A DNA stretch of 64,000 nucleotides from a bacterium (GTDB lineage Bacteria; Patescibacteriota; Patescibacteriia; JAHIZJ01): positions 12,601-76,600 of the forward strand of contig JAUYLJ010000027.1 in NCBI GenBank assembly GCA_030699685.1, in the 5' to 3' direction. The notes beneath the pieces were generated by a model. It was not told the DNA's origin and ran no database searches. It saw nothing but the letters and a program-made list of their open reading frames with translations. The first letter of the stretch is position 1; each line of letters begins with the position of its first letter. Positions 1 through 64,000 of the stretch are shown here, piece by piece. A program made the translations under genes and the position numbers.

Positions 1-523
1 TAAAATCTGCGTGTTTCAGTATTACAAAAAACTTTATAACCCTTTCTCCGGCTATGTTTTGGCCGGCGGCGGCGATGATACGGGAATTTACTATAGCGAT
101 CTTGGCGCGAGAAAATTCTGGTCATTGCTCAAAACGAGTCGGGACAAAATACGCCACGGCCAAGGGAAAGAGTTAATTTCAGGTTTTCACTCCCCCCTCT
201 CATACCAGTCGTACTATGACATGTGCAATCCTGATGGCGACTATAATTGTTTTCCTTTTTTGGAGGTTTTGAAAAATAAACAACTGTCAACCAAAAGGCT
301 GTTTCGGCATTATCAATCCATCGACATCCCAACCTTGGTGGTGTATGGGGGCAACGATGAATATTGTTACGATAATGTCCCAAAAGTCATGACCATACTC
401 AAAAACAAATGCCCGGCGCCGGAATTGTTCGTCTGGCGCGTCGTTCCTCAAGCTGATCACAGTTTTCACGGCCGCGAACGCGCCTTGGCCAATATAATTA
501 TCCGATGGATTCGAAAGATATGA
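1..523 (+). CDS. C-terminal fragment of alpha/beta-hydrolase-like protein (5' end outside window)
   Basis: ORF is open to window start; C-terminal Asp/His-containing motifs (GGNDEY, ADHSF) are typical of the alpha/beta-hydrolase fold; weak assignment. Confidence 0.35.
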   Translation, partial: KICVFQYYKKLYNPFSGYVLAGGGDDTGIYYSDLGARKFWSLLKTSRDKIRHGQGKELISGFHSPLSYQSYYDMCNPDGDYNCFPFLEVLKNKQLSTKRLFRHYQSIDIPTLVVYGGNDEYCYDNVPKVMTILKNKCPAPELFVWRVVPQADHSFHGRERALANIIIRWIRKI

Positions 524-1503
524 GATTAGAAAATCCAATATTCCAAACGGCTGATGTTACTGAAGAAGTTATCATTGAGCTTATCCAAAGTTCTCCACTT
601 CAGCGGTTGAAAGGCATCAACACCTCAGGATATCCTTTGCCTTTTGGAAAAAACATGACTCGTGACCGCTACAGCCACTCTATCGGCGTCTTCATGCTAT
701 TGCGGCAGTTCGGCGCTTCACTGGAAGAACAAATCGCCGGTTTAATTCATGACGTTTCACACTCAGCATTTTCTCACGCGATTGATTACGTGCTCGATGA
801 GGGATCGGGCGCCCACCAGCATCATCAAGATAACGTTCATGATGAGTTCGTCAGGAAATCAGAGATCGCCGATATCGTACGCCGGCACGGATTCAGCCTC
901 GATCGTTTGCTCAATGACGAAAATTTTCCACTGAAAGAAACGAAGCTGCCCGACCTGTGCGCCGATAGAATTGATTATTCGCTCAACGAAGCCCTCGAGT
1001 ATCTTAGTACGCCCGCAGAGACGATTCAAAAATTGCTCGACCGGCTAAAGGTCATCAACAGACAATGGGTATACGACAATCAGCCCGCGGCTCGACAGCA
1101 CGCGGAAATGTTTGCCGAACTCAACACAAAGCATTGGTCCGCGCTTACCGATGCCGCCGTATTCTACGCGGTGGGACAATACCTGCGCCATAGTTTGGAT
1201 AACAAATACATTGATCTTCATGACCTGTATACCACCGACAACGCTGTGCTGGAAAAAATAGCACCGCATCACAACGATGATAAAAAACTAGCGTTGCTAT
1301 GGGATCGAATGAATAACAAATACCGATACGTTAACGATCCGGATAACTATGAAGCAATCGTGGAAGTGAAATCTCGGGCGATTGACCCGCTCTTTGATGA
1401 CCGGGGAAGCATTCGCCGACTGTCGGACACCGATCCAAAATGGATGGATTTTGTCAGTAGGGAGCTTGTGCCAAAAAAATACTTTTTGAGATTTCTCGAA
1501 TGA
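505..1503 (+). CDS. HD-domain metal-dependent phosphohydrolase
   Basis: HS...IHDVSHSAFSH motif (HD signature); 332 aa; overlaps previous ORF end. Confidence 0.6.
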   Translation: MDSKDMRLENPIFQTADVTEEVIIELIQSSPLQRLKGINTSGYPLPFGKNMTRDRYSHSIGVFMLLRQFGASLEEQIAGLIHDVSHSAFSHAIDYVLDEGSGAHQHHQDNVHDEFVRKSEIADIVRRHGFSLDRLLNDENFPLKETKLPDLCADRIDYSLNEALEYLSTPAETIQKLLDRLKVINRQWVYDNQPAARQHAEMFAELNTKHWSALTDAAVFYAVGQYLRHSLDNKYIDLHDLYTTDNAVLEKIAPHHNDDKKLALLWDRMNNKYRYVNDPDNYEAIVEVKSRAIDPLFDDRGSIRRLSDTDPKWMDFVSRELVPKKYFLRFLE

Positions 1504-2129
1504 TGCGCATTTACGAAAATTATTATGATATCATTGTTCTTCCTCCGAAAAAAGTCCAGGACAAACTCATCGCGTTGAGCGAAAAACTAACGGGAGGTAA
1601 AGGTCTTTGGCAGCTGGGCGAGCGCGAGTATATCCCTCATCTCTCCCTATATCATATTCCCGTCAAACCAACGGATTTTGAACAACTGGCACAAAAGACA
1701 CGGGACGTGATCAGCCGCGTCTCCTTTGGAGAAATTCGATGCCAAAAAGCGGAAAAATTCGACCCACACAACTCTGTCTTCATCACGACAAATAATCCTG
1801 ATTGGCTGGTGAAACTTCATCAGGAGATTATTCAAAAAACACTGCCACTCTTCGACTGGTCTTACGACGTCAAAGGTATTTGGCATGCCGAACAGTTCCC
1901 CGACGAGGCGAGAGCAAACTTTGATCGTTACGGCACGCCCATGGCCGGTTCCTACTTCCAGCCTCACTTCACGTTGACTATCTTTCCGGACCGGAACACA
2001 ATGACCGAACGCTATTCAACATTTTCTTTTGAACCCTTTGCTTTCCAAGCCGATGAGGTAGCCATCGGCCAGCTGGGCGATCATATTCAGATCGCTTCGG
2101 TCATAAAACGCTATCCGAAAAAACAGTAA
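1500..2129 (+). CDS. 2H phosphoesterase family protein (LigT/2'-5' RNA ligase-like)
   Basis: two H-x-[TS]-x motifs (HLSLYH ... HFTLT); ATGA start/stop overlap with upstream HD gene. Confidence 0.5.
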   Translation: MMRIYENYYDIIVLPPKKVQDKLIALSEKLTGGKGLWQLGEREYIPHLSLYHIPVKPTDFEQLAQKTRDVISRVSFGEIRCQKAEKFDPHNSVFITTNNPDWLVKLHQEIIQKTLPLFDWSYDVKGIWHAEQFPDEARANFDRYGTPMAGSYFQPHFTLTIFPDRNTMTERYSTFSFEPFAFQADEVAIGQLGDHIQIASVIKRYPKKQ

Positions 2130-2458
2130 TGAAGTTTTTTGATCAAGTAAAATTGCATACCAAAAAAATCCCCCGCGGCCGGGTAGCCAGTTATGGGCAA
2201 ATCGCGGCGATGATCAGCACGCCCCGGGCCGCTCGTATGGTCGGCTGGTGCCTCCACACCATGGACGGCTTATCCGACGTTCCTTGGCATCGAGTAATCA
2301 ACAGCAAAGGATACATCACCACAAACTGTGAAACGCACACTTCCAGTGTTCAAAAACAGCTTCTCGAACAGGAAGGCGTGAAATTTATAAAAAAAGACGG
2401 GCTTTGGTGGACAGACATGAAACGATACCAATGGCGGTCACGAGAATCAGAAGTGTGA
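2129..2458 (+). CDS. alkyltransferase-like (Atl) protein, MGMT DNA-binding domain with Trp replacing the active Cys
   Basis: VPWHRVINSKG motif corresponds to the Ogt/Ada PCHRV motif with C->W, as in Atl proteins. Confidence 0.6.
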   Translation: MKFFDQVKLHTKKIPRGRVASYGQIAAMISTPRAARMVGWCLHTMDGLSDVPWHRVINSKGYITTNCETHTSSVQKQLLEQEGVKFIKKDGLWWTDMKRYQWRSRESEV

Positions 2459-2492
2459 GCCGCTGCTGGAGATACGCGGGCCCAAAAAACCC

Positions 2493-2520
2493 TTGACTTT
2501 ATTATATGCTTAGGTAATCT
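2493..2520 (+). promoter_or_regulatory. sigma70-like promoter candidate (TTGACT-16nt-TAATCT) upstream of 2581 ORF
   Basis: read from sequence; followed by GAGGAG RBS. Confidence 0.35.
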
Positions 2521-2580
2521 GTATTGTCAGCTGGCCGAATGAAAGGTGGTACGTATTCGCTCTTTGCTTGAGGAGAAATA

Positions 2581-3309
2581 ATGAACAAAGAGATATCGTC
2601 TGCTCCAATGCACTGGCAAAAGCTTGCCCTCGAAAGATTTTGGACACTATTGGAGAGGACACAACCGCGGGTTGAGCGCCTCTTGCACGAACCCCTACTG
2701 TCGATGATCTTCTCGCTTTTTTCCGACGGTCTGTGGGGGTTGCTGAACGACGATGAACGAAGCCTGGTCAGCTTCGAACTGACCTGGGCGGCCAGTCGCC
2801 AGTCGAGATGGGGTCAGGCTGACAAAATCCGGCTCATCTTGCGAACGATGACCGAGACAGAAGAATCTCCCTGGCTTCAGAATCAACTATTTCTCTTTAC
2901 TCAGGCAGCGAGAGAAGAAGAGATAGAGTACCCACGCGATCAGATTCCACGCCAAATCTACGAGGGCATCATCGCACGTTTCAGTACGCTGTTGCTCCAG
3001 TCGCCAGATGAGCAAGATCCTATCGCGCTGTATGATTTTGCCGTCCGGATCAACCGATACACCCGGTCATGCCGGAAGATCTTTGGACAATATGACTGGA
3101 AAACCCAACATTGGTACGGCGAAAAGCAGCGCATTCTGATGAGCTTAATAAGGCATTTCCCTCATACGGTCCAATGCCAAACTGATGGCAATTCGCTCCT
3201 AATCATCCCAAGGAAATTTGGCCCCCGAATTGGTCTGCATATACCGCAACAATATCTACCCGCCGATCTCCGCCGAAAGCACTTTCCCCTTTCCAAACCC
3301 GTCTCGTAA
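2581..3309 (+). CDS. hypothetical protein
   Basis: 242-aa ORF with RBS GAGGAGAAATA; no recognisable motifs. Confidence 0.5.
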   Translation: MNKEISSAPMHWQKLALERFWTLLERTQPRVERLLHEPLLSMIFSLFSDGLWGLLNDDERSLVSFELTWAASRQSRWGQADKIRLILRTMTETEESPWLQNQLFLFTQAAREEEIEYPRDQIPRQIYEGIIARFSTLLLQSPDEQDPIALYDFAVRINRYTRSCRKIFGQYDWKTQHWYGEKQRILMSLIRHFPHTVQCQTDGNSLLIIPRKFGPRIGLHIPQQYLPADLRRKHFPLSKPVS

Positions 3310-3382
3310 GTCGGGTTTTTGTTTACTCTCCTGCTCCATACCGACTACTTGTCTTTTCAATAGGGTTGCTAAGCATTCCCGA

Positions 3383-6300
3383 TTACTGTGTTTTTGAATA
3401 CCGTTTTTTCAGCCGATTACCCAAAGACTTCCAAACCGAGTACAGTACCGGGATGGCGATAAGCGTGCCCACGGTCGAGAAAATGAGGCCGGAAATGATG
3501 CTTGTGCCTAATCCTCGCCAGAACGGGTCCAGGATAGTCAGTGGCAAAATACCGCCAATGGTCGTAATGGAGGTGGAGAAAATCGGCTTGAAGCGGGTGT
3601 GTCCTGTCCGGACCAACAGGTCGGCAAATGACGCTTCAGGCATTTCTTCCCGGTACCGGTTGTAGGTAGCGATAAAGACGATCGCGTCGTTGACCACGAT
3701 TCCAACCAGAGCAATCACTCCCAGCCCGGAAATCATGTTCAGAGAGCTGCCGACTAGGAGTAAACCAGGAAACACGCCAATCAGCGCCAGCGGAACCGCA
3801 AATAGGATCAGTCCCGGTTGGATGTAGGAATTGAACTGATAGACCAGGATGAGGTAGACCAGTAGCATGGCCAAAAGGAAGACAATCTGGAGATTGCCAT
3901 AGTCTTCGGAAAAAGTGGCGAACAACCCACCAAAGATAATTCCATCCTTAGCTAGACCTAGTTCGACCAGCTTTTCCTCGGTGTAACGATCGCGGATTTT
4001 CTTTTCGATCGCTGCCGGGTCGGTGTCATCATCAACCGAGATGTTTACCGCGGCTACTCGGGAGCCGTTCAGACGGGCCAGTGAAGCGAGTCTTTCAACT
4101 TCCGATATCTCCGCCACCGAGTTCAAATCTGTCGTGCCGCCGTTCAGCGTCGGAACCCGGAGGTTTTGGAGATCCTCAATCGAATCGGTCGACTCATCAG
4201 CAAACGCCAGCTCTACGTCATCCGACACTCCGTCATCACGTATGACGATTGAACCTATTTTTTGCGGTGAAAAAACGGCATTTACCGTCCCGGCCGCGGC
4301 CAGGGAATTGACATTTTGGCTGGCCAATCGGTCTTGATCGAGATCAACTTCCACGGCCACCTGCAAGTCCGTCACGAGCGTTTCTTCAGTCTCCACTACT
4401 CCTTCTTCGTTGGCAAGAAACTCCGTCAAATCCGTGGAGGCGCGCGCCAGCGCTTCAGGATTGAGACCGAGAAACTCGACAATAATGTCGAATTCCGACT
4501 CAGGCGGCCCATATCCCGCAGGTTCGGCCACGATCTCTATGTCGTTCGAAAAATTCATCCTAACGAAGTTTAGCCGTTCATCCAGCTCGTCGTTGATCTG
4601 ATTGATGGTGATACCATCTTTTCGATCCTGAGGTGGAGTAAAGGTTGCCCAAACCAAACCCTCGTAGGTAAACGCAGTCTGAAAATGCGGCAGATCCACC
4701 ACTTCGGCCAAGGTCTGACGGAAAATCTCTTTTTGCGTCTCCGTAGTTGTGCCAGTCGGTGTCCGCAGCGTCACGAGGATGGTATCGGAATCATTTGTCG
4801 GAAACTCTTCGAACTTGAGTTGCGGAGCGAAGATTCCTAAACTGCCAAAGAGTAAAATAGCCGTCACCGCGATCACGCCGAATTTCCGCCAGCCGCTGGC
4901 GTAGATTCCCGTCATGAAATGCCGATAACCGCGGCTGAGCCAGTCAATAAAATTCTGTCCATAGTGGACAATGGCCGGAAGGACTAGGGCTTTTTCCCAG
5001 CCCCGAATCCGTGAGGCTCTCCGTTCTTCGTACGTCTGTTGGCGCAGAAGCCATCGGCCGAGCAAAGGAGTAATTGTCACCGCTAAAAAGTACGATGACA
5101 ATAACATAATGATAATGGTGTAGGGGATGAACTTCATGAACTCTCCCACTATCCCGCCAATCGATGCAAAAGGAATAAACACCACCACGGTCGTCAACGT
5201 TGCCGCGGTCACAGCTGGACCAAGTTTCATGATTGATGTCAGCGCGGCCTCACGCCGCTTGGCGCCTTTTTCTACCTCATGCACCATGCCCTCGGCGATG
5301 ACGATGGCATTGTCCACCAGAATTCCAAGAGTCAGAATCATGGCGAAGAGCGTCAGAATGTTCAACGTGAAGTCCATGACCGCCAACATAAACAGAGTAA
5401 TCAGAAAAACCATCGGAATGATCAGGGCCACCACGACTGCCGCTCTGAAATTGATGAAAAATAGTAATACGATCAGAATAAGAATCAGCCCCAGTAAACC
5501 GTTATTAAGCAAGGTAGAAATCTGATCCGTGATGAATGGTGAAGTGTCGTAAAGCACTACCAGCTCCATCCCCTCCGGCAAAACCACGCTCTGAATTTCT
5601 TCCGTTGTTTCCCGAACGGCTTCTGAGATCTCAATAATATCGCCATCGGCTTTTTTCAAAACCAAGAAATAGACCGCCTCTTTCACCTCAGCCGTACCAT
5701 CTTTCACGTAGCCGCCAAAAGTCACGGAGCTACCGGTCGCCTCACGGTTGAATTCCGCCAAATCGCCGAGCGTCACCGGACCGAAAGAAGTGCGGCGCAG
5801 GTCATCCAGCGACTGGACCGGAGCCTGGATGATGATGGATTTTTCCTGTCCGCTTTCTGTTTCGACCATACCCCCAGGTAGCGAAGTCAGCTGTGACTGG
5901 ATGGTACTTTTGACTAGATCATATGATAGACCAGCTTGAACGACAGCCGAAGCGTCAAGAGTGATGGTGATAACAAACTCATTGCCAGGGACAATATCGA
6001 TTTTCTCAATACCCGGCGACGCGGCAAGCAGCCTGGAACGAACCTCACTGGCATAATCCAGCATTTGGTTGATAGTTTGATCCTCGGTCGAAACCAAACC
6101 GAGTGAAAGCGACGGACCGGTCGGGTCCAATACCTCCACGCTTGTCTCCGCGTCGCTTGGTAAACCGAGTTTGGCCACTTCGGTGCTTAAAGTCTCGGCC
6201 GCATTTTCTGTCTCGAGCACGTCCTCCATCTCCACCGTAACAAAAGCAAAACTGTTGCTGATATTGGATCGCAAAGATTTCACGCCAGCCAGTTCGTCCA

Positions 6301-6535
6301 CGGCTTGTTCAACCGGGATGATCACTTCCTGTTCAATATCGGCAGCCGATGCGCCGGGATAGACCGTCTGGACAAAAATAAAGTTTGTGGGAATTTGCGG
6401 AAAATCCTGGCGTTGGTTATTGCCTACGCCCCAAAGCCCAGCCACCAGAATGGCAATCAATATGATGATTGTCACCCTGTATTTATCAATAAAAAACCGA
6501 GACCAACGAACCAAAAACGAATCAGAGCTTCCCAT
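3383..6535 (-). CDS. RND-family efflux transporter permease (AcrB/MMPL-like, 1050 aa)
   Basis: N-terminus FFIDKYRV...YPGASAADIE matches AcrB-type start; two 6-TM bundles with large loops; length typical. Confidence 0.8.
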   Translation of the reverse strand: MGSSDSFLVRWSRFFIDKYRVTIIILIAILVAGLWGVGNNQRQDFPQIPTNFIFVQTVYPGASAADIEQEVIIPVEQAVDELAGVKSLRSNISNSFAFVTVEMEDVLETENAAETLSTEVAKLGLPSDAETSVEVLDPTGPSLSLGLVSTEDQTINQMLDYASEVRSRLLAASPGIEKIDIVPGNEFVITITLDASAVVQAGLSYDLVKSTIQSQLTSLPGGMVETESGQEKSIIIQAPVQSLDDLRRTSFGPVTLGDLAEFNREATGSSVTFGGYVKDGTAEVKEAVYFLVLKKADGDIIEISEAVRETTEEIQSVVLPEGMELVVLYDTSPFITDQISTLLNNGLLGLILILIVLLFFINFRAAVVVALIIPMVFLITLFMLAVMDFTLNILTLFAMILTLGILVDNAIVIAEGMVHEVEKGAKRREAALTSIMKLGPAVTAATLTTVVVFIPFASIGGIVGEFMKFIPYTIIIMLLSSYFLAVTITPLLGRWLLRQQTYEERRASRIRGWEKALVLPAIVHYGQNFIDWLSRGYRHFMTGIYASGWRKFGVIAVTAILLFGSLGIFAPQLKFEEFPTNDSDTILVTLRTPTGTTTETQKEIFRQTLAEVVDLPHFQTAFTYEGLVWATFTPPQDRKDGITINQINDELDERLNFVRMNFSNDIEIVAEPAGYGPPESEFDIIVEFLGLNPEALARASTDLTEFLANEEGVVETEETLVTDLQVAVEVDLDQDRLASQNVNSLAAAGTVNAVFSPQKIGSIVIRDDGVSDDVELAFADESTDSIEDLQNLRVPTLNGGTTDLNSVAEISEVERLASLARLNGSRVAAVNISVDDDTDPAAIEKKIRDRYTEEKLVELGLAKDGIIFGGLFATFSEDYGNLQIVFLLAMLLVYLILVYQFNSYIQPGLILFAVPLALIGVFPGLLLVGSSLNMISGLGVIALVGIVVNDAIVFIATYNRYREEMPEASFADLLVRTGHTRFKPIFSTSITTIGGILPLTILDPFWRGLGTSIISGLIFSTVGTLIAIPVLYSVWKSLGNRLKKRYSKTQ

Positions 6536-6737
6536 ATGCTTTATTATTCATTTAAATATCACCGATTTCCACCGGCTGATTTTTTACTATACTCCAGAGT
6601 TTTTTCCTCGTCAATCCGAGCCTTTTTGACAAAAAAACTGTTTTCATCCATACTCAAGCGGTTATTTCTTAAAATCTGCGTCAATGTTTTTGGATCCTGA
6701 TTGCCCCTGTGGCGGCAGCTGCGGCTGCTAGCGTAAA

Positions 6738-6772
6738 CGCCCCTTTCGTAGGGGCGTTTGTTTGTTCAGGGG
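6738..6772. terminator. perfect 10-bp GC hairpin (AAACGCCCCT-TTCG-TAGGGGCGTTT) followed by GTTTGTTTGTT
   Basis: seen directly; lies in a divergent intergenic region, so role uncertain. Confidence 0.3.
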
Positions 6773-6813
6773 TGTAATATTTTGACAAGTGAAATTTTTC
6801 GAGGTAGCTTGAA

Positions 6814-7527
6814 ATGGTGCCAACGCCTAAGCCATACATCATAGAGCATCGAATTCAAACGACACACAATGTGATCGTTTTTAATCTTGAGCCGCAAGAA
6901 GGCGACGTATTCGATTTCCGGCCCGGGCAGTTCGTTATGGTAGCGCTTTATGGACAGGACGGACAGCCCCTGCCAAAAGCCAAGCCCTACTCAGTCTGCA
7001 GCTCCCCGCTGAAAAAAAGCCAGCTGCAAATCGCTTTCAAAATACAAGGTGAGTTCACAAATACGCTGGCCCAACTCAAAGCCGGAGACCGCGTCGGCAT
7101 TTCCGGCCCCTTTGGCGTCTTCACCTACGATGAGAAAAAAATGACTGAGGCCGTATTTCTGGCCGGAGGCATCGGCATCACTCCTTTCGTCTCCATGTTC
7201 CGCTACGCTACGGGAAAACAGCTGTCAAACTCACTGACTCTTTTGTTCGCCAACCAAACACCCGAAGATATTGTTTTTCTGGAAGATTTGCAGCTACTGG
7301 ACAAACAAAACCCACATTTCACCGCTCACTTCGTGGTGGAACGTCCGGAAGCGGATTGGCAGGGAGAAACAGGCCGCGTCAACAAGGCGATGCTAGAAAA
7401 ATATTGCCAGCCAGTTATGGGAAAGTATTTCTTTGTTTGCGGGCCGGACGGCTTCATTATTGCCATGACCGAAATACTGAAAGGATTGAGTGTCGACGCC
7501 GAACACATCAAGGTAGAAAAATTTTAG
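6814..7527 (+). CDS. FAD/NAD(P)-binding ferredoxin-reductase-type oxidoreductase subunit (sulfhydrogenase/DHOD electron-transfer-subunit-like)
   Basis: RPGQFVMV ... GGIGITP motifs of FNR-like fold; adjacent to 2-oxoacid:ferredoxin oxidoreductase genes. Confidence 0.6.
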   Translation: MVPTPKPYIIEHRIQTTHNVIVFNLEPQEGDVFDFRPGQFVMVALYGQDGQPLPKAKPYSVCSSPLKKSQLQIAFKIQGEFTNTLAQLKAGDRVGISGPFGVFTYDEKKMTEAVFLAGGIGITPFVSMFRYATGKQLSNSLTLLFANQTPEDIVFLEDLQLLDKQNPHFTAHFVVERPEADWQGETGRVNKAMLEKYCQPVMGKYFFVCGPDGFIIAMTEILKGLSVDAEHIKVEKF

Positions 7528-7540
7528 CAATACAAAACAG

Positions 7541-7574
7541 CGCGGGCGCCGATTCGGCGCCCGCGTTTTTGTTT
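7541..7574. terminator. bidirectional intrinsic terminator between convergent genes
   Basis: 11-bp GC stem CGCGGGCGCCG/CGGCGCCCGCG, loop ATTC, T-runs on both sides. Confidence 0.6.
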
Positions 7575-7620
7575 CTTGATTGTGTCTTGGTTTTAGGACC
7601 AACGCGTTACTCCCAAAGGA

Positions 7621-8475
7621 TTATTGGAACTGCTTCATCAGCCGGCTGATGTCTTGCTTGGGTTTTTGTTTCAGAAGACTAGTTGTGGCTAACTGCGGCA
7701 TATGCGACTCGTATGTCGGGCGTTGTTCCTGATAGAACACCCCAATCGCTATATTTTCCCAATCGCCTGATCTGACGTACGCCGCTTGCCGATCATTTGG
7801 CGACCATTTCTCATCTTCGAGCTTGTGGAGTTTTGGTTTGTAGCGCTCACGGATGTTCTCATCGTCAAAAAATATCACGCAGGGTTGGATGACTTCCACC
7901 ACGGCAAAACCCGGATGCGCGATCGCCTTTTCGTACAGTGCTTTGAGATGGGTCACTTCATCAGAATATCCGCGGGCGACAAAGGTGGCTCCGGCCGTCA
8001 GCGCCAGCTGCAAGGCGTTGAGAGGTTCATCAATCGCCCCGCTTAAAGCTGTCTTTGTTTTCTGGCCTGGTTTGGTGGTCGGCGAAGTCTGTCCCGTGGT
8101 TAAACTGTAACGTTCGTTATTATGAATGATAAAGGTCATGTTCACGTTGCGCCGGCTGGCGTGGAGAAAATGATTACCCCCCTCTCCCAAGCCTCCACCA
8201 TCACCGGCAATCGCCACCACCGTCAAATCATGATTGGCAAACTTGACTGCCGTGGCTACGGGTAGCGCTCGACCATGCAAAGAGTGAAAGCCATAAACAT
8301 TGTGCCAATTAGCTCCATTGCCACAACAACCGATGTCAAAGCTCATAAACACTTGATGCGGCTCCAGCCCCAGTGACACATAGGCCTGAGCCAACGCCGT
8401 CCACATACCGAAATTACCACAGCCCGGACACCAGGTCGGTTTGATATCGGTTAAGAAGTCTTTCTGGATAGCCAT
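7621..8475 (-). CDS. korB: 2-oxoacid:ferredoxin oxidoreductase beta subunit (TPP-binding)
   Basis: CPGCG...GDGG TPP-binding motifs, 284 aa. Confidence 0.8.
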   Translation of the reverse strand: MAIQKDFLTDIKPTWCPGCGNFGMWTALAQAYVSLGLEPHQVFMSFDIGCCGNGANWHNVYGFHSLHGRALPVATAVKFANHDLTVVAIAGDGGGLGEGGNHFLHASRRNVNMTFIIHNNERYSLTTGQTSPTTKPGQKTKTALSGAIDEPLNALQLALTAGATFVARGYSDEVTHLKALYEKAIAHPGFAVVEVIQPCVIFFDDENIRERYKPKLHKLEDEKWSPNDRQAAYVRSGDWENIAIGVFYQEQRPTYESHMPQLATTSLLKQKPKQDISRLMKQFQ

Positions 8476-8508
8476 TCAATTCAGAATTAAAAATACACAA
8501 TGAAAAAA

Positions 8509-10248
8509 TTACCCGAGCTTTTTGGCTTTGGCAATGATTTCATGAGGGAAAAAATGAGCGCCGTCGTATTTGAGGAAAACATCGTCCACTTTAATCCCGG
8601 TAGCGCCTCTCAGGAGCTCGGCAAACTGGCCTGTGGCGTTATTCTCGATCGCCACAAGCTTGCGCGCTCCGCTAACCGCGGTTTTCATCACCTTTTCAGA
8701 GATCGGCCACGGCGCGGATACATGAAGGTAATTCACGTTCTTCAACTCTTTCAGCGCTTCGAGCATCGGACCTTTTGTTGAGCCCCAACCGATGAAGGTC
8801 AGAGCGGCTTTTTTCGGTCCAATCAGCATCGGCTTCGGCAATTCCGCGTGGATACGCGACACCTTGCGAAAGCGTTTGTCTACCTGGCGGACGCGCTCAG
8901 GACCCTGGAACCCTTCGATAGTATACCCGCGCTCGTCATGCTCATCGCTGTTGGCCAGGAAAATCCCGTTGAGTTGACCGGGTACCGCTCGCGGGGAAAT
9001 GCCAGAGGTAGTGTGCAAATACCGCTTGTATTCCTTTATCTTAGTCAGTTGCGCGTCAGTCAGTCTGGCGCCGCGATCGACTGTAAATTTCTGGGTGATC
9101 GGAGCGATGGATTCGTGCGCCTCTGAGATATACTTATCGAGCAATAAAATAACTGGTATCTGATACTTTTCCGCGAGATTAAACGCCAATCCCGTCAACG
9201 GAAAGGCTTCAGACGCGTCGCCGGGTGCCAGGATCACTCTGGGAAACTCGCCATGACCGGCCCGACTGACATAGGCCAGATCACCCTGCTCGGTCCAGGT
9301 CGGCAAACCAGTGGCCGGACCAGGACGCTGCGACTCCACCAGAACCAACGGATTTTCAGTAACCGCCGTTAAAGACAGCGCTTCATTCATCAGCGCGAAG
9401 CCCCCTCCAGATGTCGCGGTCATCGTGCGTACGCCGGCAAACATCCCGCCGATGGCCATGTGAATGCCCGCGATCTCATCCTCTGGTTGAAAGACAAGCA
9501 TCCCCGTTTCATCAGCCCAGTTCATCATGTTGTGGAGAATAGAGGAAGAAGGGGTCATCGGGTAGGCCACGAAAAATTGACAACCAGCTGCCACCGCGCC
9601 GAGAGCCACTGTGTCATTAGCAGTAACCAGTATTTGAGAGCCGCGCTTCTTGGCCGGAGTCAGGGTAAAAGGAAAAGCCGCCGGATCAAATTCTTTCTGG
9701 GCATAGTGATAGCCGAAATCAAAAGCCTTCAGGTTCATCGCCACCACCTCTTGGCCTTTGGCGCTGAAAACTTCCTGGAGCGTGCGCTTGACGATATCCG
9801 GGTCATATTTCAGAAGGGCGGTAGTGGCGCCAATCGCTAATATATTGGCCGCGATTGGTTTTACCCCGGCAGACTCACTGAGTGTTTTAAGCGGCAACGG
9901 AAAGACTTTCCTGCCACGGACATTTTTCGCCTCAACCTTGAACTTGTCACTATCGTAAAGTATCGCGCCGCCAGGCACCACATCAGATAAACAGTATTCG
10001 TAGGCTTCTTTGGTCAGGGCGATCAATAGTTGATTTGGCTGATAGATGGCCGAGACCGGCGAAGTGGAAATACTCAGGCGATAGGTGACAAACTCACCGC
10101 GAATGAGCGATGGATACTCAGAGCTATCGAACGTGTAAAGGCCACCGCGAGCGCACGCTTTGGCAAAAATAAGTCCGGCCACCTGCTGACCGCCACCGGC
10201 GATACCGGCGATTTTCCATGTCAGTACTTGTTCAGAATCTTTCGGCAT
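8509..10248 (-). CDS. korA: 2-oxoacid:ferredoxin oxidoreductase alpha subunit with N-terminal gamma domain
   Basis: N-terminal GGGQQVAGLI gamma-domain motif plus POR alpha core; 579 aa. Confidence 0.8.
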   Translation of the reverse strand: MPKDSEQVLTWKIAGIAGGGQQVAGLIFAKACARGGLYTFDSSEYPSLIRGEFVTYRLSISTSPVSAIYQPNQLLIALTKEAYEYCLSDVVPGGAILYDSDKFKVEAKNVRGRKVFPLPLKTLSESAGVKPIAANILAIGATTALLKYDPDIVKRTLQEVFSAKGQEVVAMNLKAFDFGYHYAQKEFDPAAFPFTLTPAKKRGSQILVTANDTVALGAVAAGCQFFVAYPMTPSSSILHNMMNWADETGMLVFQPEDEIAGIHMAIGGMFAGVRTMTATSGGGFALMNEALSLTAVTENPLVLVESQRPGPATGLPTWTEQGDLAYVSRAGHGEFPRVILAPGDASEAFPLTGLAFNLAEKYQIPVILLLDKYISEAHESIAPITQKFTVDRGARLTDAQLTKIKEYKRYLHTTSGISPRAVPGQLNGIFLANSDEHDERGYTIEGFQGPERVRQVDKRFRKVSRIHAELPKPMLIGPKKAALTFIGWGSTKGPMLEALKELKNVNYLHVSAPWPISEKVMKTAVSGARKLVAIENNATGQFAELLRGATGIKVDDVFLKYDGAHFFPHEIIAKAKKLG

Positions 10249-10369
10249 GCTGACAGTATATCAGGAATTGCCCGTTGTACCAAACGCGGGTACCGCTGTT
10301 GATTTCCGGGCTCATTCATGATACCGTGCGAAATGCGGATGCCTAAAAACCTGACTTTCAATACGTCCC

Positions 10370-10750
10370 ATGGCAGCGAAAATTGTTCGAATACAATACA
10401 ATAAACTTATTCGCGACAAGGTGCCTGACAACATCAAGACAAAGGGCTTTGATGCCAAGACGCGCCGCCTGACCCTGAAGGAATTCAAGAAGGAACTGCT
10501 AAAAAAAGTCGGCGAAGAGGCCAGCGCTCTTCCCGGGCTAACTAGAAAATCTGAAATTATTGACGAGCTAGCCGACACGATAGACGTGATCGAAGAAATA
10601 CTGAGAACGTTTAAAATTTCCAAAAGAGAGATCGCCGTCGCCCAGAAAAAAGCAATGAAAAAGAAGGGTGGTTTCAAAAAACGAATCTATCTGTATTGGT
10701 CCGAGGACAGCGGATACCGGACGAACGAGCGGCGCTATGTAAATAAATAG
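10370..10750 (+). CDS. MazG-like nucleoside triphosphate pyrophosphohydrolase family protein
   Basis: N-terminal YNKLIRDKVPD and ELADTIDVIEEI motifs typical of small MazG-like house-cleaning NTPases. Confidence 0.5.
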   Translation: MAAKIVRIQYNKLIRDKVPDNIKTKGFDAKTRRLTLKEFKKELLKKVGEEASALPGLTRKSEIIDELADTIDVIEEILRTFKISKREIAVAQKKAMKKKGGFKKRIYLYWSEDSGYRTNERRYVNK

Positions 10751-10760
10751 TTGTCTAGAT

Positions 10761-12155
10761 ATGGGAGAACGACGATACGCGCAATCACTTGGAGATCAGG
10801 AACATATCCAGCGGGATATTGAAGATTCAGGCAACGCGCATGATGATGAAACGGCCCCAACCATCAGTACGCAGAAAGCTCCAGACTATAGCTCAAACAC
10901 CCCGCCTAATCCTGAACTACAACCGGCTGACATAGAAAGTTTGCGTCGCAAGGAAGCGGAACATACGCAAAGCGGCGAGGAATTTGATCAATTACTTGAG
11001 TACGATTATTATCAATTTGCGCGGAAACATCGCAAGCTGGATACAGTTTTTCATCCGGTTGTTGCACTCAGAAAAATACGAAAAAATCCGCCCTCGGAAC
11101 GTCAGAACGCTCTGAGAGAGTATAAGTGGAATCTCGCGACTCAGCGCCAAGCCTGGGCACAATGCCGATCGTTTTTGGAACGCGCCATTGAACACGAACA
11201 CGATGTCAGTGGGAGTGATTTGGAAGATATCGTAGAATGGTTTGCCGCAGATTTCGGATTTGACTCTGAGGCCAAAAACCAAGCATACGACCTGATCAGG
11301 TGGTACATCAATACCCGGCATAAAGTTATGGAAGTGTATTCGGAATATTCTAACAACCGCGAGCTGGTACAAGTGGTGACCGGAACGGATCCGGGTGACG
11401 ATACTGACCTGAGCGTATCTCCTGGACCCATGTCAATCGACATCGTCACCAATCAAGAGACCGCCAGTCGAATTTTTAATCACTCAGAAAACCCCGTGAC
11501 GGGTTTTAAATCACTTGGTTTTGCGGCCACTTCAAACGACGCAATTCCCTATACCGTAATCGCTTGGGACCGTCACGTTAGGAAAAACTTTCAGGACACT
11601 GAATCACATCTGGCAGACACGCGGCGGCATGAACATGAGCATGTGAAAAATTCATTATTCCTGAGGATCTTTGAGCGAAAGTATAATTCTGACGAATGCG
11701 ACAAACTCTATCGCCAATACCGGCAGGAAAGTGACAAAACCGTGAAGCACGAGCTGCTTGCCCCCCTGTTCTCCACAATATTGGAAGAAGCTTACGCGGA
11801 AGTAAAAAATGAGGTAACCGCATCTTTGCAGGAGCGAACCGCGCGGGAGCTGCGAGCTGACGCGGAGTATATGTTTTTCCGTGAACCGGGTGGTTCGTAT
11901 GACTTTTTAGAATATTGGAAAAATATAAAGCAGGAACAAAATAACACTGATTGGCAAAACGACACCAAGCGTCTTTTAATACAAGAATACGCCCAAACGG
12001 TCCGAAGAGCACTTGATGCTGTTGTTGATTTAGTGGAAGCCGGGGGCTACTCGGAAAAAGAAGCGGTAGCACTGTTGACCGACAAAAAGCTCCCTGAGTG
12101 GGGGAAAACAGTCGCCCGTTTACTGGATACAAAAAACAAAAAACGAAGTGTCTAA
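10761..12155 (+). CDS. hypothetical acidic protein (464 aa), contains HEHEH (HExxH-like) motif
   Basis: long ORF directly downstream of MazG-like gene; no TM; no recognised domain. Confidence 0.5.
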   Translation: MGERRYAQSLGDQEHIQRDIEDSGNAHDDETAPTISTQKAPDYSSNTPPNPELQPADIESLRRKEAEHTQSGEEFDQLLEYDYYQFARKHRKLDTVFHPVVALRKIRKNPPSERQNALREYKWNLATQRQAWAQCRSFLERAIEHEHDVSGSDLEDIVEWFAADFGFDSEAKNQAYDLIRWYINTRHKVMEVYSEYSNNRELVQVVTGTDPGDDTDLSVSPGPMSIDIVTNQETASRIFNHSENPVTGFKSLGFAATSNDAIPYTVIAWDRHVRKNFQDTESHLADTRRHEHEHVKNSLFLRIFERKYNSDECDKLYRQYRQESDKTVKHELLAPLFSTILEEAYAEVKNEVTASLQERTARELRADAEYMFFREPGGSYDFLEYWKNIKQEQNNTDWQNDTKRLLIQEYAQTVRRALDAVVDLVEAGGYSEKEAVALLTDKKLPEWGKTVARLLDTKNKKRSV

Positions 12156-12240
12156 ACATGTTTTTTCACGCCGGGATAACCCTTGCTTTTTGATAATAGA
12201 AATGGTATCGAGAGAAGGAATCATGGTTCATTTCTTCCGA

Positions 12241-12312
12241 GCGGGTGTCGTATAATGGTTATTATGGCTCCCTTCCAAGGAGCAGAAGCCGGTTCGATTC
12301 CGGTCACCCGCT
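12241..12312 (+). tRNA. tRNA-Gly(TCC)
   Basis: hand-folded cloverleaf: acceptor GCGGGTG/CACCCGC, anticodon loop CTTCCAA, T-loop TTCGATT. Confidence 0.8.
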
Positions 12313-12320
12313 CAGAGGGA

Positions 12321-13331
12321 ATGAAATACATTAATGTTTTGGCCGGAAAATATTCAACAATGAAAATACGGATTTTCGAAATACGTACCCTCCTAGAATC
12401 CAAGTTGAAAAAACTCGGATTCACGGCCAGTGAGTCAAAAATCATCGCGGACGAATACATTCAAGGAGAGCTCAAAGGAAAATCTTCTCACGGGATTTTT
12501 ACGTTTATTCGCGTTTATGAAAAAATTAAACGCCGCCAGCGAGGCCGCTACAAAATCATAATCAACAAAGCCGCTTACGCTTATATTGAGGGCAATAAAG
12601 ATATTGGACAAATTGTGGCCGACAAGGCAATCCGCTTAGCGATCAGCAAAGCGAAGAAAAGAGGTGTAGCGATGGTCGGCGGTGGAAATATTCAGGCATT
12701 TCTCCGGCCAGCCACCTGGGCCGAGATCGCTGCCAGGGAAAACATGGTCGCGTTGTGTTTTAATTTTGGCGGCGGACCACTTATGGCTCCAACTGGCGCG
12801 CGGGAAGCTATCCTGTCCACCAATCCAATCGGAATTGGCATCCCATACAAGCCCTATCCTTTCGTTATTGACATGGCCACGTCCAATAGAGCTTTTTATA
12901 ACGTACGCCTGGCTCGGAAATTGAACACAACAATCCCTAAAGACTGGGGTATTGACCGATGGGGCAAGCCAACGGCTGACCCGAACAAACTCGTGGCCGT
13001 CTTGCCTTTTGGCGGATACAAAGGCTATGCCCTGGCTCTGGCTCTTGAAATATTGACCGGACCGCTCGTCAAAACCAGAGTGGGCCGACGATCTGATGCC
13101 ATGCGCGGCTTTCTTTTTATTGTTATCGATCCGAAAGTATTCACGACGCGGAAAGAGTTTGACCGTGACATTCGCGCTCTGATTCGAGATGTTAAAACCG
13201 CGAAGAAAATCAAAGGCGTAAAAAATATTCTTATTCCGGGTGAACGAGCGTTCCAAACCGAGCAAGAAAGATTAAAAAGCGGCTTTTTTGACCTGGACGA
13301 ACGCGTTATTAACGAGATTCGTGTATTATAG
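12321..13331 (+). CDS. Ldh_2 family malate/L-lactate/sulfolactate-type dehydrogenase
   Basis: N-terminus ...GELKGKSSHG and overall Ldh_2 architecture; start ATG at 12321 has GAGGGA RBS, chosen over ORF-track start because 12183-12312 overlaps the tRNA. Confidence 0.7.
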   Translation: MKYINVLAGKYSTMKIRIFEIRTLLESKLKKLGFTASESKIIADEYIQGELKGKSSHGIFTFIRVYEKIKRRQRGRYKIIINKAAYAYIEGNKDIGQIVADKAIRLAISKAKKRGVAMVGGGNIQAFLRPATWAEIAARENMVALCFNFGGGPLMAPTGAREAILSTNPIGIGIPYKPYPFVIDMATSNRAFYNVRLARKLNTTIPKDWGIDRWGKPTADPNKLVAVLPFGGYKGYALALALEILTGPLVKTRVGRRSDAMRGFLFIVIDPKVFTTRKEFDRDIRALIRDVKTAKKIKGVKNILIPGERAFQTEQERLKSGFFDLDERVINEIRVL

Positions 13332-13337
13332 CTTCTA

Positions 13338-13457
13338 ATGGCTGATCCCATCCAGCTCCAAGTCGACGTCAAAGCGTTCATCCACTCGGAGGGAATGGGC
13401 AGAGAGTTGTTGGATTTAATTAGTACAGAGAATGCGGTAAACATCTTTGAACAATGA
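13338..13457 (+). pseudogene. 39-codon ORF resembling the N-terminus of the NUDIX gene at 14040 (partial duplicate)
   Basis: PIQLQVDVKAFIH vs IQLQVGVKAFIR of downstream NUDIX; about 33 nt of DNA similarity; stop overlaps the start of the next ORF (ATGA). Confidence 0.35.
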
Positions 13458-13981
13458 GAAAATACGGTTTTCTCTATATACTCCCGATTATCGTGGTCAT
13501 ATTTATTGGACTTTTGCTTTTTATTCCCGTTATTTACTCAGTATCATTTACACCCTCTGCTCTAAAAGGGGATCTTTTAAGAATATTCGATTCAACTACA
13601 GTTGAGATTAAACACGTTGAATTTCAGGTCGGCACAGAAGGTGGCGGCGCCGGTTTAAGTGGCGCTTCCTTGGAACAGGCGATATCTGAAATAGAGGATC
13701 ACTGGTTAGAGGTAAATGCAGAATTTACACATGCCCAGTCACGAGACGAAATGGAAGAGTTTTATGGTCAGGAGGCAACTGAAAGGTTTTTTAATGAGTT
13801 GGAACATAACAGAACGCTAGCAGAAAACGAAGGTCTACGATATCCAAAAGCCCATGTTCAGGGAAATCTATTTACACTTATACGTCTAGTATATAACCAT
13901 TCACAAGTTTCCTTTGTTACTTTTGATGTCTGCCGAAATATTTTAATTAGAGTATTGCCGCTTCAATCATGCGGATCGTAA
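13454..13981 (+). CDS. hypothetical membrane-anchored protein in an AT-rich insert
   Basis: N-terminal TM helix; visibly AT-richer than the flanks. Confidence 0.5.
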   Translation: MRKYGFLYILPIIVVIFIGLLLFIPVIYSVSFTPSALKGDLLRIFDSTTVEIKHVEFQVGTEGGGAGLSGASLEQAISEIEDHWLEVNAEFTHAQSRDEMEEFYGQEATERFFNELEHNRTLAENEGLRYPKAHVQGNLFTLIRLVYNHSQVSFVTFDVCRNILIRVLPLQSCGS

Positions 13982-14039
13982 TGTTCATCAGATTGTGTAA
14001 AATCATAGGTTGAGGTAGAAAGTAATAAATAACATTTCA

Positions 14040-14468
14040 ATGGACACATCAAATACAATCCAACTCCAAGTCGGCGTTAAAGCGTTTATCCGACGGGCAG
14101 ACGGAAAATTTCTTCTATTGAAGCGCGCCGAGGCTTTTGAGGGTGAAACAGAACCGCGCTGGGATATTCCGGGCGGGCGGATTGAGCCTGGTGAGCCGAT
14201 CCGTCAGGCGCTGGAACGCGAAATCAAAGAGGAAACCGGATTAACGCTTGATAGCGTCCAAGCCGTGCTCGAAGCCCAAGACATCCTGAGAGTTTCGGGT
14301 CGTCACGTGGTTCGCATCACTTTTCTGGCTACAATCAAAGACGGTGAGATGAAGCTGGATCCCGTCGAACACTCCGACGCACGTTGGGTCACCCTGGCGG
14401 AATTGAATCAATTGCATCACGATATGTATCTCGACCCGGTGATCAGCCATCCTTTGTTGGTAAAATAA
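14040..14468 (+). CDS. NUDIX hydrolase
   Basis: Nudix box GGRIEPGEPIRQALEREIKEETGL. Confidence 0.8.
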   Translation: MDTSNTIQLQVGVKAFIRRADGKFLLLKRAEAFEGETEPRWDIPGGRIEPGEPIRQALEREIKEETGLTLDSVQAVLEAQDILRVSGRHVVRITFLATIKDGEMKLDPVEHSDARWVTLAELNQLHHDMYLDPVISHPLLVK

Positions 14469-14639
14469 GAGGCTATGCGCTTGTCCCTGGGCTTATCTCC
14501 TGATCAACGCCCTCTTATACCATAGGGTCGCAAAACAACGCAAGCCAAATTGAAATGGCTTTTTTCTTCGTCACTTATCCACATGTCGTTTCTCGTCTTG
14601 CTGTTTTTCGCTAATCTGCTAGGGTCTTTGAGTATTTGA

Positions 14640-14800
14640 TAGAAGCGGTGATTGCGGGTATACTAGGGAAACCGAAACACCATACGACAGGCCGGGGAGA
14701 GTCAAACCGCGGCTGACCCCCTGTCGCACGGCCAGCGGCCCATTCAATGAAGACCAGGACCGGCCACGAGCCTCCATCGGGAACGGTACATCACCCATTG
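14640..14800 (+). ncRNA. possible cobalamin riboswitch-like element in the about 420-nt nrdJ leader (weak)
   Basis: AGGGAAACCG... and GAAGACCAGGACCGGCC resemble the B12-element core and B12 box; not a confident match. Confidence 0.25.
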
Positions 14801-14896
14801 AGGTTTTTTTGTCACCTCACAAGCCCTGGAATCCGACAACTCCAGATGGTTTCGGCCCCCCATCGACCATAATCTTTCATCCTAATCCAAAAACTC

Positions 14897-17359
14897 ATGA
14901 GCACCACACGCAATCAGAGTGAAACCACAGACAAGACTGATTTCGCCACCGCTTGGGATAAGGGCAGTGTTATTATTCCGGAAAAATTTCAAGCTTCGCA
15001 AAATTCGCTAGAGGTGTTTACCCGTCGTTACGCTTCAATCAAAAAGGACGGCACGAAAGAAACCCCCGAGGAAATGTGCCGACGGGTTGCCCACGCTCTG
15101 GCAATCGTGGAAACGGATTATGGCAAAACTCCCGACCAGATCAAACAAATTGAAGTGGAGTTTTATGGAATTTTGATGCGGAAAGAGTTTACACCGGCCG
15201 GCCGGACGCTCACCAACGCCGGAACGGAATTTCCCATTGTAGCCAACTGCATCGTTCTCAACATCCAGGATTCGATGGACAGTATTTTCACCACGCTGCG
15301 GGACGCGTCGTTGCTTCAGCAGGCCGGATCGGGACTCGGCTTTCCACTTCATCTGATGCGGCCGGCCGGATCCAATACCAAACGATCGCAGGGTCAAGCC
15401 TCCGGTCCCATTTCCTTTCTGAAAGTATACAACCAGTCTTTCGGCGTCATCAAACAGCAGAATCGCCATGGCGCTAATATGGCCGTCATGAGAGTTGATC
15501 ATCCCGACATTCTCGAATTTATCCATTGCAAAGAAAAAGAAGGCGAGATTAAGAATTTCAACATCTCAGTTGGGCTAACCAATGAATTCATGCGCGCCGT
15601 GGAACGAAACGACGGCGAACCGTGGTATTGCCAATGGAAAGACGAAAAGATAAAGCCTCGCCACATCACCCGCGACGGAGGAGAAACCGCCATCCAGGTC
15701 ACAGAGGTAACGATGACGGCCCGCGAGCTGTTTGACGAAATCATCGACGCCGCCTGGGGCAACGGAGAACCCGGCTGCGTCTTCCTGGACGCCGTCAATG
15801 ACACGAACCCCATCCCCGGACTGGGACGAATCGAGGCCTGCAACCCCTGTGGCGAGCAATTCCTGCACGACAGCGACGTGTGCAATCTTGGTTCAATCAA
15901 TCTGGAGCAATTTGTCACTGAAGAAAAGCGGATTGATACGGCCCGCTTGAAAGAAGTAACGCGCGCGTCAGTGCGCATGCTTGACAATGTCATCGATATC
16001 TCCAATTTTCCAGCCGAACGCGTCAACACGACCGCCCGAAACAACCGACGGGTTGGACTGGGCGTGATGGGATTTGCCGATATGCTGTATCAGATGGGTG
16101 TCGGCTACAACACCGAGGAAGGTCGGCAGGCCGCCGAGACCGCCATGGGGACGATTCAGGAAGCGGCCCATCAAATGTCCGAAGAACTGGCGGAGGAAAA
16201 AGGAGTTTTCAAAAATTACGATAAGAGCGTTTTCATCCAGCAAGGCCGCAAAATGCGTAACGCCGCGCTGACTACCGTCGCGCCGACCGGAACCATCTCC
16301 ATGCTCCTCGACGTGTCAGGCGGAGTTGAACCGTATTTCGCCCTGGCCTACCACTACAAAGGAATTCTGGGAGGCAATGTCCAACTTCACTACGTCAACA
16401 AGCATCTGGAAAAAGCGCTGAAAGACCGGGGACTGTACTCCGAAAAACTCATGGAACGGATCATTAAATCCGGCACGCTCCAGGACATTGATGAAGTTCC
16501 TGAGGATATAAAACAGACCTTCGTCGTAGCTATGGACATTTCGGCCGAAGACCATATCAAGATGCAAGCCGCTTTCCAGCGCCATGTCGATAACTCCATC
16601 TCTAAGACAATCAACTTCCCGAATTCAGCGACCAAACAGGACGTGATGGACGGCTACCTCCTGGCCTGGCGCTTGGGATGCAAAGGTTCGACTGTCTATC
16701 GCGATGGTTCACGCGAATTCCAAATACTGAATCTGAACGACGAAAAAAAGAAGAAAGCCGCTGAAGAGACGGACACTCAGACTAGCGATGAAGCAAGCCG
16801 GCCGACTATTAGCCCGCGCTCCCGCCCCACCGCGCTCCAGGGGGTCACGTACAAAATCAATACCGCTTATGGCAACCTTTACATCACCATCAACGATGAC
16901 GAGGCTGGGCTGCCATTTGAGGTCTTTGCCACGATCGGAAAAACCGGCGGCTTTTTCGCCGCGCAATCCGAAGCAATTTGCCGGCTCATCTCCTTATCGC
17001 TTCGCTCAGGAATCGACATTGCCGAAATGATAGAGCAGTTGAAAGGAATCCGCGGCCCCGATCCAAGCTGGTATGACGGCGGCCAAATTCATTCCCTTGG
17101 CGACGCCATCGCCCAGGTGCTCGAAAAGCACATCAAACGAGATCAGCTCCAGCTCGGCTTGACTAAAGATGAAAATAATAGCCCAGGAACAACTACCGCT
17201 CAGACCGAAACCGTGACTAAAATGGAAGTGAAGACTTCGAAGCGAATTTCCATTTCTGACACCGGTTACGCTCCAGTTTGTCCGGATTGCCACGGTAACC
17301 TCACCTTTGCCGAAGGCTGCATGAGCTGCAAAGCCTGCGGTTTCTCAAAGTGCGGGTAG
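14897..17359 (+). CDS. nrdJ: adenosylcobalamin-dependent ribonucleotide reductase, class II
   Basis: 820 aa; active-site CNPCGEQ region; C-terminal Cys-rich zinc ribbon CPDCHG...CMSCKACG typical of class II RNR. Confidence 0.85.
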   Translation: MSTTRNQSETTDKTDFATAWDKGSVIIPEKFQASQNSLEVFTRRYASIKKDGTKETPEEMCRRVAHALAIVETDYGKTPDQIKQIEVEFYGILMRKEFTPAGRTLTNAGTEFPIVANCIVLNIQDSMDSIFTTLRDASLLQQAGSGLGFPLHLMRPAGSNTKRSQGQASGPISFLKVYNQSFGVIKQQNRHGANMAVMRVDHPDILEFIHCKEKEGEIKNFNISVGLTNEFMRAVERNDGEPWYCQWKDEKIKPRHITRDGGETAIQVTEVTMTARELFDEIIDAAWGNGEPGCVFLDAVNDTNPIPGLGRIEACNPCGEQFLHDSDVCNLGSINLEQFVTEEKRIDTARLKEVTRASVRMLDNVIDISNFPAERVNTTARNNRRVGLGVMGFADMLYQMGVGYNTEEGRQAAETAMGTIQEAAHQMSEELAEEKGVFKNYDKSVFIQQGRKMRNAALTTVAPTGTISMLLDVSGGVEPYFALAYHYKGILGGNVQLHYVNKHLEKALKDRGLYSEKLMERIIKSGTLQDIDEVPEDIKQTFVVAMDISAEDHIKMQAAFQRHVDNSISKTINFPNSATKQDVMDGYLLAWRLGCKGSTVYRDGSREFQILNLNDEKKKKAAEETDTQTSDEASRPTISPRSRPTALQGVTYKINTAYGNLYITINDDEAGLPFEVFATIGKTGGFFAAQSEAICRLISLSLRSGIDIAEMIEQLKGIRGPDPSWYDGGQIHSLGDAIAQVLEKHIKRDQLQLGLTKDENNSPGTTTAQTETVTKMEVKTSKRISISDTGYAPVCPDCHGNLTFAEGCMSCKACGFSKCG

Positions 17360-17387
17360 ATTCGAAAAGACCGCTCTCCCTCCGGCC

Positions 17388-17966
17388 ATGAAGAAATTTC
17401 ATCGTCGCAAATTTAAGAAGCCAAGCACGGCACCTGCCCCTCGCGGGCTGGTGCTGTGGTATTATGGCGATGGAAAAGGCAAGACCACGGCTGCCATCGG
17501 CGTAGCCGTGAGAGCGCGTGGAGCAGGATTACGGGTATGCGTGGTTCAATTCATGAAAACCGCGAAATGGCTTTCACACGAACGGCAATCGCTCAAGATT
17601 TTGGGCATACCGGTCAAAATCCTGGGCTCGGGTTTCGTAGGGATTCTTGATGATAAGTCCACCGAAGCTGAGCACAAAAAACAAGCGCTGCTCGCTTTGG
17701 CGGAAACAAAAAAACTCCTTCTCTTGGGAAAGTATGATTTGATCGTGGCGGATGAAATAGGCAGCGCGGTGGATGAGAAACTGCTCAAGGTTTCGGACCT
17801 CGTCAGGCTGGTCAAATCTAAACCGAAGAAAACACACCTCGTCCTAACTGGTCATACGACGTATCCGACGCTCGAAAAGGTCTGTGATTTGATCACGCTC
17901 ATGAAGAATAAGAAACATCCTTTCTATACTGAAGGAATGTTGGCTCAGCGCGGCGTCGATTTCTGA
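17388..17966 (+). CDS. btuR: cob(I)alamin/corrinoid adenosyltransferase (CobA/BtuR/CobO family)
   Basis: YGDGKGKTTAAIG P-loop characteristic of CobA/BtuR. Confidence 0.8.
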   Translation: MKKFHRRKFKKPSTAPAPRGLVLWYYGDGKGKTTAAIGVAVRARGAGLRVCVVQFMKTAKWLSHERQSLKILGIPVKILGSGFVGILDDKSTEAEHKKQALLALAETKKLLLLGKYDLIVADEIGSAVDEKLLKVSDLVRLVKSKPKKTHLVLTGHTTYPTLEKVCDLITLMKNKKHPFYTEGMLAQRGVDF

Positions 17967-17967
17967 A

Positions 17968-18417
17968 TTATTTGAGCGCTTTTTTAGCGTCAGACCACAG
18001 GCTGTCAAAATTATTGCTTTGAGAAACTAGGATTTCACTGCCGTCTTTCCGTAGTCCCACAACCGACAAGCCTCTTCGCAAAAGCGCCATATTCTGCTGA
18101 AAAGCCGATCGAATAGCCTCTTCTTTATCCCGCTGTCGTTCCAACCCATCCGGCATTTCAAACTGAATCACCTGAAAACCATACTGATCCACATCTTCCT
18201 TCGACCATAGGCGCTGGCTGGCAGTTTTTAAAACGTACGTGACCTGAACCGTGACCTCCCTACCGGTGTAGGAATTATTCTTTGGATCCCACTCCTTAAG
18301 CTTCAGCTGATCGCCTTCAGCAATATCAAAATCTGCCACGCGCAGATCAAATTTTTTCTTACCATCAACGATAAACTGAAAAAATCCCGGCCAGCATTTT
18401 TTTACTATTGTGTTCAT
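17968..18417 (-). CDS. ASCH/PUA-like domain protein
   Basis: N-terminal domain resembles the ASCH fold (weak). Confidence 0.4.
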   Translation of the reverse strand: MNTIVKKCWPGFFQFIVDGKKKFDLRVADFDIAEGDQLKLKEWDPKNNSYTGREVTVQVTYVLKTASQRLWSKEDVDQYGFQVIQFEMPDGLERQRDKEEAIRSAFQQNMALLRRGLSVVGLRKDGSEILVSQSNNFDSLWSDAKKALK

Positions 18418-18426
18418 AAGACTATT

Positions 18427-19044
18427 TTAGCGGCGAGATGGAAGACCGAAAGGTTTCAACAGATTCAACACCGATACATACACGGCATTCGCGTCTACGG
18501 TAGCAACGTGGATCACGTGTTCCGCGTATTTCTTTTGACTGTCGACAAACTGCCTGTGCATGGGCCGAGCGACGGCATTGTTATAGTCATCGCTCTTGAA
18601 ATGAACGCGTCGCGACCAGCGAATATCATGTTCGGCTTCCAGCCAGATAGAGGTGCTGAGCAACTCCCGGATACGCGGATCGAATAAAGTAAAAAAGCCT
18701 TCTACCAACACGATGGGTTTGGGATGAAATTCCACGGGGATGCGTCGTCCCGTCTTGGCAAAATCTGGATTGAGTTTTTCGTTTTTGGTTTGAATAACAA
18801 CCGACTCTCCTTGCTGCAAGGCGCGAAGATCTGTAGTTAGCGCTTCAAAACGAATCGCATCAGGATGATCCCAGTTCTCAAATCCGGCGAGCTTCGGCAC
18901 TTCTTCTTTTGGTTTGAAGTAATCATCAAGCTGAACACAAGCAATTGTTTGCGGAAACTCATCCTGGAGCCTAAGACAAAGAGTGGATTTCCCCGCCCCG
19001 CTACCTCCGGCTATGCCTATAAGCCTGGATAAATTATCCTTCAT
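18427..19044 (-). CDS. udk: uridine kinase/phosphoribulokinase-family P-loop kinase
   Basis: GIAGGSGAGKSTL Walker A at N-terminus, about 205 aa. Confidence 0.65.
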   Translation of the reverse strand: MKDNLSRLIGIAGGSGAGKSTLCLRLQDEFPQTIACVQLDDYFKPKEEVPKLAGFENWDHPDAIRFEALTTDLRALQQGESVVIQTKNEKLNPDFAKTGRRIPVEFHPKPIVLVEGFFTLFDPRIRELLSTSIWLEAEHDIRWSRRVHFKSDDYNNAVARPMHRQFVDSQKKYAEHVIHVATVDANAVYVSVLNLLKPFGLPSRR

Positions 19045-19670
19045 GTGCTTTTCTGCTCATAATACCCGTGGCCGTCAGCAACAGCTTTTTCCATAAGCAC
19101 CACTGCCCGAGGTCCGACTGACCGAGCTAAGGGAATATACCACTCTTGAGCCTCCTGAAACCAGCGAGGAAATTTGTGTTGTGAGGGATGATCGGTTGGA
19201 ATACGCGGCCAGGAACGAACGTTGTCCAAAATATCCGCGCACTTTACTAAACGGACGTCATAATCAGCGTTCATCAGCTTTTGGAACTTTATTATTTTGT
19301 TCACTTGTTTCTCTTCTTCGCTTTCATTATCCGGACGCCGTCGAGTCAGCATATCCACCAATCTTACAACTACGGCATTGTATTTCTTCCGAATATCATC
19401 GATGGTCACCCTCGTATCTTCGACCACATCATGAAGCAAGGCTGCTATAATCAGGTTTGGATCATGCACGTGAAAATCATCAATCAAAATCCGGGCGACT
19501 CTGACCGGGTGGACAATATATTCAGCCCCTTCGTCTCGACGCTGTCCTGAGTGCGCATCGGCCGCGAGATCCCAAGCAGACTGAATATCTCTATCATCCG
19601 CCATATCGACTGACCGCAGAGAGCGCTCCAGGGCTTTATTTTGACTTGAGAGTTGAGAGAATGAATCCAT
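19041..19670 (-). CDS. HD-domain (p)ppGpp-hydrolase-like protein (RelA/SpoT hydrolase-domain homolog)
   Basis: HSGQRR...VHPVRVA...ALLHDVVEDT motifs; start moved to ATG 19670 because the track start overlaps tRNA-Ala. Confidence 0.6.
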   Translation of the reverse strand: MDSFSQLSSQNKALERSLRSVDMADDRDIQSAWDLAADAHSGQRRDEGAEYIVHPVRVARILIDDFHVHDPNLIIAALLHDVVEDTRVTIDDIRKKYNAVVVRLVDMLTRRRPDNESEEEKQVNKIIKFQKLMNADYDVRLVKCADILDNVRSWPRIPTDHPSQHKFPRWFQEAQEWYIPLARSVGPRAVVLMEKAVADGHGYYEQKST

Positions 19671-19674
19671 AAGG

Positions 19675-19750
19675 TGGTGGACCCTACCGGGCTCGAACCG
19701 GTCACCTCCGCGTTGCAAACGCGGCGCTCTACCAAATGAGCTAAGGGCCC
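19675..19750 (-). tRNA. tRNA-Ala(TGC) with encoded CCA
   Basis: GGGCCCTTAGCTCA...anticodon loop TTTGCAA...GGTTCGAGCC. Confidence 0.85.
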
Positions 19751-19753
19751 GAA

Positions 19754-20011
19754 TTACTCTCCAATCGGTGGCGTCAAGGAAATTGGATCGAAGTCAGCGA
19801 ACCACACTATAGCAGCTAATATAATTAATGCGACTCCCAGCAGTTGAAGCGTGAAGCGGGATCCTCCCAAGGTAGCCAGGATACCGCGTTCAGCCACGCC
19901 GATCCGGCCGGTGAAATCAATAAACCATTGAGGCTTGAGGGCGAGGGCAAAGCCTACGGCGAGCATAAGGAGTCCGACAAAAAAACGCATTACGTTGGCT
20001 GTTAATTGCAA
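19754..20011 (-). CDS. small membrane protein, hypothetical
   Basis: 85-aa ORF with 3 hydrophobic helices. Confidence 0.4.
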   Translation of the reverse strand: MQLTANVMRFFVGLLMLAVGFALALKPQWFIDFTGRIGVAERGILATLGGSRFTLQLLGVALIILAAIVWFADFDPISLTPPIGE

Positions 20012-20146
20012 AACTCGAGCTTGATCTTCAGTATACCCTTACGTCAGTGAAATTCAAAATTTCGAAAAAGCGAAATCTGCCGCGCTGTATTAATCATACG
20101 CAACCTTAATGAGTACCCCCGCCAATTAGTTGATGGATTCAACCCA

Positions 20147-20223
20147 TGGTGGGCGCGCCTGGATTCGAACCAGGGACCTTCTCGGTGTAAACGAGACGCT
20201 CTAACCAGCTGAGCCACGCGCCC
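20147..20223 (-). tRNA. tRNA-Val(TAC) with encoded CCA
   Basis: GGGCGCGTGGCTCAGCTGGTTAGAGC...loop TTTACAC...GGTTCGAATCC. Confidence 0.85.
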
Positions 20224-20234
20224 AATGATATATA

Positions 20235-20447
20235 CTATTGCCGCTCGGTTTGCGCTTTGCGTTTTTTAACAAAGATATACGCGCCGACACTGAGAACAGC
20301 CGCCATCCCCAAAACGATGGCATGATCGGGTTCGGCGATCAAGTGCCCTATCGTTGATATCAGCCCTTGCTTGTGTTCTCCGGCATGTGCCAGAACCACA
20401 GCGGGGCTCAACAATAGAAGAATTACTGGGAGCAGTGTTTGTTTCAT
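20235..20447 (-). CDS. small secreted/membrane protein, hypothetical
   Basis: signal peptide plus C-terminal TM. Confidence 0.4.
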   Translation of the reverse strand: MKQTLLPVILLLLSPAVVLAHAGEHKQGLISTIGHLIAEPDHAIVLGMAAVLSVGAYIFVKKRKAQTERQ

Positions 20448-20548
20448 AAGTCAGTTTGTTAGAAAATTCAGTGCTCATCCCAGATTCCGCAAGGGTTCAG
20501 CACGGGTCAAAAATGGTTTATGCAAAACCTACACGGCATAATCACCCG

Positions 20549-20634
20549 TGGTGCGGACGGTGGGACTTGAACCCACACGCTCTTACGAGCCTAGGCCCTC
20601 AACCTAGTGCGTATACCAATTCCGCCACGTCCGC
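20549..20634 (-). tRNA. tRNA-Leu(GAG), long variable arm, encoded CCA
   Basis: GCGGACGTGGCGGAATTGGTA...anticodon loop TTGAGGG...GGTTCAAGTCC. Confidence 0.85.
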
Positions 20635-20706
20635 AAATAGAATGATGTCACAGAGCCAAAACCCCGTACCAGAGCGTAGCGATCGGTACAGGAGAGTGGT
20701 ACAAGA

Positions 20707-21150
20707 TTATTTTCCGGTTGATACGATGGTTTCTTTCGGACTCCGCGCCTGTGAATCTCGAAGATAATAGAGCTTTGATCTCCGTACTCTCGCTTTTTTT
20801 ACCACATCAATTTTTACGATCAGCGGGGAATGGAGTGGGTAAATACGTTCCACGCCTATCCCACTGGCCATACGCCGCAACGTCATAGTCCCATTCACTC
20901 CACGACCATGTTTGAGCGCGATAATCATGCCTTCAAACACCTGGACTCTTTCTTTGTCACCCTCCGTCACCTTCTGATGAACGCGAATGGTCATACCGGG
21001 TTTCAAGTCGGGTAATGCCGGTGTGGTTGACTTTGGGGTTTCAGCCTTATCCTTCGCCTCTGATTTTGGCGTTTCCTTGGAACTTTCTTTTGCTGAAGAC
21101 TGTGGCTTCTCACCTTCAGTATTCTTGGCTGGTTTTTCTTCTGGGCTCAT
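20707..21150 (-). CDS. rplS: 50S ribosomal protein L19 with about 40-aa Lys/Glu-rich N-terminal extension
   Basis: [11 protein letters not shown]...[11 protein letters not shown] core matches L19. Confidence 0.85.
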
Positions 21151-21220
21151 ATTCGTAGTTTTCTTCGTTAACCCAATAAAAAATTGGCTAGAATGAGTAT
21201 AGCCTAGTCAAATCAATACG

Positions 21221-22150
21221 TCAATTCCTTATTTTTAGAGATTGCAGCACTTCCTGGTACGGTGCAGGCAAAGGGACGGAGAATTGTCGCCGATCGCCGT
21301 CAAGATCGGTAAATTCCAGCTCAGTGGCACAGAGAAATAGCGGCGAGGCAATTTTCAGCTTTCCGGACAATTTAGTTCGGTAGAGTTCATCGCCCAGGAT
21401 AGGATGTCCTAATCCGTGAAAGTGCGCGCGAATCTGATGCGTGCGGCCGGTGATCGTAGTCACCAAAACCAAACAGCATCCAACATACCGTCGTATGATT
21501 TCGTAGTGGGTCTCAGCGGATTTCACCCCTGGCTCTCCGGCGCGCCGGGCGGCCACGCTGGCCATGCGGCCGGTTTTCGACCGAGTGATAGCAAAAGTAA
21601 TCTCGCCCTGATCAGGCAATTTGTCTCCCAGAACGATCGCTTGATACTGTTTTTTCACCCGTCGTGCCTGAAACTGTTTTTTAAAATAATCAAAAGCTAA
21701 TTGTGTCCGGGCGACAATCATGAGACCAAACACTTCTTTATCAAGCCGGTGAACAATACCTGGGCGCAAAGGGTCATCACCCACTTTTGCCATTTCGGGA
21801 TAGCGATGAAGTAAACCGTTGACCAGAGTACCCGCGCCGTGGCTCCCGCCTGGATGCACTACTATCCCGGCCGGCTTGGAGACTACGGCGTATTGAGTAT
21901 GTTCAAATATGAGTGTCCACGGTACGCTTTTGTCCGGCTCAAGGCTCGGCTCCGCTGGCTTGGAAAAGTCCACCTGTATTAAGTCACCCGTTTTTACTTC
22001 GGTGTGAGGGGTAGGGAGACGATCACCAATTTTTATCTTTCCTTCGCCTATCAAACGTTGAATCCACGAACGGCTGACATCGGGAAAATTCTGTTGAAGG
22101 TATCGATCAAGCCGTTCGCCGCCTTTTTCGACTCTGAGTCTTTTGGCCAT
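21221..22150 (-). CDS. rluD: RluA-family 23S rRNA pseudouridine synthase (RluD-like) with S4 domain
   Basis: HRLDKEVFGLMIVA catalytic motif; start taken at MAKRLRV. Confidence 0.8.
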   Translation of the reverse strand: MAKRLRVEKGGERLDRYLQQNFPDVSRSWIQRLIGEGKIKIGDRLPTPHTEVKTGDLIQVDFSKPAEPSLEPDKSVPWTLIFEHTQYAVVSKPAGIVVHPGGSHGAGTLVNGLLHRYPEMAKVGDDPLRPGIVHRLDKEVFGLMIVARTQLAFDYFKKQFQARRVKKQYQAIVLGDKLPDQGEITFAITRSKTGRMASVAARRAGEPGVKSAETHYEIIRRYVGCCLVLVTTITGRTHQIRAHFHGLGHPILGDELYRTKLSGKLKIASPLFLCATELEFTDLDGDRRQFSVPLPAPYQEVLQSLKIRN

Positions 22151-23594
22151 AGTTGCGGGATAAATATTCAATTGCCTGGGAGCTAGTACGTATCTTTTTT
22201 TGCAGCTGGGCGAGACGGACGCGATGGAGTATTTCACCGATTCTCGGCCCAGGAGCTAACCCAAGTCTCGCCATAATATCATTTCCGGTTAATAAAATCT
22301 TTGGCCGGCGTCCGGAGCCGTATCCAGCTTTTCGGATCTCGCGCAAAACTTCCACTGTTTCATAAAAATTTCGTATTGAAAGGTTGCCATTTTCCTGACG
22401 GCTGGCCCACTGATCGGCAAAAATTAGCTGCAGCAGCTCTTGACCGGCAGAGTGAGTGAGAAAAGTTTCTTCAAGACGGGTTGGCGAAATCTGATGTGGC
22501 GGAGTAAATGTGATCACCAGATGGTTCCGCGCCAGCCATGAGATTCTCTCGGTGTTTATCAATCCATCATAACTAGACAAGCGCAGCCGGCGACAAATGT
22601 CAGCGATCAGACGAGCGCCAACTTCTTCATGGCCATAAAACGAATGGCCATTGCCGTGTAATGTTTTAGTATACGGTTTGCCAATATCATGCCACCAGGC
22701 TGCCAAAATCAATTCAACGCTAACGCCTGCCTTGGGAAACTGTTTGCGAAAATCCCGACTGAAAAGCGCTTCCACGGCTAATCGGCTGTGATCCCACACA
22801 TCCCCTTCGGAGTGATATCCCGGGCTTTGCGCGCAACCCTTCATATGAAGCGCTTCGGGAGCCAGTACGCGCAACACTCCGCTAACATCCAGCAAATCGA
22901 TGGCCTGCAGCGGATTAGCCTCCAAGGTCTTGAGAAATTCACGGCCGGCCATCTCGCGCGGAAGCCTAGGACTGCGGACAAAACCGGCCATCAATTTCAG
23001 TGTTTTCCATGTGTTATACTCAATTTCGAATCCCAACTGGACAGCAAAGCGGATCGCCCGAAGCAAACGCGAGTAATCTTCCTGAAACCGGAGTTCAGGC
23101 TGTCCGACCGTCCTGAGACGCTTGGCCGCCAGGTCGGACAAACCGCCGCAGGGATCAATTATTCTTTTCTTACGAAGATCAAAAGCCATCGCGTTGACGG
23201 TGAAATCCCGGCGTTGTAAATCCTGGGCTATGGGCAGTCGATGGTCTGACTGCACGTCAAAGTCCCTGTACCCGCCGGTCAGGCCGAGCGAGTGTTCGGT
23301 GCGGGGCAAGGCGATATCGACCGCGTCGTGCTGGGTTTGGCCTTTGGGGGTAAATTTAAACACGCCGAAATTCTTTCCAACCAGGTTTACCAACCCGTAA
23401 TCGCGGAGAAATTTCTCAAGGGTTTTAGCCGTCACCCCGCGCACGACAAAATCATAGTCATTTGACGGCCGGCCAAGCAGCATATCCCGAACCATCCCGC
23501 CAACCAGATAGACTCCAGCTCTAGGAAAGCGTTTGAGTAGGGATTGCAGCCAGAGGGGGGGTTTTTCCTTAAATATGTTAGTTGGTGCTTCCAT
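22107..23594 (-). CDS. cca: CCA-adding tRNA nucleotidyltransferase / poly(A) polymerase family with HD domain
   Basis: GGMVRDMLLGRPSNDYDFVV head domain; C-terminal HD domain. Confidence 0.75.
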   Translation of the reverse strand: MEAPTNIFKEKPPLWLQSLLKRFPRAGVYLVGGMVRDMLLGRPSNDYDFVVRGVTAKTLEKFLRDYGLVNLVGKNFGVFKFTPKGQTQHDAVDIALPRTEHSLGLTGGYRDFDVQSDHRLPIAQDLQRRDFTVNAMAFDLRKKRIIDPCGGLSDLAAKRLRTVGQPELRFQEDYSRLLRAIRFAVQLGFEIEYNTWKTLKLMAGFVRSPRLPREMAGREFLKTLEANPLQAIDLLDVSGVLRVLAPEALHMKGCAQSPGYHSEGDVWDHSRLAVEALFSRDFRKQFPKAGVSVELILAAWWHDIGKPYTKTLHGNGHSFYGHEEVGARLIADICRRLRLSSYDGLINTERISWLARNHLVITFTPPHQISPTRLEETFLTHSAGQELLQLIFADQWASRQENGNLSIRNFYETVEVLREIRKAGYGSGRRPKILLTGNDIMARLGLAPGPRIGEILHRVRLAQLQKKIRTSSQAIEYLSRNYGQKTQSRKRRRTA

Positions 23595-23626
23595 GTCATT
23601 ATTGTATCACAAAACAAAAAACCCAT

Positions 23627-24223
23627 TCAGGCGTGCGGGGGTGAATGGGTATTGCCATTGCGTGACCGCCAATTTGGCCCTAAACACTGTTCGATGACCG
23701 AGACCGGTACGTGCAGACCGGTTCGGACTACCCGGGGCAACCGGACAAGGCAGAATTGATCGCTTTCATGATCTGGTTCTATTTCCACGAATTCGGGGAA
23801 GCGTCGCAACAAAACGCTGATTGCGCGATTCTTCAATTGGAATGCTTGCATGCTTTCGTTGCCGCTTTGCCCGTCCGCCCACTCGAAACTGTGGGCCAGC
23901 TTATTCGCCAACGAGGCATAGTCAAAGATGTCGGTCGGCCTCCAATCCATACTGGGCAGATGTGCGGCTAAAGCAGACAAGAGCAAGGAAAGTTCGTCTA
24001 CAGGCAAACGGGAACCTGCCCTATCCAGGCATACCCACAAGAGATAGCGCCCGTTCTGCGTCTGAACTAGACGATGATGACCGCGATAGCGCCTCACCAA
24101 GGACTCGTAGTCGCCTACGGTCAAGCTGTGGCTTGGCTTATGAAAGAACTCCTGCACCACTGTACTAGAACCTGTATGTTTGCGATGGCGGCGTTGCTTT
24201 CTCGCACGTCGACTCATACACAA
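23627..24223 (-). CDS. hypothetical protein, GC-rich, Arg-rich N-terminus
   Basis: composition differs from neighbours; no recognised motif. Confidence 0.35.
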   Translation of the reverse strand: MCMSRRARKQRRHRKHTGSSTVVQEFFHKPSHSLTVGDYESLVRRYRGHHRLVQTQNGRYLLWVCLDRAGSRLPVDELSLLLSALAAHLPSMDWRPTDIFDYASLANKLAHSFEWADGQSGNESMQAFQLKNRAISVLLRRFPEFVEIEPDHESDQFCLVRLPRVVRTGLHVPVSVIEQCLGPNWRSRNGNTHSPPHA

Positions 24224-24343
24224 GCTCCTTTCAATCCTGTAAGCCTAGACGTCAATTCAGGAGCGGAGAAACGAACAATACCAAACAATCCCTTGTCGCG
24301 TCAAGGTAAGCCTATACTAGTTTAAATATGGTTATTCTACTCC

Positions 24344-24420
24344 TGGTGGGCGGCACAAGACTCGAACTTGTGACCTCCACAATGTCAATGTGGCGCTCTA
24401 ACCAGCTGAGCTAGCCGCCC
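24344..24420 (-). tRNA. tRNA-Val(GAC) with CCA
   Basis: GGGCGGCTAGCTCAGCTGGTTAGAGC...loop TTGACAT. Confidence 0.85.
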
Positions 24421-24545
24421 GCCAGAAGTAAAACTTACACCACTCTAGCAACTTTTTTACCTTTTTTCAAGGATGCAAAATCTGATAAGGCCACAGTTCT
24501 AGATCAATAGAACCTCGACATATCAACTCCACTTTTTTGTATCTA

Positions 24546-24621
24546 TGGTGGGTGCGGATGGATTTGAACCATCGACCGCAGCCTTATAAGGGCTGTGCTC
24601 TAACCACTGAGCTACGCACCC
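24546..24621 (-). tRNA. tRNA-Ile(TAT) (UAU anticodon) with CCA
   Basis: GGGTGCGTAGCTCAGTGGTTAGAGCACAGCCCTTATAAGGCTG...; anticodon loop CTTATAA. Confidence 0.7.
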
Positions 24622-24639
24622 ACCATAGATACACATATA

Positions 24640-24760
24640 ACAGAGTTGATATAAGCGTGGCGCTCTAACCACTGAGCTATGCACCCACCGCAAACAATCA
24701 AAAGGTGTCGATATAAGGGCTGTGCTCTAACCACTGAGTTTCGAGGTCCGGCCCTGCTAC
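24640..24760 (-). repeat. two degenerate tRNA 5'-half copies (through anticodon loop ...CTTATA) directly adjacent to tRNA-Ile(TAT)
   Basis: minus-strand GGTGGGTGCATAGCTCAGTGGTTAGAGCGCCACGCTTATA and ...ACTCAGTGGTTAGAGCACAGCCCTTATA, both lacking 3' halves. Confidence 0.5.
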
Positions 24761-24833
24761 ATTCGAGATTCCCGCGTCAATAGTTCGCACCTTCTTTCAG
24801 GTCCGAGAGTCGCGTAAATCACAGCGCCTGTGG

Positions 24834-25820
24834 TTATTTCTTCTGCGGCGAAACCTGGCGCCCGGACAGTCTCTCGGCCCATCCCACGATTTTACTCACT
24901 TTCTTCCCCGAGTCAAGCTCATTGAAGAACAGTGTCCAGGCACTGAACTGAAAAGCGGTAAGAATGGAACCAATGACAACAACCGCCATTATACCTATAG
25001 CCAGAAGAGAATAGATGAAGACTGAAGCAAAACCGGAATACTCAGCAGTATTCAAGATGATCGCCAATAGCAGAAAAGGAACAGCAATAAAGATAAGGCT
25101 AATCAACAACGCGGCGGCAACCACAAACGAAATCAGAAACAAGATGATGGCCATCTCAATGCTGGCCAACCAATTATTACTGAACAACTTGAACGCGTCA
25201 TGAACGGCTACTCCCAGTGGTTTATCGCGAGCGACAACATAGATCGCCGCGTATTTCGCTATAAACGCCAAAATAAGCGTAACGCCCAAGGATAATACCA
25301 GTAAAATTACCCCGACCGTCATGCCAAAGTACCCCGTCACAATGATCGACGCGAGCAATCCAGTGAGTATGAGAAAAAAATAATCAACAACTTTGGCGGC
25401 CGCGTAGATAACAAAATTGCGCCAGAAATAGTGCTGACCAACGGCAAAACTTACGTCGAACTTTACCGGTTTTCGTTTCGCAATCTCATTAGTCGCGTGA
25501 ACAATGCCGCCAACGGAAACCACTGCCAGCCACACCACTAATACCACCATCGCGAAGAGTATCAGGAGGGTGATGATGAGACCACCGGTCGTTTGTATCC
25601 CACCAAAGAGATCCGAAAAAGCCCCGCCGAAACCGCTGCGGAATAATTCCCTCCAGCTATCGAGAGACAAGGTACCGTCGGCGTGATTGGAATAGTTTCG
25701 GATAATCAGCTCTGCCTCCTGACCTATCCAGACGAGAAACAAGCCATAAAACCAAAGCGCCTTGTTCCGCCAAACCGTCTGCCAGGCTTGACGAAGTACT
25801 GTGCTGTAGACCGGGGTCAT
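24834..25820 (-). CDS. polytopic membrane protein, hypothetical
   Basis: 328 aa, at least 6 predicted TM helices. Confidence 0.5.
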   Translation of the reverse strand: MTPVYSTVLRQAWQTVWRNKALWFYGLFLVWIGQEAELIIRNYSNHADGTLSLDSWRELFRSGFGGAFSDLFGGIQTTGGLIITLLILFAMVVLVVWLAVVSVGGIVHATNEIAKRKPVKFDVSFAVGQHYFWRNFVIYAAAKVVDYFFLILTGLLASIIVTGYFGMTVGVILLVLSLGVTLILAFIAKYAAIYVVARDKPLGVAVHDAFKLFSNNWLASIEMAIILFLISFVVAAALLISLIFIAVPFLLLAIILNTAEYSGFASVFIYSLLAIGIMAVVVIGSILTAFQFSAWTLFFNELDSGKKVSKIVGWAERLSGRQVSPQKK

Positions 25821-25874
25821 AACTCCTCCTTCGATAGCCGAGATCGAATTTCTCCGATCAACGGAAGTAATTAT

Positions 25875-27716
25875 TTATTTTGACGCGACAAATAAGGATT
25901 GAAATTCGTTTTGCTCGATTGTCTCTTTGTCAAGCAGAATTTTCGCCACCTCATTGACTTTTGGCTTCATCTTGGCCAGAATCGCCCGCGCCTTCAGGTA
26001 GCACTTGCTGATGATAGACTGAATTTCTCTATCAATCTGAGCCGCTGTTTCTTCACCGTAGTCTTTCTGTTCGTGAATCTCACGACCAAGAAAAATCATT
26101 TCCTCGCGCTCACCGAAAGTACGCGGGCCAAGCGTCTCGCTCATGCCGTATTGGGTCACAAGCTTTCTCGCCAGTCGCGTGGCCTCTTTCAGGTCGTTGC
26201 TGGCTCCAGTAGTCACCTCTTTGAAAATCATCTTTTCAACCGCGTGTCCGGCCAACATGACGGAAATTTCATCAAGGAAGTACGACTTTGTGTGCATGTG
26301 CTTGTCTTCGGTGGGAAGCTTCAGCGTATACCCGGCCGCGCTGCCCCGGGACATGATAGAAACTTTCCGCACCGGATCGGCATTAGGCAGGCTTTGGGCC
26401 ACCACGGCGTGACCTGCCTCGTGATAGGCGGCAATCTTTTTCTCTTCCTTGGACAAAACATGGCTCTTGCGCTCAGGTCCCAGCATCACTTTATCAATAC
26501 TCTCAAGGCACTCGCTGATACTAACCTGCGTTTTGTTTCTTCTGGCTGTCAGGATGGCCGCTTCATTAAGCAAATTGGACAAATCGGCCCCGGAAAATCC
26601 TGGCGTTCGTTCGGCCAACATACGCAAGTCTACGTCTTCCGCCAATGGCTTGCCTTTGGAGTGCACTTTCAATATTTCTTCCCTGTCGCTTATATCGGGC
26701 ATATCAAGCATCACTCGGCGGTCAAAACGACCGGGACGCAACAAAGCCGGGTCAAGCACGTCGGGGCGGTTGGTAGCGGCCATGACGATGACATTAGTTT
26801 CATTGTCAAACCCATCCATCTCAACCAAGATCTGATTGAGGGTCTGCTCTCTTTCATCATGTGACCCGCCCAAACCAGAACCGCGCTGTCGCCCAACGGC
26901 GTCAATTTCATCAATGAAAATTATGCAGGGGGCAGTCCTGGCCGCGCGTTTGAAAAGATCGCGCACCCGTGAAGCGCCCACGCCAACAAACATTTCCACG
27001 AATTCTGATCCGGAAATATGGAAAAATTGTACATTGGCTTCACCCGCCACGGCCCTTGCTAAGAGGGTTTTTCCCGTGCCCGGAGGGCCAACTAACAGTA
27101 CACCTTTAGGAATTTTCGCGCCTAATGACAGAAATTTCTTGGGACTGCGGAGGAATTCCACCACTTCCTTCAGCTCTTCCTTCGCTTCTTTGACCCCGGC
27201 GACGTTTTCGAACGTAGTTTTTGTCTTCTGATTCGCCTGCTGCGACTCGCGCGCCCGACTCTGGCCGAATGACATGGCTCGGTTATTTGATCCCTGAACC
27301 TGGCGAAGCATGAAGTAGATAAACACGCCGATCAGCAGAAATGGCAATAGGAATGGTAATATTGCCCCCAGCCAGAATCCTAGTCCCGACTCGCCGCGGA
27401 TATCCACCGACAAAGCACGGATCTTCTCTCCGGCGACACCGTAATTTGTCAGCAATGCGCTTAGCGACTCTTCGGTTTCCTTGTTCGTTGTTTGCTTCGT
27501 GCCGTCTTTGAGCGTGATATTCAGCGTATTACCGGTCACTATCACTTCTTCAACATTTTCCCGCTCAACGGATTGAACAAACTCGTTCAAGGAAACTTCT
27601 CCCACGCTTTCGGTGGTAGTGCGATACAAACTGAATAATCCGCCCACGATCACGAAGATAATGATGAAGGCGATAAAGTTTCGTAACGCGCCGCGCATTG
27701 TACCTTTTTCTGCCAT
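25875..27716 (-). CDS. ftsH: ATP-dependent zinc metalloprotease FtsH
   Basis: [21 protein letters not shown]+ motif and HEAGHAV zinc site. Confidence 0.9.
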
Positions 27717-27831
27717 AGTTTAGTGCTGTTATTATACAGATTTTTAGGTCATCTGACAAACGTAGCCAAAGGCGGACTCTGTCTCTACCGAGACTAAGCG
27801 CGCCAGGCTGACACTCCGAAGCTGCCTATCA

Positions 27832-29061
27832 CTATTCTTGAGAGGATTCACTGGGCTCTTTTCCTGCTTCCGCACCGGCAACTGTTTCAGCCGAAGCCGC
27901 GCTCTCAGTTGCTTCTTTCGCTTTGTCCTTTTCTTCGCCCGATTTCTTTTCAAGAGCTTTCAATGACAGCCCAAGCCTGTGATGAGACGGATCAATGGAT
28001 AATATTTTGAATTTTTTCGTTTCGCCCTCTTTGACGATTTCTCCCGGATGATGAACCAGTTTGTGAGAAAGCTCGGAGATATGCGCCAAACCGTGAATAT
28101 CCTCGTCCAGCTCCACGAAGGCTCCAAACGGATTAAGTTTGAGCACCTTTCCTTCCACTACCTGTCCAACCGTGTAGCGCTTCATCGCTTCTTTCCACGG
28201 ATCGTCCATCAATTGCTTCATGCTGAGAGAAATCCTGGACTGGTCGAGGCTGATAATTCTCGCTTTGACTTCATCGCCGACATTGATAATCGTGCGCGGG
28301 TCATCGATGCGCTGCCAGGCCAACTCGGAGATATGCACCAATCCCTCCAGACCTTCACCAAATTCGACAAAGGCGCCGAAATCAACCACGCCCGTCACCT
28401 TGCCTTCAACTTCGTTGCCAACTTTGTATTGTTGTAAGGCTTCTTTCTGCTTTTCTTCCCAGGCTTGCTTTTCGGAAACTATCAGTTTTTCGTCCGATTC
28501 TTCCACGTCAATCACCCGCACTTTGAAAGCGCTGCCGATAAAACGCTGCAGACGCTCAAGAATCTTATCCTTATCTCCGCCTTCAACGCGGGGGTAGTGT
28601 TCGACGGTCAGCTGTGACACCGGCAGGAAACCCATCACGCGGCCAACCTTGATCATGAGACCGCCGCGATTTGCTTCAACGATTTCCGCTTCAACAATTG
28701 ATTCTTCTTCCATTAATGCAGTCAGACGATCCCAGGCCTTTTTATGGCCGGCTTGGCGGAATGAAAGCTCCAGCACGCCTTTTTCGTTTTCCAATTCCAT
28801 GACCGTTGCCTGCACTTTTTCTCCCACTTTCAAATCGGTATATTCGCCTGATTCGTCAAACAATTCACGGCCTCGCACCATGCCTGTATTCAATCCTTCA
28901 ATATCAACATGCACCTCGTTTTTTGAAACGCTCAATACCTCCCCGTCAACGATATCTCCCATTTGGGGGATCTTCAACAAACCTTGTTCCTCGAGTAATT
29001 TCCCCATCTCCGTTTGGGCGATGGGTGTCTCTTCTTTCGTTTTCTGCAATGATATTGCCAT
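27832..29061 (-). CDS. rpsA: 30S ribosomal protein S1 (four S1 domains)
   Basis: repeated S1 OB-fold motifs (G..V.G.V...G.FV..). Confidence 0.8.
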   Translation of the reverse strand: MAISLQKTKEETPIAQTEMGKLLEEQGLLKIPQMGDIVDGEVLSVSKNEVHVDIEGLNTGMVRGRELFDESGEYTDLKVGEKVQATVMELENEKGVLELSFRQAGHKKAWDRLTALMEEESIVEAEIVEANRGGLMIKVGRVMGFLPVSQLTVEHYPRVEGGDKDKILERLQRFIGSAFKVRVIDVEESDEKLIVSEKQAWEEKQKEALQQYKVGNEVEGKVTGVVDFGAFVEFGEGLEGLVHISELAWQRIDDPRTIINVGDEVKARIISLDQSRISLSMKQLMDDPWKEAMKRYTVGQVVEGKVLKLNPFGAFVELDEDIHGLAHISELSHKLVHHPGEIVKEGETKKFKILSIDPSHHRLGLSLKALEKKSGEEKDKAKEATESAASAETVAGAEAGKEPSESSQE

Positions 29062-29146
29062 TTTTTCTCACGTTAATAATTAGGCATGCGAAAATCCGCA
29101 GTACTACGTATTATATTGATGAAATCAATATTTTGCAAGAGTTCAG

Positions 29147-29950
29147 GTGAAGCTCCATCGTGTCTTTGACAAAAGCATGGAATTATGTTATTATACATAT
29201 ATGGCACTTTCCCCAGGACGAGTCAGCCAACAAACATTTATCAAAACATTGCGTGGTATTTCAAAAACCGGGCGAATTGCTGGTGTCGAAAAAGCGCTTT
29301 CTGAACAAGGACTCAAGCGCTTGATGGCCAAACCCTCGGTTAGTCGGCAAGAGATGCGCAAAGCGCTCAATACCTTGAAGGGCACTGATGGAGTAGCAAA
29401 AAGAACCGGCTGGCAAACGAGCCAGGTAATTAACCGCGCTTTGAAAGATGAAGCGAGCGCCAATCAGTCACCTCAGTCGGCCCAGCAAAAACTAAAAGAA
29501 ATAAAAGATCGCAACATCAAACAACGGCGCGGTAATGAACTGGCGGAAGGCCTGTTCAAGCGTCAGGGGTTAAGCCTCGAGGAACTTCGCGCATCGGCTC
29601 AGCGGGCGCATCAGCGCCAGGTCACAGACGCGGAAACTGGGATCAAAGCAGTTTCAAAAAAATACGAAAAGTCGGAAGCAAAATCTAGCAACAGAAGTTA
29701 CGTACCGGTTACCGGCCAGGGCAATAGTATTTCCAACATCCGTCGAGCCAGGCCAAACATCGAGTCATTTGAATCACGAGGCGCTCCCAAATACACTACT
29801 GACTCCAGATCACAACCAGACAATGACGATGAACCCGATCGAAACGAGAACGTCATCAGCAAGAATACGAAAAACGGGTCTGATAAAAACCAACCCAAAC
29901 AAGAACCTAATCTGCCGGAAAATCCTCCGGACGACATGGCGATTGATTAA
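29147..29950 (+). CDS. hypothetical basic low-complexity protein (true start may be ATG 29204)
   Basis: ORF divergent from rpsA; Lys/Arg/Gln-rich. Confidence 0.35.
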   Translation: MKLHRVFDKSMELCYYTYMALSPGRVSQQTFIKTLRGISKTGRIAGVEKALSEQGLKRLMAKPSVSRQEMRKALNTLKGTDGVAKRTGWQTSQVINRALKDEASANQSPQSAQQKLKEIKDRNIKQRRGNELAEGLFKRQGLSLEELRASAQRAHQRQVTDAETGIKAVSKKYEKSEAKSSNRSYVPVTGQGNSISNIRRARPNIESFESRGAPKYTTDSRSQPDNDDEPDRNENVISKNTKNGSDKNQPKQEPNLPENPPDDMAID

Positions 29951-30229
29951 CTCGTTGACGTAAACAGCCCTTTCTTGTTATGGCTGGGCGTTTTGTATTT
30001 CCTGAGGATCGCCACGGAACATTGTTGTGATTTGCTTCCGCGACTTCAACGCTTGAATTTTTGGAAATCTTTCCGTAAAAGGAGGATACTACACCTCAGG
30101 TACATTTACCGTTGGCACGATGCCATGCCGGAATTTTCCAAAGGGTCAACACGTTTCGAACTCAGATTTGGCGGGATGCGCCGCATGGACAAGTCTTTTT
30201 GTTTGCCACAACCTAAAGACAAAACCATT

Positions 30230-30568
30230 TTATTTTTTGAGTTTTATTGCAATATCGCGATTCAACCTCTCACGCAATGTTTCGAAGTAGGTTTTTTCAT
30301 CTCGCAAGAGCTCATCACAGAATGCCGCCACGTTATCGCCGGTAATCTCTAACACGGCTTTACCGTTTGCCGCACTCTCCTCAAAGAGGTCAAGCAGACT
30401 CTTGAATATGTCGATTGAAGCCGGCCCCGCGCCTCTCCATATATACTGTTTGATTTCATTATAAACAACGAGATAGTCATGCGGCAACTTTTTCGCTCGG
30501 GCTTCCGTTGCTCTCCACTCTTTTTTCTCTCCAATATCCCCGATGATTTTATTTAATAAGTTTCTCAT
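30230..30568 (-). CDS. DUF1048-like small protein (PadR-associated)
   Basis: immediately downstream of PadR gene; common pairing. Confidence 0.4.
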   Translation of the reverse strand: MRNLLNKIIGDIGEKKEWRATEARAKKLPHDYLVVYNEIKQYIWRGAGPASIDIFKSLLDLFEESAANGKAVLEITGDNVAAFCDELLRDEKTYFETLRERLNRDIAIKLKK

Positions 30569-30871
30569 TTACTTCTCCTTTAGAGCATTAATTGTTGATG
30601 CTATGAAGTTCCATTTTGCCCAAAAATGACGCAACTCCTCCCGTCCCGCTTTATTTAAAGTATAAAATCTGCGAGGCGGCCCCATATCCGAGGGCTTTTT
30701 TTCTATATTTACAAGTTTATTTTTTTCAAGTCGAACTAAAATAGTGTAGACCGTACCTTCCACAACGTCGGTAAAGCCTCGCTTGCGTAGTTGCTGCGTT
30801 ATTTCATAGCCGTAGGTCTTACCGCGGCCGATGATTTCAAGTACACAGCCTTCAAGCACGCCTTTGAACAT
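30569..30871 (-). CDS. PadR-family transcriptional regulator
   Basis: YGYEI...GTVYTILVRLEKNKLV winged-helix motif. Confidence 0.75.
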   Translation of the reverse strand: MFKGVLEGCVLEIIGRGKTYGYEITQQLRKRGFTDVVEGTVYTILVRLEKNKLVNIEKKPSDMGPPRRFYTLNKAGREELRHFWAKWNFIASTINALKEK

Positions 30872-31041
30872 TTCCGTAAGGTTTTCCAGGGTAATACTCC
30901 TTTCTCTAATATTAATAGCTGGTATATAGTCCTACTTACTACCACTATATCGTATCACGGAATAGTAAATATTGTCAATAGTACCAAAAAACCTGATGGC
31001 AGAGCGGCCATCATATCTTGAAAAACCTTAATTGTTTTGAC

Positions 31042-31116
31042 TGGAGCGGGAGACGGGATTCGCACCCGCGACCTCTTCCTTGGCAAGGAAGCGTTCTACT
31101 ACTGAACTACTCCCGC
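31042..31116 (-). tRNA. tRNA-Gly(GCC)
   Basis: GCGGGAGTAGTTCAGTAGTAGAAC...loop TTGCCAA...GGTGCGAATCC...CTCCA. Confidence 0.85.
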
Positions 31117-31149
31117 GTGATTTGAAAAATGAGTAAGCTGATCGAGACC

Positions 31150-31218
31150 CTGGCAGCGTTTCTACTAGTTGCGACCTCCCCGCCCGGGCGGGGCGTTCTA
31201 CCGCTGAACTACGCCCGC
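31150..31218 (-). pseudogene. degenerate tRNA-Gly-like pseudogene (intact 5' half, GC palindrome CCCCGCCCGGGCGGGG in anticodon arm, degenerate T-arm)
   Basis: 5' half GCGGGCGTAGTTCAGCGGTAGAAC matches tRNA-Gly; no pairing T-stem or acceptor 3' strand. Confidence 0.45.
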
Positions 31219-31321
31219 ATGTGTCTGTAGACTACTGCCCGGTAGAACCAAGTCCTGCGCCAGAGACACGAGGCTTTACCGGAAACCCCTGAATAAGAGT
31301 TTTGTCCCGCAGCCCACACTT

Positions 31322-31398
31322 TGGAGGCCAGGAGGGGATTTGAACCCCTGAATAAGGGTTTTGCAGACCCTCGCCTTAGACCACTTGGCTACCTGGCC
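31322..31398 (-). tRNA. tRNA-Cys(GCA) with CCA
   Basis: GGCCAGGTAGCCAAGTGG...loop CTGCAAA...GGTTCAAATCC. Confidence 0.85.
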
Positions 31399-31551
31399 AA
31401 TAGCCTCCAAAATGTGAGCACGGGATCCCGCCTTTCTAAAAATTATGAAAATTCTATTGGGCGGGACAAAACTTTACCGTACTACCCGGCGACCAGGCCG
31501 CACAATTCCATAGAATGCTGCACAACTAACGCAGTAGAACTATACCAATCC

Positions 31552-31590
31552 AAAACGAGGCGGTCAATGCCGCCCCGTTTGGTTCTGATA
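31552..31590 (-). terminator. intrinsic terminator downstream of 3D-domain gene
   Basis: minus-strand GGCGG-CATTGA-CCGCC followed by TTTTGG. Confidence 0.5.
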
Positions 31591-31597
31591 ACTTTTT

Positions 31598-32116
31598 TTA
31601 GAGAATTTCCATCCTGACCACACGCACTCCCCATTGCTTAGCCTCTTGCTTGCTAGGCATCCACATATCGACGTGGTGTAGGCCAGCACCGGTAGGCAGC
31701 CGGTCCTCGACTCTGAAGATTTGCTCTCCGAATACGTCGGGCATTCGTACTTTCGTGCCAAAGGGAAGGTGGTTGTAAGCAACAGTCCCTTTGCTCGTCC
31801 TTTTGCCCGAGGCGGTGATGAATGGGTCACCCTGGGTTTCGTCAGGCGAACTGGAGTACGCGGTCACTGTTAAGAGTATTGATTTTTTAGCAACTCGATC
31901 GGGAATTTCCGGTAGTCGCTCCGCTTGTGGCGTTTGTAATTCGTTGACTGCGTCCACGGCTACAAGCATTTCGTTCCGTTCGGCGATGGGGCGATCCTTG
32001 AGTACTTCCCCCAGAACTGCCTGCGGATAGATTAATTCCATTAGACCAAGTAACGCTAGCACTGATAATATTTTTCTTCGAGTCCTCCACCGACGGGTGG
32101 AAATCATAGGGTTCAA
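31598..32116 (-). CDS. 3D-domain (MltA/YuiC-like) cell-wall-associated protein with signal peptide
   Basis: TVTAYSSSPDETQGDPFITASG...GTVA...G 3D-domain motifs. Confidence 0.6.
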   Translation of the reverse strand: MNPMISTRRWRTRRKILSVLALLGLMELIYPQAVLGEVLKDRPIAERNEMLVAVDAVNELQTPQAERLPEIPDRVAKKSILLTVTAYSSSPDETQGDPFITASGKRTSKGTVAYNHLPFGTKVRMPDVFGEQIFRVEDRLPTGAGLHHVDMWMPSKQEAKQWGVRVVRMEIL

Positions 32117-32998
32117 TTAATAGTGAGTCATGAGTTTCCGCGTGATTACGAATTGGCGAAAACCCACCCCCCAAACAAAAAAATCCTGTTGTGTTGCAGG
32201 ACTTTCTCTTTCTGCCTCTATACTATCATGGGGGGATACTTCTGTCAATAATATTGTGCGACGCATACCGTGCCTACGATTTCTTGAGTGAAAGCGGGCA
32301 AGAAATTGGATGGGATCACTTTCGCGACCGTAATACTTAAAGGCGTTCTAATCGAACGCCTGAGCTGTTTTTGTATATGTCTAGAGGTGGTATACTTGCC
32401 AAATGAATGTAATTTCGGAACGAGATATCCAGCTAGATCAGAAAAACATCCGCTACACGCTCAAGGTCAGCCGGCGCGCCCGGCATATGCGTTTAACCGT
32501 GTCGTGCGAGGGGGCGGGTCAAGGAAAATCGGGAGAAGGTTAAAAAAAATAGACATGAGGCATTGGGAACATAAACAAAAAGGACTAACCAACGAGGGTC
32601 AGTCCAGGATCGGTACGCCGTCTTCAACTAGATGGCCGCCGGTTATCTCGAATGTGGCTGGATCAATCCGGCACCCCTTCCAGGTCCATCGCCGATAGAG
32701 CGCCGGAAGAAAAAAGATGTAAACGAAGTGACCCAAATGAACAATTGAAAGTCTGTAGAGATACATGGTCTCCTCCTATTGCAGAAGCCGCAGATTTCAG
32801 AATGACAAGGGATGTTATCACATATTTCCAAAACTGTCAATATCATGAAGTATTTCCCCTTGCACGCCTCTCTGGGTCAGCCTGCGCCAGGCTTCAGCTG
32901 ACTTAGTCGAGAGATATTTTATTATTAGGTCGAGAAATATTTACTTATTTTTCGAGCAAGGCGGTTTCATATTTATTTGCCCTATTAATTACCAAAGT

Positions 32999-33910
32999 GT
33001 GGCCGTCGGCACTTCTGATCCTCGTTATGGCGGTGAACTGATTGGCGCGAATATCAGTCTGAGTGAAGGCGACTACTTCCCCCAAGACACGAACGAACAT
33101 GTGGCGATTCTTGGAAAGAGTCTGGCTGAAAAAAACAGCCTTGGTGTCGGATCGAGTTTTACCGCCTTTACAGTCAGCATCACGGTCAGCGGTATTTATG
33201 ACGCCGGCAACGATTTCGCGAATAACTCAGTTATCTTCCCCATCCAAACTTTGCAACAACTTTCCTCGCAAGATGGACAAGTCACCTCAGCACTTGTCAG
33301 AGTAGATTCAGCTGATAACCTCGCTGCCGCCAGCGCCGCAATCAGCGCTCAGTTAGGCGATAGAGCGGATGTCATCTCTTCAGAAGACACGATCGCTCAG
33401 GTGATTGAACCACTTGAGAATATTCAAACTATTACAACAACGAGCCTTATTGGCGCGCTGCTGGCGGCAACTATTATCACCCTGCTGACCATGATCATGA
33501 TCGTACGCGAACGACGGAAAGAAATCGCCGTCCTCAAGGCAATTGGCGCGAGTGATCCGAGTATTGCCGGCCAATTTATGAGTGAGGCGGTGATGTTGAC
33601 TTTGCTTGGTGGAGTACTTGGTTCAGTGCTGGGCTTCATTTTCAGTAATCCTATACTTTCCTCACTGCTGCGTTCATCCAGCAGTGAATCGCAACTCGGT
33701 GCTGGACCAGCCAGAGGCGGGATCGTCCAATTCGCGGTGGGCGGTTTCAGAACACTTGGAAATAGCGTTCAAGATCTTCGAGCGGTGGTTGATTTCCAAC
33801 TCATCGCCTACGGCTTTCTTGCGGCCATTCTGATCGCGATTATCGGATCGGCATTTCCGACTTGGCTTATTGGTAGAGTTCGTCCGGCTGAAGTATTACG
33901 TGGAGAATAA
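32999..33910 (+). CDS. FtsX-like ABC transporter permease (MacB/LolE type), apparently lacking N-terminal TM1
   Basis: periplasmic domain followed by 3 C-terminal TM helices; GTG start is the first in-frame start after the TGA at 32846. Confidence 0.6.
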   Translation: MAVGTSDPRYGGELIGANISLSEGDYFPQDTNEHVAILGKSLAEKNSLGVGSSFTAFTVSITVSGIYDAGNDFANNSVIFPIQTLQQLSSQDGQVTSALVRVDSADNLAAASAAISAQLGDRADVISSEDTIAQVIEPLENIQTITTTSLIGALLAATIITLLTMIMIVRERRKEIAVLKAIGASDPSIAGQFMSEAVMLTLLGGVLGSVLGFIFSNPILSSLLRSSSSESQLGAGPARGGIVQFAVGGFRTLGNSVQDLRAVVDFQLIAYGFLAAILIAIIGSAFPTWLIGRVRPAEVLRGE

Positions 33911-33912
33911 GC

Positions 33913-34587
33913 ATGTTAACCGTACAAAAACTATCCAAAACATTCAGCAGCGGAAATAGCTCTGTCCACGCGGTCCATGATGTCAATTTCAACCTGGGAT
34001 CAGGCAAACTCGCTGCTATCATTGGGAAGAGCGGCAGTGGCAAAAGTACGCTTCTCGCCCTCCTTGGGACGCTTGATGAGGCTGACACGGGCAGCATTCA
34101 AGTAGAAAAAGATGATGTGACGCGCTTTAGTGAACAGGAGCTGCTTCGCTACCGCCGCTCGACGATTGGTTTCATCTTCCAAAGCTATAACCTGATCCCA
34201 AACTTATCCGCACTCGAGAATGTAATGCTGCCAATGGAATTTAACGGCCTGGCCGGTGAGAAACGAAAAAAACGCGCTATTCGTCTTTTAACACAAGTCG
34301 GTCTCACTGAAGATAAGATACAACGCCGCCCCGGCAAGCTCTCGGGTGGCGAGCAACAACGAGTGGCCATTGCTCGGGCTTTAGCCAATACGCCCAAGCT
34401 TATCTTAGCAGACGAGCCAACAGGGAATTTAGATACCCAAACGGCTAAAACGATTATTCACTTGCTGCACAATCTCGCCAAGACTGAACACGCCACTATT
34501 ATTATAGCGACTCATGACGCCGAGGCGGCACAACATGCTGATCAGGTGTTTCGCCTGCGAGACGGACGTTTAGCGCAAATTCGCTAG
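33913..34587 (+). CDS. ABC transporter ATP-binding protein (MacB/LolD-like)
   Basis: Walker [12 protein letters not shown], signature [15 protein letters not shown], Walker [12 protein letters not shown]. Confidence 0.85.
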
Positions 34588-34633
34588 CCACCTCATCAAG
34601 ATTTGTCTCAAATGAGGGTTGCCATGGAACAAA

Positions 34634-35206
34634 TTATTTTTCTTCGCTTCTACTCAAAGACGAGCGCTGCCGATTCCAGCCCAGAGCCCGCCGGTAGACA
34701 AATTCCGCCACCGCGAAACCAGCTGGCACAACAATCATGTTGCCAATCAAGTTTAGTTTGAGGAAGGGCAGCCCAAGATAATACGAGTACAACAAACCGC
34801 CCAGATTCTTTTCATAAAACGGGGTAATAAGCCAGACTCCGAAGTTAGTATACAGATAAAAGAATATGGAAAAGGCCATCCCCGCCCCAAAAGCGGCAAG
34901 AACAATTTTATTGTTCAAGCGCAATTTCCGCAAAAGCAATCCGGCCGAAGCTCCGAGAAGGAAAGCCGACCAAGTAAAAAGAAAGATGTTGGTATTGCCA
35001 ATAATCATATCAGATCCGAACATGATACCGAGAGGCACCAGCACAGCCCAGAAGCCGCCCAAATACGCTCCCGCCAGCAAAGAAAGCAGCGTGACAAACT
35101 CAACGTTGGGAGCAATATCAAAAACGGTTCGGCTTATGATGCCAAAGCCAACCAGAAAAAGTGCAATAATGAAACGCGGAGAAATAACTTGTTTCAGTGT
35201 CCGCAT
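34634..35206 (-). CDS. ECF-transporter S-component-like membrane protein
   Basis: 190 aa, about 6 TM helices, size and topology of ECF substrate-capture components. Confidence 0.4.
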   Translation of the reverse strand: MRTLKQVISPRFIIALFLVGFGIISRTVFDIAPNVEFVTLLSLLAGAYLGGFWAVLVPLGIMFGSDMIIGNTNIFLFTWSAFLLGASAGLLLRKLRLNNKIVLAAFGAGMAFSIFFYLYTNFGVWLITPFYEKNLGGLLYSYYLGLPFLKLNLIGNMIVVPAGFAVAEFVYRRALGWNRQRSSLSRSEEK

Positions 35207-35209
35207 AGT

Positions 35210-35662
35210 CTAGTTGTCCAGTTTCTCAAAAACAAACTCGATTCTATCGCCGGACCGCACAGTATATTGCCCCACTCCCACAGCGGCCTGTTCACCGTTG
35301 ACGTAAAAAATCCAGTATCCATCGGCTGTCCCATTGGCCAACGAACCTATCTTTTCGACTAACACGCCAAAGTCATACTCTTTCGTTTCCAATACAACTC
35401 CGGAATCCGTGGCCGCCAGCCGCAGCGCGTCCAGCGCCGTCAGGCTCTCTTCAGGGCGGAATGTATACGAAAGTTCTTCTCCACCCGTCACTCTCACCGA
35501 AACGGTATCTCGCAACGTAACCGCTCCGGCAACGCTCGATTGGGTACGATTCTGAAGCGAGGCGATATATTGTTTAGTGGCCGAAGAATACGAGGTAATC
35601 AGGATTGTGGCAAGAGCCCCAAACACGACGGCAATGAATAATATGACTGAATTGCGCTTCAT
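35210..35662 (-). CDS. DUF4430-like (transcobalamin beta-domain-like) membrane-anchored protein
   Basis: N-terminal TM plus about 110-aa domain; paralog of 35799-36236. Confidence 0.5.
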   Translation of the reverse strand: MKRNSVILFIAVVFGALATILITSYSSATKQYIASLQNRTQSSVAGAVTLRDTVSVRVTGGEELSYTFRPEESLTALDALRLAATDSGVVLETKEYDFGVLVEKIGSLANGTADGYWIFYVNGEQAAVGVGQYTVRSGDRIEFVFEKLDN

Positions 35663-35798
35663 AATTGACCCAAATCAATGATAATGGCTGGCTGTAAACG
35701 CGGCCAAGCGTCTGCAATTGGCCGATACTCTGCCGCACCCCAATAGTACTGGGCGACATACTCCTTGTCAATCTGTCGGCGAGAGAAAAATACCAGCG

Positions 35799-36236
35799 TT
35801 ATTCGTAACGATACTCTATAATATCGCCTTCATGTACCGTCAAAATATCCGGACTGGCGAGGCTCGTCTCCGAATTGACGTAGATCGACCATTCGCCCGT
35901 GCCGGCTTCGGTCACCCAGTTGCCGATTCGACGCAAAAGTACTTTCCCGGAAGCGTCCTCTTCGACGACATAGTCTATTCCCGCCACGCCCGTCGCCACA
36001 TCCAACGCTTCGAGGACGGTGCTCGCGTCATCGATCTCGAAATTCTGCCGAAGCAGCGTATTTCCTCCGACGGTCATCACTACGGTAGCGACCCGTATTT
36101 CAATGCCCGCCACCTCAGGACGCTGGATGGATTGCATTTCAAAATTCTTCTCAGGAGCGGCACCAAAAACAATCACAACAGCCGCTCCAATAGCGAGAAG
36201 GGTAACGCCTCCAAGTTTCCAAGAAGAACGCGGCAT
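35799..36236 (-). CDS. DUF4430-like protein, paralog
   Basis: same architecture and conserved TVL.AL....G....Y.G positions as 35210-35662. Confidence 0.5.
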   Translation of the reverse strand: MPRSSWKLGGVTLLAIGAAVVIVFGAAPEKNFEMQSIQRPEVAGIEIRVATVVMTVGGNTLLRQNFEIDDASTVLEALDVATGVAGIDYVVEEDASGKVLLRRIGNWVTEAGTGEWSIYVNSETSLASPDILTVHEGDIIEYRYE

Positions 36237-36238
36237 AT

Positions 36239-36577
36239 TTAGCGTGAAAAATGAATCTTGCGAATGTGAATCAGGAAGTATTCCAAAACGATTCTGATCA
36301 GGACAATACCGCCAAGAGAAATGAGTTTTTCGGAACTGGGAATCACCACGGTCAAAATAATATCACCGGCTAGAAAAAAATCCAGTCCGATGACTAGCGA
36401 ACGCATGATGTTGTCGAGAAACTTATTGAAATGCGTCGTCCGCTTCAGCATCGAGTGATAGACCATCAGTATCAGGTCGTACACTCCCCGCGCCACGCCG
36501 ACTACAATCACAATTACGCCAATAAAGGAGATGTATGGATTGACGGCTTCGACTATTGTGACGAGTAATTCTTGCAT
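36239..36577 (-). CDS. small polytopic membrane protein, hypothetical
   Basis: 112 aa, 3 TM. Confidence 0.4.
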   Translation of the reverse strand: MQELLVTIVEAVNPYISFIGVIVIVVGVARGVYDLILMVYHSMLKRTTHFNKFLDNIMRSLVIGLDFFLAGDIILTVVIPSSEKLISLGGIVLIRIVLEYFLIHIRKIHFSR

Positions 36578-36607
36578 AGACCTTTTTCAATAAGACGCTG
36601 TTGTAGT

Positions 36608-37354
36608 CTAAACCCGATCAAGCAATTGGTCAATTATTTCCCGGAAAGTTTCGAGCGGAATTACGCCGGGAACGATCGAGCCGTTGATAAAGAAAGTGGG
36701 AGTTCCAGCTACACCAGCTTCCAGCCCGGCCTGAAAATCCTCCAACACTTCATCTCGATGACGTCCCGAGTCAAGGCAGGTATTGAACTGCTGGACATTG
36801 AGACCGGCTTGCTGAGCATATGTTTTCAAATTGCTCGACTCCAAGGCGTTCTGGTTCTGGAAAATCCTGTCATGGAGTTCCCAAAACTTATCCTGCTCGT
36901 GAGCGCACTCTCCCGCCTCCGCCGCGATTTGCGCTTCGGGATGAACGCTCGTGACTGGAAAATCACGATAGACATAATGAATGTCTGAACCGTACTCCAG
37001 CATGATAGTCCGGACAATACCCGAAGCCTGCCGGCAGAAAGGACATTGGAAGTCTGAAAATTCCACGATTTGCACTTTAGCGTCGGCCGTTCCGGCACTG
37101 GGGTCGTCGCTCGTGACGAGAGTGTTCAAGGCTGAGGTAGCGGGGACGCTTGGAATGGAAGAATTAGGCGAGTCAGTCGAATACGCCAGATCCCGAAAAC
37201 TGCCAATCACTTCATACGCAAACCAAATCACCGTACCTAAAAATATGATTATCGCTCCGATAAATGATACACCCCACCAGGTGGCAAACCAGCGTTTCCG
37301 GGTTGATGGAGAAGTTTTTGATTTATTTATTTTTTTTGCCGCGCTCAAAGACAC
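36608..37354 (-). CDS. DsbA-family thiol:disulfide oxidoreductase, membrane anchored
   Basis: CPFC active site (FSDFQCPFCRQ), N-terminal TM. Confidence 0.75.
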   Translation of the reverse strand: MSLSAAKKINKSKTSPSTRKRWFATWWGVSFIGAIIIFLGTVIWFAYEVIGSFRDLAYSTDSPNSSIPSVPATSALNTLVTSDDPSAGTADAKVQIVEFSDFQCPFCRQASGIVRTIMLEYGSDIHYVYRDFPVTSVHPEAQIAAEAGECAHEQDKFWELHDRIFQNQNALESSNLKTYAQQAGLNVQQFNTCLDSGRHRDEVLEDFQAGLEAGVAGTPTFFINGSIVPGVIPLETFREIIDQLLDRV

Positions 37355-37360
37355 TCCTTT

Positions 37361-38041
37361 CTATACGCAATTATACGCCGGGTCATCATTAGTATTGTAG
37401 CACAGACAGAATGGAGGGTCGCCCCCACGCAGTTCATAATAGAGCGGGTGAGTGCCCATGTCATTTTCCGCCACCTCAGGAGTGGCTTCAATCCGGCAAT
37501 GCATCAAATAACTCTGTACGTTACCATTCGCAAATTCCGTTGGATCAACGACGTAGCGGCAGTTATGCGGAGAGTCGTAATTTTCAAATTCTCCCAGAGG
37601 GTCGAAGAAAACTCCACCGTGCAAATATTCGGGCGATAAGTATCCCTCAAGAAATCCGTATGAGTTGGAATTTTCGTATCGCAAATCGCCACTGAGATAG
37701 ATAATTCCTCCGCAACTCCCGTCCGGCTGGATATGCGCGTATCGGAAGTCCCAGCGTCTATCGCCCCACTCGCCCTCCGCGGCATCTCCTGGATATTTTT
37801 CGTTATTGTAATAATAGAGCTCGATTGCGGTCCGGTAAGAATCGAAGGTGCCCACACGGTAGGCGTCCCTGGCTCTGGCGCGCGTATTGCCCAAAGTGAT
37901 CAGCGCCAAAGTGGAAAGCAGGCTGATAATCGAAATCACCACCAGCAACTCAATCAGGGTAAATCCTTTGACCGGGGTGAATGATTGGTAAATGTTTTTT
38001 TGTGGCACGCGATTAGTCACTCCTATGGCCTCGGCATACAA
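37361..38041 (-). CDS. type IV pilin/pseudopilin-like protein
   Basis: class III signal KGFTLIELLVVISIISLLSTLALITLG; C-terminal Cys pair. Confidence 0.7.
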   Translation of the reverse strand: MYAEAIGVTNRVPQKNIYQSFTPVKGFTLIELLVVISIISLLSTLALITLGNTRARARDAYRVGTFDSYRTAIELYYYNNEKYPGDAAEGEWGDRRWDFRYAHIQPDGSCGGIIYLSGDLRYENSNSYGFLEGYLSPEYLHGGVFFDPLGEFENYDSPHNCRYVVDPTEFANGNVQSYLMHCRIEATPEVAENDMGTHPLYYELRGGDPPFCLCYNTNDDPAYNCV

Positions 38042-38721
38042 TCATACATCGAGTCGTCATTTGTATTGTAACAAAGGCAAAAAGGCGGATCTCCGCCAGT
38101 CAGTTCATAATAGAGGGGATGCCTCCCCATGTCGTTTTCCGCTAATTCGAAAGATTCTTCGAGCCGACAATGCATCAAGTACTTCTGAACGTTTCCTTCA
38201 TCATACCCCACTCCATTGTTTTCTCGATCGGGATCCTGACCTACATATTCCTCCACTACATAGCGGCAGTTATGAGGCGTATCCAAGCCGGGAATCATCA
38301 AAGGGTCTTCAAACACACCCCCACGTATATAATCAGGTGAAAGGTAGACTTCGAGAAAACCGTGAGAGGTGCTGTTTTCGTATCGAAGGTCGGGGCCATA
38401 AAATTCGGGAGAGCCGCAGGATCCATCTGCTTGGGGAGTGCCGTAGTGGAATTCTCCACGATCTCTTCCGAATGGCCCAATAGACTGATCACCCGGGTAT
38501 CTTCCATTGTCATAATAGTACGTCTCGATAGCCGACCGGTATGCGTCAAAGCTTGCTACTCGGTAAGCGTCTCGAGCTCTGGCGCGCGTATCTCCGAGAG
38601 TAATCAAAGCCAAAGTGGAAAGCAGGCTGATGATCGAAATGACTACTAGCAACTCAATCAGGGTAAAACCTGGAATACGTTTTGAGAGCCAAGATAGTTT
38701 CGATTTCCCCCTCGACATCAT
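38023..38721 (-). CDS. type IV pilin/pseudopilin-like protein, paralog
   Basis: IPGFTLIELLVVISIISLLSTLALITLG; C-terminal GGDPPFCLCYNTNDD shared with neighbour; start taken at MMSRGKSK. Confidence 0.7.
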   Translation of the reverse strand: MMSRGKSKLSWLSKRIPGFTLIELLVVISIISLLSTLALITLGDTRARARDAYRVASFDAYRSAIETYYYDNGRYPGDQSIGPFGRDRGEFHYGTPQADGSCGSPEFYGPDLRYENSTSHGFLEVYLSPDYIRGGVFEDPLMIPGLDTPHNCRYVVEEYVGQDPDRENNGVGYDEGNVQKYLMHCRLEESFELAENDMGRHPLYYELTGGDPPFCLCYNTNDDSMYDCMPRP

Positions 38722-39092
38722 ATAGACAGTATACTCCAGATAAAAAAATAAAAACACCCAGCAATAGGGTGTTTTTAATACCAACTTTTCTGGCCGGTCG
38801 AGGTAATGAGATAATGCCTCGCGAACGCGGGGTCAGCTGCAGTACATGATGCGCTTTGAGGAGACCCCGCCAAGGCGGGGAAAAAACGATCAGATCATAC
38901 AGCTGAATTCAAACCTCGAACCGGCCGGAAAAAATGGTTTCCGAAATCTTCTTCCAAGCACTTCATCGTACCGATGCAGCTCTTGGGAAAAGGTCCGAAT
39001 CCGCGCGTCCCACCAGTCGTTACCAGGGAACCGCGGATTCGGATTGTCGGCGAGATCATCGATACAAGGATCGAATTACCCGCCAGACGCCA

Positions 39093-39209
39093 TCACTTAC
39101 TCCACCTTCTTTCGTTCCGCCTGGAGATGAGCCAGGCGGCCAGAACGATGAGAGCGAGTGGCGCCCCGAAGAGCACCGCCGGGTGCAGGGAAGAAATCAA
39201 CTCACTCAT
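39093..39209 (-). CDS. 38-aa single-TM peptide with basic C-terminal tail (not in ORF track)
   Basis: MSELISSLHPAVLFGAPLALIVLAAWLISRRNERRWSK; RBS GGGAGGTAGAAC directly upstream. Confidence 0.45.
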   Translation of the reverse strand: MSELISSLHPAVLFGAPLALIVLAAWLISRRNERRWSK

Positions 39210-39212
39210 GTT

Positions 39213-39302
39213 CTACCTCCCATCTTGCATCAGCCGGTACCGTTTCCACCCGCCATAGCCGGTGAAATCGAAGAACACGATCTGTACGGCCAGCTGGGCC
39301 AT
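39213..39302 (-). CDS. 29-aa peptide (not in ORF track)
   Basis: MAQLAVQIVFFDFTGYGGWKRYRLMQDGR; RBS GGAGGTGA; stop overlaps the RBS of the next tiny ORF. Confidence 0.4.
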   Translation of the reverse strand: MAQLAVQIVFFDFTGYGGWKRYRLMQDGR

Positions 39303-39339
39303 CAGTCACCTCCTGTTCTCAACTGGATCCCGTAACTGC

Positions 39340-39750
39340 CTAAAAGTCCGACACGGACTCGCGGGTTCCTTCATCATCGTAGCTCATCCCCAATGTACGA
39401 ACCTCGCTTGGAGACAGAAGGGAATACACAACATAGCCTGCAGTCACGTGCTGGAAAGTTTCCAGCAGTGAAAACACCCGTCGTCCGTGGCGTCGCATCA
39501 TTTCCGCGTGGTGCGAACAAAGGACCGCCACATCACCATCAAGCTCATCCCGGCTGATGTTGTACATCTCGCTCGCCGGAGCGAGATGCTTGCAACCGCG
39601 AATAGCACACTGGAATTGAGTGATAGTGTTCGGACCGCAAGCGGCCCGGATGCTGCACAACTTCCAGCCGATTGTACCCTCCGGAATCAATTTGATTCCA
39701 TTGGGTTTGAGAACAAACACGAGCTTGGTCACTACCCGGAGCACAAACAT
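39340..39750 (-). CDS. hypothetical Cys-rich protein (136 aa)
   Basis: RBS AAGGAGA 7 nt before internal ATG; multiple Cys/His suggest metal binding. Confidence 0.5.
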   Translation of the reverse strand: MFVLRVVTKLVFVLKPNGIKLIPEGTIGWKLCSIRAACGPNTITQFQCAIRGCKHLAPASEMYNISRDELDGDVAVLCSHHAEMMRRHGRRVFSLLETFQHVTAGYVVYSLLSPSEVRTLGMSYDDEGTRESVSDF

Positions 39751-39926
39751 AGCTGATCTCCTTCCCACTGGGAAGACTGAAGCAAAATCAATCGAATGAA
39801 CTCCTGCTCAATCCATCACCTTGTACGGCGGTGAATTCGGGAGGAGGCCTGTCACGATCTCTTGACTGCCCTGAGGGGCAGGGTATAGTGAAGCACACGG
39901 TAGGAAGTGTCAATGAAGGAAAAAGA

Positions 39927-40247
39927 ATGTCCAAACTTCTCAAAAAGGAATACAAGGGGGTAAGTAATGACCGGTTGGCGCGCATGATCGCGCGGGGCTT
40001 TGTTGACGTGGATAAAAGGTTTGATGAAGTACATGCGGAATTGGCCACCAAAGCCTCGAAAGAGGATGTGCACGGAGTGGAAACTCGGCTGGACAGGGTC
40101 GAAACACGACTAACCGGAGTGGAAACTCGGCTGGATGGAGTAGAAACTCACATCAACGGCCTTGAATTCAAGGTAGACCGAGCGCTCTACTCCGAATACA
40201 CTCATCTAGAACGACGAGTCAGTCGGCTCGAAAAAAAGGCGGGCTAA
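39927..40247 (+). CDS. hypothetical protein with four tandem 7-aa (21-bp) VETRLDx repeats
   Basis: RBS GAAGGAAAAAG before ATG 39927; coiled-coil-like. Confidence 0.45.
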   Translation: MSKLLKKEYKGVSNDRLARMIARGFVDVDKRFDEVHAELATKASKEDVHGVETRLDRVETRLTGVETRLDGVETHINGLEFKVDRALYSEYTHLERRVSRLEKKAG

Positions 40248-40466
40248 TCTAAATATTCAACGCTGGGTATTACTGTGACATTGCGGTCATGAATTTTGTA
40301 TTTCTCTCCAGAATATTCATGCAATAAATACTCTGGAGAGCCCCGAACCATACGATAGTCCGGGGAAGGTGGAAAGCGGCAGGAACGCTTCCCGGAGGAA
40401 ATAGCGAGGAACTTTTTCAGCCTGCCGACCCGATCACCTGACCGAGCCGCTGAAAAAGGGAGGGGG

Positions 40467-40634
40467 TTACCGCTCAACCCTATAGAACCTGTGGCCGCTC
40501 CACGCCATCAGCGCGAGACCGCCCAGGATACCAAAAAGGCAAGCGCAGGCCGTCAATGGCCCGATCGGCCTGGTCAGCGTGACCAGCGACCCGAGAGTCG
40601 CCAGCTCACCCAGGACCAACAAAATGATGGACAT
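40467..40634 (-). CDS. 55-aa two-TM membrane peptide
   Basis: RBS TAAGGAGGGCACC before ATG. Confidence 0.5.
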   Translation of the reverse strand: MSIILLVLGELATLGSLVTLTRPIGPLTACACLFGILGGLALMAWSGHRFYRVER

Positions 40635-40654
40635 GGTGCCCTCCTTACCTGACG

Positions 40655-40870
40655 TTATCGGGTCGGCCGAAGCCTCCCGTTGCCGTAGGTGGTGAAGAAC
40701 CCGATACACACACCTACAAACGCCAGAATCCAGCCAAGTCTGCTGATGACCAACAGCTCCGGCTGGGGTTGACCTGCCACTCCCGTCACAATGACGGCAA
40801 TGACGGTCAGCGCCGAGAATCCCGCATAGGATTTGAACAAGAAGCCCAGAAACTCATTGACCCAACACAT
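40655..40870 (-). CDS. 71-aa two-TM membrane peptide
   Basis: RBS AAGGAGG 8 nt before ATG. Confidence 0.55.
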   Translation of the reverse strand: MCWVNEFLGFLFKSYAGFSALTVIAVIVTGVAGQPQPELLVISRLGWILAFVGVCIGFFTTYGNGRLRPTR

Positions 40871-40921
40871 CTTGTATGCCTCCTTACTAACTTCACCAGC
40901 ACCTGCCGAAAGAGTATTACA

Positions 40922-41125
40922 TCAATGACCCGACGCCTCAAGAAGCCGGACCACTTCATCCCAGTTGATCAGAGCAACCACGCCCCCGACCAACCCATAT
41001 GCCCACCAAAGTTTTGTGAAAACCGTGACGGGTGCTGCCCAATGGGCGCACACCATCACAGTCAGTACCATCAGCCCGCTAAACCAAAGGGCTGATTTGA
41101 AAACCCAACCGATAACCATCTTCAT
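40922..41125 (-). CDS. 67-aa two-TM membrane peptide
   Basis: RBS GAGGAGGAG before ATG 41125. Confidence 0.5.
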   Translation of the reverse strand: MKMVIGWVFKSALWFSGLMVLTVMVCAHWAAPVTVFTKLWWAYGLVGGVVALINWDEVVRLLEASGH

Positions 41126-41453
41126 GTCTCCTCCTCGTGAGGGTAAAACAAAATCTTCCAGCGGGGTAAGAAACCACATCCCAACCTCGAGATTCGAAGT
41201 TCGGACGCTTCCAAAGTCGTTCATCGCCGTATCGATGCAGTACTTTGGAAGTACCCGGCCAGAGTCGCGTGGTGCGAAACTGGCCGGGGCGGAACACTGT
41301 CAGCGTACACTCGGCGTTCCGCCAAGACGACGCTGGTGTTCCTCGTGAGTGACGCACGAACAGGTGCCCGTGCGACACTCTTCAGCATACGCAGCCTGGA
41401 GAGCGGCCACTAACGCGATCAATTGTTCCTTGTCCACTTCTCGCTCCTTTCTA

Positions 41454-41891
41454 TCACGCTTGCTGTCGGAGGCGCGAGCGGAGGCGTCGGAGCTGAGGTA
41501 CAACCAATAGGTCGTGCTCCAACTCTCGACATCGCCAGCGCGCTTCGGCGCGAAGGCGATCCGCCTCGCGCCGCTCTGACTCCTGGCGCTCCCACTCGAT
41601 CCGCTCCTGCTCTCGCAGAAGCCAAGCCTCGAGGAAGCGCTTGAGCGTGTCCGTCAGACGGAAAGCCCTCTCCGGCCTATGGTCGGAGCAGTAGGGGTAA
41701 AGATCACCCCCGGTCTGCCCGATGTGCGGGCAGAACACACGCCGCGCCACACAGACCTTCCCGCACTGGTAGCAGGCGAAGCTACCAGCGTTGGCATCGC
41801 TCAGGAGTCCACGCACCTCGGCCTCTTTGAAGGCCTTCGGTACGAAAAATCCTCCCTCGGACAAAACCATGATCGAGATAGAGAACAACAT
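41454..41891 (-). CDS. hypothetical Cys-cluster protein with Arg/Glu-rich C-terminal helix
   Basis: RBS AAGGAGG 5 nt before ATG; CYQCGKVC...FCPH...YCSDH. Confidence 0.5.
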   Translation of the reverse strand: MLFSISIMVLSEGGFFVPKAFKEAEVRGLLSDANAGSFACYQCGKVCVARRVFCPHIGQTGGDLYPYCSDHRPERAFRLTDTLKRFLEAWLLREQERIEWERQESERREADRLRAEARWRCRELEHDLLVVPQLRRLRSRLRQQA

Positions 41892-42390
41892 GCGTTCCTC
41901 CTTACTGACTTTTCCGGCGTCAGCTGCCGTTGTAGAGAAACCATTTTCTCTCCGCAGCCCTCATCACAAATAATGGTAGTGAAAAGCTTTGGAAGAAAGG
42001 GCGAGGAGGAGGGACCACGTCATTTGCAGCGGGCGCGATTGAGCCGATCGCCGAAGCTGCATGCGTTGGATATACACCCTCACTCCTCGCGTCGTTGTTT
42101 GCGTCCCGATATCTCGATCCGGACGCTCCTAAAATCGTTCTCCGACACAGACTTATTCGACAAGAATCAAGCGAGCTGCAAAATAATAACTTTATGAGAA
42201 CGACTTAAGGAGAATAAATTGTCAACGTTCATGCCGTAAGTGAATCCTCTTTTCAGCGCTCCTCCCAGAATACCGGGGAAACGCTGAAAAGGGAATTCGA
42301 ATCACGCGATGACTCGTCGTCAGCCGCGTCGATCTGGAGGTGAGAATGAACACAGTTATGACCCGGCTATGCCGAATGCTCCGTGTTCTA

Positions 42391-42645
42391 CCAGTTTCTT
42401 ATGAAAATCTTCAGTTCGCACCGAAGACAATCATCTCCGCTGGTTTCCTCCGCCTCCAAGTCGACGCGGATGACTAAGCAAAAGTTCTTAGATAAGGACA
42501 GTGATCTGGAGGAGAGATGGTGGAATCAGTTTGTTCCTTCCGAAGAAGAAAGCTCTGACTCCCACCAGTTTCTTATGAAAGTCTTCAGTTCGCACCGAAG
42601 ACAATCATCTCCACTGGTTTCCTCCGCCTCCAAGTCAGTGTCCTT
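42391..42645. repeat. two 72-bp direct repeats (3 mismatches) spaced 183 bp apart
   Basis: 42391-42462 and 42574-42645. Confidence 0.7.
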
Positions 42646-43212
42646 GCCCTCGGGTTTGGGGCGACCGGATTCGGTCCAATATATGTTCGTGACCGCCGGT
42701 CATACCGCCCCAAATTCGGGGACAAGCATTGCTGATGAGATTTCTCGACAGTGATCTCTCGACTTCGCTCGAGATTGATTTCCTCGCTCTGCGAGGAAAT
42801 CAAAAAGGTGGTGGCTCGCTATCGTGTTTTCCGTGGAGAAAAAAACACCGTAGCAAACCACCACCTTCATAGGATTGGTGTTTGGAATCGGCGGCCTTTC
42901 TCCTCAGAAAGCCGTTGCGTTGTAATGTGCCTCCGTTTGAAAACTTCCAGCGTAACCGCGCATGATAGCGCACCTGGCAAAACTTGTCAAGACCTCTCTG
43001 GAGTAGTTTCGCTAATATTAGGCAAGATAAATTACTTTTGAGAACTTAAAAAAACGACTACAAAAGGCCAAAATCTAGACCGTGTATCATTCAATATTAA
43101 TGTCGTGATCAGCGCCAGCCGTTTTTCCCTGCGGGCTTGAAGGCTCTGGCTACACACAACAATCCAGCTTTCTCCTCTATACTACCGTTCTGGTTTCCGA
43201 TACAATACACGC

Positions 43213-43644
43213 ATGCCGCCATCAAATAAAAATTTCCACGTCGGATTGAAAGCGATTATTCGTCGTAATTCTGAATTTCTGGGTGTCAAAAACACCCGCA
43301 ACCGCTACTGGACCCTGCCCGGCGGCCGGATCGAGGAACGCGACCTGGATTTGCCGGTAATCGAATGTCTACGCCGGGAGTTGCTCGAGGAGCTTGGTTT
43401 ACGAGCGAAAATTGAAATAGGTAAGGTATTTGACATGATTAAATACAAGACCTCTCCTGACGACCATTCGCCGAATCAAAAAATATTTCTGATATGCTAT
43501 GATTGTCAGTTCGACGGGGGTGAAATTGTGCTCAAAAAAGACGAGCTGGAACAATTTGAATGGCTCGATAAAGAAAACTACAAGCAATATGATTTCGGCG
43601 TACTGCAGAAAACAATTGATCGCTTCGTCGCGGAAAAACTCTAA
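43213..43644 (+). CDS. NUDIX hydrolase
   Basis: GGRIEERDLDLPVIECLRRELLEELGL Nudix box. Confidence 0.8.
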   Translation: MPPSNKNFHVGLKAIIRRNSEFLGVKNTRNRYWTLPGGRIEERDLDLPVIECLRRELLEELGLRAKIEIGKVFDMIKYKTSPDDHSPNQKIFLICYDCQFDGGEIVLKKDELEQFEWLDKENYKQYDFGVLQKTIDRFVAEKL

Positions 43645-43685
43645 CGCTTGCGTATTGTGAAAATAAGAGGCAGTATGAAAAACGT

Positions 43686-43720
43686 GCCGGGGTGGTGGAA
43701 TGGTAGACACAAGGGACTTA
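43686..43720 (+). pseudogene. tRNA-Leu(TAA) 5' part (acceptor, D-arm, anticodon stem through CTTA) with no 3' part
   Basis: identical to 43804-43838 of the intact copy. Confidence 0.7.
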
Positions 43721-43770
43721 CCCCGAACTACGATGAGTTCGGGGTACCCGGTACCCAACGCGGTTCCGGG
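43721..43770 (+). repeat. 50-nt GC-rich double-hairpin element, copy 1
   Basis: CCCCGAAC-TACGATGA-GTTCGGGG plus CCCGGTAC-CCAACGCG-GTTCCGGG. Confidence 0.8.
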
Positions 43771-43803
43771 TAAAATCCTTCAGCACATCACAACAAAAAG
43801 AAT

Positions 43804-43889
43804 GCCGGGGTGGTGGAATGGTAGACACAAGGGACTTAAAATCCCTCGACCACAAGGTCGTGCGAGTTCGAATCTCGCCCCCGGCACCA
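43804..43889 (+). tRNA. tRNA-Leu(TAA), intact, with CCA
   Basis: acceptor GCCGGGG/CCCCGGC, anticodon loop CTTAAAA, long variable arm, T-loop TTCGAAT. Confidence 0.85.
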
Positions 43890-43914
43890 ACAATGACAGC
43901 AGGGAGAGTATGGA

Positions 43915-44196
43915 GTGTGTATGTACTATGTGTATGTGCTTCGGGGCGTAACACAAGATCGTTACTACATCGGTCGTACCGAGAATCTTCAAAAGAGAAT
44001 CTCGCAACACAAAAAAGGGGAGGTTTGGACAAGCCGTCGACTTGGTGTTTGGCAATTAATGTTTTATGAAGCGTTTCTTGCCAAAGCCGATGCCATTCGC
44101 CGAGAGCGATACCTGAAAACAAGCAAAGGAAGATCTACACTGAATCTCATGCTTAGAGAAAGCTTGCGTCTCGTGGCTTACCCCGAACTACGATGA
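43915..44196 (+). CDS. small GIY-YIG nuclease family protein (YhbQ/UPF0213-like)
   Basis: YYVYVLRG...[20 protein letters not shown]...RRERYLK; stop codon lies inside hairpin copy 2. Confidence 0.7.
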
Positions 44197-44230
44197 GTTC
44201 GGGGTACCCGGTACCCAACGCGGTACCGGG
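44181..44230 (+). repeat. 50-nt GC-rich double-hairpin element, copy 2 (1 mismatch vs copy 1)
   Basis: preceded by CTTA, followed by TAAAATCC, as for copy 1. Confidence 0.8.
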
Positions 44231-44283
44231 TAAAATCCCTCGACCACAAGGTCGTGCGAGTTCGAATCTCGCCCCCGGCACCA
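44231..44283 (+). pseudogene. tRNA-Leu(TAA) 3' part (53 nt, identical to 43837-43889) with no 5' part
   Basis: seen in sequence. Confidence 0.7.
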
Positions 44284-44475
44284 AAACCTCACTACCGTGA
44301 GAATCCTTATTTTGATCGCAAAAACGTTTCGATGTCTTCCGCCGGGTACCACTAATATATTACCCTGGGCTTGACCGGCAACAAAACAAAATGAACAACA
44401 CCGGACAAAGACCCGTTTTTAGCGCCGCCTAAAAAAGACTGACGAAAAAGATCGGCAGGGTATCTGGCGTTAAAC

Positions 44476-45405
44476 CTATTTACGCTTTGGCGCTTCTTCA
44501 CTCTTCTCCGCCAGCGCGATCGGCATGACGATTTGCAGGGCGATGATGTTCAGCAGAATTTGATTGTTGTAGCTGAAGTCGCGACCTTTGTCTTTTTCGC
44601 CAAGGAAAATCGCTCCTATCACCCGTTCGCCCATAATAAGCGGCGCGGCCAACATTGTTTCTACCGAATACGGCGCGCGCAGGGATTTTTGTTTCCGATA
44701 CATTTCCTTCGTGACCACCACTTCGCGCTTGCTTTTGTAGACCAGGCCGAGAATCGGATCATCTTTCAGTCCAATTTTGAGATTCTTCATGAACTGGTTG
44801 TTTTCGTATCCACGCGCGTCATAAATTTGTATCCGATCCTCGTCGGGGTGGAAGAGGACAAAAGCGGCGCGGTTGGCCTTGATGATCTGTAATATTGTCG
44901 TCAGCACCAAATCAGTCAAATGATCGAGGTCTTCGTACGTTGAGGCAACTTTACTGGTCGTGAAAATCGTCATCAGCTTGTTGTTGGCGTGATGCAAACG
45001 CAAGTCAAGGTTGGCAATAACGTTCGCATATACCTTGCTGACAATTTGGGGGTAGTCTTCGGCCAGCTTGATGAAATCCTTGCCGCGAATTTCAATCAAA
45101 TCGCCTTCTTCCATCACTTCACCATTATGCTGGTGCTTTAACTTGGGTCCGGTCAAGGCGCTTTCCACCGCAAAATTATCCTTGCCTAGAAAAGCGAGGG
45201 TCTGCACTTCATTCTCAAAAACTCGATAGATATGGACTTTACCGCTCAAGACGATAAAAAACGAACGCCGCTGGTCGCCTTGTTCGAAAAGCACCTCGCC
45301 TTTTCTGTATTTCTTGATCGTGATGATCTTCGCCAGCACCTGCAGTTCAGGCGAACTCAAGCCATCGAAGACTCCGATCTTTTCAAGTATTTTTGTATCA
45401 ATCAT
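44476..45405 (-). CDS. cyclic-nucleotide-binding domain plus GAF domain protein
   Basis: Crp-like cNMP-binding beta-barrel motifs (RKGEVLFEQGD...FFIVLSGKV) then GAF-like C-terminal half. Confidence 0.6.
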   Translation of the reverse strand: MIDTKILEKIGVFDGLSSPELQVLAKIITIKKYRKGEVLFEQGDQRRSFFIVLSGKVHIYRVFENEVQTLAFLGKDNFAVESALTGPKLKHQHNGEVMEEGDLIEIRGKDFIKLAEDYPQIVSKVYANVIANLDLRLHHANNKLMTIFTTSKVASTYEDLDHLTDLVLTTILQIIKANRAAFVLFHPDEDRIQIYDARGYENNQFMKNLKIGLKDDPILGLVYKSKREVVVTKEMYRKQKSLRAPYSVETMLAAPLIMGERVIGAIFLGEKDKGRDFSYNNQILLNIIALQIVMPIALAEKSEEAPKRK

Positions 45406-45577
45406 ACTTTGTCTCTTGAGGACAGTATACCATGAATACTGATAAAAATCAATCTCAAAAAACCGAACGATTTGTAATTTCCGATAGTCAAAGCAGCGCT
45501 ACAAATTTTCGACTGTGCTCGAACCAAGATTCCTAACAGGCTCGGTTCTCAACGATGCCCAAATAGTATCAACTATT

Positions 45578-45766
45578 CTTCGAGCGAACCCTGTACCCGA
45601 GCGTGTACTCACGTGAGTGGTACAGGGGGAAGTCGAGAAGTATGGTTTTTGTTTGTCTCAACCAGGTTCTCGACTCCGCTCGAACAATATTATTGCTAAT
45701 TTTCTTCAAACGGACTTTATACCCGACCCTGTGCCACTCGCGCGAGTACAGGAGGAGTCGAGAAAA
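45578..45766. repeat. two about 63-bp imperfect direct repeats, each a hairpin (CCTGTRCC...GGTACAGG) with palindromic loop, plus inverted partial copy
   Basis: 45578-45640 and 45703-45766; TCACGTGA and ACTCGCGCGAGT palindromes. Confidence 0.5.
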
Positions 45767-45818
45767 AAGCCAGGCGAACTGCCTACACTGCCACCCAGTG
45801 TTGTATTTGGAGATTTGA

Positions 45819-46397
45819 TCATTTGTTTTCTTCATGACCAATTGATTTTGCCTTTTTCAAAATCTTTGGCAATTTCTGGAAATCTTCAATCAAAGTCTGC
45901 CGCAATCCGCCATGATACAGCGCGGCCGCCGGATGATACAAAGGCACATACAATCGCCCATGACGTCGGAAGACTTTGCCATGCTCTTGGGAGATTCGAA
46001 AGTCGGCCGGTAAAAACTGGTGCATAGCATGCCGGCCCAGGGTGACAATCAGCGTCGGTTTGATCACGGCGAGCTGCCGTTCGAGATAGGGTAAACAGGC
46101 AATAATCTCTTCCGGCTCGGGGTCGCGGTTGTTCGGCGGACGATGTTTAACTATATTGCCAATAAACACATCTTCTCGTTTCCAAGCTACCGACTCCAGC
46201 ATCTCGTTGAGAAACTTGCCGGCCGCTCCCACGAAAGGTTTTCCCTGTTTATCTTCTTCAGCGCCAGGTCCTTCGCCGATAAAAAACACATCGGCTTTTT
46301 CATTGCCATCACCAGGCACACCATGAGTGGCGTCTTTGAACAAGGGGCATTTGCGGCAATCATGAACCTCTTTCGCGATGTCGTGAAGCGTCTCCAT
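45819..46397 (-). CDS. udg: uracil-DNA glycosylase, family 4
   Basis: CRKCPL and GEGPGAEED motifs. Confidence 0.8.
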   Translation of the reverse strand: METLHDIAKEVHDCRKCPLFKDATHGVPGDGNEKADVFFIGEGPGAEEDKQGKPFVGAAGKFLNEMLESVAWKREDVFIGNIVKHRPPNNRDPEPEEIIACLPYLERQLAVIKPTLIVTLGRHAMHQFLPADFRISQEHGKVFRRHGRLYVPLYHPAAALYHGGLRQTLIEDFQKLPKILKKAKSIGHEENK

Positions 46398-46403
46398 GTT
46401 ACA

Positions 46404-46865
46404 TCACGCTTGGTGTATTCGTGCCATTTCCACTGCCGTCCAGCCGGCTTCGTATCCTTTGTTGTGTTTCCCGCGCGTCCGGGCGCGGGCGAGCGTCAGG
46501 GTCTGGCAGGTTAATACGCCAAAAATCACCGGCACTTTCGTATCAATTGCCACGCGCTGCAAACCATAACTGACTGATTGGGCTAGATACTGATAGTGGT
46601 CAGTTTTGCCTTTGATCAGCGCGCCCAGGCAAATGATGGCGTCGTATCGATTGTTTTGAGCCAGATGCTGGGCAGCCCAAGGCAGCTCAAACGAACCAGG
46701 CACGGCTATTTGAGTAATCCTGGCCGTCGCCACCCCTGCTTCACCCAGCGCCGTCATCGCGCCTTCACGCAGCGCCTGGGTAATTTCTGAGTTGAACCTG
46801 GCAGTCACCACGGCAAAACGAGAGCGGGGCGGGGCGGTGGTTTTTTTGATCGGCGCTGTTTTCAT
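46404..46865 (-). CDS. ribH: 6,7-dimethyl-8-ribityllumazine synthase
   Basis: RFAVVTARFNSEIT...lumazine synthase core. Confidence 0.8.
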   Translation of the reverse strand: MKTAPIKKTTAPPRSRFAVVTARFNSEITQALREGAMTALGEAGVATARITQIAVPGSFELPWAAQHLAQNNRYDAIICLGALIKGKTDHYQYLAQSVSYGLQRVAIDTKVPVIFGVLTCQTLTLARARTRGKHNKGYEAGWTAVEMARIHQA

Positions 46866-47455
46866 TTTTTTCTTGGTAAGTGTCTCTCTAAATACTTGGC
46901 CATCATGTCAACCTCGATATTGACCCGATCGCCCACCTTCTTGTGCTTCAAGATTGTGTGCTCCAGAGTAAAAGGAATGATGGCTACCTGGAATTTTGTA
47001 GTATCAGGGTTAAGCCCGGTCAAACTAACGCCGTCCAGAGCGATGAAACCTTTGTCAGCCACGTATTTCATCAGGCGCTTCGGTAATTCCACCGTCAATA
47101 TAATATCATGGCCCGTGTCGAATATATCCATAATTGAACCAGTGGCGTCAATATGCCCCTGGACGAGATGACCCCCAAGTTCGTCAAAAGGGCGAACGGC
47201 CGCTTCGAGATTCACTTTATCATCGACAGACAAAGACCGAAAGGTGGTTTTGCTCAGCGTCTCGCGGATCACTTCCACTCGAAATAACCCGGCTGATTTT
47301 TTGACCACGGTCAGGCAGGCCCCGTTGACAGCGACACTGCCGCTTTTTTTCAGCCGGGAAAGAATACGTTTTGCTTTGACATCAACCACCCAAGCGCGCT
47401 GGCGCTTGGTGATCGCTTGGATGGTGCCAATTTCATTAATGATGCCGCTAAACAC
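46862..47455 (-). CDS. ribE: riboflavin synthase
   Basis: MFSGIINEIGTI N-terminal lumazine-binding repeat. Confidence 0.8.
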   Translation of the reverse strand: MFSGIINEIGTIQAITKRQRAWVVDVKAKRILSRLKKSGSVAVNGACLTVVKKSAGLFRVEVIRETLSKTTFRSLSVDDKVNLEAAVRPFDELGGHLVQGHIDATGSIMDIFDTGHDIILTVELPKRLMKYVADKGFIALDGVSLTGLNPDTTKFQVAIIPFTLEHTILKHKKVGDRVNIEVDMMAKYLERHLPRKK

Positions 47456-47465
47456 GTTTGTAAGT

Positions 47466-47843
47466 TTATTGATTGTCGCGAAGAATTTTTTTCGCCCTGC
47501 TCACGTCGCGCCGAATTTCCCGAAGCAGTGGTGCTTGTGAACTAAAAGTTTTGATTGGCCGGATTTTTTTAACGATTCGGGCTTCAAGCTGTCTTCCGCG
47601 CGCGTTGCCGGTATAATCCAGGAGGTAGACTTCAATCTTGCGTTTTCTTTTGTCGCGGACAAAGGGCACTCCGATAATCACAATCGCTTGATAACGATTC
47701 TTTCCCAGCTCAGCCCAAGCCGCGTAGACACCGCTCGGCACCGGATGCCGCTGGAAGTATCGGCGGTCTAAATTGGCCGTCGGGTATCCCTGCTGTCCGC
47801 CATAGCCCTCGCCGCGGATCACTCGGCCTTTAACGAGTAGCAC
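47466..47843 (-). CDS. riboflavin kinase (RibF C-terminal-domain type, stand-alone)
   Basis: GRVIRGEGYGGQQGYPTANL...GVYA motifs. Confidence 0.6.
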   Translation of the reverse strand: MLLVKGRVIRGEGYGGQQGYPTANLDRRYFQRHPVPSGVYAAWAELGKNRYQAIVIIGVPFVRDKRKRKIEVYLLDYTGNARGRQLEARIVKKIRPIKTFSSQAPLLREIRRDVSRAKKILRDNQ

Positions 47844-48615
47844 GGATTTCTTTCAAAAAGCTTTTGTGCATGAGGCCATTGGAACCCAGGAAGTCTCGCG
47901 ACCGCGTATTCCAATCACGGCCGGCAAAGTCCGTCACCCTCCCGCCGGCTTCCCAGATCAAAAGCGCGCCACCGGCCACGTCCCAGATGGGAGGTTGCGG
48001 GAAGATAAATCCGTCCACCCGACCAGCCGCGACATAGGCGCATTCCAAGGAGGCGGATCCCAGTTGGCGGGTAATCTTTCCCCGAAGCTTCATCTGGGAG
48101 TGAATCTTGCTGTATTCCTTGATGGAAGAGCTGGAGTGACCATGGCAGGTCAAAATAAACGATTGTGCTAATTGTTTCGTGGGACGGACTCTAAGTCGCC
48201 GGCCGTTCAGCCAGGCACCCTGACCGCTCTGCGCGACAAACAGCTCCTTAGTCACCGGCGCGTACACAACGGTCAGGACCGGGTAGAGCTCATACATCAG
48301 CGTAATGGAAGTGGAAAAAAGAGGACTCTTGATTTCAAAGTTTGAAGTACCGTCCAAAGGATCCACTACCCAGACATATCCCGCGCGGCTGCCTTCCCGG
48401 CCCGATTCTTCACTGTAGATGCCATGGTCGGGAAACTGCTTCCGGATCGCCGACAAAATAATCTTTTCCGCGCCGATGTCGTATTTGGTGACGATTTCAT
48501 GGCGGTGTTTGTTCGTATAGGCCATCTCACGCTTGTGAAAACCTTCGAGGAGATAGCGGCCTGATTTCCGGGCTAATTGACTGGCAAAATGAATAATTGT
48601 TGAATAGCTGCTCAT
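47830..48615 (-). CDS. inositol monophosphatase family protein
   Basis: WVVDPLDGTSNF signature. Confidence 0.75.
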   Translation of the reverse strand: MSSYSTIIHFASQLARKSGRYLLEGFHKREMAYTNKHRHEIVTKYDIGAEKIILSAIRKQFPDHGIYSEESGREGSRAGYVWVVDPLDGTSNFEIKSPLFSTSITLMYELYPVLTVVYAPVTKELFVAQSGQGAWLNGRRLRVRPTKQLAQSFILTCHGHSSSSIKEYSKIHSQMKLRGKITRQLGSASLECAYVAAGRVDGFIFPQPPIWDVAGGALLIWEAGGRVTDFAGRDWNTRSRDFLGSNGLMHKSFLKEIRATR

Positions 48616-48617
48616 GA

Positions 48618-49310
48618 TTATTGCAACCTATAAGTTCCGTGTATTGTAGTTTTAGATGGATGACACACTGCGTTGGTCGAGATCAGGCATATTTCTTTCA
48701 CAGTTGTTTTTCCAATATCCATTTTTTTCAGCTTTTGAACCTTTTGAAAAAAATCTTTGTTGGGCTTAGCGGGAAAACGACTAATGGTTACGTTTCCAAA
48801 CATTACCTCAGTGTTATGGTATTTTTTGTTGTCAGTAATATTATGTTTGTTCATTTCCTCACGAATATCGAGAATGAGGTCACTCAGAATCTCTTCTGAA
48901 TAAGCGGGGATGGACAAACTTGTCGGTAATTCAAACAATCCCTGAAAATAAAATTCAAATGGATTGTGTCGTAAAGCCACTTTTTGCAAAACTTCTTTCA
49001 TTATTTTTATGTCCCGCTGGGAAAATGCAGGGGGATTGTGTATGGTTCGGACATTTTGAATGGTGACATGGAGAGACTTCGACAGGTAATAATACAGCGA
49101 TGGGTCACACTCCCGTAACGGCTGGATCAGCTTCTGTTTAATGGTGCCGTGCAGAGCAGGAGAAATAAATGAGACCACGGTCAAACAGATTCGATTGTCA
49201 GTGGCATAATCATCAACCATATCCACGATTTCAGAATGGCCTCGATTTTCCTTAAAACTTAACTCAATTTCTTCAATAAGCTGTTTTTGTCGTTTCTGAT
49301 AACGTACCAT
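48618..49310 (-). CDS. hypothetical protein
   Basis: 230-aa ORF, no confident motif. Confidence 0.4.
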   Translation of the reverse strand: MVRYQKRQKQLIEEIELSFKENRGHSEIVDMVDDYATDNRICLTVVSFISPALHGTIKQKLIQPLRECDPSLYYYLSKSLHVTIQNVRTIHNPPAFSQRDIKIMKEVLQKVALRHNPFEFYFQGLFELPTSLSIPAYSEEILSDLILDIREEMNKHNITDNKKYHNTEVMFGNVTISRFPAKPNKDFFQKVQKLKKMDIGKTTVKEICLISTNAVCHPSKTTIHGTYRLQ

Positions 49311-49312
49311 GT

Positions 49313-49966
49313 CTATAATTCAATCTCCTCTTGATCGGCCATAATCTTGTAAGGAACATTTACGTTTTGAAGCGCCCGTCTCATCACGCTCGTGTCTCTC
49401 AAAAATCTTTCGTTATGATAATGAATCGGGATAACCAGTTTGGGCTGGAGCCGAAGCGCATAGGCCGCCGCTTGGTTGGGAGAAAAAGTGACCGTGTCGC
49501 ACATCGGTAACAACAATACCTCAGCCTGAACCTGGGGATCGATATAAACTGTGTCGCCCGGATGGAGAATGGTATTATCAATCAAGAAACCAATCACTTC
49601 GGGCGGTAAATCACCGTTTGGCAAAGGTCCGTGCAATGACTGCACCCCGCGAATGGAACATCCGGCCACTGATCGTTCCTCGCCTGGCAAAAGCACGTCT
49701 GCGTCAATCCCAAGCTTCTCCTTCAACATTTTTTGAACGGGGGCGTTGGTTAACACAATCGGCGTATTACGTTCAACAATCGTACGGACGGCCTCAGGAT
49801 CAGCGTGATCTTCATGCTCATGCGTCAGTAATAGCACGTCGATTCCTTCCCAAGTGTCTGGAGTCAGGTTTGTATGTTCATACACAAAATATCCAGGATC
49901 AATCAAGATCCGTTTTTCTTTCGTCTCAATCAAGACGCAGGCTTGTGGATATTTGATGAGTTTCAC
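49313..49966 (-). CDS. metallo-beta-lactamase-fold hydrolase
   Basis: LLTHEHEDHAD motif. Confidence 0.7.
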   Translation of the reverse strand: MKLIKYPQACVLIETKEKRILIDPGYFVYEHTNLTPDTWEGIDVLLLTHEHEDHADPEAVRTIVERNTPIVLTNAPVQKMLKEKLGIDADVLLPGEERSVAGCSIRGVQSLHGPLPNGDLPPEVIGFLIDNTILHPGDTVYIDPQVQAEVLLLPMCDTVTFSPNQAAAYALRLQPKLVIPIHYHNERFLRDTSVMRRALQNVNVPYKIMADQEEIEL

Positions 49967-51294
49967 TAGCGAGGCGATAAAAGCTCTACACGATTATCAT
50001 CAATCTTGTCGACCGTGGCGGAGCGCATGTGTTTCATTTGTCTCAACACTGCTCCAACTAGGTACAGCGAACCGGTCACCAGTATCATATCATTTTTTCC
50101 CGCTGCTGTCTTGGCTTTTTTTAGCGCCGCAGCAATGGATGAAGTGACGTAGGCAGCCGTATGTATGCGCCGCAATATCTTTGGATCAACCATGCCGTGC
50201 AAGTGCGTTTCGGGAAAAATAATCAAACGGCAACGGGTAGCCAACCGCCGGATAATTGGCCGGTACTCTTTCCGCTCTTTCGCGGCGTAGATAATAATCA
50301 GTCGTTTGTTGTTGACGCGTAAATCGTCAAGCGTGCGGATAAGCCTGGCAATAGCCGGCAGATTGTGCGCCCCATCAAGGACAGTCAATGGCGAGCGGGG
50401 AACGATGGTGAAGCGGCCGGGAAATTGAACCGCTCTAAAACTGCGCAGGATAGCCTCCGCCGGAATCTGCGCTATCTCCCTTAGCATTCCAAAGGCCAGG
50501 GCAGCGTTGCGGGGCTGCTGTCTGCCAACCAGCGGAATAAAAGCCTGATACCGCCGCGATTCGTCGTCAATGCGAAAACTTGTTCCTTCTAAGGAAACGT
50601 TCAGGTGTTGTGTTCTGGGAAAAGGTATCAGCCGCGCACCAACTTGCAGGCAACGCGATCGAATCATTTTCTGGGCCATGCCTGAGTTGCTGCTTATTAC
50701 CACTGAACGGGCTTGTATTATCCCGGCTTTCTCTCCAGCGATTTTTTTGATTGTCGACCCGAGTATATGCGCGTGATCTCGGCCAATATCAGTAATCACC
50801 TTATAACGCAAACCAAGGGCGGTGGTCGCGTCCAAACGACCCCCTAACCCCACTTCAAATACCGCCCAGTCAACCTTTTCCTCGGCAAAATACAGCGCCG
50901 CCACTGCCGTCAGCACTTCAAACCAGGTCGGCCGGTCATGAATTCGCCTTTCTGCCTCTCCCACCTTCTGCGAAACCCTGGTCACCAGTTCTGCCAGGCG
51001 AGTCTGGCTGACTTCCCGTCCATTGATACGAAAACGCTCCGTGTACGAAACAAGATGAGGGGATAGAAACGCGCCCACGCGATATCCGGCGCCACGCAAA
51101 CCCGCCTCCAGCAACATGACTGTCGAGCCCTTGCCGTTGGTTCCCGCCACTTGGAAGCCTTTCAAGCGCCGTTCGGGCGATCCGAGTAAACGCAGCAATA
51201 GCTCAACCCGCTTTAAACTTAAATACTCGGCAACAGCCTGCCGGGGAAAAGCCTGCAACCATTCCACATAGTGGTCAAGTTCCCTATAGCGCAT
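49966..51294 (-). CDS. folC: folylpolyglutamate synthase/dihydrofolate synthase (Mur-ligase family)
   Basis: GTNGKGST P-loop, Mur ligase central and C-terminal domains, 442 aa. Confidence 0.75.
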   Translation of the reverse strand: MRYRELDHYVEWLQAFPRQAVAEYLSLKRVELLLRLLGSPERRLKGFQVAGTNGKGSTVMLLEAGLRGAGYRVGAFLSPHLVSYTERFRINGREVSQTRLAELVTRVSQKVGEAERRIHDRPTWFEVLTAVAALYFAEEKVDWAVFEVGLGGRLDATTALGLRYKVITDIGRDHAHILGSTIKKIAGEKAGIIQARSVVISSNSGMAQKMIRSRCLQVGARLIPFPRTQHLNVSLEGTSFRIDDESRRYQAFIPLVGRQQPRNAALAFGMLREIAQIPAEAILRSFRAVQFPGRFTIVPRSPLTVLDGAHNLPAIARLIRTLDDLRVNNKRLIIIYAAKERKEYRPIIRRLATRCRLIIFPETHLHGMVDPKILRRIHTAAYVTSSIAAALKKAKTAAGKNDMILVTGSLYLVGAVLRQMKHMRSATVDKIDDNRVELLSPR

Positions 51295-51314
51295 GGAGCG
51301 CGGGATTATGAATG

Positions 51315-52598
51315 TTACTTCTCGCTCCGGTCAGCCAAGAATTCAAAAACTTTGCGATTCAAAAGGATCTCCTCAAGACGGTCGCGATATTCCGGCGCAT
51401 CGACTTTGTTATACGTTTCCAGATCGTCTTTATACTGTTCTTTCTGTTTTTCCAGTTCGGAATCAATATCGTCCGAACTGACGATGAGATGTTCTTTGAG
51501 CCGGATCGCCCTAAGCACCAGCGCGCTCTTGATGCGCTTTGAGGCCTGATCGCGGAAATCTTTTTTCACTTCGTCTTCGCTCTTCTTCAACTGTTCCAGA
51601 TACTTCTCCCATTCCATGCCCTGTCGCTGGATGTTACCGCGCAGTTCATCAATCATGCGATTGAGCTCTGAATCGACCAGTACGTCGGGGATTTCTCCAA
51701 ACCTTGACGATTCAACAATTTCGTTCAACATTTCAAGTTCGAAGCGCTGATTTTCTCTTTCGCGCGCTTCCAGCTCAAGATTGTCTGCAATCCGTTTCTC
51801 CAAATCCTGCCTGGTTTTGAACGAACCCAGAGACTGGAGAAAGTCTCCGTCGACGGGAGGTAATTCAATCTGAAACACTGAGTTGCATTTTACCGCGCAG
51901 TCAACTTTTTTGCCGGCTAGATTCTTGCGAAAATAATTCTTGGGATACGTTAGCGGAAACTTTTTTTCTTCGCCCGTTTTCAGGCCAACAAGCTGGTCTT
52001 CGAGTCCTGGGACAAAATTGCCTTCACCGAGTACCATCGGGTGATTCTTCGTAATTCCGTCATCAACGGGAACATTGTCGAGAGAGATTTTCACGTCTAC
52101 CTCAACTTTATCGCCTTTTTGTGCCGGACGGTCCACTCGGGACTCCTTAGCCCGCATTTTCTGCAGCTGCAAAATAGTGTTGGAGATTTCTGATTCGTCG
52201 ATCTTGATTTCCTTGCGCTTGGCTTTGAGTGTGGAATAGTCTCCCAAAGTAATTTCAGGAAGTAAGGAGACCGTCGCGGTATAGATAAAAGGATTGCCCG
52301 GCGCCACTTTTGCCAAGTCAATTTGCGGTCGGCCGATCGCTTCCAGTTTCTGTTCCAATACCGCCTTGGGATAGGTTTCGCTTACGATATCCTCAGCCGC
52401 CTCCTGATAGAGCGCGGGTTCGCCAATACGTTGAACTACCACCGCGTAGGGAGCTTTCCCTTGGCGAAACCCCGGGATATTCATCCCTTCCGACAGGCGC
52501 GCGGCGGTTTTTTGCAAATATGGCTGCAATTCTTCAACCGGTATTTCTATCGTCAGCTTGACCATGGAGTTTGATTGCTTCTCTACGTTGACATTCAT
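51315..52598 (-). CDS. tig: trigger factor
   Basis: N-terminal MNVNVEKQSNSMVKLTIEIP ribosome-binding domain pattern; 427 aa. Confidence 0.8.
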   Translation of the reverse strand: MNVNVEKQSNSMVKLTIEIPVEELQPYLQKTAARLSEGMNIPGFRQGKAPYAVVVQRIGEPALYQEAAEDIVSETYPKAVLEQKLEAIGRPQIDLAKVAPGNPFIYTATVSLLPEITLGDYSTLKAKRKEIKIDESEISNTILQLQKMRAKESRVDRPAQKGDKVEVDVKISLDNVPVDDGITKNHPMVLGEGNFVPGLEDQLVGLKTGEEKKFPLTYPKNYFRKNLAGKKVDCAVKCNSVFQIELPPVDGDFLQSLGSFKTRQDLEKRIADNLELEARERENQRFELEMLNEIVESSRFGEIPDVLVDSELNRMIDELRGNIQRQGMEWEKYLEQLKKSEDEVKKDFRDQASKRIKSALVLRAIRLKEHLIVSSDDIDSELEKQKEQYKDDLETYNKVDAPEYRDRLEEILLNRKVFEFLADRSEK

Positions 52599-52709
52599 GA
52601 TTTTTCCAATACAAAATTTGACTTCTTAACAAGATCACGCTAAGCTTATCCCATCATTCACAATCTGGCAAGTTATACAGAGCGAATCATGCCACGGCAT
52701 GATTTGACC

Positions 52710-52872
52710 GGATTCTCAATGAGTCCGGAGGCACGAGGGATCTGGCCCTATGACTGCCCGGCAACCTGTTCTGACCTCAAGTCGGGATAAGGTGCTTCAT
52801 CCAGCCCGAATGATTCGGGGAAGATGACGATGCTTGACGCAAACGGCTTTCCTCGATGAGGAAGGTTTTTTG
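52710..52872 (+). ncRNA. SAM-I (S-box) riboswitch with terminator expression platform
   Basis: GAGGGATCTGGCCCTATGACTGCCCGGCAACC...AAGGTGCTTCATCCAGC...GAAGATGA matches SAM-I core (GAGGGACUGGCCCGAUGAAACCCGGCAACC...GGUGCCAAUUCCUGCAG); then TTCCTC-GAT-GAGGAA hairpin plus TTTTTT just before the RBS. Confidence 0.6.
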
Positions 52873-52890
52873 GTTCATTGGGAGGAAACT

Positions 52891-53085
52891 ATGAATGCCG
52901 TAGACTACGACTTTGATTGCGCAGTCAAACCCTGTGAGCAGAAGCTGCGCCACGATGATCCCAAGTGGCAGCCGAATGTCTGCGTCGGCCGAGGACACTG
53001 CCCGTGGTTCTCCTGCTGCAATTTGCAGCACAAGAACCCGCCATTACAACCCACGAGGCCGAAACGCGGCCGCATGTGTGTCTGA
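52891..53085 (+). CDS. 64-aa Cys-rich small protein (8 Cys), hypothetical
   Basis: RBS GGGAGGAAACT before ATG; followed by terminator. Confidence 0.45.
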   Translation: MNAVDYDFDCAVKPCEQKLRHDDPKWQPNVCVGRGHCPWFSCCNLQHKNPPLQPTRPKRGRMCV

Positions 53086-53100
53086 AGAAGGCCTATGAGC

Positions 53101-53130
53101 TAAGGAAGCGGTAACGCTTCCTTTTTGTTT
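53101..53130 (+). terminator. intrinsic terminator GGAAGCG-GTAA-CGCTTCC plus TTTTTGTTTT
   Basis: seen directly. Confidence 0.6.
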
Positions 53131-54119
53131 TACTGTTTGCTTTGAACCAGGCTTCGAACATCCGCGGTCTCATGATCATACTCATCCTCTATTTCCTGAC
53201 GCAGGATTTCTTCGATGATGTCTTCCAGAGTGACGATGCCAAGCAGTACGTTTTTTTCATTATAGACAAAAGCCTGATGCATCCGTTCCTTAACCAGCCG
53301 ATTGAGCAGTTGATCGAGTTTTTGTGCCGGGTCAATTTTGAAAATTTTCTTTTGCTGAAACACCTCGGCTAATTTTGTCCCAGGAGCAAGGCCGATAAGC
53401 TGTTTCGTATAGAGTATACCGACGATGACATCGAGGGTAAGGGCATAGACTGGTATTCTGGTAAAACCGTTTTGTTGTATCATCGTAAAAATTTTTGTAT
53501 CCAAAACTGTCTTAAGCTCAAGAGCAAAAACCTTTTCTCTTGGCGTCATCACCTGTCCAGCCTGAGCTTCGGAAAAATTCAGCGCCCCTTTGATAATTCG
53601 TTCCTCATCTTCGTCCAACGGGCTCCCAGGATGATCTTCGTGAAAGGCAACAATCTGCTCCAGTTCCTGCTTTGACCACACTATCGGAAGTTCCTCCCCA
53701 AGCGTTATGTCTAGCAGCTTGGCCATGGGCCATACTATCGGGAAAAATATAAATTGAAAAACTTTTACCACCCACACAGTCTTCGCACCGACCGTCAAAG
53801 CGTATCGTGAAATTGCCGCCATTGGTATGACCTCGCCGAAGACGACGATCAGACCGGTGGAAATCAAACTAGCCACCACCCCTGTCGCGATGGAACCAAG
53901 AAAGACTGCCAGCACGGAATTCACGGCTACGTTTCCTAGCAACAAGGTCGTCAGCAAGAGGCTGCCGTTTCTTCTCACTTGGTAGATTTTTATCGCTCGT
54001 TGGTCTCCCAAAGCGATTTTGCGTTCGAGCTCCGTCTTGCTCAAACTCAGCAGACCAAGAGTAAGACCCGAAAACAGCCCGGAGAGCAACACCAGCCCGA
54101 GAACAATAGCGATAGTCAT
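53130..54119 (-). CDS. CorC/HlyC-family transporter (DUF21-CBS-CorC domains)
   Basis: N-terminal 4-TM DUF21 region, tandem CBS, C-terminal transporter-associated domain. Confidence 0.7.
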   Translation of the reverse strand: MTIAIVLGLVLLSGLFSGLTLGLLSLSKTELERKIALGDQRAIKIYQVRRNGSLLLTTLLLGNVAVNSVLAVFLGSIATGVVASLISTGLIVVFGEVIPMAAISRYALTVGAKTVWVVKVFQFIFFPIVWPMAKLLDITLGEELPIVWSKQELEQIVAFHEDHPGSPLDEDEERIIKGALNFSEAQAGQVMTPREKVFALELKTVLDTKIFTMIQQNGFTRIPVYALTLDVIVGILYTKQLIGLAPGTKLAEVFQQKKIFKIDPAQKLDQLLNRLVKERMHQAFVYNEKNVLLGIVTLEDIIEEILRQEIEDEYDHETADVRSLVQSKQ

Positions 54120-54121
54120 GG

Positions 54122-54739
54122 TTATTCGGGAGGATACAATGAAGGCAAAGCGCCCTTAGTCAATCTGGCATACTGGCCATCGCTGGCGCGCGCAATAAAC
54201 AATTCGCCTCGATCTTCCACTAATAAATAGCGGCTGTCAGGCAACCAATATATCCTCTCTGGCCGATAAAACCACAAATACGGCCACACCAGTCCGTCTA
54301 TCAACGTGGAGTTTGTCTCCTCCTCAGTAATATGGAACTCGCGCTGTCCCATCCAGTCCCGAGAAACCGTGACGTTCATTTCTCCGTCCGGCGATAGGCC
54401 GCTTCCGACATACTCATCCATGGATCGCAATACCCCGGACATGTTCTGGCTTTGCTGATGAGCCCACTCACTCGTCGGCATGGACTGAATTTCTTCCAAA
54501 CCCGTACCGTCCGTATAGATGCCGGAAATAATCACCTCATTTCCGTTTTCTGATGAAACAAAAAACACTTTGAACGGACTGTTTTTCCAATCAAAAGCGT
54601 CAATACTGGCGGTCGTCAGATCATACTGACTGGCCCAAAACAACCCAACGCCTAACAAGACGACAGCCAGCGCCAGAATAAAAACGAAAATAAAAAGCAC
54701 CGGATGCTGGCGACGGCGGTAATGAAACGCTTCAATCAT
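54122..54739 (-). CDS. hypothetical membrane-anchored protein
   Basis: N-terminal TM; 205 aa. Confidence 0.4.
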   Translation of the reverse strand: MIEAFHYRRRQHPVLFIFVFILALAVVLLGVGLFWASQYDLTTASIDAFDWKNSPFKVFFVSSENGNEVIISGIYTDGTGLEEIQSMPTSEWAHQQSQNMSGVLRSMDEYVGSGLSPDGEMNVTVSRDWMGQREFHITEEETNSTLIDGLVWPYLWFYRPERIYWLPDSRYLLVEDRGELFIARASDGQYARLTKGALPSLYPPE

Positions 54740-54790
54740 ACCAGGCAGTATACTGTGAAATGCACAACTCGTAAATGTCCTAGCGTATTT

Positions 54791-56248
54791 CTAGTCAATC
54801 GGGCGCTCGTCCACGATTCGTTTGTCTTTCAACTCGGTCTCCATGCCGACCTTCTTCAGCAGGGCTTCAAGTTCGCCCTGTACTATTTTCACGCCGACAC
54901 CCACGTCTCCATAAACAGCGCGCTCCAAACGATCTTTGAGCGCCGCAAATTCCACCCCCGGTTTCGGGGCGATTTCCAGCACCAGTTCATCCAGACCGTG
55001 GGGATCATTATCTTTTTTTCGGATTGTCACCTGCCATTCATCCACTTCTTTCACCCCTGACAGCAGGGGATAAAAGTTGTTCATGTTTACCAGCTCGCCT
55101 TTCACCTTGGTCAAATGAAATTCCTTGATCTCCGATTTGCGCTGGATGTCGGGCCGGATCTGCGGCACGGTATTGCCACAACGCGGACACGGTTCAAATT
55201 CTATCCCTTTGCAGGTATCACCGGTTCGGTAGCGCACTACCACGGAGCCTCGCCAACCTAAAGAGGTGAACACGAGCTCTCCTGATTCACCTTCTTTGAC
55301 TCGATTTCCATCTTTATCAATTACTTCGAAGTACTCCAAATCCGGGTACAAGTGGTAGCCAGAATCCTCCGCGCACTGGATCCAGGCGGTTTTACCTTCA
55401 GTCATCGCATAGGTGGCATAAATCTTTGGATCGGTCGCGCCCATCTTCACCAGCAGTTCGCGTACCTTGTCCCGCAATCCCTGGCTGACACGCTCGCCGC
55501 CAAAGACAACGTGCTTCACCTGTGAGAAATCCCGATTTTGCTCGGCCGCGGCGCGCAGCACATGATAGCAATATCCGGGGATGAAGGTTAGCAAACCGGC
55601 TTTCAGCCGCTCAATCGCGTCGATGATCTTCTGAGTGCCCATTACTTTACCGCCGCCGGTCTGCAAGGAAGTCATACCAAGTTTTACCAAAGCGTTATAC
55701 GCCAACCAGAAGGCGAGATGCGGCGAATAGGGGAAACCATTGACCGCCAGCAAGTCTCTGGACACCTTAATCACGTTAAACATCCGTTCACCACTCTCTT
55801 TCAAAAGTTCCACATCGCGTTCCGAGTACGCGAACGGGGTGGGCAGAGCTGTCCGGCCCGTGGTGAAGTGCATGTGCACCGGTTTGAATTCCCGTTCCAG
55901 TTGCCGTTTGACGTCCTGGTGGGTGAGCTTGCCCCAGAGTATCTTGGCCAGCTGCGATTTCGGCGCATGGCGCTTGATCAGTTCTTCATCGGGCTGAAGA
56001 ATGAATTTCCGCGGTCTGGCGCGATCTTCTTCCGTCGGCGCAATATCATTCTTGCTGGTAAACGGGATCCTTTGCAGGTCTTCGAGGGTTTGAATATCCG
56101 AAAACTCTATTTTTTCTTTATGAAACATCTCCCGGTAATATGGGCTGTACGGAAGCAAGTGACGGACAAATTTTCGCAGGTTCGAGTTTTGCAAAGCGCG
56201 CAGCTCATCGGCTGGCATCCGCGAAAGTTTATTCCATGGAGTTGGCAT
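54791..56248 (-). CDS. phenylacetate-CoA ligase / coenzyme F390 synthetase-family adenylate-forming enzyme
   Basis: N-terminus SRMPADELRALQNSNLRKFVRHLLPYSPYYREMF matches PaaK-family start; start chosen at ATG 56248. Confidence 0.55.
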   Translation of the reverse strand: MPTPWNKLSRMPADELRALQNSNLRKFVRHLLPYSPYYREMFHKEKIEFSDIQTLEDLQRIPFTSKNDIAPTEEDRARPRKFILQPDEELIKRHAPKSQLAKILWGKLTHQDVKRQLEREFKPVHMHFTTGRTALPTPFAYSERDVELLKESGERMFNVIKVSRDLLAVNGFPYSPHLAFWLAYNALVKLGMTSLQTGGGKVMGTQKIIDAIERLKAGLLTFIPGYCYHVLRAAAEQNRDFSQVKHVVFGGERVSQGLRDKVRELLVKMGATDPKIYATYAMTEGKTAWIQCAEDSGYHLYPDLEYFEVIDKDGNRVKEGESGELVFTSLGWRGSVVVRYRTGDTCKGIEFEPCPRCGNTVPQIRPDIQRKSEIKEFHLTKVKGELVNMNNFYPLLSGVKEVDEWQVTIRKKDNDPHGLDELVLEIAPKPGVEFAALKDRLERAVYGDVGVGVKIVQGELEALLKKVGMETELKDKRIVDERPID

Positions 56249-56879
56249 GCGTGTGAGTAGAGGAAATAAATGTTTTGCCGGAGAGTTGGCCAATTTCCCG
56301 CATAATCCCGTCCGTGACTTGGCGCAGAAGAGTGTCGTCAATTGCGCGCCCGTAGGCATCAGGAAATTGCATTGGGCGGCCGAAAGTAATTCGCACCTGG
56401 CCTTGATTCAAGAATAGCAGCTTCAAGGACTCATGGAAAGTGCCGCTTGACGGGCCGCGAACGCCAACTGGAATGACCGGGCATCGACTTTGAAGCGCGA
56501 TCCGAGCAGCGCCGGTTTTACCAGGCAGTAATTTCGAGGAAGTGTTCCGCCTGCCCTCCGGGAATATACAGACCGATTCACCCGCTTTTAATTTTTTCAC
56601 CGCTATATCAATCACTTGAGATTTCGCGTCGCGGTTTATGGCAATAGTCGTCCCTCCCACCAGCCAGTAATACGCCTTGCGTACGGAAATAAACCAGATT
56701 TTTCTCCTGGCCCGATCAGTCGCCGGCAGCAGCATATATATGCCATCCAGAAAATCAATGTGGTTGGCGGCAAAAACACAGGCTTGGTCGCGAGGCACGT
56801 GATGCAAGCCGTCGATTGTCGCCGTGTGATTTTTTACTGCCCGTCCCGCTAAAAAACGGACTATCGGATAGAGCTTCAT
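56229..56879 (-). CDS. lysophospholipid acyltransferase (PlsC family)
   Basis: ANHIDFLDG (HxxxxD) and FPEGRRN motifs. Confidence 0.7.
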   Translation of the reverse strand: MKLYPIVRFLAGRAVKNHTATIDGLHHVPRDQACVFAANHIDFLDGIYMLLPATDRARRKIWFISVRKAYYWLVGGTTIAINRDAKSQVIDIAVKKLKAGESVCIFPEGRRNTSSKLLPGKTGAARIALQSRCPVIPVGVRGPSSGTFHESLKLLFLNQGQVRITFGRPMQFPDAYGRAIDDTLLRQVTDGIMREIGQLSGKTFISSTHTHANSME

Positions 56880-57517
56880 TCCGCGTAAGGATAGCTCTTA
56901 TGGCAAAGCCTGCCTACGGCAATCATCACTTCCTTCGTCATCTGTTCAAGTTCGTTTTTCGTCACCCCTTCAAGCGACCGCTTCGGATAGTGAATAGGCT
57001 CACCAAAACGCACGCCCAACATAGTGTCAGTAAGAAAAAACGTACGCAAAGCCTGACCGGTAGTGATAGTTGGGGGTGAAATAATCCCCGTCGGCACTAT
57101 CGGCGCTCCAGTAAGACAGGCGAGGCGAACGGCCCCGGTCTTGGCGGGCCGCAGTTTTTGGCTGTCGAAATTTCTATGCCCCTCGGGAAATATGCCGACA
57201 CAGTTACCCTGGTTAATTTTTTCAGCCGAAATCTCCAGCACCTTCGCCTTGTTCCCATCGTGCGGAACAGGAATCATGCCGAGCCAGCGGATGCCGATAA
57301 GGGGGCCGAAGAACCTGGTAATTTTGGCGTGAGTCAACCAATACGATTTCTGACCGAAGCGTGTCGCCAGACTAGCACCGATCATTGGCGCGTCAAGATA
57401 GCTGTTATGATTGGCAACGATAATGAAAGGCGGTCGCGGCAACTGCTCAATACCCTCGACGCGGATACGCCGGAGCAAGAGCGGGAATAGAGTTCGACGA
57501 AGCACTGGATAAGCCAT
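56876..57517 (-). CDS. lysophospholipid acyltransferase (PlsC family), paralog
   Basis: ANHNSYLDAP and FPEGHRN motifs. Confidence 0.7.
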   Translation of the reverse strand: MAYPVLRRTLFPLLLRRIRVEGIEQLPRPPFIIVANHNSYLDAPMIGASLATRFGQKSYWLTHAKITRFFGPLIGIRWLGMIPVPHDGNKAKVLEISAEKINQGNCVGIFPEGHRNFDSQKLRPAKTGAVRLACLTGAPIVPTGIISPPTITTGQALRTFFLTDTMLGVRFGEPIHYPKRSLEGVTKNELEQMTKEVMIAVGRLCHKSYPYAE

Positions 57518-57549
57518 AGCTTCCGGTGGACGGTAGCGACCGTCTGATG

Positions 57550-59544
57550 TTAAGCAATAAGTGACACAATAAGGAGAGCAACAATATTGAGGATTTTTAT
57601 CATCGGATTGATTGCCGGCCCGGCTGTATCTTTATAGGGGTCGCCAACCGTGTCGCCAGTGACAGCCGCCTGATGAGCCAGGGAGCCTTTGCCGCCATGA
57701 TGGCCTTCCTCAATATATTTTTTCGCGTTATCCCAAGCGGCCCCGCCCGTCGTCATGGAGATGGCAACGAAAATACCAGTAACGATACTACCGACCAGCA
57801 CGCCACCGAGCGCCACCGGCCCCAGCAAAAATCCAACCAGGATAGGCACGATAACCGGAATGAGAGCCGGCACGATCATTTCCTTAATAGCTGACTTGGT
57901 AACGATATCAACCGCTCGCGAGTAGTCTGCCTCTGCTTTTCCTTCCATCAAGCCTGTTATTTCTTTAAACTGGCGACGCACTTCGGTTACCACCGCGCTG
58001 GCCGCCCGTCCCACCGCTTCCATCGACAGCGCGCCGAAGAAGTAGGGCAACAAGCCACCAATGAAGAGACCGACCAAAACGTTCGGATCCGAGAGCAGGA
58101 ATTCATAGCTTGTTTCGGCCGTATCCAGCTCCTGGATATATGAAGCAAAAAGCACCAAGGCGGCCAAACCAGCCGAACCGATCGCGTAGCCTTTGGTCAC
58201 GGCTTTGGTGGTATTTCCAACAGCGTCCAATTCGTCTGTCACTTCGCGGACTTCCGGTGGCAGTTCTGCCATCTCGGCAATACCGCCGGCATTATCCGTG
58301 ATCGGACCATAGGCGTCGATTGCTACCACAATCCCTGTGAGGGAAAGCATGGAGACCACCGCCAACGCCACGCCATAAATACCGGCCAATGAATATGAAA
58401 CAAGAATTCCGGCCACAATGACCAATACCGGCCAAGCGGTTGATTTCATGGAAACTGCCAAACCGCTGATAATGTTCGTGCCGTGTCCGGTTTCCGACGC
58501 TTTGGCAATCTGGCGGACCGGCGGATATTTGCTGGAAGTGTAGTACTCGGTAATCATCACGATCGCCGCGGTCACGACAATTCCGATCAGCGTCGAGAAA
58601 TAAATTTCCCAAACGGAATACTCTCCCAGATCGCTCATCAGCCAGGAAGTAACGGGGTAGAAAGCGGCGGCTGCCAAAATAGCGCTGGCCGCCAGCCCTT
58701 TGTACATCGCCGTCATTATGCCTTTGCCTTTGCCCAATCTTACGAAAAATGTTCCGATGATCGAGGCAATGATAGAAACAGCGCCCAATGCCAACGGGTA
58801 GACCAGCGTGTTTTCGAAATTAGGAAACAAAAGCGATCCCAGCAGCATCGTCGCCACCACCGTCACGGCGTAGGTCTCATACAAATCAGCGGCCATGCCG
58901 GCGCAATCGCCGACATTATCGCCGACATTGTCCGCAATCACGGCGGGATTTCGCGGATCGTCTTCCGGAATTCCCGCTTCAACTTTACCAACCAGGTCAG
59001 CTCCAACGTCTGCGGCTTTGGTATAGATACCTCCGCCCAGGCGGGCAAAGACGGAAATCAGACTGCCGCCAAAACCCAAACCTACCAACGCGTTGATATC
59101 TTTGGTCAGGGCATAGAATCCAGCCACACCCAAGAGGGCTAGTCCAACTACCAGCATACCAGTGACTGATCCGCCATTGAAAGCGACCTTGAGAGCCGCC
59201 CCCATTCCCACTTTAGCTTGTTCGGCCGTGCGGATATTAGCGCGCACTGAAACATTCATACCAATATATCCAGCAACCGCCGATAATACGGCGCCGACCA
59301 CAAATCCGGCCGCTGTTTTAACATCGATAAAGACCCAAAGCAAAATAAACACGACCACGGCAATGGCCGCGACCGCTTTCGTTTGTCTATTAAGATACGC
59401 TTTAGCGCCGCTTTGGATGGCTGCCGCGATTTTTTGCATGCGTTCGTTACCTGTTGGTACGCGCAGGATTTGTCGAATTAACAACAACCCGTACAGTATC
59501 GCCGCGGCGCTGGCGGCCAATGCAAACCATAGTACACTGCTCAT
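57550..59544 (-). CDS. hppA: membrane-bound proton/sodium-translocating pyrophosphatase
   Basis: [17 protein letters not shown] and DNVGDNVGD signatures. Confidence 0.9.
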
Positions 59545-59562
59545 GGAAACGTGGTTTAATTC

Positions 59563-60957
59563 TTAACTCGCGTCCGGCTTCTTTTCGGCCGCGTCTTCTA
59601 TCTTGGGTTCCTCCTGGTCCGAATCGTTTTCTTTCGGTTGCGAATCTTCTTTTACTTCAATCTCAGCTTTCTGTTCTTTTTTGCCGTCTGAATCAACATC
59701 GACGCCTGTCTGCTCTTCTTCCTTAGCCTCGGCTTTTTCGTCTTTTGCCTTTTGCGGTTTCCTTCTAGCAGGTTCGGGCTCGCCCTCCTTCACGACGTCA
59801 ATTCTCCAGCCCGTCAGCTTGGCGGCCAGGCGCACGTTTTGACCGCCCCGGCCGATCGCTAGCGACAGCTGATCTTCTTTCACTTCAGCCAGTGCCGCTT
59901 TTTCCTCTTCTTTAATCATGACGCTTAATACCTTCGCTGGAGCCAGCGCGTTGATGATAAATTTCACCGGATCGTCTTCATGCTCCACGATATCAATCTT
60001 CTCGCCGCCAAGTTCGGAAATGACGGTCTGGACTCGCGTGCCTCTCTGCCCGACGCAGGAGCCAACCGGGTCGATATTGGGTTCGCTCGACGCCACGGCG
60101 ATCTTGGCCCGAGAACCGGCCTCTCGGGCAACTGCCTTAATCTCGACAGCACCCGAGGCAATCTCGGGAACCTCAAATTCAAATAATTTCTTGACTACCT
60201 CAGGATGCGAGCGGGACACAACAATCTCCGGACCTTTGGAGGCTTGATTGATGGTCACCAAGAAAAACTTCAACCGCAGGCCGATGTGATAGTTCTCAGA
60301 GTCAACTTGCTCCGAAGGCGGCATGATGGCCGTGGCGTCACCCAAATCCACGAAAATAAGACGTCCTTCAATCCGCTGGATCGTGCCGTTGATGATCTGT
60401 CCTTCCTTCTCTTTATAGCGTTCGAAAATAGTTTCGCGCTCAGCTTCGCGCAAACGTTGAATGATAACCTGCTTGGCCGTTTGCGCAGCCATCCGGCCAT
60501 AGGCTGCCGGCGGAAAAAGTTCCGCGCGGATTTCATCGCCGAATTTCGCTTCCTTGTTTTTTTCCTGGGCGGCTTTGAGTGTGATCATCGAACGCGGATC
60601 GTAGATCAGCACATCTTCTTCCTCGTCAGTTTCCGCGTCAGCTTTTTTATCCTCAATCTTCTCGGCCGCTTTCTTTCCCTCAGTGTGTTCGCTTTCACGG
60701 GCTTCACGACGAGCCTGGCGCTCCTCTTCTTGCCGCTCTATTTCTTCATCGGAAATATCCACGACAGTCTTCACGTCAAAAACGCGGCTGATGGCCGTCT
60801 CCGGATCGAATTCCACCACGATATTCTGATCCTTTTCACCAAAATCCTTGCGGTACGCAACCGCCAAAGCCGCTTCGATTGTCTTGATAACCGACTCTTT
60901 CGGGATATTTTTTTCCTCGCAAATTTGGTCAATTGCCTGGGATATTGGTGAGCTCAT
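59563..60957 (-). CDS. nusA: transcription termination/antitermination factor NusA with acidic/Lys-rich C-terminal extension
   Basis: N-terminal NusA domain, S1, two KH (GQRGTRVQTV, GRGGQNVRLA). Confidence 0.85.
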   Translation of the reverse strand: MSSPISQAIDQICEEKNIPKESVIKTIEAALAVAYRKDFGEKDQNIVVEFDPETAISRVFDVKTVVDISDEEIERQEEERQARREARESEHTEGKKAAEKIEDKKADAETDEEEDVLIYDPRSMITLKAAQEKNKEAKFGDEIRAELFPPAAYGRMAAQTAKQVIIQRLREAERETIFERYKEKEGQIINGTIQRIEGRLIFVDLGDATAIMPPSEQVDSENYHIGLRLKFFLVTINQASKGPEIVVSRSHPEVVKKLFEFEVPEIASGAVEIKAVAREAGSRAKIAVASSEPNIDPVGSCVGQRGTRVQTVISELGGEKIDIVEHEDDPVKFIINALAPAKVLSVMIKEEEKAALAEVKEDQLSLAIGRGGQNVRLAAKLTGWRIDVVKEGEPEPARRKPQKAKDEKAEAKEEEQTGVDVDSDGKKEQKAEIEVKEDSQPKENDSDQEEPKIEDAAEKKPDAS

Positions 60958-61030
60958 GGATGGGTGATTGGAAAATAAGTTAATTGGCTACTGGCGCGGC
61001 GATTTGATGTCGTCGTTTGGGTAACAAAAA

Positions 61031-61063
61031 AACTAGTCTACTCAACTAGTTACATGACTAGTA
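61031..61063. repeat. three ACTAGT hexamers at 13-bp spacing upstream of nusA
   Basis: 61032-61037, 61045-61050, 61058-61063. Confidence 0.4.
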
Positions 61064-61348
61064 TATACCAAGGAAGCTATTTTTTGCAAGACCTGGCCAC
61101 TGATACCATTTGGTCAAAGCTTTCGATTTGACTGGATACTGCCTACCCTGAATCGACTTTCAAACTACGCCCGATCACACTGGGTGAGCGAAGAAATCAA
61201 TCCTGAATTGCGAGAGTTGTTTGCGCCCTTTATCGCTCGATACAATGTTCAAACTCAAACGTAAAATTCCAGCAATGCCGGACCTGGCAATTCTTTATAC
61301 TCAAAAAGCTGGCGGGTTGCTACCGCCAGCTATTGTCTGAGAATGATA

Positions 61349-62509
61349 TTACTTTAAATCAGGCGGAGGCGGCGGGAAGAGCTCATCGGGCTGTCGAGTC
61401 GATGAAGAACCGGATTTGTCATTATCTTCTGACTTATCTCCTCGTGAACGGCGGACAAGATTGTCGATAATGACGATCAGCACTACCGCTAACACCATCA
61501 AACCGACAACCAGGGGCCAGTTGCCCGACTCGTCATCGTCGGTTGAAGCCGCGGCTTCATCAGCGCCCTCATTCGTATTCTCATCAGTTGATTCGCTGTC
61601 GCCATCTTCATTATTCTCTTCAGTCCCGTCGTCGTTATTTTCATTCATGGACTCGTCTGAAGTATCTCCTTCGATGGACTGGCCATTAGAATCGTCAACA
61701 GTTTCGTCAAGCTCTTCCGTTGTTACATCGTCCGTCTCATCATTGGTGGCAGTTTCCTCACCCTTCACTACGGGCTCGGTTGGATCAGGCTCAACATCGG
61801 GAACAGCGAACTCAACTATGCCGGACATGACGCTTTGTTTGCCATCAGGATCGATCGCCACAGCGCCATAGGTATGACGTCCCGGAGTCAAGTCATAGAG
61901 TGTGCGGTAGGCGAAATTGGCCACACCCGACTCGTGGTTTTTGACTGTGAACTGCCCGTTAAATCTGCTATCGATAAAAATTTGCACCAACGAATCATTG
62001 ACTGCCACACCAACCAGCCAAGGACGCTGCTTCGTAGTCGTTGGATTCACTACGGTATCAAATACCACTGGCGCCGGCATTGGCTGTTCCACGCTAAAGC
62101 GCAATACATCAGACCGGCTACTATCTTTTCCGTTGGGATTTTCCGCGATGGTGTACGCGGTGTGTGACCCCGGTTTCAGATGCAAGAACGGTTCGTAAGC
62201 AAAATTCCCGACACCAGACTCGTCATTTGTCACCATCAGCTGTCCGTTGAAGGTTCCATCAATAAACACTTTGACCAAAGAGCCGTTGAGAGCCAGGCCG
62301 GTAATCACCGGCTTGCTTACCGCTACCGAAGTTCCGTCAGCTGGAGCCAGCATCGTGGGCGCTGGATAAACAGGCTCTTCGTCCCCTTCAACCGCCACCG
62401 TCAATACCGGCGTCATCGCCAGACTGACCGCTACAAAAAAAACCAAGGCTCTGGCGATACTTGGTCGATAATCCCTCCGAAACGCTTCGAGAAAATTTAC
62501 TCGAATCAT
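61349..62509 (-). CDS. cell-surface protein with two tandem about 95-aa repeated domains, acidic linker and C-terminal TM anchor
   Basis: VFIDGTFNGQLMVTNDESGVGNFAYEP... repeated as IFIDSRFNGQFTVKNHESGVANFAYRT...; DE-rich region; C-terminal TM then PPPPPDLK. Confidence 0.5.
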   Translation of the reverse strand: MIRVNFLEAFRRDYRPSIARALVFFVAVSLAMTPVLTVAVEGDEEPVYPAPTMLAPADGTSVAVSKPVITGLALNGSLVKVFIDGTFNGQLMVTNDESGVGNFAYEPFLHLKPGSHTAYTIAENPNGKDSSRSDVLRFSVEQPMPAPVVFDTVVNPTTTKQRPWLVGVAVNDSLVQIFIDSRFNGQFTVKNHESGVANFAYRTLYDLTPGRHTYGAVAIDPDGKQSVMSGIVEFAVPDVEPDPTEPVVKGEETATNDETDDVTTEELDETVDDSNGQSIEGDTSDESMNENNDDGTEENNEDGDSESTDENTNEGADEAAASTDDDESGNWPLVVGLMVLAVVLIVIIDNLVRRSRGDKSEDNDKSGSSSTRQPDELFPPPPPDLK

Positions 62510-62562
62510 GTGTCCTGTTTCTGTTAATAATATCCGCTTTCACCCCTCCACAATGCGTTGGT

Positions 62563-62976
62563 TTACCATCTTACAGGGTAGGTCGTTTGACCGTCAAGCG
62601 ATGATTCGGGCATGGTAATGGCCACGTTCGGTAACCAGTCTAAGCTGCCGAAGCATGCCTGTGGATGAAATGCCAGTCCAATAATATCTACCTGCCAGTG
62701 CGTAAATTTAGGATGTTTTCGGATCCATTCTTGGCCGAATGATGCTAACCTTAGCAGTTTTCTATGATAGATAGCCTCCAAAGGCGGCCCGTATTTTTTT
62801 GAAGAACGCGTTTTCACTTCTACGATAATCACAGTTTTTCCACTGCCACAAAGCAAGTCAGCCTCATTTCTTCCACAGCGAATATTTCGGCCAATAATCG
62901 TGTATCCCGCTGCGCGATACCAGACTTCAGCCAGCCTTTCACCGTGATTTCCTAATGCTTTTTTGGACGCAAACAT
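62563..62976 (-). CDS. YraN-family (UPF0102) endonuclease
   Basis: GERLAEVWYRAAGYTIIGRN...IIVEVKTRSS. Confidence 0.7.
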   Translation of the reverse strand: MFASKKALGNHGERLAEVWYRAAGYTIIGRNIRCGRNEADLLCGSGKTVIIVEVKTRSSKKYGPPLEAIYHRKLLRLASFGQEWIRKHPKFTHWQVDIIGLAFHPQACFGSLDWLPNVAITMPESSLDGQTTYPVRW

Positions 62977-63021
62977 GGCGCAGTGCTTCTTTCCCCTGCC
63001 GCCTTTGTTATCTACTAAATT

Positions 63022-63591
63022 TTACCCTCCCGTAGACGGATTGACAAACACGAAGCCATAGTGAAACGGACCAGCCTCAAACGCTTCCAGTTGTTCAAAT
63101 CCGAGATCCTTGGCCATTGCCTGAATTCGCTCTGGAGGGATACGATCTTTTTCGAGCGGGCCGAAAGGCGCCCCATGCGGCTTCCAGTCCACGACCAGCA
63201 GCATGGCTTCGCGCTTCATCATCCGCTTTGTTTCTTGAAAAATTTCTTTTTGCTTTTTTGACTGGAACAACATGTTTATCAGCAGCGCGCGATCAAGCGA
63301 GGCGGTGGCGATTTTCGTGGCCTGATATATTTCTAAATTCGACCAGACAGTCCGCACATTATTAATGCCTTGCATCCTGGCTTTGCTGATGACGCTGGCC
63401 AGAACCGACTTCAAAATATCAACCGCGTACACTACTCCCTTGTCGCCAACTTTCTTAGCTGATTGTAAAGTGAAGATGCCGCTGCCGCCGCAACCTAAAT
63501 CAGCCACTGTCATGCCAAATGAGACGTTGGCTTTCTGAATAAGTTTTTGGGCGTCAAGGAGTTCGTTTCCTCCGGGAATACGGTCCACCAT
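63022..63591 (-). CDS. class I SAM-dependent methyltransferase
   Basis: VADLGCGGSGIFT motif I. Confidence 0.65.
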   Translation of the reverse strand: MVDRIPGGNELLDAQKLIQKANVSFGMTVADLGCGGSGIFTLQSAKKVGDKGVVYAVDILKSVLASVISKARMQGINNVRTVWSNLEIYQATKIATASLDRALLINMLFQSKKQKEIFQETKRMMKREAMLLVVDWKPHGAPFGPLEKDRIPPERIQAMAKDLGFEQLEAFEAGPFHYGFVFVNPSTGG

Positions 63592-63611
63592 GGTAGCTAC
63601 ATTATACCATG

Positions 63612-64000
63612 TTATTGCCGCCCTGACAACGTTGACGACAAAGCGAGTCGTATGGGCTGGAAACTTTTTCGATGGATCTCGCAGACGCCAAATTTCTTTA
63701 TCGCTCGCGAATGAAATTCCGTGCCATAGCCTTTATGCCGTGCGAATCCGTAATCGGGAAAGGTCTGCCCCGCTTGCGACAACAAGTAATCCCGAGTCAC
63801 TTTTGCCATCACCGACGCGGCGGCAATCGACCGCACTTTCGCGTCACCGTCAATAATGGAAATTGTTGGCAAAACATGCCCCAGCTTAAGAGCGTCAATG
63901 AGCAACGCCTCCGGCCGAATTGCCAAACGACCCACCGCCCTGTTCATCGCCAGCGTATTGGCGTACTGGATGCCGAAGGCGTCGATGGTCTCCACGTCAA
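63612..64000 (-). CDS. rnhB: ribonuclease HII, C-terminal part (5' end beyond window)
   Basis: SIAAASVMAKVTRD...HKGYGT...H motifs. Confidence 0.75.
   Translation of the reverse strand, partial: DVETIDAFGIQYANTLAMNRAVGRLAIRPEALLIDALKLGHVLPTISIIDGDAKVRSIAAASVMAKVTRDYLLSQAGQTFPDYGFARHKGYGTEFHSRAIKKFGVCEIHRKSFQPIRLALSSTLSGRQ

Follow-up and report, generated by a model that had tools for sequence, protein, structure and literature searches.

The window, the 64,000-nucleotide stretch of DNA analysed here, carries a SAM-I (S-box) class riboswitch element followed by a single gene of 64 codons, the product of which belongs to an undescribed small-protein family of Patescibacteria. We consider the feature real and partly new: the riboswitch class is known, the cargo family is not described, and gene neighbourhood appears to place that family in SAM metabolism. 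The reading that we favour, at a little better than even, is a monocistronic, SAM-controlled unit whose small protein contributes to SAM homeostasis, most likely by binding metal (Cys3-4) and serving the SAM synthetase MetK as an accessory or regulatory partner. Few riboswitch classes have been studied as thoroughly as SAM-I, whose regulon is regarded as limited to genes of methionine/SAM synthesis and transport; here the sole cargo of a SAM-I element is a family that is absent from databases and mostly missed by gene callers. To our knowledge, Patescibacteria are unable to synthesise methionine and have to keep close control of their SAM.

The unit lies in a spacer flanked by the divergent trigger factor gene tig (51315-52598) and a convergent CNNM/CBS gene (53130-54119), both on the minus strand; the neighbourhood further includes genes for FPGS and an AMP-binding enzyme. 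Along the plus strand, the spacer holds a leader hairpin, the SAM-I match, a terminator, GGGAGG, the 64-codon ORF and a second terminator, in that order (Table 1). Much of this layout had been described in a sequence-only reading of the same DNA, and most of that description stands: a terminator does follow the aptamer (hairpin 52845-52867, -11.5 kcal/mol, with six T residues at 52866-52871), the ribosome-binding site is strong, the ORF encodes the peptide exactly as quoted, the ORF has a terminator of its own (hairpin 53102-53123 plus a T-rich tail that overlaps the CNNM stop codon), and the next gene is on the opposite strand. The gap between the first terminator and the ribosome-binding site had been given as 10 nucleotides; the T-run ends 8 nucleotides before the site. 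The region had also been called GC-richer than its flanks; its GC content of 0.538 is unremarkable against a window mean of 0.497 (standard deviation 0.037), with 11.6% of equal-sized windows being at least as GC-rich. The tentative sigma-70-like promoter overlaps the 5' end of tig and agrees with the consensus at 10 of 12 positions, a match to be read in light of the two such sites in the region against 0.9 expected and of promoter rules that are not established for Patescibacteria. Neither metK nor a second copy of the family was found in the window. Homologues of the trigger factor all come from Patescibacteria or Parcubacteria, at no more than 57% identity, and a trigger factor search of genome contigs returned relatives at only 32-39% identity, without useful synteny.

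Table 1. Features of the riboswitch unit, and loci in which the small gene adjoins metK or has another context
Feature	Position	Strand	Sequence or content	Basis or remark
Candidate sigma-70-like promoter of the riboswitch transcript (tentative)	52588..52617	+	TTGACA, 18 nt, CAAAAT	Consensus scan
Leader hairpin 5' of the aptamer	52685..52704	+	AAUCAUGC-CACG-GCAUGAUU	Read from the sequence; in the leader MFE fold
Hairpin H0	52708..52728	+	CCGGAUUC-UCAAU-GAGUCCGG	In every MFE of the leader and partial transcripts
SAM-I (S-box, RF00162) class aptamer	52713..52830	+		Covariance model, positions 1-108 of 108
P1	52713-20 with 52823-30	+		Within RF00162 match
P2a	52730-33 with 52755-58	+		Within RF00162 match
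P2b	52737-39 with 52746-48	+		Within RF00162 match
Pseudoknot	52742-45 with 52801-04	+	L2 CUGG with J3/4 CCAG	Within RF00162 match
P3	52760-52796	+		Within RF00162 match
P4	52805-10 with 52814-19	+		Within RF00162 match
Intrinsic terminator of the expression platform	52845..52871	+	GGCUUUCCUC-GAU-GAGGAAGGUU + T-run	Terminator scan
Shine-Dalgarno	52880..52885	+	GGGAGG	5 nt before ATG at 52891
64-aa protein gene	52891..53085	+		ORF; orthologues in L008 and L011
Intrinsic terminator closing the monocistronic transcript	53102..53133	+	AAGGAAGC-GGUAAC-GCUUCCUU, then UUUGUUUU	Terminator scan; -15.8 kcal/mol
metK at L014/15	48 nt downstream of small gene	Same strand	Intact 402-codon metK ORF	Missing from gene list
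metK at L017	184 nt downstream of small gene	Same strand	polA upstream of pair
metK at L027/37	267 nt downstream of small gene	Same strand	Unknown gene upstream, UPF0182 downstream of pair
metK at L055	112 nt downstream of small gene	Same strand	MPG and methyltransferase upstream, beta-CASP RNase downstream of pair
L016, L018-20			NurA, small gene, PQQ-like beta-propeller	No visible SAM link
L052			NUDIX gene after small gene	No visible SAM link
L025			Small gene standalone	No visible SAM link

Sequence comparison indicates that the ORF, which starts with ATG and encodes a protein of 7.5 kDa with a pI of 8.8 and seven cysteines, is a conserved protein-coding gene. Among the syntenic loci compared from five relatives, uncalled 64-codon orthologues occupy the same position in GCA_016294925.1 (L008; 55% identity, tblastn E = 4e-22) and GCA_028714495.1 (L011; 50% identity, E = 3e-18), a degree of conservation close to that of the trigger factor itself (55-57%). 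Between the window and L008, identity at the three codon positions is 0.66, 0.72 and 0.39, and 22 of the 35 identical residues use different codons; third-codon identity between orthologues is near random throughout (0.39-0.42). The frame is the only one open in all three orthologues, and a Shine-Dalgarno sequence stands at the same distance in 10 of 12 family members. The exact peptide has no database record. The ORF went uncalled in the Logan copy of the contig and in two NCBI MAGs, which explains why a word-indexed search with the single peptide gave no match. The sequence-only reading had allowed that the small ORF might not be conserved, which is contradicted by the L008 and L011 orthologues and by the wider family. 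In L006, a related locus, the orthologous riboswitch has a different cargo, an unrelated ORF of 135 residues, for which searches of PDB and NCBIfam gave no match. The notion that the small ORF is the remnant of a larger gene, or a homologue of the 135-residue protein, was rejected for lack of similarity in any frame.

Searched exhaustively with phmmer, a set of 1.84 billion representative proteins yielded nine true homologues (E = 3.6e-8 to 1.5e-4), and a profile search, with hits to E = 2.7e-24, raised the total to 11 proteins of 56-75 residues. Four further members came from a motif-derived DNA scan of metagenomes. Of the motifs used, the broad metagenome one was true in 7 of 34 pattern matches, an automatically generated one gave 94 pattern matches in metagenomes with none confirmed, and the scan of viral contigs produced one match, by chance. 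Reciprocal tblastn of the window protein against all members gave E values from 1e-7 to 4e-13. The homology and structure search proposed in the sequence-only reading thus found homologues, but led to no Pfam, NCBIfam or PDB family: none of the 14 members had a credible match in Pfam, NCBIfam, PHROGs or PADLOC, a PDB profile search returned noise only (best, histone H1 at E = 0.26), and the AlphaFold2 model from a 10-sequence alignment was uninformative (pLDDT 49, pTM 0.23). Only one record of the family carries a name, PIP17863.1, annotated as a 'hypothetical protein' in a Parcubacteria MAG, and a literature search found no paper describing the family.

Nine residues are invariant in the family alignment (A3), namely Y6, F8, K13, C15, C37, C43, P50, P54 and P57, and the window protein has all of them; P14, C31, W39, K48 and G60 are nearly invariant. 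These give the signature KPC ... C-x-W-[FY]-x2-C ... P-T-x-P-K-x-G-R, with a fixed C37-x5-C43 spacing and a conserved C-terminal tail, K-[ND]-P-P..P-T-x-P-K-x-G-R. The conserved cysteines stand singly, at positions 15, 31, 37 and 43; the alignment shows among them none of the CxxC or CPxCG knuckles of zinc-ribbon or rubredoxin-like mini-proteins, and no signal peptide is present in the family. Metal or thiol binding is plausible from the three invariant cysteines and the near-invariant fourth.

For the RNA, the sequence-only reading had expected an RF00162 match above threshold. A search of a 581-nucleotide stretch gave a full-length match at 41.8 bits (E = 3.8e-8), which is 2.6 bits below the Rfam gathering score of 44.4; it is therefore missing from the window scan at the gathering threshold, which shows tRNAs only. 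We compared this aptamer with five others from loci related to the window: one in L022 (73 bits), two in L006 (L006a, 59 bits; L006b, 38.9 bits), and one each in L008 (22.8 bits) and L011 (22.6 bits). Only L022 and L006a pass the gathering score. P2a is paired in all six, and its sequence is different every time (GGCA/UGCC, AGGU/ACCU, AGCG/CGCU, GUGAC/GUCAC, GUGGCAC/GUGCCAC and GUGGCG/CGCCAC). In L008, P2b has GGU/ACC in place of GGG/CCC, and the upper part of P3 and the P4 helix have a different sequence in each of the six aptamers with pairing kept, a pattern of covariation. The pocket and pseudoknot strings CUGG (L2), GCAACC, AGGUGC and CCAGCCC are invariant in six of six, where each occurs once and in order, and a regular expression for the SAM-I core matched only aptamer sites in 443 kb comprising the window and the fetched loci. 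An automated MAFFT/RNAalifold analysis of the six missed P1 and P2a because of local misalignment, so these helices were checked by hand. The aptamers of L008 and L011, which have a long P4, and the second aptamer of L006 are orthologous SAM-I-like elements with a hairpin that sequesters the Shine-Dalgarno sequence. By architecture, the window RNA is SAM-I with a damaged P1; it is best filed as a divergent SAM-I-class element and not as a certified member, because the curated score is not reached and P1 is uncertain.

P1 closes the SAM-I junction and forms half of the SAM pocket, through the A6-U88 and U7-A87 pairs. In the window, P1 retains six of eight pairs, two of them G-U; the mismatches are C.C and A.A, the latter at the position of the canonical U7-A87 pair, and J1/2 carries a palindromic 6-nucleotide insertion, UCCGGA. 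The earlier description of the core as almost verbatim SAM-I is thus accurate for P2, P3, P4 and the pseudoknot strings, but not for P1 and J1/2. The 8-bp hairpin H0 holds the 5' strand of P1 together with the GAG of J1/2, and so would compete with the ligand-binding fold; the 3' strand of P1 is predicted in an extension of P4. With nearest-neighbour folding, the canonical P1-closed junction lies about 20 kcal/mol above the MFE (-53.8 versus -73.4). In the canonical aptamer of L022, in contrast, the four-way junction folds unaided and there is no equivalent of H0. By these predictions, the window copy may be constitutively attenuated, or may depend on conditions outside the folding model.

Two aptamer strands are candidates for an antiterminator with the 5' arm of the terminator. 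One is 52814-52823 (UUCGGGGAAG, the 3' strand of P4 plus J4/1), where the duplex of 52810-30 with 52843-58 is predicted at -12.4 kcal/mol; the other is 52734-52740 (CGAGGGA in P2), which pairs with the arm in the MFE of a transcript ending at 52857. In full-length folds the antiterminated state lies about 17 kcal/mol above the terminator state, which is favoured in every prediction. The leader of L022 has the same platform design, and its MFE is a textbook antiterminator. The platform type is not constant among orthologues: the window has a terminator, and L008 and L011 have the hairpin that sequesters the Shine-Dalgarno sequence.

To place the small gene, we examined its neighbourhoods across the loci and found nine context types. 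A SAM-I element lies upstream in two lineages, one made up of the window, L008 and L011, and the other of L021 and L022. The latter are metagenomic contigs (protein P0125) of a distant AT-rich lineage, in which the protein is 44% identical and begins with GTG. The L022 unit is monocistronic, consisting of the canonical aptamer, a terminator with a CU-rich 5' arm, a Shine-Dalgarno sequence, the ORF and its own terminator. In four lineages, metK is directly downstream of the small gene on the same strand, its start 48-267 nucleotides away (Table 1). The genes outside these pairs are all different (the L014 pair, for example, has a glutamate dehydrogenase gene (GDH) upstream, and a tRNA and a T4SS gene downstream), and across the four lineages the small proteins are 38-54% identical versus 65-76% for MetK. 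Judging from these comparisons, the small gene-metK pair itself is what was retained. An own terminator follows the small ORF in L008, L011, L014, L017, L022, L025, L027 and L055; as the metK-linked loci share this feature, the small gene and metK there are neighbours but probably not one transcript. No riboswitch was found on the metK genes of those loci. Three context types, with a PQQ-like propeller, a NUDIX gene or the small gene standing alone, have no visible SAM link.

The known SAM-I regulon consists of genes for methionine/SAM synthesis and transport, metK included (PMC11477304), and a tiny Cys-rich cargo without a family match falls outside it, as the sequence-only reading had proposed. 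That reading offered three guesses for the protein, a metal/thiol-binding factor, a RiPP-like precursor or a sulfur-metabolism accessory, and the presence of metK beside the gene in four lineages favours the last, as an accessory of sulfur/SAM metabolism. In our literature search, no paper connected either Patescibacteria or a small Cys-rich protein with SAM riboswitches.

Given the behaviour of the S-box family and the canonical L022 unit, we infer by analogy that the window copy terminates at high SAM and reads through at low SAM. When SAM is plentiful, the aptamer would close, the terminator at 52845-52871 would form, and transcription would end before the ribosome-binding site. When SAM is scarce, a G-rich aptamer strand (52814-23 or 52734-40) would capture the CU-rich 5' arm of the terminator, and the resulting read-through would allow the small protein to be made. 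The protein would be a small, Cys-coordinated MetK partner needed at low SAM, and the riboswitch would replace or supplement the physical metK linkage of other lineages. A role in SAM homeostasis is proposed because of genomic association, either SAM-I upstream or metK adjoining, and partnership with MetK is the most likely form of it given the gene neighbourhood. A bolder version, which we offer tentatively and put on the unlikely side, makes the protein the founding member of a new class of small Cys-coordinated bacterial MetK partners that, in genome-reduced Patescibacteria starved of SAM, would increase, stabilise or gate its synthesis; expressed under a SAM-I riboswitch or through chromosomal linkage to metK, such partners would be the bacterial counterpart of the MAT regulatory subunit.

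The state of the aptamer admits another account, in which the gene is real but P1 and J1/2 have decayed, the switch no longer responds to SAM, and the leader is a constitutive attenuator or is otherwise read through. The RF00162 score under the cutoff, the unpaired positions of P1 with A.A in place of U7-A87, the J1/2 insertion, the sequestration of both P1 strands by H0 and the P4 extension, which leaves the P1-closed fold so far above the MFE, and the contrast with the unaided junction of L022 all speak for decay. On the other hand, the ligand-pocket strings, the pseudoknot, P2, P3 and P4 are all intact, the terminator arm is still complementary to two aptamer strands, and relatives have retained riboswitches at the locus. 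Moreover, a riboswitch decides kinetically and with the help of its tertiary structure, features that nearest-neighbour MFE calculations leave out. We hold a relic or weakened switch to be unlikely. We give almost no credence to a spurious ORF, with the riboswitch and terminator serving as a small RNA or as an insulator between the convergent and divergent neighbours: the skipped gene calls and the lack of a record for the exact protein would fit, but the protein-level conservation, the saturated third positions, the single frame open in all orthologues, and the independent recovery of the family, with Shine-Dalgarno sequences, in several protein collections do not.

The main functional rival to partnership with MetK has the protein binding nucleic acid as a regulator: a Cys-coordinated mini-domain carrying a basic, Pro-rich tail would control metK or other SAM-regulon genes instead of binding MetK. 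Regulators often adjoin their targets, and the small gene, with its own promoter and terminator, adjoins metK in four lineages, where metK has no riboswitch of its own; the pI of 8.8 and the conserved C-terminal K-N-P-P..P-T-x-P-K-x-G-R would also suit such a protein. Against this, the family matches no DNA- or RNA-binding family, it lacks the CxxC knuckles of zinc ribbons, and the structure model is uninformative; in our estimate, a regulator is unlikely. The RiPP guess of the sequence-only reading is not supported. On this account, the ORF would encode a RiPP precursor or a secreted peptide rich in Cys, maturation would fall to a radical-SAM or other enzyme, and the riboswitch would couple output to the supply of co-substrate. 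The protein is small, has invariant residues and contains Cys, Trp and Lys, and two members adjoin a PQQ-like beta-propeller, a neighbour loosely reminiscent of quinoprotein amine dehydrogenases and their small cofactor-bearing subunits. But none of the nine context types has an adjacent maturase, ORFs of at least 120 residues with CX3CX2C are absent from the 64-kb window, conservation runs over the whole length with neither a leader/core split nor a signal peptide, and an OFF switch would cut output just when SAM, the co-substrate, abounds. A RiPP is thus very improbable, and a SAM-homeostasis role beside MetK remains our preferred reading.

Compared with the SAM-I/S-box leaders of metK, metE and metNPQ in Bacillus and Clostridioides, the window element has the same four-way junction, pseudoknot between the P2 loop and J3/4, GCAACC and AGGUGC strings, and intrinsic terminator with a 5' arm able to pair with the 3' part of the aptamer. 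It differs in its score below the cutoff, degraded P1, J1/2 insertion and competing 5' hairpin, and in having as cargo a 64-residue protein and not a Met/SAM enzyme or transporter. The L021/L022 unit shares the order of parts, but unlike the window it has a high-scoring aptamer that folds unaided, a clear antiterminator, a GTG start and a protein only 44% identical. In Listeria, SAM riboswitches of the SreA/SreB type are terminated small RNAs, and likewise combine a SAM-I element and a terminator without an enzyme gene behind; unlike these, the window has a conserved, translatable ORF and Shine-Dalgarno sequence, so a protein cargo explains the unit. On the protein side, MAT2B is the non-catalytic regulatory subunit of the mammalian SAM synthetase MAT2A. 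It is unrelated to the window protein in size and sequence, and resembles it only as a conceptual analogue of the role proposed here, a non-enzymatic partner that tunes SAM synthetase; we know of no bacterial MetK subunit of such a kind. The closest precedent for a tiny riboswitch cargo without a conserved domain comes from C. difficile, in which 58-residue, domain-less proteins are encoded behind c-di-GMP-I riboswitches (PMC11477304), with a different ligand, a different protein and no metK linkage.

The family is tied to SAM by two independent lines of genomic evidence, a riboswitch in two lineages and a neighbouring metK in four, which makes it a concrete lead to a component still missing from SAM homeostasis in Patescibacteria. 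The case illustrates how riboswitches may assign a pathway to 'dark' small proteins. The loci also provide a set of natural SAM-I variants on one cargo, with an eroded P1, a long P4, a tandem arrangement, and terminator versus Shine-Dalgarno-sequestering platforms.

L006, a locus related to the window's riboswitch region, carries two SAM-I aptamers in tandem, the first followed by a terminator-like hairpin and the second by an SD-sequestering hairpin. The ORF that they precede has no match in Pfam, NCBIfam or PDB. Downstream of this cargo is a terminator (GGGAAGTCAnnTGnCTTCCC followed by a T-run) identical to that in L008 and L011, two syntenic relatives with 64-codon orthologues of the window's Cys-rich gene, and it looks as if the cargo has been exchanged within a conserved riboswitch/terminator cassette.

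One aptamer in each of L006, L008 and L011 departs from the canonical SAM-I form and scores low against Rfam. P4 is much longer in these variants, and their P1 has a G-C pair at the position of canonical A6-U88, one of the pairs that face the sulfonium. These aptamers might differ in ligand affinity or in discrimination between SAM and SAH.

Features in the window and in the loci compared
Feature	Locus	Coordinates	Strand	Remarks
Tandem SAM-I aptamers (two)	L006 (GCA_964594455.1)	7601-7900	-	59 and 38.9 bits
135-aa ORF behind tandem aptamers	L006	7557-7153	-	unrelated to 64-aa family
Variant SAM-I aptamers	L006; L008; L011	7601-7721; 7722-7882; 7725-7883	-	Rfam only 22-39 bits
Conserved 64-aa gene, uncalled	L008; L011	7488-7682; 7493-7687	-	two NCBI MAGs
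metK ORF, uncalled	L014; L015	6247-7455; 855-2024	+	JGI contigs
P0132 and P0123 loci	L016; L018; L020	841-2347; 2632-3254; 112-1358		
Leader hairpin, perfect 8 bp	window	52685-52704		directly upstream of aptamer
T-rich tail of small gene's terminator	window	53124-53133		overlaps convergent CNNM/CBS stop codon (53130-53132)
205-aa ORF	window	54122-54739	-	between CNNM and AMP-binding genes
tRNA genes, seven of nine	window	19678-31398 (19.6-31.4 kb)	-	three small clusters
Remaining tRNA genes	window	12241-12312; 43804-43886	+	

The small-protein family is largely invisible to protein databases. Besides L008 and L011, its gene is uncalled in L005, the Logan assembly of the window's own contig, and the sole named record for the family is a 'hypothetical protein' from Parcubacteria (PIP17863.1). 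Gene callers also missed metK in L014 and L015, two loci in which a small-protein gene precedes it, and this stretch is seemingly gene-free in the called-gene list; the ORF is intact, with 402 codons and 65-69% identity to the other MetK proteins compared.

Two family members, P0132 and P0123, lack an SD; their genes have a divergent NurA gene on one side and, about 50 nucleotides downstream on the other, the start of a gene for a PQQ-like beta-propeller. This setting may represent a separate use or lineage of the family.

Within the window itself, the leader hairpin (AAUCAUGC-CACG-GCAUGAUU) lies in the divergent promoter region between tig and the riboswitch. At the other end of the unit, the small gene's terminator looks unidirectional from its sequence, because the minus strand has no T-run beyond the hairpin. 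The nearby 205-aa ORF is without a match in Pfam and NCBIfam, and its position is conserved in L006 and L008, where it is a 200-aa gene. The window also contains nine tRNA genes.
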